Source of the DNA: Spizellomyces punctatus DAOM BR117
Taxonomy: Eukaryota
Direction: 5' to 3' (one strand)
Assembly: GCA_000182565.2 (NCBI GenBank)
Contig: KQ257451.1
Length of the DNA: 64,000 nucleotides
The notes under the pieces were generated by a model, which searched no databases, was not told the origin of the DNA, and saw only the letters and a list, made by a program, of their open reading frames with translations. The translations under genes and the position numbers were made by a program. This document shows positions 1 to 64,000 of the stretch, in pieces. Each line of letters begins with the position of its first letter. The stretch's first letter is position 1.

Positions 1-3176
<3,176 letters not shown>

Positions 3177-3395
3177 ATTTATTCTGTTTTGGATTGTGTA
3201 GAATGAGATAAAAATATGGAACATTCTTATTGGACACTGGGAGGAGTCTCAATCTAATATAATATTGGGGGAACAATCGATATGGGGTATGACTTTATCG
3301 AAGTCTAAAATGATCGCCACCCGGTACATCAGTGCCAGCCGAGCGATAAATTAAGCCAGCGACTTGTATTTAAGTCGTATTTAAACAATATGCTT

Positions 3396-5638
3396 CTATT
3401 TCTTGCTGAAAGGTCCCAGCTGATTGAGCCGTCGAAGAAGCGAATGATCCATCTGCGCATCAGCTGCAGGAGGGGGCGTCATGGAACCCACTGTGACGCT
3501 TGACAAGGAAGGGGTGAACGGTGGAGGTCTCGCACTCGTCACAGTGTCCTCGGAACCTTTTCGCGATTGCTTCGAACTTGCTCCCCCTGGTTCGGGCTCC
3601 CACATGTAACTTAACCCCTCCACATGTCTGTCATTCATCCAACACCTCGTCACAAGCCAATGCATCGGACCAACGTCCACAACCGGATTCGCAACTGTTC
3701 CCACATCTTTATCCCATTCTGCTTCATCCTCCTTGCACACATCCATGATCCGTTTGGCTTCCGCTGCATCATGGCTCAAAAGCCTGTCCAGGATGGGGAC
3801 ACACGGCTTTTCGACTCGATCCAGTTGCTGCCGGAACCATCTTGGATCCTTCATATCCGCCGACACCCTTAGGAGATCGTCGTAGAGGCCCCGATACTTT
3901 TTGCTAACAGTTTTCCAGGTACCGCTTAACCGCGCAACCAAGACAGAGGATAAAGCTGAGAGAATAGCCTGCAACCCGTGAAAATCCCGATTAATGAACA
4001 AGACTTGAGCGACGGTGATCCATCGCACGATGCAGGACGCTCGAGAGATGGGTTGGTCGTGCTCGAGGATGGTGGATTGAACGGTTCGGTAAAGGAAGTG
4101 CGCGAAATCTTGGGCACGACGGATGGCGTCCGATGCGGAACCACCCGATGTGGCGTATCCGAGCAAATCCACTGCTTTGATACCGCGGAACATGTCCACA
4201 TCAAAGCAGAGAATAGCTTTCCCGAGATCGTCGGCGCTCACATCGACCAGCTTTCGGTTGCCCCATTCACTGATTATGGCGTTCAAGGAAACTAGTCTAT
4301 TTTTTGCTACGCTGGACGTTTCGACAAGCCGGCGGATCTGGGATAATGTTCCAGCTGTCTGAGAGTAAGGTCTGCCTGTATGTTGGGTGTTTTCGAGGAC
4401 CTGCAGCTGTGAGCATGCGGTGTTGTATTGGTCTGATAGTATCCTATGTTGATAGATGAGTGGGGAGGTAGGGATCATTGGAAGGTACGAATTTGCAGGG
4501 GATTGAGATGTAACCGAAGCTGCAGAAGAAGAGTGAGATAGCGGCGCAGGTGGTGGTGGCATGGGGGATTGGGGTGTGCTTGGCGACGTCGGAAGGTTCG
4601 CGTTGTTTGGGGAACCCAATGGTGAGGACTTTGCTTTGGCTTGCTCCCGAGGAACAGATGGGAAGTGCCATATCAGCGATTCGCGAGGTGGGGGTGCGCT
4701 AGGGGAGGATGGGGCATACGGTGTGATGTCATTTTGAACTGAGGCATTAAAACCATGAGGTACTTGTTGCGTATCGTTTGCTTTCCCTTGGGATGGGACA
4801 GAAGGGAATTGCCAGATCAACGATTCCCGGGGTGGTGAGGTCGCTCCGGGAGCAGATGGTTGCTGCTGGGGTATAGATGATGCGCTTTGTTTGAGGGCAT
4901 GTATGCTGTCGGCGTCAAAGGGTGGCGGTGGAGACGTTGCGCGGTTGGTATCTCCGAGAAGCCAGGAAGACGCATCTGGTGTTGCATTCCTCTGCGCCTA
5001 TGGAGATTAGATCCAAAATTCAATATGTGTATCTTTTCATACGGCAAATAAGAAGGTCCTCACCAGCCTTTCTTCGCTTGGGTTGCTAGATCCCAGCGCC
5101 CTAGCCAACGAGCTGCGATACGAGTTCCAAGTACTGCTCCGTTTGATGGAGCTTTCAACAGATCGGATAGATCGCGGACGTGACAACCGGTGCTCACGAA
5201 AGTCTTTTGGCGGTGAAGCCCTTTCCGATTCATCCCCCTCTGGTTGATGGATCGATGCGTCATCATGCTCGTCATACGGTTCTAGATCGTCCACGGAAAC
5301 GGTGCCAAACATGATGTCCTCTGCTTCAGTGAAGCTATTTGATGCCAACGAATTATCAACAAATAGTAGTGTGTGTTCATGATTTAGTTCTCCAATACGT
5401 ACCATAAATGGGCCAATCCAAAAAGTCGCTCAGCATCGTCTGGAAGAGTAGTCGCAACGTTCTTAAACTTTCTGTCACCATTTTCAGTAGTTTCACCATT
5501 GGCAGAGAACACCGTCTCTTTGGCTAGGTGCGCTATTATTAGAGAAACGGCTTGTAGATAAGAGTGGAAGGCCGCTTGCAGGTCGAGTTGCGCCAGATGC
5601 CTGTCCGCATCGGCAATTGTAAAGTCAATGTTCGACAT
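3396..5638 (-). CDS. RasGEF (CDC25-like) domain protein with MIT-like N-terminus and Pro/Ser-rich linker
   Basis: C-terminal segment RASCIVRWITVAQVL..RDFHGLQAILSALSS..VARLSGTWKTV..KPCVP is a divergent RasGEF catalytic domain. N-terminal exon MSNIDFTIADADRHLAQLDLQAAFHSYLQAV. Two introns inferred. Confidence 0.75.
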
Positions 5639-5894
5639 GATGCAGTTTGCGGAACGCTGCAACAAAAAGTATGTCGATATCGCTGCTTGATTATGGCAGA
5701 GCGAAGAGGACTTACCAGCAGGATGGTCTAGTGATGAAAAATGGCGTCCAAGGACGGGCGACCAGAACGAAAACATGCCAAGAACCCCGTTCATTACGAG
5801 GGTGTCATTTACCCCAAATTGGATTGTGACTCACCCCGCACCTTCACGCGTTGGTTCATCAAATTACATCCTTTGACTGTTCTGCCGGGAAGCG

Positions 5895-6614
5895 ATGCAA
5901 TCTCGAATAACCCCATCCAACCTTCAGTCTTTCAATAACGACTTGGTAAAGAGTGCGTGAAGTATTGTATGTGGCCTTTGGTGTGTTCAGCGCGTACTAA
6001 ATCATCAACCCGTACCTCGCTAGATCTTGAGCATTTGCGAGATCAACGAGAAGCAATAGGTACGGTTGTGTGGCAAAAATAGCAGCCTATGACAGTGAAA
6101 ACAGACAACGGGCGTATCGCAAATCCTGAAACTGATTATTGCTCTGAACAGAAGTTGAAATAAACAAAGAAGAATGTCGCAAGGATGATCTTCAGCAGCA
6201 AATCCATGAGCTTACCGATCAGTTGGAGCGAGTGAAACAGTCCTTAACTAAAGTAAGTGGATCAGCTTCCTATGATTGACATAACAATCCGCTCAATAGT
6301 ATCTAACAATCTAGAAATATACTGTACGAAATGAATATGATCGGCTGATACAGGTAAGGGAGAACCCTCTGTGGCCATTTGCACTTAGTCAGCCATTTAT
6401 TCAAAGAATTATCTCATCAGGATACAGAGACCGCATATCAGAAGGTAATGTGCTCTGGCGGGCGTGTCATCAAGAGATTCGTACAGACCATCCAACATAG
6501 ATCGTGGAGTCATCCCAAACGCTCCTGGAGCTCTTACAACGGGAAAGTCAGGCCATTGCATCACATAGTGGACGCGGGATCTGTCCCAGTACGGACTTTG
6601 GATCTCATGTCTAA
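5895..6614 (+). CDS. SSNA1: SSNA1/NA14/DIP13 microtubule-binding coiled-coil protein, 6 exons
   Basis: Exons 5895-5952, 6024-6059, 6152-6252, 6315-6353, 6421-6444, 6501-6614 (all GT-AG) give MQSRITPSNLQSFNNDLVKNLEHLRDQREAIEVEINKEE...[37 protein letters not shown], matching the SSNA1 motifs [36 protein letters not shown]. Confidence 0.92.
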
Positions 6615-7510
6615 AGGTATGTTCAACAGGCTGTCGGGGGACACTGGTTGAGTGTTCATCAGAACTTGTAAAATACAGACCCAGCGAAGGTCAAGTGAAC
6701 GCTCCCCAGAGAAAGCTCATCGAGACTGCTTTTCAAATCTTCCTTATCATTCTTCCGCAAACCTTGATTGGATGTACATTACTTAACTATTTTAATCGTC
6801 AGTAAATATCTTGCTCCTGGATGAAAAAGATCTCGCTACTATTCATCTGCGTAATCCAGAAAAATGATGTCTTTGTGGCATATCGCAATGTGGAGACCCA
6901 GAAGCAATTGGACTTTGTACTGCACTGATTTGAAAATCGATTCTCAGGGATGAGCAATTCGACAGGCTTGATCGAAGTCCTGAGAAACGCGGAAACGTGA
7001 TCGTTGTCACCATCCCTACTCGTATTGGCAAGAACATGTGGGATATCCTTAAACGCAGCTGACGAACATGTCCGACATGGGCAAGTGCTTAAATCCGAGC
7101 GTGGGAATCGTTAAGCTCCACACTTCGCAGCTTGGGGTTATGGAGTCAGGAGTATCCAGTGCCGCTGTTGACAATGGGATGAGCACTTTTCTCTATCAGA
7201 AAGTTGCCCCTCTTGCATCGCTGGGATTTCGAACAAGAGCTGTTCCACTTTTCCGCTGAGCAACTGCAAACGAGCGTCGCTCATTGGCTTCATGTTCATC
7301 AGTATCGCTCGGTGGTTGACAAATCCTCTTGATACGAAAAGGTTTAGGGCACATTGTTCTTCGCTGATAATGTTTAGTCACCGATCTCCAGTTCAGGCCC
7401 AGCGCGTCGCGCGACGATGGTAAGGATGATCGACGCTACTGCGCCACATGATCAATCATCACCTACTCCTTCTCATAGCCTTCCAATGTTAGCTAGTCTT
7501 TCCCACGTAG

Positions 7511-11925
<4,415 letters not shown>

Positions 11926-12509
11926 TCTAATGGTAACTGGTATATGTGCAATGTCGTTACACGTGGCCCGTTCACTCGCCTTGCCATTCTCTGCCGTTGT
12001 TTGCGCTCACACAGACGATAAGTGCACTGAGTAAGATTTTTTGTTTAAGCATGTGAAATGGGTCTAGTGTGTTCTGCGATTTTCCTTTGTTTGTAAACAA
12101 AGACAGATGCAAATTGATCAGCGCAGGTTCGGACAAAACATTCTGGTCATTTTATGTCAGTGATGAGAAAAGGAAAGCGGCCGTTGACATGACCATATTG
12201 GCGTCATTGTTAAAGTGGGAAAACTCAAAAAAAAAATGCAGCCATAAGTCAGTGAGATGCGTGGGAAAAAAAACTCAAAATTGCATTCAGATGGGGAACG
12301 CAAAATTGACATGTGCTAATACCTTTTTTGAAAACGGAATTTTGGGACGCGCCATCCAAGAAGTCACCGCCGCCCGTTTTCCCCCATCACACATTTTATA
12401 TATCGCACCTGTTTCCATCGTTCTCCCCTCTCGATCCCCATTGTTATTTTTGTTTTTTATCCAAGAGCTCACCTCCCTTCAACACATTTCACAACAACAA
12501 CACATCATC

Positions 12510-13451
12510 ATGTCTGGCATCGTTAACCGCGCAACTGAGACCGTGAGCACCACTGCCAATGCGGTTGCTGCTCGTGTGGATCCTTACGTTCCTCAGGTGG
12601 CAAAGGTGGGCATTCTAGGAGAGGACTGAGTACCTCGGGTTCAACCCCTCGTGCACAGCTTTGGTGTCGCGCCCCAGAGTTGGGCACCCCCTGGGCAGTT
12701 GGATTGCAGCATACTGGTGTGATCTTGAACAATTTCACTCATCTGGCAATTTTGAATTGCTTTCTTTTAGAATGCGGCCAACTTTGCCATTGGTACTGCC
12801 AGTGCTACAGCCAACTTTGCCGTTGGTACTGCTAGTGCGACAGCCAACTTCGCCGTCGGCACCGCAAACGCTGCAAAGGACCGCGCTGTCAACACTGTCA
12901 CGGGCACCGTCAACTTTGCCAGCAACACTGTCAACGCAGCCACCGGCTTCGCCTCCGACAAGGTCCACGGAGCCATCGACTTTGGAAAGGTAGTCGTCAC
13001 AGGAGCCACGACCACCATCACCTCCTACACCCCCAACCCGATCCTCAACCTCGTCACCTCCACCGTTGATGGAGCCAAAGCCCTTGGCACAGATCCAGTT
13101 GGCACCGTAAAGGGGTACATCCCCACCTTCGTCATTCACGCTGGCGAAAAGACTTACGAGGTTTGTAATGGAGAATAGCATCCGGTTAAACCGCCTATTT
13201 GACTAATAATGAATCCTGCCCCTCGATAGATTGTACACAACACAAAGGACCGTACAGTAAACGGTGTCAATGCAACCACAGGCTTCATTGTGACCAAAGT
13301 CAACGGCGCTGTTCATGCCGTCACTTCCGTACCCCAGATTCACAACCTCATCGAGCAGCTCAACAAGCTCACCGCCCCTGTTCTGAACAAGTTGGGTGTG
13401 AGCCGACCTGCACCCGAGGCTGCTGCAGCCAACGGTACAACGGCGCATTAA
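12510..13451 (+). CDS. Ala/Thr/Val-rich protein with 11-residue amphipathic repeats (perilipin-like), 3 exons
   Basis: Exons 12510-12605, 12771-13160, 13230-13451 splice in frame; strong C-ending codon bias; TATA-like tttatata at ~12395; repeats NFAIGTASATA/NFAVGTASATA/NFAVGTANAAK. Confidence 0.8.
12777..12875 (+). repeat. Three tandem 33-nt coding repeats
   Basis: gccaactttgccattggtactgccagtgctaca / gccaactttgccgttggtactgctagtgcgaca / gccaacttcgccgtcggcaccgcaaacgctgca. Confidence 0.9.
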
Positions 13452-14920
13452 TGATGACGAGTTATGGTGTTTTAATATTATTAATTAGGAGCCTTTAGTG
13501 TTAGTGGTATACCGCGGTTGAGGTAGTTGGCAGCGGCTAACTTAGACTAGTCACTTGTCGTTGTGTATTTGTGTGTTTCTCATTTATTTTATTTTTATTG
13601 TATTCTGTGCTAGTTTATTGAACTTATTGCAAGTAGTATATCGACCGAAAATAGTCGGTCTATGTTTCTATTATCTTTCCACCTAATTCAGCACGAAAAA
13701 GGGGCACATGGTATGTTCTGATCAAACCAGCTTACGCAGCAAATGTACTGTACTGTAGTTTGTGGCTGACTCCTTCCATACAAATCGCACTGTGAAGTAA
13801 TCCGTGCTTTGCATGTTACTTTTCAGCAGACAGTTTAGAAAAGCCGAAATATCAGCAACATAAGACATTCTGAGACGTCTGCATTTAGGTTCTTCAGTTG
13901 TCTGTCCTCCTAGGCGAAGCACTGCATTCCTTCTCGTGTCAACTTCCAACTGAAGGACACTGCAAAACAGATCCTCGAAACGCAACTACAACGAGAATGA
14001 ACAACCATCCCGGAAAAAAGTTGTTCACGCGATGATGGATGATGATGCAGAGCCCTTTGAAATCTGTATCCGACTTCAACAGGTAGTGAGCGGAATGGAG
14101 GACTGGAAAGAAGATTCGGAAGTTCGTTTCGAGTCTAAATATGACCATTCTTATCTCCGCGCCAATAGTTTTGTACCCCTTCCATCGCCAGACGACGTTC
14201 TCCTCTTATTAAATGGAAACCGTATGGAATCCTTATGTTGGGATATTGGCTGGAAAGCGATACTCTACATTGATGTAGTGACAAGTTGAAACTGGACTCG
14301 AAGCGTATCTAAGGGGTGGAAGAGAGGCAAGGAATCACCTTCTACGTCGTGTCGATAAACAAACTGTCAAATTCTGGATGATAGGCATGGACTAGGCGGT
14401 GAAACTCTTGGGACAATCGTTGAGATCGCAAGAACTCGGATGCCATCTATCAGCGAATCTTGGCACATAGTCAGAATATCATCAACAATAGCCCGTTGAT
14501 TTCGACGCAGGTTAAAACAATCGCCTGCGAGAACCTTGGACGTCAACTACAAAAAATCCCCAATTTTGAATATTTTGTTGTATTCGAATTGTTCTTCTTT
14601 ACTCTGGGTATGTATGTCTTGATCACTCTCGCACGAATTAAACAATTTAATACTATCTCCTTACTAGAATAGTCCAAATAATGGCAGCGAGTGCCAATGT
14701 TTGTTCAGATGTGGTGCTTCGGCCAGGGCAGGGGCTAAGCAAAATACCGCGAGATGTACCATTCGCTGCAGCAAACCGAACCATCGAAGAAGATTAGGCT
14801 GGATATGTGGAGATCGCCGGCAACGCCTTGATTTATGCCAATTGTTTAGTGTATTAGGTGACAGAAACCGGAACTAGCTACTACACCAGGGAATGAACCA
14901 GCGTAAACTGGCTCGGAAAA

Positions 14921-15440
14921 GCCGAGTAATTCCCTCCTTACAACCAACTAACTACCACTAGGCCCAATGACATATGCAATACATTACGGTTGTTCTAACC
15001 GGGTAACTAAGCCCACCACACGAGAGAAATCCTACTAAGCCCTTGATTCCGAAATTCTTTAGTCAGAGGATGTTTTCAGATACTTAAGGTAATGGGAATT
15101 AGACTGGGAATACGCGCGTGGGAAAAAATCATAAAGATATACCTGCGATCGTAGCAATATAGTAGTAGCAGTGTTTGCAAGGGCCGAGTAATTCCCTCCT
15201 TACAACCAACTAACTACCACTAGGCCCAATGACATATGCAATACATTACGGTTGTTCTAACCGGGTAACTAAGCCCACCACACGAGAGAATCCTACTAAG
15301 CCCTTGATTCCGAAATTCTTTAGTCAGAGGATGTTCAGATACTAATTAAACCAGAATTAGACTCGGAATACGCGTGGGAAAATACAAAGATAATGCATAC
15401 CTGCGATTGTTGCAGCATAGTAGTAGCAGCGTTTGCAAGG
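14921..15440. repeat. Tandem direct duplication, ~262-bp unit
   Basis: Unit beginning gccgagtaattccctccttacaacc at 14921 recurs at 15183. The first ~150 bp are nearly identical; the distal parts differ by indels; both end in gtttgcaagg. Confidence 0.95.
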
Positions 15441-15773
15441 GGTTATGTTGTTTTTGTCAGGAGGGCGAGGTCCTCGGCACCAGAGCGGCATTCTCATGAT
15501 GGACTTGAGAGTTGCTTGTGCGTTGGGCAGATGCTTCAAGAGTCGAGGAACTGGTGAGGAAGGGGAGAGAGAGCAGGTCCCCTTTTATAGACCTTCCGCA
15601 TGCACCTCACCGCAGTTTAAAAAAAAACATTACATGCATGCCACACCAATCTGAGCGATAGATGGGGGTTCTGATTATGCGATATGATTAACCGGATTAA
15701 TCCGGATAATATTGGTCCTAGTGCCATTTTCAATCACCTCCACACTATGTTCGTTTGATTAGATTGTAAGATA

Positions 15774-16082
15774 CAGCATGTGCATAAAAGTAGAGAGAAT
15801 CACGTGATTCACGTGGTGGTCTAGAATTCTAGTCTATTCTTAATACCGCGTCCACCATCCATTGGCATCTACCACAGCCTGCATACGTCTAGGCATAGAT
15901 TCTACAAGTTTAAAGAGGTAATTTGAAGATAAAGCTTGCGCATTCCAACGATGGCAGCACGCTTGTGTGAATCAAGCGCCATGCCGCCGCACCAGCAAGA
16001 GTCTTGGACGTCGACCACTGGGGTATAGATTGGCAGAGCATCACGTGCACACGTGATTCTCTCTACTTTTATGCACATGCTG
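15774..16082. mobile_element. MITE (non-autonomous Tc1/mariner-type), 309 bp, TA target-site duplication
   Basis: Perfect 33-bp terminal inverted repeats cagcatgtgcataaaagtagagagaatcacgtg (15774-15806; reverse complement at 16050-16082), extending imperfectly inward; TA on both flanks; no transposase ORF. Confidence 0.88.
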
Positions 16083-16255
16083 TACTGTACAAGATGAACA
16101 TTCTATTAGCCACACTGGTGAGGCACTTGACAATCATTCAGCCGGATGGAACCACCATTGGGCCAATCAGAGCGCGACAGCACGCTAACTAATACACACT
16201 CAAATACTGAACCTACGAGCCATCGTCTTTCATCCGGAACCGAAACAGTACGAAG

Positions 16256-18073
16256 ATGGGTACAAAAAAAACCTCGTTCTCCTTCCTACTATGTGTACTT
16301 GCTCTGTTGGGCACTGCTTCGTTCGTGCAGTGCGACTCCGAGCACGTTTTGGCGTTGACACCTAGTGATTTTGACAAGGTTAATACCCTGCAACAACTAT
16401 CTGAAAACGCGCTGATTCTGAACCATCTCGTGCTCATTCTACCAGCATGTTGATGGGAGTAAACCCGCCCTCGTAGAATTCTACGCCCCATGGTTCGTTC
16501 ATGACTTCATGCTTGCTTTTCGCATGGAAATGGCTACTGACTTTCAACTTTTTCTCTTTCCTCCTCAATTTCATCCAGGTGTGGTATGTGTTTACTGATC
16601 TCTTGCTAAATCTCGCTGCTAAGGGTCACTAATCTCATGTTGTCTTCACAGGACATTGCAGTTAGTATCATGGCATATCTCAATTCATTCACCGTTTAGT
16701 TTTGATTGGGATTTACTGATGCGTCCATATTCTACCCCTTGTCCGTCACTATTGAATTTCAGAGGTGCGTGAGCTGCTGTGTGTTTTTCCGATCAATATC
16801 AATACTCACGATTCATTGGCTTTTTGAATGACAGTCATTGGCACCGGTAGGTTCAAACAAGCAAAAGGATTTGCTGAGCATTGGTCTGACGTCTTTCTCG
16901 GAATAGATATATGAAGAGCTGGGTGCGGCTTTCGCCAACGCGAAGAACGACATTGTTATTGCAAAGGTTGATGCGGATGCGCATAAGGAATTGGGATCCC
17001 GATTTGAAGTCAGGGGATACCCAACCATCAAATGGTTCCCAAAAGGCTCAAAGACACCTGAAGATTACAATGGTGGTCGGGACTTGGACTCTTTTCTGAA
17101 ATTTATCGAAGAAAAATCTGGAATTAAGGCGAACGTCAAGAAACCACAAACTTTTGTTAAAGTGCTGACAAGCGGATCATTCGACGAGGTTGTCAAGGAT
17201 CCCAAGAAGAATGTGCTTGTCGAATTTTATGCTCCATGGTGTGGTACGTCCTTGTTTCGATACGCGATGTCGGCCGTAGAGCCTACTTCATCCACATTAT
17301 TGTTCATCAGGTCACTGCAAGAATTTGGCCCCTATATACGAAAAGGTGGCCAAAGATTTCGCTTTTGAGCCAAACTGTGTGGTGGCAAATGTGGATGCAA
17401 CAGCTGCACCCGATCTCGGGGAGAGGTACAATATTGCAGGTTACCCAACCATCAAATTTTTCCCAGCTGGAGGCGACCCAACATCACCCGAGGACTACCA
17501 GGGTGGTCGCTCTGAGGAGGATTTCGTCAAGTTTTTGAACGAAAAATGTGGCACTCATCGCACTGTAGGCGGTGGACTTACGGACCTGGTTCGTCTGTCA
17601 CTTGCAAAGATGCTCCTCAACCGTACAGAGGGATTAAAATTTTGTGCCGACTAGGCTGGGCGTATCGCTGCCTTGGACAAATTAGCGGCGAAATTTGTGG
17701 CCGCTTCTAAAGAAATTCGTGATAGCCTCATCGAGCAGGCCAAGGAAGCTCTAAAGGGCCATCCTTCCAAGTAAGAAGGAACGTGTCCAAGAGCTGTCAC
17801 TATTCACTAATGGATGTATTTTGCAGATTCTCCAAGTACTACCTTAAAGTGATGGAGAAAATTGCAAAGGGCAACGAAGCGTTCCCTGGGACGGAGATTA
17901 CCCGCTTGGAAAAGGTCCTCAGCACAGGCAACACGGACCCTTCCAGGATAGATAACTTCTTAATCCGAAAGAACATTCTCCAAGCTTTTGTGTCGGGGAA
18001 GACCCCTGCTAAAGAGGCCGAGAATGTGAAAATCGACGGCACATCTGACGCTAAAGATCATGAAGAGCTGTAG
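16256..18073 (+). CDS. Protein disulfide isomerase, a-a'-ERp29c type (ERp38/TigA-like), with ER-retention signal
   Basis: Signal peptide; two thioredoxin domains with [10 protein letters not shown] and GYPTIK; ERp29-like C-terminus (KYYLKVMEKI..EITRLEKVL..RKNILQAF); ends KDHEEL. Confidence 0.95.
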
Positions 18074-18217
18074 TATATTGCGTTAATAAACATGGGATGC
18101 TTCACAGTGTAATGCCTCAATTAGGGTGGCTTAGTCAAGTTCGTACTGTTGCTATGGCAGCGCTCATGCTGTAAATTGCCAGCTCTCCAGAACTGGTGAG
18201 AGATCAAAATAGTCCAA

Positions 18218-19377
18218 ATGCTGCGAACAAGGACATCGACGGCCGTGTTTCGGCGGCCAATACTATCCCGATCGTTTCGAACGACACCAAAATGCCGTGA
18301 CGAAGCCGTGTCTGACGAATCCTCCCAGTCCGCTGAGACCAAACTGACACTAACGCCCCAGGAACTTGCACGCCAACGAGCCGATGCATGGCTAAAGGAA
18401 GAATCTGGCGGTCTAAAATTCAAGAACGCTAGTACAGCCACCTTTGTTGGAAAGGGTGATAGGGTACGAAATTTTGGTTGAATTGGCAGTTTCTCCTTAG
18501 GTGCTAAGTCTCACGTTGAAATCAGCCCTTTCCCATGAACCCTCTTTTTCGACCACAAGCACCTCTCAACGATGCAACACGCAACGAGATATTCAAATTT
18601 TACCTAGAAGACCCCAAACACTGGACTCCTCGTGCGCTAGCGGAGCATTTTGGTTTATCTATTGTTCGCGTACAGGCCATTTTGCGGTTAAAGGCTTTGG
18701 GAGAACAGTGGAAGAAGGAGGTTGGTCTCTCGAATAGAGTGGTCATTAATACTTTAATGGTGTCACTAAATTTGCCGGGATTAGGACAAACCGTTGCAAA
18801 CGGAGCTGACCCGCGGCATGGAGAACATGTTGAATTCGGTGGAGTTGAAACCTGGGCAAAGGCGCCTCCGACCACGGGAGCAGTTGCGATCCACTCCAGC
18901 GAAACGATTGCAGCCGTTCTTCCGTATGATGAATGAGGAGGAACTTTTCACTCCCGAGGTGCGGACATCTGTGTGCCTATGCTGATTAAGAGGGAAGGGG
19001 CTGGCTAACGTTGTATCCACAGGACGCGGCAAAGTTGATGCAAATGGATCCTTACGCCAATCTACAGCGCAAGTTGGACGAAGCTGCTGACCATGTGTTC
19101 CAAATGGAAGCACCAAAGAGTAAGGAAGTCTCGAAGCCTTTGCGGGAGGATGCGGCTCAGAAGAGTCGGTTTCAGTTCATGATTGTTGACAATGGGAACG
19201 TCGAGGTTAGTGCTGCATCCAATATCTGAATAGCGCAGCATTCCCGTTGCTTACATACGTTGTCTGTCGATGTAGAAAGCAAAAGTGCTGATCCGGGATA
19301 GAGATGGCAAGTTGCGTAATGCAACTGTTGAGGAGAGGTTCAGGCGAAAGAACCAAAAGCCAAAGTTCATTATGTAA
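18218..19377 (+). CDS. MRPS35: Mitochondrial small ribosomal subunit protein mS45 (Bot1p family)
   Basis: Arg/Ser/Thr-rich mitochondrial presequence; PFPMNPLFRPQAPLND..RALAEHFGLSIVRVQAILRLKALG; C-terminal RFQFMIVD and IRDRDGKLRNA. Confidence 0.8.
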
Positions 19378-19473
19378 TCGCCACTGACCCATGTAGAAAT
19401 CACTTATTTTATTGAATCATTATCCACAAAAAAATCGAAAGAAAATATAGGCTAGGGTAACAAACTTTTATGG

Positions 19474-21964
19474 TTATCCCTCGTTCTTTTCTGACCTCTG
19501 TAGGGTTAGATGAAGAAGAGAGACGATAGGGGATACGTGACCGGTGGCTTCTTGGACCTGCTCTGTAGCATACTGCAAATCAGCATGAATTGCGTTTTTG
19601 ACAGTCAGAACCTAGGGGTGAATCAACGTTAGGCAAACTGATTGTCAATACCAATCCAAATAAGTTCTGGTCTACCTTTTGCTCAATAGCCTCGACGGAC
19701 GCTAAGGACTCCGAATGTCCGTTTTTGAAAGCATTGCTTACACCTTCAACCGTCTGGATGTATCTCTGCGCCACAAGTTGCGCTCCCTTAAGCGAGTAGG
19801 GCCGACAATCAATCAGCCGCCAAATCGGTTCCACCAAATTCATGGCTACCTACGGCTACAAGTCGAATTACCACCTGGCGCAAACGTTTCGCCAGTTCGG
19901 TCGATGATAGAGTTGCTGTTGATGCGGTGAGATCCTTTGGTGTCTCCGAACTATATTTGAGTCGCTCTTCTGCGATTCGCATCAACAGCTCTTCAGCGAC
20001 CCGTAGTATCTGACGGGCATTGAGATCAGCAACAGGCATGGAATGAGGAACGCTACATATTCACTGACCTGTTCGCAAGACTTCTCTCCAATAGCAGCCA
20101 GAGAGTTCATGGCTTCGCCATACCTGCAAACATGTATCAATTCGCATTGTGGCATCAGTGATATAGGAAGCACGATAGAACTCACGTTGTCATCATGAAC
20201 TCTTCAGTAGCGGACGTGACATCGTTTGGTTCACCGTCTGCAGCCACGGATTCAATTTCTACAATTGCAAGGACTTAAGCATTTTCGTAATGGCGATCAG
20301 AACCTGACTCCCTGCAGCACCTTTTTCATAAACCACCACTTGCTCATCCCGGAATATTTGCGCCTCGGAGACGATCTGAGTCACGGCTCGTACCTGAGAG
20401 CCATTTTCGACGCCTAGGTCATGCAAAAGCTTCATCTGGAAACAATGAGTTGCGTTAACAGCTAAGAGCATCTGAGAAGCGGTACAAAAGATGCCTACCA
20501 GTTCTTTGGCCCCATCTTCTGAATCTACTGAGTATTCGCCCAACGCCGCTGCCTCATCTGCGATATTATCGATCGTCAGCAGGGCTTCGATGGTGGCAAT
20601 CTCTGAGCGAGCTTGATCCGGGTGGAGGGCGCTCACTCGCACCTGGGATTCAGTCGACAACATCTCCAGTGCCTAAGTTACGTTACACATTAGCCTGGTG
20701 GAATGGGTTTAAGGCTTATATAGAACCCACCTGCAGATGGGCTGTTCCAGAATTGTTTTCAAAGACAGATTGTATCGTCACCTGACGGAACTTTGCGGGG
20801 GCCCGGGTATCCTAATCACTCACACATGAGGTGCTAGTGTTAAAAGCAAACGCTCAATGAAATTCCCCTATTACCGAGTCCGCGTCCAATTGGTTCAACC
20901 CCAGGAAATTAAACGCCTTCTCGCCAAAGCTCTCAAGCGCTCCTATAGTTTCTTTGACAACCGCTCCACCGCTATGCATCCCATCCTGCAATACGGTCGA
21001 CTGCTGAACCTCCCGCGTGACCTTTGTGAAGGTTTGTTTTGCTTTTTCTCCCAGCTTTGCCTCTTCGATTTTCTTGTATCCTGCCTGCAAAGTACTAAGA
21101 GATTAGAGAGTGAGGTGTACATACCAAAGGTCCCTCGCCAGATAAGGAAAACTGGTAAAGTAGCTCACCATAAACGTATTTCCGAGGGCGCTCGATGCGG
21201 AGTCGAACACCTTGTCAATCGATGTAAGAACTGTTTCGACCCCTTCCACCGCGGCACTCTAAATCAATATAACATTAGCTTGGCATTGCCTGCAAAGGGT
21301 ATTAAGTCTGACAATTAGATACCCCAATTCCTTTTGCAGCATTGAGCGCCGGCGTGCTGATATCCTTCTCCTGTGGTACCTCTCGGGCTTGTGTCTCCTC
21401 TGCATCTTCGCTCTGCGGTACTATTCCGTTTCGTGTAGCCGCCTCGCGCTTCAACTCTTGATGGAATACTACTATATCAGCGCAAGATTATTCATTATCC
21501 ATGTATGCGGTCCCCAATCACCTTGCTCCCGCAAATAATCCGGATCAATCGCTTCGTACACTTTGTCAAAAGAGTCTATTGTGGTTTTTTTGATGTTCTT
21601 CCCTATACCAAGAAATTTATGAAAGAGTACAGAATTAGAATGGTGATAGCTGACTATGTTCGAAAGCCACCTTACCAATCACCGAAGCGGTTTTCGCTAC
21701 ATCGGATTTTTCAATTGCCTCCGTCACAGCGTGCGCCGCTCCAGATAAAGCCGAGCTGAAGTTGCTCCAGCCTCCCCAGCCTCCCCATCCGCTGCCTTGT
21801 CGATCAGCAGGGACATTTTGAGCTGTAATAATATATCCTTAAAATAACCCGAATGAAATAGTAGGATTCAGGAGATCCTAACCAGCGCTTTCCGGTGTTT
21901 GAGCATTCGCGACGCTGGGCGGCTCCTCAACGCTTCTTTTCTCAATATACTCCACATCCGACAT
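19474..21964 (-). CDS. FAM114A: FAM114A (DUF719)-like protein, multi-exon
   Basis: Spliced product contains GSGWGGWGGWSNFSSALSGA, LESFGEKAFNFL, FENNSGTAHLQ|ALEMLSTES and a terminal helical region, in the same order as the FAM114A motifs. Confidence 0.75.
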
Positions 21965-22186
21965 ATTTTATGCGATCGTGCTTTCTGGGGTTTTAAACAA
22001 GATCGTAATTGGCCAGACAGTGCGATGCTAGCCCACATGTGCGAAGCTGGCACAGACGCGTGAGTCATCGATCACGTAATGCGCGCAAGACCCTTTGAGT
22101 GCTCACGAGTTCAATCAAGAACACAGAGCAATACGGCGTACCAATTATCTATAATTCATGTATAAGTAGCCCTTTGGAAAAAGAAA

Positions 22187-23130
22187 ATGCAAACCGAGCC
22201 CCACGAGGATGTTCCAGATCCGGTGAGATCCACACCGGTTTACGAAGGTCCGCGACGAAAAATAGTTATAGCTCTTGGTTAGTGGTCGTCGTTTCACCAA
22301 GCAAACAGTAATAGAACCATGATGCATTGATGCAGCTACACGACAGACAGCTCCCGGCACTCTAAGCATGCTCTCTCATGGGCTCTTGACAACTTGCTTG
22401 ATGTTGACACGGACCATAGTAAGCTACTGATGACGTGCCGGAAAGTTGGTGGTCAGGCTCATATACGTCGTGCAGTCATTCTTCTAAGCGTTGGGATATT
22501 TCATGATCGACTCGGGGACGTCATGGCTGCGGCTTTGGGACCAGTGTATGATGCAGATCGCATGGAGAGTATTTCTAAGCAGGTTAATTGAATATTGCAT
22601 GCTCAAGACAATCAAATGTCGTCCATTGATTTCCCCGCATCGTTCATTAGGCAGAGCAATATGCATCAAAGATCCTTGATGAAGCTACGAACGTTATCAA
22701 TGAGCACGCGGAATATTTGGGCCAAAATGCTAAGGCAAGATGTGACGAGGCCTGAAGCTCATAAGATTGCGGCTCAAAAGCATGCCTCTTGCAGATCTCC
22801 CACGAAATATATGCCCTGAAAGGAGGTGACCCGCGCGATGTAATCGTCGATTTCTGTCATGAACGAGCGGCCGATGTGCTGGTACTCGGCAGTCGTGGTC
22901 TGGGTACATTTCAGAGGTACGAGGACTTCACTCTCTTCCGTTCGCTTAGTATAACTCTGGTACCATTTAACAGAACGATTTTGGGGAGTGTGTCTGAACA
23001 TTGTGTTCACCATGCTCCATGTCCTGTAGTAGTTGTTCGGGAAGGAATGTTAGGTCCTAATTCTGCACATGCGCATCCGCACCGAATTCGCAGAGGCAGA
23101 AATGTAGATTCTAGTCAACGTGAAGAATAG
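22187..23130 (+). CDS. Universal stress protein (UspA domain)
   Basis: RRKIVIAL|DSSRHSKHALSWALDNL ... GGDPRDVIVDF..ADVLVLGSRGLG..R|TILGSVSEHCVHHAPCPVVVVR. Confidence 0.92.
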
Positions 23131-26100
23131 GTAGATGTTGGTTGTAGCATGAGGGAACGCCAGCTTCCGAAATGATGTCTGTATAATCTGGCTGTCTGGT
23201 TTGTTTACATGTTGCAGATGGAAACTGAGATATTTTAGAGCCACAAGGGCAATCAAACTGAAACGACTTTGGATATAAGCCGGATTTCTAGTTAATATGA
23301 GCATGCCAGATCAACTCCTTCTGGAGAAAATTCCATTGTCAGATACCCCTTTTCATGAGGAATGTGGATGCCCAAGGCATCTCCTTCATTTCTCGCAACT
23401 GCTAGCAGTGGACAGATGAGATACTCCGGAGAAGGAAAAGTGGGTGCTAATTGAAAACCCCACTGCTTCCGAGACTTGGCCAGCATGCATATCATGGAGG
23501 TGCAAAAGGACCGTCCAAACTCGGTTGGGGCTTGTCATTCTGTTCTAATGATGTATTCCGAATTTTTCCTGTTCTGCACTAAGGACATCATTAATGGGAG
23601 ACATGCCCTCATGTGACTAAATATAGCATGCATTGTGCTTATCTCCTAGTTGGAGGTGATATTGGTGTTCTGTGTGCCAGTGACCAAGAAATTTCCTCCA
23701 CGCAAAATAATCACGACACAACATATTTGTCGACACCAATCTAGGGCACTGCCTGAACACACCCGAGAGGCATCATGCAGAGTGGACCAGCCTGGTTCAA
23801 TACCGTTTCCATTCCCATTATTTCGAAGCATTACATCAGCGGGTGAGAAAGGACTGCTTTGTGCTTTAAGAGTGCACTCAAAATTTAAAATACTTTGAGT
23901 TCTGCATGCTGGTTATCGTAGCTTATAGGTTTGGCATGCATGGGATCCAGCCAAGAGAGTGTCCTGACTTACTGGTCGACACATGGCGCGGCAACAGATG
24001 AGTTTACGGTGTGGACGCCCGAAGCAGTCTTGAGGATTTGACTGGTCATATCTGCCCTTTCAAGCTTTAACATTCTCTTATACCGCACAATCCATACCCG
24101 TACCAGTGAGAGGCACACTTAGCCGTACTATTATTATTAGCAGTGGTCTGCATGCCGTTCGGTGACGTGATTCAGTGTTTTTAACAAACAGAACCTCCGC
24201 CACGCTTGCCCGGATGCAGGAGACGGGGCGCTCTTGACTTTTTGATGCAATATTCATTGTACATGCATCTGCTTGTGGCTGTAAACCCAGATGTCGTGTC
24301 ATGAAAAAGAGGCCGAGACCCGATAAGCAATCTTCTCTAAATGGTTAGCAAGCTGCAAGATAGTACCCACTCCATCGGTGTCTTAGGTCCATGCATTAAA
24401 AGCAAATGCGGCGGTCCTATTGGCGACTTTCATCGCTCTCGTCACTCCCAGATGTCGTGTATCAAGTACCAATATAGGGTCGCCGTGCTGAAGCCATTTC
24501 CATTTGAGAAATATTTGTGCGGTCAGAAGTGAAAACATCAACAACTTAGGTGTCGGTCATTAGAACATTATTACTTTAAGATAACAACCAATCACTGGAA
24601 ACCCCCTTGAGAATGGTCAAATTCTTCTCAGTTGATGCGACAGTTGATATCACTGAATGATGTCCGAATCTGATTGATGACTGTTGATCTAGGAGATATT
24701 GAAGCTCCCGTTACGTTCTCTCTTCTACAACTGCTTGCTCCACCTCCTATTACGTAGTCCCTTCTCCGGTGTCTTCACCACGCTTCAAGGGGAGGATTGA
24801 TTCAGTATTATGGTTGACCCAGCATGGGAAGTGCCTCTAAGCGAAGTCCATGCAATATGCGTCCTCTTGACCAGAGGAATATTGTCCGGTCCGCTACTTC
24901 AATTCGGGTCTGATAACTTGTCCTGTCACGTCGGAGCCTGTAAGGGGGACACGTACTGCCAGAATCAAAAATCCTAGGGATCTTGATATTTGAGCGCCTG
25001 AAATCTCCGTTGAACAGTTCGTCCACCTGTGGCGGCTGGAACGAATTTAACACAGAATCAATCTTGCCGGGTCCATGGCGAAAGGTATTGTTCTCAAACG
25101 TGTCATTAGCACAATGGCGTCAGCATTTTCTGAAAGTTAAGCCCTTGGAGCTCGTAACTTCTGAGGACATTACGTATTTGCAAATGCCCAATATCACACC
25201 ATGGGTGAACAAGTTTCCCCAGTCTCGACATTCTATTGTGTGCACACAAATTTGGGACAGCTGAGATTGCCTCTGGATTGAATGAACACAGATGAAATTT
25301 GGCGATTGGCGATAATCCCAGGAGGTGGCCCGCCGTTAGACTCTGTAATTTGTTCATCCTACATAGTTTACGTAGCTAGCTCTACACGGCTTTATTCGAT
25401 GCAGGTCCAAACATGAAGTAATGGGTCGATCCTAACAGGAAGAACTAACTCTTTTACAATGGGAGCGGGGTCGAAGCAGAGGAGGAGAATTTCATTTCAT
25501 GGGAAAATGCAGGCACCGAGATATACTGGGACACCTTTGACAGCTTTGTTGATCATAATCCTGCCTCCCATTCGGATGACCATGAGTCGATGATGTGCTA
25601 AAATGCAGGGTTGACACAGTGGTAAACGTAGAAGAATATCATGTTATACCTACAGCTTGAGCTGATAAGTATGCTCGGACACTCGGTCAGTGAAGGTATG
25701 GGTTAAAGGGCGTCGGGAGGAATTGGGTACGGGACCTGCAACCCTTGTGATTGAGAGGGATAGGAAAGAGATGACATCGCTCCTCCCGCAATTCGTTACT
25801 CCACGGATTCGACTTCTCATGGGCTGCGGTAGCCACATCCGGCCTGGGCCAAAACTCCATCCCAAATTTCATCCCTTTATCTTTCTCATCCTGAGGCGCG
25901 GGTTAATGTTCATATCTGTCCATCATGTTGAATTGCAAGTCTTTGGAGCTGGTCTCCGCTTCATCGTAGACATTCCTACTGCTGATGGCGCTGACTCATC
26001 TCGTCCCAATCCGTCTTACTTTCCAACTGCTCCTGCCGAGCAAGCTGACAACGGAATGGAGGAGAGTTAGGTGCGGGTTTATGGCTGATGAGCAAGGAAG

Positions 26101-26472
26101 ATCGGGGCGTCTTAAGTGTTGCACGAAGTCTGCACTGCGAATGACATCAGAATAATCATGCTCTTGTTGTTTGTGGATCTTCTACACTTTTGCATACAGA
26201 TATACTGATTTATGCCAGGTGGTCAATGAAATTTAACATCTACAATTTCTGGACGAGCGCAAGTCATTGTTCCAGCAAGGGCAGTACGAAAGTGTCCATG
26301 TCGGCTCTCCACGATCGTGGAGTGGATTAATCGATTTGAATGTATCATATATCCAAATCGGGAACCTATATTTTTTGTTGTTGTAAGTCGCAGCACTTTC
26401 CACAGTACAATACTGGCATTGGCTGGCGAGCGGAGCCGCCTTGGATAGTTCACACCCCCGGGGCACCCTAAA

Positions 26473-27855
26473 ATGTCGACAACAGCAAAAAAGGTCAAGA
26501 AGGACCGACTATCTCTTGGGGGAACCTCGATCCCAAAGAAGAAGCATGTGAAGAGTTCCCAGTTCAAACTGATCACAGCAAAGCTGTACGTTCACCTTCC
26601 ACCGGCTTTTGTTGGCAATGAGGAAGAGGGTGTGTCAGAGCACCTCAGCAAATTTCTTATGCGGTGCGTTATTGACCAAACTATCAAACTGAGTGGCTAC
26701 AATATGAACGAGAGCTAAGCCGCCAGTCGTTGTCTGCAGATACGTACCGGAAGTCGACGGTGTTGTTCTCGCGTACTCTGACGTGGAGGTGCTTGAAGAC
26801 TCAGCGCGCATCCTCTACGATAGTCCATTTATCCACTTATATGTCCGAGCAAAACTTCTTACCTTTTCCCCCTCACTGAAGGCCAACTTGGGTAAGCAGA
26901 ACTCTCGACAATTGCGCATTACAAAACTCTAACATAGTCCGTGAAATAGTTGGCGTTGTGAACAAAGTCTCCCCTGATCATATTGGTCTTCTCGTCCATG
27001 GTGTTTTCAACGCATCGATACCTGCCGATCAGATACGCCGTAAAGAGTTTAAGTGGGATGAGAATGCAGCAGGATGGAGGCGATCGCGTGGTGCAGACGG
27101 GGAGGAGATGGTAGTGGGACCAGGCTCCGTCATCAGATTCACAGTCACAGAGTAAGTCACGCAACTATCTCCCTTGAGCGCTAAATCATCCGAAACTTAT
27201 CTTGGCCTATAGCCTTACAAAGGCGAAGGAGATGTTGACAATAGTGGGATCACTTGTCACGGATCCCGACAACACCGGGGTTATTGTATCACCCGATCTT
27301 CCACCAGCACCACTTCCTGAGCTCCATGAAGAAGAGGAGGAAGACTTTGGCGTGACGCCAATGGATGGGGTCGAAGAGAACGGAGAGTCACCGAAACCTG
27401 AAGGAACACCAGATATAACTAGCTCTCAAGCAACCCCAAGACCAACTGCAACATCTGCAAAGCTAACCCCCGCATCAGCTAAGAGGAAGCGCACCCAAGT
27501 GGAAGTGGAAGAAGATGAGAAGAAACCTCTAACACCCACAGCCGCGCACATCGAAGCTGCTGAGGAACAGGAGACGCCGTCACAGAAGAAACCTAAAAAG
27601 AAAAAGCAGAAAATAAAGGAGGAAGGAGAGACAGTACAAGTGAAGAAGGAGGAGGAGGAGAGTGATGGTGCGGAGAAGGAGAAAGGAAAAAAACGAAATA
27701 CCAGAGGAAAGCGAGAAGGCAGAACACCGAAAAAGGAGGCGAAGGAGGCGCCGGTTGAAACTGGGGCTGCAACATCCGACGACAAACTGGTAGTAAAATC
27801 AGAGGGAGAGACAAGCGCGAAGAAAAAGAAGAAGACTAAGACGGAGAAAAGCTGA
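26473..27855 (+). CDS. RPA43: RNA polymerase I subunit RPA43 with Lys/Glu-rich tail
   Basis: LYVHLPPAF..EHLSKFLMR|YVPEVDGVVLAYSDV..ILYDSPFIHL; GVVNKVSPDHIGLLVHGVFNASI. Confidence 0.9.
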
Positions 27856-27984
27856 ATTTCCAAAGCTAACCAGCTCCAGATAGTGTCGGCGCGAGTACGG
27901 TGCTGGTCGTATATTTGCGCCGTGTAACATACGGTGAATAGAATTGTCCTTAACATGCTATTTACAATCACTCTCCATTTCACA

Positions 27985-30862
27985 TCAGTGACCGCTACTC
28001 TGTTTCTTTGCCCTGGCCGCCTTTGCCTCGTTATTATATGCTACAGCCTGCTGAGTTGTAGGAAAGTCCACATCCCAAAACCTATGTGAAATACATAATG
28101 ATTTAAAGTGGTATCAAGATATGTGGTCCTACGATGACATACCCGGGTGGAGTATCTGGCGGAGCATGCCAATGACGATGTCGTGAAACTTTCTGGAGGC
28201 GGTCAGCTTCTGAGGGAGGGGCGGCACCAAGTTCGTGTAGAGGTTTTATAGGACCGGCCGCTTTGTAGAACTAGAGTAAGCAAGACAGTCCCAATTAATT
28301 GGATCTCAAGCCATGTGATTAGAGTTGCCTTTGACCTACGCCAGTGCAGCATGCGCAGTCCTCTGCATGCATCTTCTTTCTTTGTTCCTTGTTACGCACG
28401 ACTTCATGATATTTATAGGGGACACCATTCTTGCTGGTGGTATGCGCCACGTCTCCCGCTGGTGACTTATTGTGTGCCGAGGTAGATCCTCTAGAGGATG
28501 GGATATTTTCGCTCTGTTCATTATCTCCAGGTTGACGACCAGGATTAGCGCTCTCTGCTTTATCCGGACTGGTAACGCTGACTATTGTTAGACTGCTTGA
28601 GTGTCTCCTGTGGCGATCGCTCCTAGGCTTTATACGTTTACTTTTAGCCAGAGCACCTGTTGTGCTCTTGCTCGTGGGACCATCACTGTGACCAGTACTC
28701 GTGTCCGAATCTTCCAGCCGCTTGGTGGATACGGTAGGTATATTCGCTTGAGGGTCCTTTGCTGTAACATATCCGCCACCACTTTGTTCGCTGCGCGCGT
28801 TCGTCACTTCTGAGCCTGCAACCCTTGGGGAAGAATCCTTTGCAGGTGACAACAGCTTGCGTTTGCTGACCAAGAAGGGAGATTTACCGTCTTCCTTCGC
28901 ACCAGATCGGACAGTCTCCCTCATTCTTCGGACGCTTCGACCATCAGGTGTTTCTGTTATAATGGTTCCTTGCACATTAAGGTCGTGGCAGTTTTGAGCT
29001 ATGGTGTTATTTTGGCTCTCCTCCGCAAAGTTTTCTGCATGTACGTACAGTGAAGAATGGCAGAGAGGAGGGGGTAAGGGCCCCGGCGAAAACTCCATGC
29101 TGTAGGGTGACGATGCACCTAGCAAGTTTTGTTTGCGTGTGGGATTCTTTGGAGTCGACTGTTCCGTACCCAAAATGTCTACGTCATCTGTGTCCCATGT
29201 ACACAGAAGCAGTAAAGGGTTAGGAGCATCAACCTATAAGATGGTCATTTTGTATGGTCGGCATAACGGTCTCACCTTCATCCGGGAATTCGCCGACTGA
29301 CATCAAAACGGAAGGACCCACATCTGCTGGGTCCCGGAATCCCTGACCTCTTGCTATATCGATAGGTGAAGGAAGAGCTCCCATGACTGCATCTTCGGCA
29401 GTTAAAGTCTCATCTACGATCACTACGGCTTCCTTCGTTTTTCTTTGATAGACCATATCGATTGGTGGGCTATTCAGAGAAGTTTGCGGTGCTTGCGAGT
29501 GCGAGAGTACAACGACAGAGTCTAAGGTGATGTTTTCTTTCGGCCCTAGCATGGTGGGAGGGACGGGAGCCGGAGCGACTGCCACATGCGCCTCTGTTGA
29601 TGGTTCATTGATATAGCTATGACAATTCTGGTAAGGTTAACTTTACCAACAAACAACGAGCACACCAGAAGCGTAGTTACCTTTCGCGGTTGACGCCTAT
29701 AACAGTTGCCAGGGGAAGGCTTTTTTGGCGCTTGGCGTGAGGCACACATGGTGAAGTATCTGTCACGCAGTAAAACGTTTTGAGATGTGAATCACAAATG
29801 ATTTTTGCGCGCACAGCCAACCTTCGTCTCCGGCACCTTTCCTTCGTCTGTCCTGTTTTCCATCGATACCCTGCTCATGCGTTCGTTCATGGCTGATAGC
29901 GTTGACCATTCGTATCTGATCGAGAGAAGCTTTGTTTTGGGCCGCTAATGAGGATCCCTCTTCACCAGTCTGTACTGGGAAAATGTCGTTCAGATCACTC
30001 GTATCATTCTCCTTTCTTCTCTTCTTGATGGCTCGCTGGATTTGATGCTTTCCGTATTCTTGTCTAAATTGCATCCACTTCTCTTGCTTCTCATCCATCA
30101 AACGTGGGAGCGCAGCGTTTTTACCGCGTTGTTGTTCATACATAGACTGTAGTCTCGCATATTCTTCAGCTTTGCTTTGCCTCAGCTCTGCATTCTCCCG
30201 TTGAAGCCTAAATGTGTGGGAATCATACACATGAACATCAACAGGTGCATCTTCGGAACAACCAGTAGTAACATAAAAATACACACTTGGCAACTTGTGA
30301 ATTTAAGCTATCCAATACGGACTGGGATGCCCGAGTATCCGTCGCGGATTCAGAAAGAAGTCCTTTCTGTAATTGCGTTCTGCAGGTAAGAACATCTATG
30401 TTCAGATCGGAAGCGTTCAACTTGTATGAAAAGGATCCAGCATAACCTCAACTGCTCTGCCTCGGCTTGCGCTTTCCTCCATCTCTTCTCCGCCCTTTCC
30501 GCGCGCGATTCCGCGTGTATTGCCCGTTCTTGAACAATACGAAGCTGTTCTCGTAGGTCTCTCACAATCTGGATATGTTTGTCTTCCGCACGGGCTAGCT
30601 GAACCTTGAGTGCCTCGCTCTCAGCATTTGTGTGTGATATTCGTTCGAGGAATTGGCGACGAACATCTAAAGTGAAGTGTTCAGTGTACAAAGGCTGACA
30701 GAAAAGTGACATTCAGAGTGAGCACCACCTACTGTTCAACTCGAAGTTATGCAAGTCCCACATATGGCAGAGTGCAGCGTCAAAGCTCGTGGGTTGTTGC
30801 CCATGAGGAGGCGGCGGACGTGCAGGCGAGGCCGCTGGATGCCCGCCTTCCCCGACGGGCAT
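27985..30862 (-). CDS. SAE2: CtIP/Ctp1/Sae2 DNA end-resection factor
   Basis: N-terminal coiled coil and long disordered middle; C-terminal YKYHEVVRNKEQRKKMHAEDCACC|FY..SRHRHWHAPPDTPPG|FWDVDFPTTQ (CxxC, RHR and CDK-type TP motifs). Confidence 0.9.
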
Positions 30863-31495
30863 TTTTAGGACATACAAAATGAGCCGTTCGGAACCAATGG
30901 GCCTCTCTTGAGTAGCTGCAGAGTTCGTAGCAATGAGCAGCTGCTGGGAAACGCTGGCAGAACAGTCCGAAATCTCAGTGGTTGTATCGCTATTGCTGTA
31001 AATGGTTAAATGAAAATATTACTCTTTTCGGAAATACGTCGATTTGGTCAGATACGGTTGACTTTTGGCCGTCGCCGTCGTTGGATCTCATTGATACAGG
31101 TGCTGGGAAACGATGGTTCACATGCGGGTCATTGGGTATGAAACTCATATTAACTATGAACAAACATTACGAATAGTTTTAACAGTGTCCTGCTGGATGG
31201 ACAAGCAGGAGCTTATCCTGAATGAGAGTTCAAGATCTATAACGTTCGGCATCTTCCAAGATCCATCCTTTGTCTCTCCGATATCCGTCCTGCTCATGAC
31301 AAGAATCTGCATCAGTAACGTTGGTTTAGTGAATTAGCAATATGGCAGTATACCCTTTTTAGGCAATAATGATCGGACTTTGCGGGGCGCTTCAGAGAGT
31401 GACTCAAGGTGGGGTGCTTAGTCCCATGACGCTCACTGGTCCCCTTCCATCCTGGCAAGCTCGACCTTCTAGATCTCATTTGCCGTTGACAAAAC

Positions 31496-33273
31496 ATGTC
31501 TCTCCACGCCTGTCCGTGCCTCAACATCAAGGTCAGGGCTGCGCCCAATCCTCCAGTGGTGCCGACAGACGTGACAACAGCAGGGGATGCGGACTCACGT
31601 CGACGAGGCTCGCTCGGATTTGTGACCGAGACCGACAGCGTCAAAGGATACAAAGCACAGCTTGGATTGGGTGGAATTACGATTGTAAGACTCTGGGATG
31701 ATTATCCATACTTTTCCGAACAACACACCCATCGCTCTTTTCTTCTGCCTCATAGGAACACAAGCTTCTGGTTAAACATGTGCTTCTTGAGAAAAGTTGG
31801 TTGGAAGTTCGCTGTCTGAACTGCGGTTGTTCAGCGTACTTTATACGTGTGGATCCTACATCGCATCATTTGGACGACCTTGCTGCAAGTGCACCAGCTG
31901 ATAGGATTGTTATCGTGGGCGAAACTACGATCGTAAGTCTGCCTTTTGCATCTCGGATAGATCTGTACTGTTAGATCTTGTGCTTAATGGTGCCTGGAAT
32001 AGTACGACGACGCAATAGAGAAGGACAAGCAAACTCCAAGATACAGTGAATCATGTCGCATAATCCTCTTGAATGATCCGCAGAAGCCCGAGCATCTCCG
32101 TAGGTTGAGGGTGATATCCATTCGTATCATCTGCACCAGCTGATGACGTTCTTACAGCGGTGGATTATGGTTTCTCTGATGCGTATAAAACATTTGAGGC
32201 TGGTCTCAAACGGTATATCGAATCAAAGAGGCTAGAGATGGAAGAACGGATCGCTGCTTTCCGTACTGAGCAACAAGCGATACTGGAGCGTCAAAGAGAA
32301 CGCGCACTCAGAGACAGCGACACCTTGTGGGCACGAATCTGTGATCTGCATCGTGAGAAACTTCATCGGACAGCACACAGTACATCACCTGAGCTCAGTA
32401 CGGAAGCGTCCGCCATCCCTTTGCCTCATACCGACGGAGGGTCCTTGACCCCAAACCTGATGTCGTCATCGGCTCTCGGCGGCTCGTCCTTTGCCCCCTC
32501 CTCACTATACGAAAGGTCGTCTAGTCTTTCGCAATCTATCTCGACCGCTCGACGCAAAAGTGCAGCAGACTTGGGCTCACCTAGCAGATATGGCTCAACC
32601 AGTGTCGACCAATCCGACGCGCGAACGCAGCAAAGCGTCCTCACGTCCGACAAACCAGAAAATGATGATGGTAGTGTTGGAGACAATGGGAGCGCAAGCC
32701 AGACAGAGTTGGCGCGAAAGGTGCGATTTGAACATGATGCCTCGACAAGAGAGGGGGTTGATGAATATGAAGGCGCCAGTGAACCACATACGCACGACGA
32801 TGATGGTTGGTCTCTGCCTACTATTTCTCTCGACGACTTTACTCAATGGCGCAATTGTGTAGTTCTATTTGACCTTGATGGGTTCGAGAACGACAAAGGG
32901 AAGCAAACTTCGATTCCAAGCAGTGACAGTGAACATGACGACGAACCAGGTATGAACAGAGAGATTGAGCAGAAGTTGATAATTCGCCTCATCATCAGCA
33001 TCAACAATTGTAGGTTCCCCGGTGCGTTATGATCCACCCGAACTATCCTCAGTATCAATCTTCTCCTCGTCGCTCCCCATTCGCATCCCATCGATACCCA
33101 AATTAGATTTATCGACTGATCCCGACGCAGTTATTCCAGAGGAAGAGGATCGCCCACACGATGACGAGGATCAATTTGTCGCGCCTCATATATTATCGGC
33201 AAAAACATACACTGAGGATTATTTACTTAACCAACGACCCCCTAAAAGCCGTAAAACAAGTTTCGCCATTTAA
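31496..33273 (+). CDS. Uncharacterised protein with N-terminal CxC/CxxC, coiled coil and PRAS40/S40-like C-terminal motifs
   Basis: Spliceable exons MSLHACPCLNIKV.. / WLEVRCLNCG.. / coiled coil / LFDLDG / SSSLPIRIP..FVAPHILSAKTY. Confidence 0.7.
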
Positions 33274-33358
33274 ATGTGTATATACGTGAAGACTGGGGAT
33301 GTCATGTTTGGTATGATTTAGGTGTATAGTGGGCGTCCTTGACTTTCTTTGATGATAT

Positions 33359-34465
33359 CTATGTAAAGCCCATGGTAGCTAAAACCTCTTTTGCTGTCTT
33401 CTCCGCCCATCTTGCGTTTCCCCATGTTCCCCAGCCGGCCATGAATCTGACCCAATCTACCAACGCCCACTCAAAGTGTGTGCGGAGAATAGCTGGGGTA
33501 TAGTCCTCTGCTTGTGCGGTCATTCCCCGCAAAGTGAGCTTCTTGACTAGCTCCTTGTAGTAGAAGTCTAACAGCTCATCTAATCGCGTCTCCACTATAT
33601 CACTGTCTACACTCGTAGCCAGGAAATATGCTACATCAACCGCCCCATAGCCATAACCTGTATACTGGAAGTCATAGAAACCACATGCAGGAGTTGGATC
33701 ATTGAGGGATTTCTCGGCCGCGAAAAGGATGTTCTCCGCTTTGGGATCCCCATGCAAAAGTGTCCGGAAGCACCTTTTTCCCGCATGGTCAGGTAAGGCT
33801 GACGTTTCTGACGACTGTCCTCTCAGCAGGCTGGCAATAGACTCAGCAGCTTGCTTAAAAGGCGTCCACCGCTTGTTGTTTTCGATTGCCTTGAACTCAT
33901 CAAGTCGAGTGCTCAGATGCCAGTATCCACCTTGTTTCCATACTCCTGAAGGGTATATCGCACGCTCGTCATCACCTCCATCAACTGGCTCCGAACCCCA
34001 AAAATGGGCATGAAATCCGGCAAGCCAGCGGAGGGCAGACTTTGCAAGGCATATGCTGAGACTCCCTTGCTCAATAGGCAAAGCCTGGGATAAATCAGAC
34101 ATAATAATAAACAAGGAGAATTCCTCCACAAGGGAGGTAGACTGGTCATCCGCCTTGACAAAAAGAGGCAAAGGTAAAGTCACATCCTTGTCTGCCTGGA
34201 TTACTGCGGTTGCGAATTCAGGTTTAGAATAAAAGACTCCCTCCACCCGATACGATGTCAGCTTTCTAACATGTCCAACGTCCTCAAGATCAGTGTCAGG
34301 GACGGCAACGCTTTTTACCATGTAACTGGTGGGATCGGTACGGGATACTGGTTGGACACTGACCCGCAAAATGGACCCATATCCAGCCCACAGCGAAGCA
34401 ATTTGTTTGACTTTCACAATCCGCGTTCCAGCAGGAAGATGCTTTTTGAGTAAATCTGTCGACAT
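33359..34465 (-). CDS. APH/choline/ecdysteroid-kinase-like phosphotransferase, intronless
   Basis: SLWAGYGSI, SYRVEGVFY, WLAGFHAHFW, TLLHGDPKAENILF (Brenner motif), YDFQYTGYGYGAVDVAYFL, W..FMAGWGTWGN. Confidence 0.88.
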   Translation of the reverse strand: MSTDLLKKHLPAGTRIVKVKQIASLWAGYGSILRVSVQPVSRTDPTSYMVKSVAVPDTDLEDVGHVRKLTSYRVEGVFYSKPEFATAVIQADKDVTLPLPLFVKADDQSTSLVEEFSLFIIMSDLSQALPIEQGSLSICLAKSALRWLAGFHAHFWGSEPVDGGDDERAIYPSGVWKQGGYWHLSTRLDEFKAIENNKRWTPFKQAAESIASLLRGQSSETSALPDHAGKRCFRTLLHGDPKAENILFAAEKSLNDPTPACGFYDFQYTGYGYGAVDVAYFLATSVDSDIVETRLDELLDFYYKELVKKLTLRGMTAQAEDYTPAILRTHFEWALVDWVRFMAGWGTWGNARWAEKTAKEVLATMGFT

Positions 34466-35545
34466 GTTGAAAGGGAACCCCTCGTTAACGAGTGTCAAAT
34501 GAGCCTCGCGTCGCATGGTGCAGCACATATCTCACTGCGACTAAACCTTCTCCAGCTCGTTATATGGAGTACTGTCGATGCAAACAGTTGAGTTAAACGG
34601 ACATGAGATCGAATAATGTGTTTCTTTCAATAGAATGGTTACGGTTCGAGCTTGTGTACATGGTCCACCCGAGTACTCAGCAAACTCGATCAAGGCGAAG
34701 CCAAAAGTTCACTTAACCAGCACAAGATCTTTCGAACGCCGGTCCATGACTGGACAAGTACTGTGCACCATCGTTACTTTTGTAAAACTGGTCATGTTCG
34801 CATGGAACCAGCGTGTGCCATGGATTTCCAACCAAGTCTTTTCCGACGGCGGCCCATCAAGACAACTGGCGCATCATCTGTAGCCGTTCACGTCAATCGC
34901 AGGATAACTGTGGTTTTCTGACGCCCATCAACCTCCAGAAATCCCTCAGTAATGGCAGTTGGAAGTCACTGAGGCTTCCCAATGACATATCAACTTGATC
35001 TATGACATACAACTACACCAATGTCATTCCTCAGGCACGACATGGGTACGTGGCGGGGCACATTAGAGGGATGTGTTGCAGGTTTCTGATACCTGTCCCT
35101 TCCTTGCACCTATTATGTTCCTATAGGTATGCTGGATGTGTCTTGCTCAACCAGCTGACCTCTCGATGCAACGCTAATATACGCTGACCATACTTCCTGA
35201 CCGACAACCGTGATGGTTCATTGTTATGACACCGTCTGTTGTAAGCACGAGGAGACCTACGTCGGAGGTCATCACAAGACTTCACAACGATGTGTTTCTG
35301 CGTCTATACGATTTGAACATGATGCGTCAAGCGGGAACGCCGTCAACCAGAACGTCGCTGGCTGCACGATGTTTGACTTCTGCACCCCACAATCTCCCTT
35401 TTTACCTTCTCTTCCCTTCAAAGCCCGATTGATTCAGCCACTCATCCTCGCTCAGCATGGACTCCCGTTGTTTTAATAAAAAGGACCGGCTCAAACTGCC
35501 CCGCCAACCCCCATATCTCGATACTTTTGGAACAGCATTACGAAT

Positions 35546-35851
35546 ATGAAATCAACTATCGCCTCGCTCTTGCTGCTCGCCATCATCGGCGCCGCTTCTG
35601 CCCAGTTTGATGCCGTTCCGGAATGCGCAAGAGCATGTGTGGAACGTGCAATTACCGCCTCCGGATGCGCCATTACTGAGATCAATTGCATGTGTACCTC
35701 GGCGCCATTCATAAACACCATGGTGCAATGCGTTCAAACTACTTGTGGAGGTAGAGAGCAGATGGCTACGTTTGCGAACCAGCTCTGCACAGCCTGTGGA
35801 TCCCCCGCGTGCCTCGGTGCATCCGCCGTGCCCAACATCACCCAAGCTTGA
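35546..35851 (+). CDS. Small secreted Cys-rich CFEM-like protein
   Basis: Signal peptide followed by PECARAC-x9-C-x6-CMC-x11-C-x4-C-x13-C (CFEM-like spacing) plus two further Cys. Confidence 0.8.
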   Translation: MKSTIASLLLLAIIGAASAQFDAVPECARACVERAITASGCAITEINCMCTSAPFINTMVQCVQTTCGGREQMATFANQLCTACGSPACLGASAVPNITQA

Positions 35852-36140
35852 CGACTCCTTCAGCTCTTCTGTCTCGATCCTGGCTAGTCACTACATCTAG
35901 GACAACAGACATTTCGGTCCAACTTGGTGACTCGTTCTTTGGATTCATGACTGATGAATGGTCGTATGTCGGTTAGGGGGTTGGTTAGGGGAGTGGATAT
36001 TATGTCTTAGTCTGCCGATAGGGTTATGAGCTGAGTCGGCAAGTGTATATCTCTAGTTACAGTTAGTGCTTCCTGTCCGCTATGTCGGTAGCAGAATTAC
36101 TTCAAATATTCAAGTCCATTGTACAGTACTGAACTGATGT

Positions 36141-36148
36141 TCACGTGA
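36141..36148. promoter_or_regulatory. TCACGTGA (bHLH E-box/CDEI-like) upstream of HTATSF1
   Basis: Palindrome ~80 bp upstream of the ATG; same motif at a similar distance before other genes. Confidence 0.5.
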
Positions 36149-36219
36149 TCTTAAGTTTGAAGGTCCTGCGTTTGACTCTCCACTAGATCGGCTTAAGCTG
36201 TTTTCTGTTTTCACCGTTG

Positions 36220-38043
36220 ATGTCCAACAACATGCAGAATACCCATACTGAGCACCAGGCGGCTGACGCACCAGAGAATCCTACGCAATCTGCAGAAAGC
36301 TCGTTGCACAACGACCCGCGAGTTCGTTTTGTCGAAGAAACGAGCAAATACGTGTACACAGGTACACAATTTTGCAAAAGGCAGGAGAAGAAGGACCAGC
36401 TGTGGCTCACCACCTAATACTCAGGTGACGACGGAATTTCGTATGAGTGGGATGACGAGAAACATGCGTGGTTTCCTATGGTACGGTGCTGACTGCTCCA
36501 GACTGTTGACCCGATTGTTACTATCGAATGACTAGTTGCCTTTGCGTACTGAAAGGGCGAATACGTCGCTTGTTTTCTCTTATATAGTGGGATGAGAATC
36601 TCATAGAATCGCAACAAGCTGCGTATGGACCTACGATAACGGAGGAAACGGTGGGCATCCCTGGAAAAGAACGTGATCACAATCTGAGCCACACTAATCT
36701 ACCTTCGTCCGCACCAGACTTCCACTCCGCGGCAGAAAGGAAAACGGAAACAAATCTACACGTCTGAGGAGGTCCGTGCTTAGGGGTCTTTCTGGCTTTA
36801 GACTGTCGAACGTCCATGGAAGACTGACCCGACGTCTTACTCTCAGCCGCAATTGAAGAAACCTAAAGCTGAGCCGAAGAAACGTCCAAATACATCTGTC
36901 TACGTGACTGGATTACCGCGCGACACGACAGTAGATGAAATGAAGGAAGTCTTTGAAAAATACGGCATTTTGATGGAAGATCTTGCGACTGGTAACGGGC
37001 TCTATTCAACGCCCGTATGGCTGACATCGCCTCGCTTACGAGTATTGTAATGAAAGGCCAGCCAAAGATAAAGCTATACAAAGACGAGCAAGGAAATCTC
37101 AAAGGCGATGCGCTTGTCAGCTACTTTAAAGAAGAGTCGGTGGATCTAGCGTGCAATCTCCTTGACGACAGCGACTTCCGTCTCGGCGTCCCTTCCAAGA
37201 TCAGAGTACAAAAAGTGAGTTGTGGTTGGATAATGGAATACTCTGAGCCCATTACCAAGCCATTGCGACATAGGCCGTCTTCCAAGCAAAGGAGAAGCCC
37301 CCAAATTCAGAGACAGAACAACCAGACCAGAAATTGAAATTGGATAAGAAGGTGGTTCAGAAAAAGCGTCAGAAACTGGAAAAGTATGTGCATTCTGTTG
37401 TTTGCATTGAGTTGTGGATATGCCCGTCAACATCATTAGTTACCAAAATCCTTAGGCGTCTGGATTGGTTTGAGGAACAGTCCGGCAAGAAGGCGGACAA
37501 GTTCGCAAGAGTTGTCGTTTTAAAGTACATGTTCACCCTTCAGGAGCTGGAGGTAATATGCCCTTGTAAATATTGGATGAAAGAGATCCTAACCATCTAA
37601 AATGTTTTGCGAACATAGCAAGATCCAACGTTGCTGCTCGACCTGAAAGAGGATGTAAGAGGCGAATGCGAGAAGTTGGGAGAAGTGACGAATGTGTCGT
37701 TATACGATGTAGGGACCATAAAGCTTCCGACAAGGTGTACATCATTAACATCTCTTGCCACTAGCTTGAAGAGGATGGCATAATGACAGTGAGATTCAAA
37801 GAGCCAGAATCTGCGGAATTATGCATCAAGGTATGCGCATCTAGCAAGAAGTCACCACTTGAGTTAACGTCCACCACCGACCTTTAGAAAATGCATGGGC
37901 GCTTTTTTGCCGGCCGACGAGTAGAAGCCCATATAATGCAAGGCAAGGAGAAATATCGAGAATCAAAATCTCAGGATCAGACAGAAGAGGAGGAAAAGAA
38001 ACGACTAGAAGCATATGAGAAGTGGTTGGAAAGCCAGCATTGA
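36220..38043 (+). CDS. HTATSF1: HIV Tat-specific factor 1 / Cus2-like U2 snRNP-associated splicing factor
   Basis: YEWDDEKHAWFP; RRM NTSVYVTGLP..KIKLYKDEQGNLKGDALVSYFKEESVDLA; UHM VVVLKYMFTLQELE|..DLKEDVRGECEKLGEV..MHGRFFAGR. Confidence 0.92.
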
Positions 38044-39107
38044 GATCAGCAGATTGCATCTATTATTGTATCTAGCACAGAATCCAATGTCAATGACACG
38101 ACGACTTGGGATAGGTCTTACATACGGAAATGGGGCACAGGCTGTGCAGACTATTCATCCTAGCCATAGTAAAACTCAGGCCTTGTGTCGCCGGCGTTAC
38201 GAAAATCCCAGTGCATGAAGTTTTCATTTTCAATTTAGGACGAGTTATTATAGGGAAAATTGCTTCTGACGTGTTCTGCAGTGTGATGTCGTTTTCTAGA
38301 TTCGGTAGTATTATACGGTGCACCGCTCTCATGTTCTACAGTAGTAGAATACTTGATGAGCCTAACGTACATAGAGGAGTGACGTTAAAACTTGAATGAG
38401 TTGGGAGGCCGGACACATTATGGCATGGGATTCCGCCATTTTCCCCTGGAGATCGGTTGCGGGGGCGTTGGAGGGAGGACTTTTCATCACCAAAGCTCTG
38501 CATCCGCAAATATGATGTGGTGCTAACATTCACTACTACAGTCCATATGTTTAGTCACCGATGCAAATGTATCAGTCACAACACACTTCCATTGTTCGTG
38601 ATGCTCCCTACTCCTGGAAGCCCGATGGGTCACTAAATGAGCCAAATGTGCGCCGACCCCCATTTCCGACTACACGTCCTCCAGTTTGTCTTTTATTAAT
38701 CGGCCAGGGAGTGAAATTCACCTTCAAAGACGACATGACGGTGTAGAACCAGAGAGCGACGATGCCTCCAGGTCGTACCGTCTCGCTTGAGGCCGGAAGG
38801 AAGAAGGTAGAAATCCCAGATCATCGATCCAATAAAGATCTACCACGTCTACTTTTGAATTTCTATCCACATGTAAAGTCTAGAAGACGCCATCAAGTCC
38901 TTTCATTACGGATCTGGAACCCATCCATTCACGAGCCTCGAAACGAGCTGTCAATGATCGCAACCTATTTCTCCCGCTATCATATGCAGAAGAATAATAT
39001 TGAACATCTTGGGGGGAAGTGTGAATATCTTATTAAGGAAGCCGTTAACTTTGTCCTTGGTGTATCTCATTGTATAGTGCGCTTACGGCATGCGATCGAC
39101 TTTGGTA

Positions 39108-39115
39108 TCACGTGA
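39108..39115. promoter_or_regulatory. TCACGTGA upstream of the TPR gene
   Basis: Palindrome ~60 bp upstream of ATG 39170. Confidence 0.5.
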
Positions 39116-39169
39116 CAGTCAGGGAGTCAGTTCCATCCCAGCATCTTTTAGCCGTCTCTGGCAATACAA

Positions 39170-41169
39170 ATGACGGACACAGCGTCAATAAGGAAGATCC
39201 TATATACAGCTCAGACTGCGATTGCTCGCAAAGAGTGGAAAGATGCTGCAGATGCATTTACCCGCTTTGTCAACGCGGTCCCTGAAGAGGGCCACGCCAT
39301 GCCGCGACTCTCCCGGAGCTTATGTTTCCTGGAGCAGAAGGAATATGCAAAGGCCATTGAAGATGCTGAAGCCGTACTAAGGCTGAGCGATGTGCACACT
39401 CCAGAGGAACTTCTGCCAGGCTGTTACAGCACACGGGCGGCAGCTTCGGTGAGTTTAACTATTGGGTAGTCCCTGCCGACAGTCTCCGGGCACTCATACC
39501 AACGACGGTTTGTTAAAGGCGTACCTTGCAAAAGGTATGTTACGCATTTTTTTGTGACCACTTGTTCCCCTGTCATTAAGGTTACCTGAAGCGCACGATC
39601 TTCTCGGAAATGCTGTGGAGTCTGCCCGGTACAAAAAGCTGGGGACGGAGCTCCTTCAAGCCGACGCATCCAATCTTGAGAAAGCCCTCCAAATCAAAGA
39701 GGAAGGAAATCTTCTGTATCGAGCAGGACAAATAGAACAGGCACTCAAGAAGTACGAGGAAGCCCTCAAATTTAATCCCGTAGAGGAAACCGTGCTCTCT
39801 AATGCTTGTCAAGCCCTTATAAAACTGGGAAGATTGGACGAAGCAGCCGTGATGGCAGATCGATGCGTCTATGCAAAGCCAACGTGGATTAAAGGATACT
39901 ACAGGAAAGGTACAGCTAGTCCTTGAGATCGCCACTTCTCCAGATATTTACCATTTACAGGAACCGTGGCGATAAAGCAACGCCGGTTCACAGACGCAAT
40001 TAGCGCCTTTCAGGAGGGACTCCGTCATCACCCTGATGATACTGACTTGAGGCGCTCCTATATGGAGGCAGCGCGCATGGCGGAACAGAATGCAACCACT
40101 CAGGGCGGTTTCGAGAAACGAGTGATGGGCATGATGATGGAGATTCAGCATTCCTCATGGGTACGTGTCCTCGTTGCCAATTGGCCTTTGGAGTCCCTTG
40201 CTCATTACAGACCGGTTTGATGTGGACAGAAAGTCAAGGAATGGTTCTCGCAGTGTCGTGCTGGGATCAAGTGGTGGAATCAGCAATCCTGGGATAAAGA
40301 TTGTGCACCGCATTTGAAAAATGAGGATGTACAAAGACTGGTAATACAAGTTCTGGGATTCCTGGGAAGCGGCATGACCCTTGAAAACGGTGCGGCACCT
40401 GCGCACAGTGATCCGGAACTGAAGGCGAAGGTAAATTGGTCGCATATTGTAAGAGAGGAACTATTGGCTGAGCGATTCATAGGCCCCACCAGATAGTCTG
40501 GCGTCATATGTACTCCCTTCCTCGCCGTTGCTGTCACTCATCATCCTCCACCGCATATTTACGTTGGCATATCCTGCAGAAGATTGGAGTATGGTCTGGA
40601 CGTTTCAGGCCGATCCAAAGCCGTTCGCAAAGTCATCTCTGTTTCCCTTCATATCATCACACTACTCATATGCAGTACTCGTGTCTCACGACGAAAGAAT
40701 AGTAGTGGATTTCCTGGCTATCTGGGCACGTCAAGCAGGCGGGGATGCGACATTCGAGAAGTGGTTTGAAAACGTTGCTGCTGGCGGCGGTCGGGAAGGC
40801 GAGGCGGTATACTACACGTGTGATGATGATTTGAAGATGTTGGAATTCGTCGAAAGCTTGTACAGCATGGAAAACCAAAGGAACATGTCACGAGAGAAAG
40901 GTTTAAAAGCAACTGAGACATCAACTGACAAAAAGCCTGCCAAAGAAGAAGAAACAACACCTGAAAGTGAGAAGATGCCCTCAAATCAATCTGGCCCTGT
41001 GCAGGGATTGAACGTTGCGCCAGCCAGGGACATGTCAAATTATTTCGTGCTTGTTGGGAAGGAATTGGTACTTGGCGCCGTATTAATTGTCCTGCTAGGA
41101 ATAGTGCTGGTAATGTCAGGAACCATAGAGGGAAATGACGTGGCAGAATGGATCTCTAGACGCATTTAG
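39170..41169 (+). CDS. TPR-repeat protein with C-terminal transmembrane segment
   Basis: TPR motifs (ALQIKEEGNLLYRAGQIEQALKKYEEALKFNP; SNACQALIKLG; WIKGYYRKG); hydrophobic LVLGAVLIVLLGIVLVM near the C-terminus. Confidence 0.8.
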
Positions 41170-41235
41170 TACATAGGCAATCTAACTGGTGTGCCCTATT
41201 TGTCTCTAACGGTTCCGTCTATTTTGGCTCTATTA

Positions 41236-42676
41236 TCAACTGGTAGTTTTTTTCAGCGTATCCCAGTCAAGACCGAATAAGGTGTAATAGAACAGCTTTA
41301 AAAACTTGTGAGTATCGCCACGTACAGCTACTTCTACGTTTTTCCGTTTTGTAGCTGCGGGAGCGGGTTCGTTGAGTTTCGGTGGTCGGCGGTCGATAAT
41401 ACACATTCCTCGTGTGAGCTTCCCACTTGGTTCCACCTGGGAGGAGCAGTGTTCAAAGACTCCATCAATAACACATAGATGGCTGATAGCATCCGGGCCT
41501 CGCATACCTCAAAGTGAAGAGGTTCAAACTCCACAAGAGAGTTATCCACCAGACAACCAATCTAGACAATACCACCATTAAGGAATCTGTCATTCGCCAG
41601 AAAAGGCTTGCTGGAACCTACCGTCAATGGATCGTGCATGGTCAACCATCGATATCCCCATGACCTCTCAGTCAGCTGGAGAATATGCTGAATGATTTGC
41701 GTCACGAAGTTACTCAACGGGGTACTCAAAGCCGCAACATGTTCGTAGAGGTATCGACTTTCAACAACAGCAGAAACCATTGTGACATCCAATGGTAGGA
41801 CGCGAACGGGTAAAGAGGAAGCGATGACAAGGTGCGCGGCCAAACCATCTATTCAGTAACATGGCAGAGGGCAGAGTGCGTTGTAAGCGACCAGTCTTCG
41901 ACTTAGATCCTCATCAAGAGAGCGCGTACCAGCAAACCAGTTGAACTCAGAAACTGGAGTAATATTGCCGGGGTGGTTAATGGCACCTCCCATGGAAATG
42001 ATGTGCTTGACCTTCTTCACTGTAGGCGAATATCAGCACTTGTAACTGGGTCACCATATCAACGTGCAGCATTCATACTCGTTTCGGGGGCTTTCTGCAT
42101 AGCTCTGGCAACATTTGACAGTGGACCAAGGGCCAAAATAGTGATAGTTTTGTCGGGATGCGATTGAAGCTGATGGATGATCTCATCTTCAGCACTCCGT
42201 TCACTTACAGTGTATAAACCCTCGGCACCTGCATCTGGCGTCTTCGCCCCTGCTGCAGCCGCGGCTTTTGATACAGCCTCTGTTTGACCATCACCGCTTC
42301 CATTTGGCGGGTTCATCGTAAAATAATTACCCAACCCATCCTCCCCATGAAAATGATGTGCATATTCTGCTTCTCCTTCCAACGGGATACCCTGACCCAA
42401 TGCAATCACAACGGGACTTTCACGGCTAACCAGAGCCGCTGGCGGTGCAACTTTTATGTCAGTTGGAGCAGTCGACGCGAGGTATCGTTCATGGGCGGCT
42501 TGAACCGCGAGGATTTGCTTGATGTTTCGGAAAGCGTTCTCAATGGTTGTGTTGCCTTGCGTGAGAGTAATTGCCCGGATATCAATGTTGGGACTGAGGA
42601 ACGCAAAGAGAAGAGCAATGGCATCGTCCACTCCCGGATCAGTATCAATGATAACCGAATGTTTTCCTCCCGACAT
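41236..42676 (-). CDS. Inosine/uridine-preferring nucleoside hydrolase
   Basis: VIIDTDPGVDDAIAL, HHFHGEDGLG, ILALGPLSNVA, GNITPVSEFNW, PLDVT, MHDPLTV. Confidence 0.93.
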
Positions 42677-42949
42677 GACTGTTAGTTGTGATGACACTGA
42701 AAACAGGGCTGGGAAAACTCAGGCGAAACGGTTGGTCACGAGAGCGCGGTCAAGTTGGCCTTGGCCACCCGCGTGTCTGGCACAGTTCCTTGCGCGACAA
42801 CGCCACCTGCGCGTCCAGCGCGCGTGATGAAACTTACGTCACGACTACATTGCTGGTATAAAATATGGTGAGGGACAAAATGCCGTGGCACGACAGGTTG
42901 GAGTTTACCTTGCCGTACCTGCATTGCCTAAACTCAAAATTCAAAGAAT

Positions 42950-43303
42950 ATGGATGAGCCTCATCGCACCGGCGACCATATGGAGCGTCTTCATGTGACG
43001 TCTTCGACCGTGAAAGATACAACCAGTACTCCCCCACAATCACAGGACAAAGAAGGATCTCCCTTGTACCATCCCAACGTGCCCCATTTCGTTGGAACAG
43101 GTGACGAGATCGAGACATTCAATCATAGTAAGACTGGCAAGAGAGGTTCCGAATGCGAGGACCCAAAGCGAGCGTTGTCAGGGGTGCAGCTAGAGAGGGA
43201 TTTTCATGCGGAGACCTTCTTGGGTTCGGAAAAGTTGTCTGGACAAGGGATAGGATCTACAGCTCAGCAGGATATTGAGCAAAACTTGCCGTACACACAA
43301 TGA
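42950..43303 (+). CDS. Small hydrophilic hypothetical protein (117 aa)
   Basis: ATG-initiated ORF with a TATA-like tataaaa at ~42857; shares EIETFN and RDF motifs with the small gene at 52878-53279. Confidence 0.55.
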   Translation: MDEPHRTGDHMERLHVTSSTVKDTTSTPPQSQDKEGSPLYHPNVPHFVGTGDEIETFNHSKTGKRGSECEDPKRALSGVQLERDFHAETFLGSEKLSGQGIGSTAQQDIEQNLPYTQ

Positions 43304-43451
43304 AAGGGAGAGGAGGGATTCCAGCTTTCGAACAGTAAATATCTCTGATATAGGGCTTGCGTGCAAATGGAAATATACAGGTGTGATGTGTGATTAAAGT
43401 GTGCAGGGCGGTACTCTTCAAATATAGATGTAACGGGCAGAGAAGCGGTCC

Positions 43452-46169
43452 TTATACTAATTCCATCACGGACACCTTTCCCTGAGAATTTGCGGCAAGC
43501 AACGTCCCCGATGAGTTGCGTTTCCAGCAGACTGAACTCACAAACTGCCCCGTGTCTTTATGGGATGTGGGCTGGCCCTAGGATTAACACATTCACAGCA
43601 TTAGATTGCTGCCACATCGCTTTATGACGCGAGGAAGTCCAGGTACGACGTACTGTTATAGTATCAATTCGTTTGCCAAAGGATTTAACAACCACCGGAT
43701 TCGAGACTTGCCACCAGTACAAGTAGATATCGTTTGTTTCACTGCCGCACGCGAAAAGTTCTCCATGTCGGTTCACGCTCAGTCCAACAAAGTTCTTCTC
43801 ATTGGAGTGACCAGAAAATGTTCGCACACATGTTGACTGACCACTAACTATGGAATCTGATATTGACCACAAACGGAGTGTGCAGTCGGTGGAGGCAGAC
43901 AATATGGTATCATTGGTTTGGAACTTGACATACGACACAGCTTTACGATGTCCTTCAAAGACATGTAGTGGTGCACGCATGTCGCGTATGTCATAATAGT
44001 GAATTTTATGGTCTACCGGCAAGCGGAATATGAGTGTACTACTAGCACCAGCAATAGCATAAATTGATTTACCTGCTGAACCAAATGCGATGTGATTATT
44101 ATTTTCAGGATTGAATTTCACAGAGCACACATTAGCGGCGCTATGTATAGTGGCGACTGAGTTCTTTTGATTTGTCGACCATATTTTGACTGCCACCAAT
44201 GTGGTAAGCTTGAATCCCAGGCCGACGACGGAGGCGATCGACTCACCTTTTGTGTCATCCCCGCCACTAGCAAGCCGTAGTGGATCTGTTTGACACCAGT
44301 CAACAGACCACGCTCGTTTCTCATGTTCTTCAAAATGGCACATTGCTCTCCCGATGCCTGCATCCCAGAGCGTCACTATTCCTTCATAGTCGGATGAAAC
44401 GAGATGATTTCTTATGTAGGGATTCCAGGTGAGGCAGCTTGAGATCCAGACTCATTAATTGTGATGCAACAACAGCAATGACTGGAACGGTTATTTACCT
44501 AATCTTCGATCGAGAGGACATTGTCAGCACTGGAAATCGAGGGACATCATCTTGAATCAGCGGGACATCTCCTTCGTCCTCAGAAACATTCAGTTCACAG
44601 GAGTTGCCCATAGTTTCTTCGGTCTTGCGCTTTTTCTCCTTGCTCGATTCATTTATGTGGCTACTGGAGCGCTGTGGTCTATGACCGTAGTCGAGTAACA
44701 CACTACCGTATTCGAAGATTTTGATCTTCTTCATCACACCGGCTGTCGCAAAGAACATGTCATCTTTGTCAAATTCTAGCGAAGACACAATTGCAGATCC
44801 ATTGCTAAATAGAGCATCTGCGTAGTTCAACGTCGCAATCGGTCGAAGGCTAGAGAAGCGTGAAAAACGGGTTAAGTTGGAAGCGAACTTGTCCAGCGTA
44901 TCGCAGTCTTTATAAGGCACATATATTATTTCCAATTACTCTAGCAAAATGAGATACTGTAAATCTCACCGCCAAGTCGTGTCTCCCAATATCGTTCCTG
45001 CAAGTCGCCAATGTGTTTCTCGATCCGGGTGTTCTGTTTTTGAATCAGTTTGGATGAAGAGAGTAACTTTTTGTGTTGATGGCTACTCGATAAAGCCAAT
45101 ATGCTGCCAGAGGTTTCTGGTGACCCTTCCATTTCCTATGATCGATCCAGATATGATAAATACACAATCTGAACTGACACACCTAAGGAGCTCAGTGTAG
45201 GATATACCTCAGCAGACCTCTTTTTTCCCCGATGAAGCTCCTCCTCGACTGGTATTGTATGGTTTTCTCCCCGCGCAAGAGCATCAGGCACTTGCGCCAC
45301 CGACCCTCCAATATCGACATGGAGAGCCTTCAGTCCCGTCTCCACTGCCGCAAGATCAGCCGTCACGCAAGTGAGTTGCCGATTCACTTCCTCCAAGAGC
45401 TGCAACAGTTTATATACATAGTTAAATAGGAGTATGTAACTGGACATCCCGAGATGAAGAGTAACTCACCCGCTCTTTATCAGCCTTTGCCCGTGCTAGA
45501 AAATTCTGCAGAAGTCTGAGGCTGTTCTCTTTCTCCATGGTTGCCATTTGTGCTTTCTTCTTTTGTAGCTTCACCAGCATCATATTTATGTCTGTAGCGT
45601 GAGCAGTCAACATGGCTATTTATCGATGCGATCTGCCCAAGTCGTACCATCCATACTCCAATCTTCGGGAATGTCTTGACCTTTGCAAAGCCGTGACGAA
45701 CTTTTCTTAATAAGCTCATTCACTACAGATAAAAGCGATGTTGGCATGCATCGTGGAAGGTATATTCACGTAAGTACTACACCAAATAGCCAGACAAGGC
45801 TCACATGTGTAATTAGGAGATATGTCATCGATAGTCAACGGACACACGCATATAGGGCACTCCTTTCCGTCGCTAAGATGCAGGCCAATACATTCGTAAC
45901 TGTCGGTCAACACAGGTGCCCACAGAAAATTGGTTAGCAGATGCACCTAATTTATTTGTAGCAAAATGCCTGGTGCTGACCAAAAACTGTGCCCGCACTT
46001 TGTCACAAATGCATTTTTCATAGTATCAACGCAAATAGGACTGCAGAACACGATAATATGTAGCATTACACCAGGTTGAAAGAATTCTGCCATTGCGAAT
46101 GAAGTACCAGTCATAGTCCTCTGCGTCCTCCACCAGGTCGTCCACCTCGAGAGAATCGCTTGCTGCCAT
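43452..46169 (-). CDS. COP1: E3 ubiquitin ligase COP1/RFWD2 (RING - coiled coil - WD40)
   Basis: RING (SCPICVDTMKNAFVTKCGHSF|..CIGLHL..CPIC); SAIVSSLEFDKDDMFFATAGVMKKIKIFEY; EEHEKRAWSVD; GHRKAVSYVKF; GHSNEKNFVGLS; ACGSETN; LAANSQG. Possible alternative ATG at 46244. Confidence 0.93.
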
Positions 46170-46677
46170 TCTCCGCTGCAAACCAGACTCTGTACAGCGC
46201 CGATAACCGTATTCTGTGCCTTTGTCTACTCGTTTTGCAGTCATGGTTGGGTGTGGGAAGTGTCGAACAACGATGAGGCCACACGTGATAGTTAATGATC
46301 TTCATAGCCACCCTAACTAGGACATCAGGAATTCTGCCCGAGCGTAAGCCCACCTCTTACGACCTAATGCAGGGCTCTCTTGCTTCATGTTACAGTATTT
46401 TGCATCAATTATCCGACATGCTTTTAAAGGACACCATGGCTCACAAGCCGTTGAACTATTATGAAGCAGCTCGTCGTACCCAACGTCCCAAGATCAGATC
46501 AGGTGAATCTATTTATTTGCTTACGTATGCCTTAAGGCGCCATCGGCTCTAAACTAAGCACTGCTCCGAAGGCAGACCCGTCTAGTCGTCCTGGCCGCAG
46601 ACTCCTCTTGTGGCTTGCACCGCCGCGTCCCAGAACGATTCTCCATCTCCACCACTTCCTCAAAGCCAGCATAATCC

Positions 46678-47554
46678 ATGGACAATCCTAGCTCAACAAT
46701 AAACCCAAACAGCACATGGGTGAACCTAAGAGGTCTGTTTGACATGCGCTCTGTAGCATCCAAGTGCAGTGTTCAAAAACTTGGACGAGCGTTGCAGATA
46801 GTGTTAGAGACACTTTTCTGACACTTTGGTCACATTTATGCTTGCCTAGGTTCATGGCTTACCAACATTCTGATAATGGTGTTGCTGAGACTGGGAATGG
46901 CGATAGTACCAGGAATTTCATCAGAAGCGTCTTGGACTTTGACGAACCTTGTGTATAATGCAGTAAGTTCCTGTCCAATTAATCGTTGATTCTAAGGAAG
47001 AGGAATTGTAAGACGTCCCAGAGGTGGACAAAGTCATTCTGCTGGGCTGTTGCCAAATTTGCCTTAGTAAGACTCTGTAGCCATTTAAGTAGAGAACTGG
47101 AAGATAGTATGAAAGCAGGATGAGCTTCATAAATAGCCTCCTAGCGGCATTGTATACCGTTTCGTACCCAGGCTTAATCTTCTTTTCATCCTGGTCAGTC
47201 TACATTTGTGATGTTCCATTGGGTGACTGGGATACCGTTCGATTTAAATCAAAATGAGTACGAGGGATTGACGTTATGGGAACAAATTGACAATGGGGAA
47301 CAGTTTACACCAACGAAGAAGTACCTTACCGCATTACCCATAATACTGTATGTTTGCAATCGTTTACAGCTTTGCATCGCCAACAAGAAATTTAACGCAT
47401 CTTTTACAGGTTCCTACTAAGTACACACTACACACATTACGACTTTCCTACATTTATGATCAACTTGGCGTCATTACTTGTGGTGCTCGTGGCAAAACTG
47501 CCATCGATGCACAAAGTCCGCATATTTGGCATCAATAAAGGATACACAGATTGA
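46678..47554 (+). CDS. ORMDL: ORM/ORMDL serine palmitoyltransferase regulator
   Basis: NPNSTWVNLRG|SW..SWTLTNL|..FHWVTGIPFDLNQNEYEGLTLWEQIDNGEQFTPTKKYL..|FLLSTHYTHYD..AKLPSMHKVRIFGIN. Confidence 0.95.
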
Positions 47555-47686
47555 ATTCGCAATGCGTGGGCGGGCGGCTGTGTTGAGCGAGTGACCTTAT
47601 GACCTTTTGAGTAATTATCTGGCGAAGAATATAGGATCGCGCATTTTGTTTGTGGGGGGAAACTATCACAGCCGTTCGAAATGTTT

Positions 47687-49472
47687 TCAGATCGATTGCA
47701 TAAGATTTTCCACATCTCTTTGCAGCATCTCATTTCTTGGATCGAGCTGCAAAGCTCTCTGGTACTCTTCTAGGCCCGCTTTTAGTTCCCCTGATCTCAC
47801 TTTAGCGGTTCCTATGCGGACAAGCATTTTGACCCTTGATTTTCGTCTGTCATCAGCATGAACGTCTTCGACTGTTTCCTCGCGAATCGCTTCCTCTTCC
47901 TTCGAAAGTAATGATAAAGCGGTGGTACAATCTTGTACGCAAGCGTCATAAGCATTGAGTTGGAGGTGACATGCTGCCCGATTCGATAAGCAACTGTGGA
48001 AGTTGGGTGGATATTAGATGTGAAAGGTAAACGACAACTTGGACAGAATATGACACTGTGCATACGTGAAATTGCTCGGGTCAATGTCCAGTGCTGCTGT
48101 ATACGCGTTGACAGCGGCAGCATAGTTTCCAGAACGATAGAAACTGTTGCCTTTGTCCTTGAGGAAAGTTGCTAATGGGGGTCGACAAATGATTACTCGG
48201 GGTTCAACGTGGAAACCAACTCTTAGGTACATACGATTGGACTCTTCGATGCTCCTTGCATCTGAAATATCTGCCTTTCGCCTATGCTCATCCTGCATAG
48301 CTTTGATGCGGGTTCGCCATTTGACTTAAATAATATGATTGTGAATGGAGGGCCGAAAATTCCTATTCCTCCATTGCTGGGTTCTTACCATCTTCACTTT
48401 CTCGCGCGGTTTTGGTGGGGATTAGTCCTCGCGATGTGAACGTAATATGGATCTCTTGATTGGCGCCTCGTGGAGGTGGAACCCTTTGTTCTGTGTTTAA
48501 AGTAAAGTAAGGTAAAACTTTTATGATTGCATGTGAGGCTAGCAGCGAATAGTTACGTTTTAGTTGAGCCTGAACTTTAGCCCTGATTTCCTCCATATCT
48601 AGACCTGATTCATCGTCCAAGTCATCCAGATCTTCAGTCTCCTTGCACGATTTTGTTTCCACCGAAGCTTTACATTCAGCGGATGTCGATTCATTTTCAT
48701 GCCTCTTGTCCATGACAGAATCGTCTGAGATATATCCATCATCTTTGTCAAATATTTCAACGATCCCAGACTCTTCTATCTTTCCCTTCCCTTTCCTGCG
48801 GGTGACATCTTCCCTCTCTCGATTTGCATTTTGTAGCTTCGTTTGTTCCATCCATTTGTTCAGGCCTTCCTCAGCCTGTCTCTTCTCCGCTTCCTTTAAG
48901 GATGCTAGGCGCTCCCTCTCAGCTCTTTCAACTTCAATCTGCTTCTGAATAAGCAACTGCTCTTCCTGTCTCCTTTCCGCTGCTTTACGTTGCCGCGCCT
49001 CCTCCGCTTTTTGGCGAAACCGGAGGTCGGCCTCCTCACGGCGGGTTTTGATGGGTATTGCTGAATCCTTTGGATAGGATAGATTTTCCCATGTCTGCTC
49101 TATTAACTGGGGAACAATATATAAACGAACGAGCTCACGATCAGTGCTCAAATGTCAGCGCTCGAATATGAAAGGTACCTTTGGCAGCTCAAATTTCGTG
49201 CACCCATTTCCAACGGAGACTACAGCTTTGTCAGTGTCAATTTGGTCAAATAAGTCCAGCTCAAACAAATAAGGGGGAAAGTTGATTTTCAGATACGCAT
49301 CGTTCACTATATTTATATTTTCGTGTCAACCCGCAGAAAATAGATATATCCAGAATTCGTGTTTCTTACCGTATACATCCGCCTTTTTTGGGTTTGCTCC
49401 CCTCAAAGGAACAGTTATGTAGACGCATGAAGAAGTTTGCGTCCAAGTGTAGTCGCGAACAATAATCGGCAT
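47687..49472 (-). CDS. DNAAF4: Dynein axonemal assembly factor 4 (DYX1C1): CS domain, coiled coil, TPR
   Basis: MPIIVRDYTWTQT..VPLRG..YLKINFPPYLFELDL; PPPRG..IHITFTSR..PTKTARESE; FLKDKGNSFYRSGNYAAAVNAYT. Confidence 0.92.
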
Positions 49473-49723
49473 ACTGTTAACGAACGGGGACTGGCCACTG
49501 GCCACGTCCGAAGCTGCGCGTTCGTTAGGATGTTAGCAAAGCAAGGCTAAGCCACGGACATTGAGGGTCATCTTGGCGATCCTTGGCCAGCACTGTTTAT
49601 CGAAGCTTTTTTGTTGTCGGATATAATAAAGTGATTGATTGACTTTCCTTGGCTCCCGTATATATATTTCACTGGCACCAATCTCATCCATCAATTCGCC
49701 GAAATCCGATCATTGTACCTATC

Positions 49724-50824
49724 ATGAACAAACCTGCATCCCCCGATCAAACAATCATGGCGGAAGACGTCCTGCCCTGCGTAAAGATCCTCGTAATAGG
49801 AAATGGTAAGCTTATCATACCTGTTAAAATGCCGTTGCACGTATGCTCATTCGGCACATGCTAGGAAGCGTTGGAAAATCGTCAATGATTCGGCGATTTT
49901 GTAAAGGCGCCTACAATGAAAATTATAAAAAGACCATAGGAGTGGAGTATTTAGAGAAAGAGGTGGAGATTGATGGCTATGGAGATGTTAGGCTGATGCT
50001 CTGGGATACTGCTGGTAAAACATCCTAGTGGGATAACATTGGATACGAGGATACGAGGAAGGCATCTGATTCCATCGTCTGCTATACAGGGCAGGAAGAA
50101 TTTGATGAGATCACAAGGGAATATTACAAAGGTCCGTATAGAATGCTGAGGGAGATCTTACAGAGCCATTAATTGACCTTGTGTTTACAGACACCGATGC
50201 TGTGGTACTAGCATTCTCAACGGACGATCGGCCATCATTCGAAACCGTGAAGTCATGGTGCTCGAAAATCAAGACAATTTGTGCTGACGTCTCCATGGTT
50301 CTCGTGCAGAACAAGATTGATTTGATACAGCAGGCTGCCGTTTCCTCGTAAGCTCTACCTGTGCTCCTAGTGAACGACAGCAGGATTGAAACTGTCTTCT
50401 TCTGGGACGTAGGCAGGAAGCGGAAGCCTTGGCACGGGACTTGCGCATGCGACTATTTAGGGTATCAGTCAAGGAGAGTTTGAATGTAGAAGAAGGTAGA
50501 GTTGACGTACATGAAAGACGAGGCGAGTGATACACTCTGACGATCTTTCTGGCAGTTTTCACATATCTTGCCCAAAAGCAACTGGAAAAAGAGCGAGAGA
50601 AGCGGCAGATGGCCGCAGCAGCAGCCAAAGACGTTTCTGATGATGATATTAAATGTAAGCAGTCTACGATTCCAAAACATTGTGGCGACTTGTTAACATA
50701 GTGTATGACAGCACGACCACAAAGCGGGCGCTTCAAAGACTCAAAAAATACTTCAGATAGACGAGTGACAAGTGCACGACCACCACATATGATTGGAAAG
50801 AAGGATAATTGCATAATTTCATAA
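49724..50824 (+). CDS. RAB23: Rab23 small GTPase
   Basis: IGNG|SVGKSSMIRRFCKG..YKKTIGVEYLEK..VRLMLWDTA|GQEEFDEIT..VLVQNKIDL..RVSVKESLNV; C-terminal CAAX (CIIS). Confidence 0.92.
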
Positions 50825-50910
50825 TAAGATTCAATAGTCTACATACCAATAACGAAGCTAGAGCGTTCGTTTGCTAACAAAATGCTCCACTTTAGAAACG
50901 CAAAATACAA

Positions 50911-52632
50911 CTATACGTAAAAGATTTGCCACCTCTTCCTTTCCTCGTCACTGTCAAATTCTGGTATAAACTCAATTTTACGGATTTCCGCAAATCCTTC
51001 ATCTTCACCCGGCGGTTCAAACCTTGCTGTGAAATTTCGGAAAGCTATTATCGGCAGTCGTACAGTAACACCATTCAAGCCTTGTCCCGGTTTGGACTCT
51101 GGTTTGTTTTTACTCGATGTGCTACTAGCGCGCACTGGCTCTTCCCAATGTCCATCCCTCCCCATCCGTGACATCACCTCTCTGTATACATTGTTGTGCA
51201 TACAAACGGCTTCATCCGCAAGAAACCAAAAGCATCGTACCGGTATCTCCCTGCCTAGCTTGGTACCTACCCGTTGTGCAACATTCATATACAACCGTCG
51301 CGTGCTCCGGTCAGGATTTGTATTGTCAATCACTACGCTCTTGTTTTGTTGAAGAGCAGCTTCTGATGCCTTTATGCATCGGTCTCTAGATTTCAATGTG
51401 TCTTGATTGACGTGAACATAATTGTGCGGAAGAAGATGACGTCTTGCAAAAGAGGATTTGCCAGATGCGGGAGATCCAACGAAAAGTATCAGTTCTGGTT
51501 GGGTCGAGGCCGGAGGGAGAGTAGGTGGCACGTTGGCGCTGGTAGTTGGGTCGTCACGTAGGTATCGACGAGGATCAAAGGTGGGATGTGGTGCATGGTG
51601 TGAGCGAGGGATGTCTTGCCGGTCTGGAGATGGTATTGTGGTTGTGCGACTATGCCAAAAGGCTTCGGGAGTTAAGAAGGGGAATCCGACATTCAACGCG
51701 AATTTGTGATCAGTGTCCGCAAAATCTTTGCTAGCTCCAGGTTTATGCCCAGCATGCCTTCCCGCTGCATCCCCGACATAAAAGCTCTTATCTTTCTCCA
51801 CCACCACCCCAGCAGTCCAGTCACGTTCAAATTTCTCCCACATTCCCGGTCGAGGTTTACGATTCCAGTCATCGCCCGTAGCCGCGAACACCAGAATTGG
51901 GGGAACAGGCACACCCTCTTTTTCTGCCTTCTTCCGGACAGCATTGATGACATTCTCGACGCGTCCCATAAACGAAGCTTTTCGATTTTTGCTGCGTGTG
52001 TCATTGCCTTCAATACCCTTCTGATTGGAGAAAATTACAATACGATAGCCTTCTTGATTGTGCAGGGATATCAGTCGGTCTGGTACTGAAGGATGAAAGA
52101 AAGTCCAGTCATCTGCGTTTTTAGCATGGACGTGGTTGCCGCGGACTTTTACAATAGTCCCATCAAAATCGAATGACGCGATCCGACTGGTTTGCGGCTG
52201 GGAAAGATAGGTTGCGACAAGCACACTCGAGGTATGTGTCCATTTGACTGCTGGGAGGTTTGACAGGACGGCGTTTGTTGCAACAGCGGTGGTTGTAGAG
52301 TGTTTGGCAAAAAAAGGGTGAATCGGAAGGGCAGTGCCTATAGGCTGCTGTGTAGCTTCAGACGTTGAGTTGACCACCACATGAAGCTGGCCGTCCATCA
52401 TCGTGCTAGATGCTACTGCGCTTGTGCTTGCTGTTGCAACTTTGACGTCTGAGAGAGAGTCCGCGGACCGAGAACGTTTGGCAGGGGGATTGTCCTGAAT
52501 GGAGATCTGTGACTTGACAGCACTTTCATTTCCTTCCAATTTAGCAGCTATTTCCGTGCCATCACTCTTCAATTCCATTTTATCGATCTGTGTCATGCTT
52601 TCGACGCATGCTACCTTCCGTTTATTCGCCAT
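50911..52632 (-). CDS. PNKP: Bifunctional polynucleotide 3'-phosphatase/5'-kinase, intronless
   Basis: HAD motif SFDFDGT, SNQKGI, RKPRPGMW, FYVGDAAGR, DHKFALNVG; kinase P-loop GSPASGKS, VNQDTL, VIDNTNPD, HNNVYR. Confidence 0.95.
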   Translation of the reverse strand: MANKRKVACVESMTQIDKMELKSDGTEIAAKLEGNESAVKSQISIQDNPPAKRSRSADSLSDVKVATASTSAVASSTMMDGQLHVVVNSTSEATQQPIGTALPIHPFFAKHSTTTAVATNAVLSNLPAVKWTHTSSVLVATYLSQPQTSRIASFDFDGTIVKVRGNHVHAKNADDWTFFHPSVPDRLISLHNQEGYRIVIFSNQKGIEGNDTRSKNRKASFMGRVENVINAVRKKAEKEGVPVPPILVFAATGDDWNRKPRPGMWEKFERDWTAGVVVEKDKSFYVGDAAGRHAGHKPGASKDFADTDHKFALNVGFPFLTPEAFWHSRTTTIPSPDRQDIPRSHHAPHPTFDPRRYLRDDPTTSANVPPTLPPASTQPELILFVGSPASGKSSFARRHLLPHNYVHVNQDTLKSRDRCIKASEAALQQNKSVVIDNTNPDRSTRRLYMNVAQRVGTKLGREIPVRCFWFLADEAVCMHNNVYREVMSRMGRDGHWEEPVRASSTSSKNKPESKPGQGLNGVTVRLPIIAFRNFTARFEPPGEDEGFAEIRKIEFIPEFDSDEERKRWQIFYV

Positions 52633-52712
52633 TTTTGGCACCGACCTCAGACCCAGATGTCAGATCCGTAAGATCGACAATACCCACAAAACTGGTGGTA
52701 TTGCACTGCATG

Positions 52713-52720
52713 TCACGTGA
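52713..52720. promoter_or_regulatory. TCACGTGA upstream of PNKP
   Basis: Palindrome ~80 bp upstream of the PNKP ATG. Confidence 0.5.
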
Positions 52721-52877
52721 ACCTGGGAGCCGACAAAATGCAGGACCGATGGTGTTATTGAGAAGCTGTACAAACAAAATAAACCTAGTAGACCGAGCAG
52801 AACAGTCTCTGAGAATGGAAATGCAAGAATTCCCTACGTAGCTACCCAGCACCTATGATGTTCCCTCCGCACCGCAA

Positions 52878-53279
52878 TTACCGGGACGGATAGGCATCAG
52901 CGGAATGTAAGCTAGCACTACCCCTCTGAATCGCATTAAATGTCTCAATCTCGGTTGTGTCGTTATCCCTATTCGACTGCGCATTGGCTTCCGGTACAAG
53001 AACTCCAGCAGCACCCCCAGATTGCAAAGCCGACATGGGGAGTGCGTTGCCAGAGGCCTCGCGACGAATGGCTTCCTGGTGCTGGAAATCGCGAGCGATG
53101 GACGTCTCCGTGTGAGGAGCGCCAACCATTCCCGGTTGCATTAGAGCAGATTCCTCCGTAGTGGGGATGTCGAGATGGCTAAGATGGTAGATGAAGTGTA
53201 AGTTACGGTCTGCCACGGAGCCCAGCAATATATAAAGTACTCTCGTTTCCGTCTTCTTCACAGTGACTTACCTGGACAT
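52878..53279 (-). CDS. Small hydrophilic hypothetical protein (~100 aa, 2 exons)
   Basis: ATGTCCAG|GTAAGT donor and cttag acceptor give MSSHLDIPTTEESALMQPGMVG..ARDFQHQE..TEIETFNAIQRG. Confidence 0.6.
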
Positions 53280-53503
53280 GATAATGGCCAGATAAAAACT
53301 TGTAGAAACAGAAATATCAGTTACAAACCGGTTGCTGTAAACAACGAGAGGTCAAAAGACCGACGCTTAGTAAGCCGTGGTCATTAACATAATGCTTGGT
53401 AAGCAGCCATACAATCACCTATTTACAATTAGAAAAAGGAACTACATAGTACAAAAATTACCACCTTCTACGATTCTTGATCAGAATTTCATCAGCCTAT
53501 CAT

Positions 53504-55706
53504 TCATACAAAGTATTGGGTATCTAAACCGATTGAGAAATCCCACACAATGATTCGCTAAGAAAAAAATGAGATAAAGAGTCATGGGAACAGCGATCTC
53601 ATTAAGCATCTCCTCACCTGGTCCTGGCTACAGCTTACAATCTTTGTATCATTGAAAAGCAGCTTGAACACGCGACTGGAGTGACCTCCTTCCTTCAGAT
53701 CCAACAGCAACGCCCCAGTATGCAGGTCCCAAACCTTCAGAGTTTCGTCATATGATCCGGATACAATTCGCCGAGAATCGAATTGAAGGGTTCGCACTAA
53801 CGATGTGTGTCCTGTGATCGTTCTAAGGAGTGTCCCAGAGTGCACATCCCAGACTTTTATGGTGCTGTCTGTAGTCAAAAAAAAAAGTATAAATAGCCCA
53901 TTCTTGAACAGCGGTGGGTCGCCCGGACCACTGTACCTGACGACCCAGAAACAATAGTATCCCCGTCGAATTGAATGCACGCGATGCCACGAGTATGTCC
54001 AACAAGATTCTTTGTCTGTTGTCCAGTTTTCACATCCCAGACTTTGATTTGTCGGTCTTTTGCAACAATTAAGTTTTTCTTCCTCTCAAAAAAGAAAAGC
54101 AACAAACAATCTTTACCCACCTCCAGACGCAGATACTACAGTTCCTTTCCTGAATTGCACAGCATTCACCGCAGCCCGGTGTCCCCGCATCGTATGAATC
54201 AGCTCTCCAGTGTTGAGGTCCCACACTCGCACCGTCGTGTCCTTACTGCATGACACTATGCGATCGCCCTCAAAGCGTAAATTCAAAACCGATTCACAAT
54301 GACCCTCGAGCGATCTCAAGATTCTTCCAGTGGCAAGATCCCAAATCAGAATGGTGGCGTCCGATGAACCGGACACAATGCGGGTTTCGTCGTATTGTAA
54401 GCACAGCACCGAGCCTTTGTGCCCGTACAGGGTAGCTGTGCAATTGCCGCTTATCATATCCCAGATTTTGATGGTATCTTATTTGATGTCAGCGTTAGGC
54501 CATGCACTAATTGAGTACGTCACTCTACATACCGTCTCGTGAGCCCGACACGATTTTGTCGTCATCAAACTGCAAGCAATAAACTGCCTCCTTATGCCCA
54601 GTAAACGTTCGAGTATTATATCTCATCGTCATCCAGTTCTTCTCTAACAAAACCCTTTGATGGTAAACATGCCGCCAGTCTATAAGGTGTTTTGATGAAG
54701 CGGCTTCTGTCTCCGCGCTTCTTCCTTTTCCTTTCTGCTTCGGCTTTGAATGCGTAAGAGTTTGCGATCGACTCCGTTTAACTGCGCGCTCAACCAGAGA
54801 TTCCTGATCAACTCTATGTGCCGAGGGAGGGACATCGATAGCCGTTGTGTCCGATGTCGATGATTCTATTGGGCTTGCTGACGCCGCGAACATGGGCTCA
54901 TCCTCTCCAGTATGCCACTGCTCGGCAGAGGAACCGGTGCTGGAATAAGACGTTCCGAAAGAGTGAACAGTTGCGTCAGAAGTAGCGCTGGTCGATCCAG
55001 TTTCTATTGTCCTTGCAGCTTCGGCGATTCCTGAATCTCTAGCCCGATTTCTTCTCCTATTTGGCCGGTAGGGCCCATACTCCGCCTCTAAAGCAGCAGC
55101 CACGTACGCTTTCCTCCTCTTTCGCTTCTCCTTTCTATACACAGGATCATTCGCCTCTTTGATTATTTCGGACATAGCATAAGGACTAATATCCCAACCA
55201 CTCCTTCGGTAAAGATTGTGCCAGACAGAGTTATCGTAGGCCACATCCTTCCATTTTTTGGATACTTGTGCTACCCGGCTTATTGTCCGTATGTCAACAT
55301 AACTCAATATCTGCTCGGCAAGCTCTCTAGGTAGCGCACTTAGAAAGTCTCGCTGCAACAGGGGCGCCAGTCTTGTCGTGACGTTAGCGAGAGTTGGTGT
55401 TGAGACGGTGAGAAGCAACTGGAAGGCAAATTCTGTGGGGACAGATAAAACATCGATAAGTCAATGCCTCTGGTGAAATGTGGCCTCCCTCTCCTCATGT
55501 TTGCACCAACAGACTCCACCCACAGTAAAACCTCACACTCCTCGTTCTCAGGGCTCTGTGCAGTCATGTTTATCAGACCCACCTGCTTTCTGCTCCTCTG
55601 ACCATTCAGAAATGTGGACCGGCAGTGATTTCGCCGAAGCTGGCATTAAGCAGAATTCTTCATAACCCTCATCCGCGTCATTGAGACGTATGTGAGTCGC
55701 TGACAT
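53504..55706 (-). CDS. F-box/WD40 protein, beta-TrCP/Pof11/FWD-1-like SCF substrate receptor
   Basis: LQRDFLSALPRELAEQILSYVD F-box; WD40 repeats GHKEAVYCLQFDDDKIVSGSRD, GHKGSVLCLQYD, GHRAAVNAVQF, GHTRGIACIQFD, IVSCSQD|..IIVWDF. Confidence 0.9.
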
Positions 55707-56169
55707 GTCTCGCTATCGCCGGAGAAAAGCGCAACGGACGGGTTCGTTGTTGTAGAAGATTGCCCGGAAACGGGAATCTTGAAGGTGGATGATTGCAGAG
55801 CAAAGTTCCTTTTTCCTTGAGGTGGGAATCATTAGGGGTCAGCTAAGCTACTAAGCGTACCAGGCTGTCGTTCACGATCACATGAACGTAAACAAATAGC
55901 GTCTCCGAACGATATTCAAGATGAAGTAAGATTCAAAGTAATAAATATACGTTGACAATTACAAGTGGAGCAGTATGGAGCTTTGAACCGAACAATAATA
56001 ATTGGTAGTTCAGGTCAGGACAAGAATCAGAATGTTTGACTGGGCACTCGCCGATGAGTTGATGATCGCAAGCTATAATTTGCAGAGTCATGCCCCGCAT
56101 AATGAGCCACAGGTAGACAAATATGGGTATCTATCGGCATGCTACCAGATCCGACTACCTCTCCGCTAC

Positions 56170-57659
56170 TTAGATATCCATGTCAATAATCATCTGCAAG
56201 ATCTTCTCCATGTCATTCCGTTCGCTTGTGTATGAGCCTGAAGCGTAATACTGTTTGGGAACTTCCTGCACAGGTGAAAGAACTGCATCAATGGCATGAA
56301 TTACACCATTCATAGCAATCCCGTCGTTGATGAAGACGTGGGCTTCCTCATTGATTTCAATCTACGTGATGGGGTGAGACGGGACACGAGTGCATTGACT
56401 AATGTAAACCTCCTTACTGACCACTGGATGCTTATGATCGTGCTTGTCGTCCTTTTCTTTGGCAGTAATCTTGAGTTTGGCACCTTCAATGGTCGGAAGC
56501 TCAAGTTCTTTCGCTTTCCAAATGTCAGGTGTGTAAACCAGCTGGGGAGAAATATGGTAGGAGACAATCTAATTTCATCATTAAGAGGCGTCATCCAATC
56601 GACAAGTTGAAAGAGCAGCGCTAAACCAACCCGGCGTAAGTCTTCGACGCCATCAGGACTGAACAGGTATCTAAGTCGTTTGAAGCCGAGCTGACCGAGT
56701 GTGGTGTTAGCAAACGTACTGCTGCTGTACCAACGGATGCACCACTGCTGTACCTTCTTGAACGCACGATTCGATGGTGCAAAAACCGTAATTGCTGCAG
56801 TTTCCTTCACAACATCCTTCAGTCCCGCTTTTCCTATAGCCACTTCAAATATGCCAAATTCGAGCGGAAAATGTCCCAAGACATAGAAGACATTGGGAGG
56901 AGGAACGATGATGTGGTCAACACCTTGAATGACGCCGTTCGACGCCTTAATGTCCGCAGCGACGATATGCGAGCGCAAATTCAAAGCAATGTGATCTTTT
57001 TGTAATATATCACAACAGGCGCATTAGTCGTTAATAATGGCCGGGAAGGCCTTAAAGAAGCACCTACTTTTGTGCTCAAAGACTCTGATCTTTTGTGGTC
57101 GGTCACCCAGCGACTCTAGCTTAAGCCGCGTGTCCAGCAGCTGACCATTCTCAAGGTCTTCGGTCTTGTGAGCCTTATCTACAATATGATATAAAAGAAC
57201 CTATTTCCGAGCTTCAATTGATGGGTTTTCTCAGCAGCATTTCTCCTGTAGCAATACCTTTGTGACAACTTCCTCTGGAGGCTTTTTGTCATCTGGACAT
57301 CCTGGGACATGTTTGAATGCCGAGTTAACGGGCGCAAATAACGTCACGTCAGCGTCCGGGCTATCTAATCCTTTGGCAATTTCCTTCCTCTCCTCAATGA
57401 TTTCGGCTAGTTTAGAGAATGCTTCATCTTCACGAATCACTTGGTAAATCGTTTTCTTGTCATCTCCATCCCCCGGCTTTGTTGGGGAGCCATGACCTTC
57501 CGGTGCGAGGGAAAGACCACACAGAAGCAAATCAGTTGAAGTCTTGGGCGCGGAAAGCAAAACATGCTGGATGGGATTAATCTGGCGAGCCGGTAGCGCA
57601 AGACCATAGCTGCTGAGTACGACAGAGACCAGAAGAGCTACTACATGTAATGCAAGCAT
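56170..57659 (-). CDS. Secreted fasciclin (2x FAS1) protein
   Basis: Signal peptide; TLFAPVNSAF and TVFAPSNRAF (H1 motif); DIKASNGVIQGVDHIIVPP and NGVIHAIDAVL (H2 motif). Confidence 0.92.
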
Positions 57660-58497
57660 GTTGATATGGAATGCGTTTGGAAGAACAAAATAAAATAAAG
57701 CAAAATGATGGATATGTTAGCACGCTCCAGCCTACTTGGGCGGGAGGGACTATTTTGCACAGCTCAGAACATGCATTCAAACGCATTGATCGCGTGCTCG
57801 TATAATTGCGTCACGGACCAGGACCAGCACGAGTTAAAGGATCAATGTGTCCGGCGGGAGAACCCCCATGCATTTTGTCCAGTGTTCAACTTGTTTCCAT
57901 TCGCCTTCGCTCCGTCGTCCATCTTTGACCTTCTCCTCCTCCAACAACACGCCCACCATCATCCCAAATTCCTCTCGATGCCTAAACACCCGCTTCAGAC
58001 CCAACAAGTCGCACGACCAAAGCACCATTTCTGGCCATGTTCAGCGCCTGGGTGTTTGTGGCGCACGTTTGTCTGTACGTAAGCGGGCATAAATTTGACG
58101 CCAAAATCCTTATTTCTACAACATCGCGCTCTGATTGGCTGGAAAGTCCAGGGGTGGGTCTTGAGAGCGAGTTGGGGGAAAAGACCTTCTGCTGGCTGTA
58201 GGGCTTTTTCTCGGCTTGGGTTTGCTTTTGGACTTGGGGATCTTTTTTTTTTTTTCCTCACGGGCAGCCGGGATCCTTTCATCTTCTCGACGAAGAAGTT
58301 GAAAGGAAGCAACAAGTTGGGACTCGAGTGCACCAGAGGGAAGCAGAGTAGCTTGTTGGGTTTGGAGAGAAGCGCTTGCTGGCCCGCGACGGTCAATCAA
58401 CAACGTTCCTGACAAAACGACAGTCTCAATCAAAGGTTCTGTTCCTTTGCGGCTCTGTCTGCACTGTTCTTCACATTGTTAGAGGGTGGCAGCCAGT

Positions 58498-60668
58498 ATG
58501 CCGGTTTCCTCTCCCTGTCTCGACTCTGCTGTCAGCGTGCTTGATCAATCACATTCTGCCCCACCCTGTCCGCCCGGAGGATCGCTACCAAACGACACAG
58601 ACCGCTACACAGACAGCGCCTACGATAGCGGTGAAGACCGTCATTCGGAAGCTCAAGTGAGTCCCGCTCCTTATTTTACACCTCCTCCCGAGACCAAACT
58701 TGGGATCGCCACCAAGAAGCGGAAGCGAATGGCTGACGACGACACCGAAATTGCGATTCCCCCACATAACCCCAGGCGTAAACCGCCAAAGCGTCAAATT
58801 GTCTTTGTCGATCCTGACGATGCCATGTCCCCATGGTGGTGGCCAGCCATGGTATGTTTTGGAAACGTTGCGTTGTAGTATGGACTTTGGGCGTCTGATA
58901 GAGGCATGCTGCACTGTCGAAGACTGTATGGGCAATTGACTGGATAGTGCATACCTTGGCAGTTGGATGCGATTGTCTACTTGCGTCCATAAGTCATTCT
59001 CACGCTGTCTTTTTTTGGTCCATGACATAGGTTGTGCCAAAACAAGAGTTCCAGATATTTAAGAAGAGCGTGAACGGCGAAGTCAAGGATCCAAAGGAAG
59101 GAGAATGTGTGGTGGTTTACTTTGAGGATGCGTCTTAGTACGTCTTGGTTTGAGTTGCCCATCAGTGCATATTGGTCGTGAACTAACAGGATCACTTCGT
59201 AGTAACACCATCCGAGAATCCGAGCTCAAACCATTTTGCCCCTCACAACCACCGTATACCACGTACATGAATGGACCAAATGGAAAGGCATTTCGCTCCG
59301 ACAAGGCAGTCATTTTGGCCACATTATATTGGGAGCGGGGCAAAATCCCTCCCGCATTCTCTTGGCTACAAGAATGTCAACTAGACGATAGGGCGCGGAG
59401 CGCTAAGGGGCAAGAGGATGGTTCAGTCAAGGAAGAGGATGCAGGACAAAGAAAAAAGTCAACAAATTCTTCGACTGCTAACAGTCGAAGGGGCAGCCAA
59501 GCAACTTTACCGCGGAAGGACTCGCTCACGGCGAAGGATGCCACGGTGAAAAAATTGGATAAGGCAGTCAAAAAGGTGGGCTCATTTTGCACAAGTATAA
59601 CTTGCAGGGATATCTCACGCGAGATGAAATAGTCTTCCATAATTGCAGTTCCCGCTGCGGGCGGCACTAAACCAAAAGCTCCGTCAACAAATAAGTTATC
59701 CATGCCCATTGTTAATCTAACAACATCAGGATCAGCCTGTACCAGTACGAAGCCGAAGGTCCTCAATAAGGGCATAAGTCCTGAAATGCCGACTCGTGTG
59801 GTCCAGCAAGTGCTGCCTAACGGGGATAGCTTGGACTTGGAAGATCAGTTGAAAGAGAAGCATACGATTGTCAAATTGTCAACTACGAGTAGAAATTCGA
59901 GCGTCCGACGGCCACGTGAGAACCATTTCGGAACTGATGGCTTTTACCCTGCGGGCGGAACATCAGGGGCGGTATGCGCTAAGTGTGGATTCAAGGACGC
60001 AAAACAGCGGCGGGTGTCCTCGGCGCAAATACCTGTAGCGAATATTGGTCATGGAGAAGGAATCACATCGATGCCGCTTTGCAAAGAATGCCGCGAATTG
60101 CTTGACGATGTGCTGCCCAGTCTTGAGCCGACAGCTGATGATGAGGATCCTGTATGGACACCCGGTAATTACTTTTCTTATTCTTATTCGACATCTTGTC
60201 GACAGGTCTGATAGTGTCTACTGACAGAACGACGACCAATACGACTTCTGAAGCATCTTTTACCGGAAAACCGGACGGATCGATTGGTGCGACATTTTAA
60301 AGGTATGTCTCCATCTTGGCTGGATTGCTAACTAATGCCGTACTGATGTCTCGTTCCTGAAATCCCTGACAGCCATGCAGGAACTTGCTCATCGAGAACA
60401 GCTAAATCGCGGAGCACCCTCCTCTGTTGTTCACTCTGTCGCCATCATCCCGTCCGTCTCTCCAGCGCAATTGCTTTCCTTTGCTCCTCAATATACCGCA
60501 CGCAACGCACTATCGAGTTCCGTTTCAAAACAAGGGGCACTGTCAAGCGCGCCGAGCATCCACGCAGCCGAAACACCTGTTGTGTTATCTCCATATGCGT
60601 CTCCACCGCCGTCCGCGACCGCTGCCCTACCCCCGTTACAAGTCGAACGTGGTGAAGGGAGAAGCTAG
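58498..60668 (+). CDS. PWWP/Tudor-like domain protein with CxxC..CxxC zinc finger
   Basis: RQIVFVDP..SPWWWPAM|VVP..CVVVYFEDASY; CAKC..LCKEC; basic NLS-like KKRKR. Confidence 0.7.
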
Positions 60669-61375
60669 GATTGTTTTTTCTTCAATTTGAATTTTTGTTT
60701 TGTTCAATTTTTTCCGATGTATACAATATTCCCTTTTCTTGTTTATCTTTTTCGTTGTAATGAACGCTGCTGGTTGTAGTTTGGCGATCCTGTATGTTGT
60801 GTAGTTTTCTTTCGTCGATGCAGTTTGTACAAACAATGAAACGCAGGCTCGCCACGCAATATGACGTCTTTGCCCATTCGTACATTTCTGCAACGAACTG
60901 GTTGAAATCGCTGCGTATGGCCAAGTATTTGCCATGCCAGTATATTGCGTCATCAAAGTGACCAACAGTATCGCCAAAGCCAGGGCATTTTTGTGTGAGA
61001 AAGTACATGAGTGCAGTGATGCTCAACTTGCTTGGCCAGAACCTAACAGGGATGAATATCTGATGCCTTCAAAGTGGGCGCTGTCCCTCTCTACATCAGA
61101 TTTGATTCAAGATTATTGGAAGGATGTTGGTCTTGTAGAAACCGCGTAGTTCTAACTGGCAAGCTCATCGCATAATGTGTTCATAATCGGTTGATTGCAG
61201 TTGGGATGCATTCAGTCGTCAGATATTGCCTACGGATAGGATTTACATACCACAAATCTGAGACAGCAGAATCATGCTTATGTTATCCAACGTGGCGCAG
61301 TCGCCCAAGGTCAGCTCAGTTTCTGACCTCTTTTGATTTTTAACTACCTCGTTGTCATTGATTCCATTTCAGACC

Positions 61376-64000
61376 ATGTCAGCCTCTTCGGACGACATTA
61401 TCCGCCATATTATCCGGGATATTGTCAGCCGATCGATTGGCGTCCTCAAATCCCGACGAACGGAAGTACAATCGGAAGAGGATGTGAACGTCCCGGAGAC
61501 GCTTGCGGCGTTTATGGTCCGTGCGGTTGTGTTGGATCCTCGAAATGGGTTTCGGATTGAGGGAGAACTTGGAAGAGATGAGGTCGAGCGGCTGATCAAG
61601 GTCGGTAATTTCCTCTTTTGCGGCTGAAGCTATAATCATTCTGAACGTTAACTGATATGATGCCTCTATTCTATGAATGTGGGATAGATATGTGTGGATC
61701 GAATTACAGCGATGAATTCTCCTGTTATGGAAACGGTCAAAATGCAAGTCTACTTTGATACAAACTTCCCGGCGCAAGGTATCATTCGAATGTTTACCTT
61801 GCGGAGAGAGTGCGGCTGGGTAAACATTGTCATTGAACTCCCCAAAGGTGATTTCCTTCACAAAGAAAAGTCTTCCCGTGTATCTGCATGTGCGCCGCTC
61901 TTGCGTGAAATCACCGAGGTTAAAACCAAAGCTATTGCCATCTACGAAGGTATAGGTGCATATCGTTTGGAGAAATCAACTTCGCCCTCTGATACCCTCT
62001 CTCCCTTTAGCCTTGTACCGCAAGATTGTTTCCTACCTTCTACTTCGCAGTCATGTCGGAAATCCAACAGATATGCGAGTTATCCGTGAGACCACAGGTG
62101 ATGAGCGTCGCCACCTTTCAAGTAACATACAACAATCCAGCAGATCCTGACTATCATTGACCTTAGCTGCCTTGGAGTCCGTCTTTCCACAATCTGAACT
62201 CAGTACATTCATTTCGCTTTCCAGACAAGAGAAGGAGGCACAGCTGAATGGGCTATCACAGCTTGCAACAGGGATTAGACTCTTCAACAAGCAGTTGAGG
62301 AAAGGTGGAGAGGGAGTGGATGACTGTGAGTTATCGGTTGTATTTGTGGTTGTTGGTTACTGCGGTTATATTGACCGTTAGACTGAATTTCGGCGTTTTG
62401 GGAGCAGTGCCTGAGTTGTGTAGAAGGGAGCTGCAAGACCTGAGCGAGCGATTGCGAGTACTGACAACCAACACTGAGGAGCTGATTCAAACATATACAG
62501 GTAGTGTAAGGACTTTATAAACAGTAAATAAATGTCCATCCCTTCTCAGACGCCCGTGCTTTACAGCTATCGCCGACTACAGCGAAAAAGCCCCCCGTCC
62601 AGAACTCGGTGACCTCGCTCTCGCCCGACTCAAATCCTCCCTGGTCTTCCGCCGACAATTTCTGATTTATCTTGATGCACTTCAAGAGCAGACCAACCGA
62701 TCTGCGGAAACATTGTCGACACTCAAGGAGCGATTCGAAGAGACAGTGAGGGATTTGAAGACAACGTGTCGCGCAAAGACCGCAGTGCCTGTTGATCAAG
62801 TTTATGTGAGTGCATGAACGGCAGCGATTGAACGAACGATATGTTAATGCCAGGGCACCTGCTCCTTGTTCACTGTTGATTCCCAGCCGCAATTTATCAT
62901 GCTCGCAAATCTATGGACGAATTACATGGACGAACTATTTTTGCTGGCATTTCGGAAGGGGATTCTCAATAATATAGAGGAACATTCCAAGGTGCGGAAC
63001 TTGTATTCTCAGGAATTTCACACTCGATCTTAATGAACACCATACTCTACCAACATGTATAGGCATTTGCAATGGATATCCCACCCATTACCCTCGCTCT
63101 TTCTCAACCGTTCAAGCAAGATATTGAGCCAGAAATACTACCAGGTAATCAAAAAGTCATCCAAAAAAAGCACGGTAAACGGCAACGCTCACCGAGCACT
63201 CCAAATTGACAGAGCAAAAGGTGATTGCAAATGCTGCAGACTTAATGACGGCAGTTGCGGTGACAGGTCAAAAAGGAGTCGAGGTCGTACACCCCGGCAA
63301 CACGACACAATACTATCGGCTGCCTGTGGAGTATGGTGTAAGTCTAGATAGCAAGAGACGGATATGGCCGGGTCTTTGACGCAATCTTGTGTTTGACTTT
63401 TCTAGGGATTCTGCCCATACACACTCTACAAACGTGACGGGCTGGTTCTCCCAGGAGACAAGAACCTTGGTCTCGTCCGCTGGCGAGATAAACTGTACGC
63501 CTTTGCCACGCTCGATTCGGCCAAAGAGTTTGCTAAAGCTCCGGACCGGTACACCGAAGCCGTTATCACACTCGCCAAGCATTCCCCGTCGTTTGTCCAG
63601 CTTTTGCATTTGTACACGTATTTTCCCACTGTGGAGGCACTGGAGAATGCGAAATCGTTTACGAGGCAAAGGTTGCTGGGGAAGGTGCCGCTAGTCTCCG
63701 AGGTTGGAACACAGGTGGATACACATGTTGTAGATAGACATTTGGATAAGAATTATGAATGGAATGAATGGGAGTTGAGAAGAAAGGCGATCATGTTGGT
63801 GGGTGCTGGATCTATATCTGGTGTAAAAAGTTCATTTGTTTATCTCTTTACTAATGTCTACCTTGGACTTTACAGGTAAACTTGAGAACCAAGCAAACGC
63901 ACTCTGTACAGACCAACTCGAGTCATTTCCGGAGAGAAGCCGAAACTCAACATTACGAGCCACGGTAAAATTCTGCTTCAGCCTGCAGAAAGCATGCGTC
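61376..64000 (+). CDS. CFAP206: Cilia- and flagella-associated protein 206, 3'-truncated
   Basis: ETLAAFMVRAVVLDP; TVKMQVYFDTN; AALESVFPQSEL; LATGIRLFNK; AVPVDQVY|PQF; GFCPYT; DKNYEWNEWELRRKAIML; SHFRRE. Confidence 0.93.

Follow-up and report, generated by a model that had tools for sequence, protein, structure and literature searches.

Four consecutive microexons probably assemble a protein disulfide isomerase active site in the chytrid Spizellomyces punctatus

How an intact protein disulfide isomerase (PDI) might be made from a gene whose first catalytic motif is cut into pieces as short as two nucleotides is the question raised by a locus of Spizellomyces punctatus DAOM BR117 (GCA_000182565.2, contig KQ257451.1). 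Within the window, by which we mean the whole 64,000-nucleotide stretch of DNA that was analysed, the plus strand at 16256–18073 holds a ten-exon gene with a product of 391 residues. As conceptually translated, this product is an ER-type a–a′–D PDI that begins with a hydrophobic stretch, continues through two thioredoxin domains (WCGHCK in both) and an ERp29-type D domain, and ends in HEEL, where orthologues end in xxEL. Pfam Thioredoxin (PF00085) matches two stretches of the public model XP_016611881.1 (E = 1.4e-45) as well as exon 7 alone (E = 4.1e-21), and Pfam ERp29 (PF07749) matches both the public model (E = 2.1e-23) and exon 10 (E = 2.6e-14). Over exon 7, identity to named family members from chytrids, plants and animals is 52–76%; the sources call these relatives ‘protein disulfide isomerase-like 2-1’ and ‘protein disulfide-isomerase A6’, and fungal proteins of a–a′–D architecture go by the names TigA and ERp38. 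Over the whole conceptual model, 240 of 377 residues are identical to the Gaertneriomyces protein. The protein is like other a–a′–D PDIs throughout, and the gene structure alone is unusual: the CGHC of domain a′ can be read directly across one intron, while that of domain a is obtained only by way of a conceptual chain of microexons.

Exon 1 (16256–16378) provides the start codon, a hydrophobic run ahead of Cys-Asp that, read by eye, is a putative signal peptide, and the beginning of thioredoxin domain a. After intron 1 (16379–16445; 67 nt, phase 0, GTTAAT..CAG), the 47-nt exon 2 (16446–16492) breaks off two bases into the Trp codon of WCGHCK, and from there the 30 nucleotides that code for WCGHCK and the following SLAP are split by five GT-AG introns of 60–102 nt, leaving internal exons of 5, 9, 2 and 12 nt. 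Intron 2 (16493–16578; 86 nt, phase 2, GTTCGT..CAG, with a CTGAC branch-like motif) is followed by the 5-nt microexon (16579–16583), which holds the last base of Trp, the Cys codon and the first base of Gly. Intron 3 (16584–16651; 68 nt, phase 1, GTATGT..CAG) separates this piece from the 9-nt microexon (16652–16660), with the remainder of Gly, His, the second Cys and the first base of Lys. Intron 4 (16661–16762; 102 nt, phase 1, GTTAGT..CAG, CTGAT), which contains stops in all read-through frames, leads to the 2-nt microexon AG (16763–16764), by which the Lys codon would be completed and the reading frame restored. Intron 5 (16765–16834; 70 nt, phase 0, GTGCGT..CAG, CTCAC), the 12-nt microexon coding for S-L-A-P (16835–16846) and intron 6 (16847–16906; 60 nt, phase 0, GTAGGT..TAG, CTGAC) complete the chain, so that all four microexons are no longer than 15 nt and each lies between canonical GT..YAG introns.

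The rest of the gene is less fragmented. Exon 7 (16907–17243) completes domain a, spans the linker and enters domain a′, stopping one base into the Gly codon of the second WCGHCK, where intron 7 (17244–17310; 67 nt, phase 1, GTACGT..CAG) falls within the a′ active-site motif at the same position and in the same phase as intron 3 in domain a. Domain a′ is finished by exon 8 (17311–17588); beyond intron 8 (17589–17654; 66 nt, phase 0), exon 9 (17655–17770) begins the ERp29-type D domain, which continues past intron 9 (17771–17826; 56 nt, phase 2) into exon 10 (17827–18073) with the tail HEEL and the stop codon. The four introns of the gene that lie outside the domain a motif measure 56–67 nt, and the five of the chain (60–102 nt) match them in size.

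An earlier note on this DNA had proposed the microexon chain, and read directly its coordinates and letters proved exact for every piece, with exon 2 ending at 16492 and the next exon starting at 16907. Each piece has the upstream YAG acceptor and the downstream GT that it had described, the acceptor being CAG (TAG before 16907); the branch-like motifs it had seen are CTNAY elements 17–43 nt from the 3′ end of every intron; and the pieces, joined by script, read WCGHCK followed by SLAP, the frame running on from exon 2 and into exon 7. The domain a′ sequence that the joined pieces mirror, according to that note, is likewise not contiguous, its WCGHCK being cut by the intron at 17244–17310.

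Several statistics set this chain apart from chance. In a search anchored between 16491 and 16907, with minimum intron lengths of 20, 30 or 40 nt, the chain was each time the sole GT-AG (or GC-AG) solution that spells the decapeptide WCGHCK plus SLAP, and 0 of 20,000 dinucleotide-preserving shuffles of 16493–16906 gave any such chain. GTNNGT, a form taken by 5.9% of all GT sites in the window, is the donor of every one of the five introns (p ~7e-7); the acceptors are likewise all YAG (background 43.5%, p ~0.016), and CTNAY lies 8–55 nt upstream in all five (background 24%). For the 2-nt exon in particular, 16661–16834 contains a single AG-AR-GT site, namely the exon itself, where the frequency over the whole window, 0.56 per kb, predicts about 0.1; three canonical, frame-restoring and stop-free exons can be drawn in the same interval, and the invariant Lys comes from 16763–16764 alone. 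The decapeptide encoded in this way matches eight intact chytrid and blastoclad orthologues at 8–10 of its 10 positions, and residues 27–56 of the model match orthologues at 17–23 of 30. An unanchored search on the window yielded a false four-intron solution with a 557-nt jump into domain a′, the pattern after Lys being loose.

We therefore consider it probable, at roughly 0.8, that this is a ten-exon PDI gene in which all four microexons are joined to build the catalytic site of domain a. Judged from the letters, the split active site appears to be the sole reading that gives an intact, orthologue-like and secreted PDI, as the comparisons above support. Two further ideas about the chain were dropped. 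A recent duplication of introns, or an introner-like origin, is at odds with the mutual dissimilarity of introns 2–6, all 10 pairs of which lie at z <= 2.5 (200 shuffles); and a special RNA structure that would bring splice sites together around the 2-nt exon was not found when 16640–16860 was folded (z = +1.58 against shuffles).

The earlier note had also predicted that gene finders would mis-annotate domain a, and the public S. punctatus model indeed lacks exons 1 and 2, the 2-nt exon and WCGHCK. This model (XP_016611881.1/KND03842.1, from DAOM BR117) is 100% identical to exon 7, and from SLAP onward it agrees letter for letter with the conceptual model. The 18 residues at its N-terminus map to 16530–16583 and start at a false ATG at 16530, inside intron 2, so that it has no signal peptide and no first active site, yet ends in HEEL. 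Both the 9-nt and the 12-nt exon are part of it, as is the donor at 16583/16584; it joins 16660 to 16835, with the 9-nt exon read in the wrong frame as D-I-A. The annotation of S. punctatus combined gene finders with RNA-Seq (PMC4991717), and the 9- and 12-nt exons of the public model may derive from the latter, which would be indirect transcript support for the chain; the absence of exons 1 and 2 and of the 2-nt exon from the same RNA-Seq-informed model counts against it. Exon 1, missing from this model, is found by tblastn in that of Spizellomyces ‘palustris’.

Defects at the same site occur in four other chytrid models, from S. ‘palustris’, Rhizophlyctis rosea and two Phlyctochytrium. In the first of these, introns 2 and 4 are read through and the 9-nt exon is read as G-I-A; the nucleotide change that this would imply is silent in the true frame, and the residues suggest a preserved acceptor–AG–donor context together with an indel within intron 4, a read-through consistent with conservation of the chain. 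S. ‘palustris’, compared here as a protein string, is too closely related to S. punctatus for real covariation. As matters stand, the reference PDI in NCBI, UniProt and EukProt is without its signal peptide and first catalytic site, and surveys of the redox-folding machinery of early fungi take over the annotation error, at least four further chytrid models failing there. Three proteins of 300–326 residues (P0087, P0099 and P0101) carry a single motif each.

The loss of the 2-nt exon from the public model bears on an alternative in which the mature mRNA is the same and the 2-nt exon does not exist: introns 4 and 5 would be one 172-nt GT..AC intron (16661–16832), and the AG of Lys would be 16833–16834. 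AG does stand immediately ahead of the 12-nt exon, giving an identical mRNA, and a read aligner would place both bases there, which may explain how the public model came to lose the exon. We think this arrangement quite improbable, since 16760–16770 holds a full acceptor (a pyrimidine-rich stretch and CAG) and a GTNNGT donor around the sole AG-AR-GT site of the interval, and since 172 nt would exceed all 9 other introns (56–102 nt). We also know of no U2 class of GT introns with an AC 3′ end.

Very improbable, in our estimate, is that domain a is decaying, the 2-nt exon being skipped to give either a frame-shifted short product or an N-truncated protein with the a′ site alone. The 16660-to-16835 join of XP_016611881.1 would fit such a state, as would the protein searches, in which a transcript-derived protein with the full N-terminus was not found: exon 1 gave 24 candidates, none of which scored, and the search for near-length proteins with exon 7 gave 99 at E <= 1e-30, with a best identity of 66% and none from S. 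punctatus. Against it, skipping the 2 nt brings the frame from the true ATG to a stop a few codons past the second Cys, and the public model needs a start inside intron 2 and has no signal peptide to go with its HEEL. The coding pieces, the splice signals and exons 1 and 2 are moreover all intact, and both the orthologue matches (8–10/10 and 17–23/30) and the failure of every shuffle to reproduce the chain count against decay.

The RNA data at hand are silent on this choice. One S. punctatus RNA run, about 6% of which was read, gave 37 reads on the stretch (60-nt reads, 27 of them partly on it) and no junction. The same 37-read sample contains no joint at the undisputed introns 1, 7 and 8 either, and read depth is the same over intron 8 as over the exons on either side, so that this run fails to test splicing at all. 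Two matching sequences are DNA contigs that run colinear with the window and contain the introns, and PDI transcripts from a root metatranscriptome come from other organisms, all but one being <95% alike, and are uninformative on the S. punctatus gene or its habitat.

Least probable of all is the splice-controlled redox switch that the earlier note had advanced for skipping of the 9-nt exon, even when widened to the other microexons and to ER stress: in addition to the normal form, regulated skipping would yield a domain a that is inactive or has a single Cys. Skipping the 9-nt exon does preserve the frame on paper, and runs of microexons are used alternatively in animals, as in human RPS24, but the 37 reads show no such isoform, having given no junction there or at the controls; retention of intron 2, 3 or 5 (86, 68 and 70 nt) would break the frame and intron 4 has in-frame stops; and RNA folding around the 2-nt exon shows no more structure than shuffled sequence. 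Fungi with short introns, besides, mostly show intron retention and not exon skipping.

If the microexons are all joined, as we favour, the mRNA would be spliced through the 5-, 9-, 2- and 12-nt exons by removal of five ordinary U2-type GT-AG introns (86, 68, 102, 70 and 60 nt), and this use is most likely constitutive. Because the introns are short (56–102 nt), splice sites would be paired across introns (intron definition) instead of exons. Only 2 nt would separate the 3′ site of intron 4 from the 5′ site of intron 5, and only 5 nt would separate the facing sites of introns 2 and 3, so neighbouring introns could hardly be engaged simultaneously and would be removed one after another; once one neighbour had left, the remaining intron would face an exon of normal size. 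The PDI gene offers a natural substrate on which to ask how small exons can get under intron definition and which intron leaves first, and S. punctatus is transformable, as reported.

This process would be akin to recursive splicing, with the difference that 2 (or 5) nt would stay behind in the mRNA. In recursive splicing nothing is left between the sites, and in a stwintron one intron interrupts the splice signal of another. A recursive splice site is ruled out here by the two bases between acceptor and donor, which are needed for the Lys codon, and a stwintron by the complete set of signals (GTNNGT donor, CTNAY and YAG acceptor) found in every one of the five introns. What the chain would share with these systems is the near juxtaposition of 3′ and 5′ splice sites and a stepwise removal (PMC12403724).

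Exons of one nucleotide and adjacent microexons are already known from plants and Fusarium, and four within one catalytic motif are an extreme new case. The plant genes APC11 and VPS55 contain 1-nt microexons (PMC4674806, PMC8831610) that are like those of S. punctatus in being far below exon-definition size, in having canonical sites and in being needed for the frame. They are described there as constitutive, with strong GTRAGT-like donors, and they too are absent from the reference annotation, giving wrong or shorter predicted N-termini. The plant microexons reported there are single or at most two adjacent (5 and 12 nt in rice) and were proven by RNA-seq and RT-PCR, whereas S. punctatus would have four in one motif, known from sequence. 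Among fungi, the CYP621A P450 genes of Fusarium have a 1-nt exon that also lies in a conserved motif, was likewise missed by annotation pipelines, and was found, as here, by comparative reasoning from a frame that failed otherwise (PMC12940212). That case is a single SRA-confirmed exon in the Ascomycota, in contrast to the four chained exons (5, 9, 2 and 12 nt) of a member of the Chytridiomycota. Human RPS24 has a run of three microexons (3, 18 and 22 bp) and so resembles S. punctatus in having several in succession; they are alternative, at the 3′ end of the gene and outside a catalytic motif, whereas the four considered here are presumably constitutive and total 28 nt. The literature searched, which excluded subscription journals and supplementary files, held no account of S. 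punctatus microexons or of microexons in PDI active sites.

Elsewhere, the same motif is interrupted in other ways. Among 80 related metagenome loci, WCGHCK is uninterrupted in 51 and carries one intron in the His codon in 19. The position of intron 2 recurs in both domains of a plant locus (L066) and in L038, that of intron 5, after Lys, in L068/L069, and that of intron 6 in domain a′ of the same plant locus. Short exons recur as well: the motif is split by a 12-nt exon in L038 (874–885) and by exons of 15 and 13 nt in L068/L069 (2843–2857 and 2918–2930), while the plant locus L066/L067 has a 28-nt exon (2487–2514) whose outer boundaries are exactly those of the four S. punctatus microexons. 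One could imagine that an ancient 28-nt exon, whole in plant PDIL2-1, was cut three more times, that the resulting chain is old and maintained across Spizellomycetales, Rhizophlyctidales and Chytridiales, and that, with five introns to be taken out one at a time, splicing works as a kinetic gate on how much PDI is made, whether by being slow or unproductive or by yielding a single-Cys isoform, with ER load setting the gate; we regard this combined scenario as unlikely. Intron positions in the PDI motif differ widely between lineages, which makes the motif a helpful system for studying how introns are gained, slide and are lost; five introns per 30 coding nucleotides represent an extreme density. 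For L041/L044 the unanchored search gave 15 equal chain solutions, and for L060 a five-intron solution with introns of 238–451 nt.

The active site of thioredoxin domain a in this ER-type protein disulfide isomerase (PDI) is very probably encoded in pieces, a split-gene reading to which we give a probability of about 0.8; that the 2 nt form a true exon is likely. On the + strand, exon 2 (16446-16492) ends two bases into the Trp codon, and the sequence can be read onward through microexons of 5 nt (16579-16583), 9 nt (16652-16660), 2 nt (16763-16764) and 12 nt (16835-16846) to the long exon 7, which starts at 16907. All four microexons have CAG directly 5′ and GT directly 3′, while exon 7 has TAG directly 5′, and conceptual joining by script turned the four pieces into WCGHCK followed by SLAP with the frame kept on both sides. 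An earlier note had proposed this chain, and direct reading of 15400-19000 with scripted splitting matched every detail of its coordinates and letters. The completed gene opens with an ATG at 16256, closes with a stop codon at 18071-18073 and comprises ten exons and nine introns of 56-102 nt; its conceptual product has 391 residues and ends in HEEL. The a′ active site is also split, by one intron (17244-17310) with the position and phase of intron 3 in the first site, a feature the earlier note does not mention. Translated exon 7 shows 100% identity to a 350-residue entry named ‘protein disulfide-isomerase domain [Spizellomyces punctatus DAOM BR117]’, its named relatives are PDI-like 2-1 or PDI A6, and Pfam matches comprise two Thioredoxin domains and an ERp29 C-terminal domain.

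Chance is a poor explanation for the chain. An exhaustive search for chains of GT-AG (also GC-AG) introns bridging 16491 and the fixed exon at 16907 and spelling the ten expected residues was solved by exactly one chain, that of the earlier note, whether the minimum intron was 20, 30 or 40 nt, and 20,000 dinucleotide-preserving shuffles of 16493-16906 yielded none. Three signals beyond those originally required were scored: GTNNGT donors occur in 5/5 introns versus 5.9% of GT sites window-wide (n = 7,348, both strands; p ~7e-7), YAG acceptors in all five of introns 2-6 versus a 43.5% background (p ~0.016), and CTNAY 17-43 nt from the 3′ end in 5/5 versus 24% of AG sites. The 2-nt exon lies at the only AG-AR-GT site in 16661-16834, an interval for which ~0.1 would be expected. 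Canonical exons that avoid stops and restore the frame number only three there; in place of the Lys found in every orthologue, the two alternatives would give T-A or seven residues.

The public S. punctatus protein (XP_016611881.1) equals the ten-exon model from SLAP to the C-terminus, ER tail included, and departs from it upstream. It starts MATDFQ, its first 18 residues corresponding to 16530-16583, within intron 2 (tblastn), and it uses a donor at 16583, the 9-nt exon in the wrong frame (D-I-A) and the 12-nt exon, with the 2-nt exon omitted; as a result of this start and these joins, it has neither exons 1-2 nor the hydrophobic N-terminus, and no first WCGHCK. Genes of this species, whose genome G+C content (47.6%) is the same as that of the window, were predicted from gene finders and RNA-Seq together (PMC4991717). 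The 9- and 12-nt exons presumably came from RNA-Seq alignments, the 2-nt exon may have been lost because an aligner was unable to place two bases identical to the last two of intron 5, and the false first exon was probably the gene finder's rescue of the frame. In the Spizellomyces ‘palustris’ model (456 aa), introns 2 and 4 are translated as coding sequence. A second WCGHC is absent from eight of 121 proteins examined: three short entries and five chytrid genome models (two Spizellomyces, Rhizophlyctis rosea, Phlyctochytrium bullatum and P. planicorne), four of which contain the N-terminal part of domain a with the motif missing or replaced, while the fifth, from S. punctatus, lacks that part as well. 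The prediction that gene finders would mis-annotate this site is thus borne out in S. punctatus and other chytrids. Eight models are intact (Gaertneriomyces, Geranomyces, Thoreauomyces and five more distant zoosporic fungi), and the ten microexon-coded residues match them at 8-10 of ten positions.

Transcript data are neutral. Raw reads from ~6% of one RNA run labelled S. punctatus were mapped to 16200-17650, giving 37 reads no longer than 60 nt, 27 of them only partly on the interval. No splice joint reached the listing threshold, control introns 1, 7 and 8 included; as the run fails these positive controls, it weighs neither for nor against the microexon chain. Depth over intron 8 (17589-17654) equals that over its flanking exons, which, with the lack of joints, suggests that the few reads include DNA or precursor RNA. 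The two best-matching contigs are DNA colinear with the window, root metatranscriptome contigs are PDI transcripts from other organisms, and searches of the protein collection turned up no transcript-derived protein from S. punctatus.

Introns interrupt this motif in other genomes too. Scanning metagenomes with exon 7 gave 80 loci, which were sorted by a chain search for a twelve-residue string: 51 have only uninterrupted motifs, 26 have at least one interrupted motif and three have no motif found. In 19 of the 26, a single intron follows the first base of the His codon (for example, L027 at 3325, L029 at 3002 and 3428, L070 at 204), chiefly in domain a′, with L029 and L030 having it in both domains; S. 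punctatus does not use this position. Some locus pairs (L027/28, L041/44, L066/67, L068/69) appear to represent one sequence recovered from sister samples and are not independent. Placements in L066/L067, L038 and L068/L069 were checked by eye. L066/L067, best matched by plant PDI-like 2-1 proteins, have a phase 2 Trp-codon intron in both domains, the sole domain-a intron there; in domain a′ a second intron immediately follows the Pro codon, so that the entire a′ active site falls in a 28-nt exon (L066 2487-2514; L067 looks the same) bounded exactly where S. punctatus has introns 2 and 6, the outer limits of the four microexons.

On two further eukaryote metagenome contigs, domain-a WCGHCK is likewise assembled from very small exons: 20 nt (814-833) and 12 nt (874-885) in L038, with introns of only 33-40 nt in the Trp and second Cys codons, and consecutive exons of 15 nt (2843-2857) and 13 nt (2918-2930) in L068/L069 (L068 coordinates), where one intron follows the Lys codon, like S. 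punctatus intron 5. ORF-style protein calls from other fungal contigs (P0122, P0125, P0129, P0204) run from the motif into apparent intron read-through and, as protein strings only, point to additional sites: following the second Cys, within the Trp codon and within the Ala codon. Four of the five S. punctatus intron positions have counterparts elsewhere, one of them in its own a′ domain. These sequences hint that WCGHCK may be an intron hot spot; counting read-through hints, ~10 of some 30 possible positions are used in one lineage or another, and single coincidences are therefore weak evidence for common descent. Broad sharing is confined to the Trp-codon position (plant, L038, P0129, S. punctatus). 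On the simplest reading, a short exon of old origin that carried the active site would have been interrupted three further times in the chytrid lineage.

Each of the nine introns is short and equipped with its own splice signals, introns 2-6 show no similarity to one another, and no unusual RNA structure was found around the 2-nt exon, which fits intron-defined U2 splicing. Only 2 nt separate the intron 4 acceptor from the intron 5 donor, and 5 nt the intron 2 acceptor from the intron 3 donor; factors binding such sites would overlap, so that the introns would have to be removed sequentially, each removal placing an exon of normal size beside the next splice site. Such a process would work like recursive splicing but does not fit its definition, as the two bases must be retained, and a stwintron is rejected because no splice signal is interrupted. 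The idea that the arrangement serves as a splice-controlled redox switch is unsupported.

Exons of 1 nt are proven in plant APC11 and VPS55, and adjacent 5- and 12-nt microexons are validated in rice (PMC8831610; PMC4674806); a 1-nt exon is reported with read support in Fusarium CYP621A (PMC12940212), and human RPS24 has three consecutive microexons. A 2024 paper calls functional microexons previously undescribed in filamentous fungi (PMC11121469). Our search of the open-access literature (main articles) found nothing on microexons in Spizellomyces or in PDI genes. The S. punctatus chain takes a known phenomenon to a new extreme and is of real interest for annotation, for how small an exon can be under intron definition and for intron evolution.

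Finally, ~165 nt 5′ of the PDI start codon lies a 43-nt inverted repeat (15764-15806 / 16050-16092) whose arms, 93% complementary and 243 nt apart, both terminate in a CACGTG palindrome; candidate identities are a small foldback or MITE-like element and a promoter feature.
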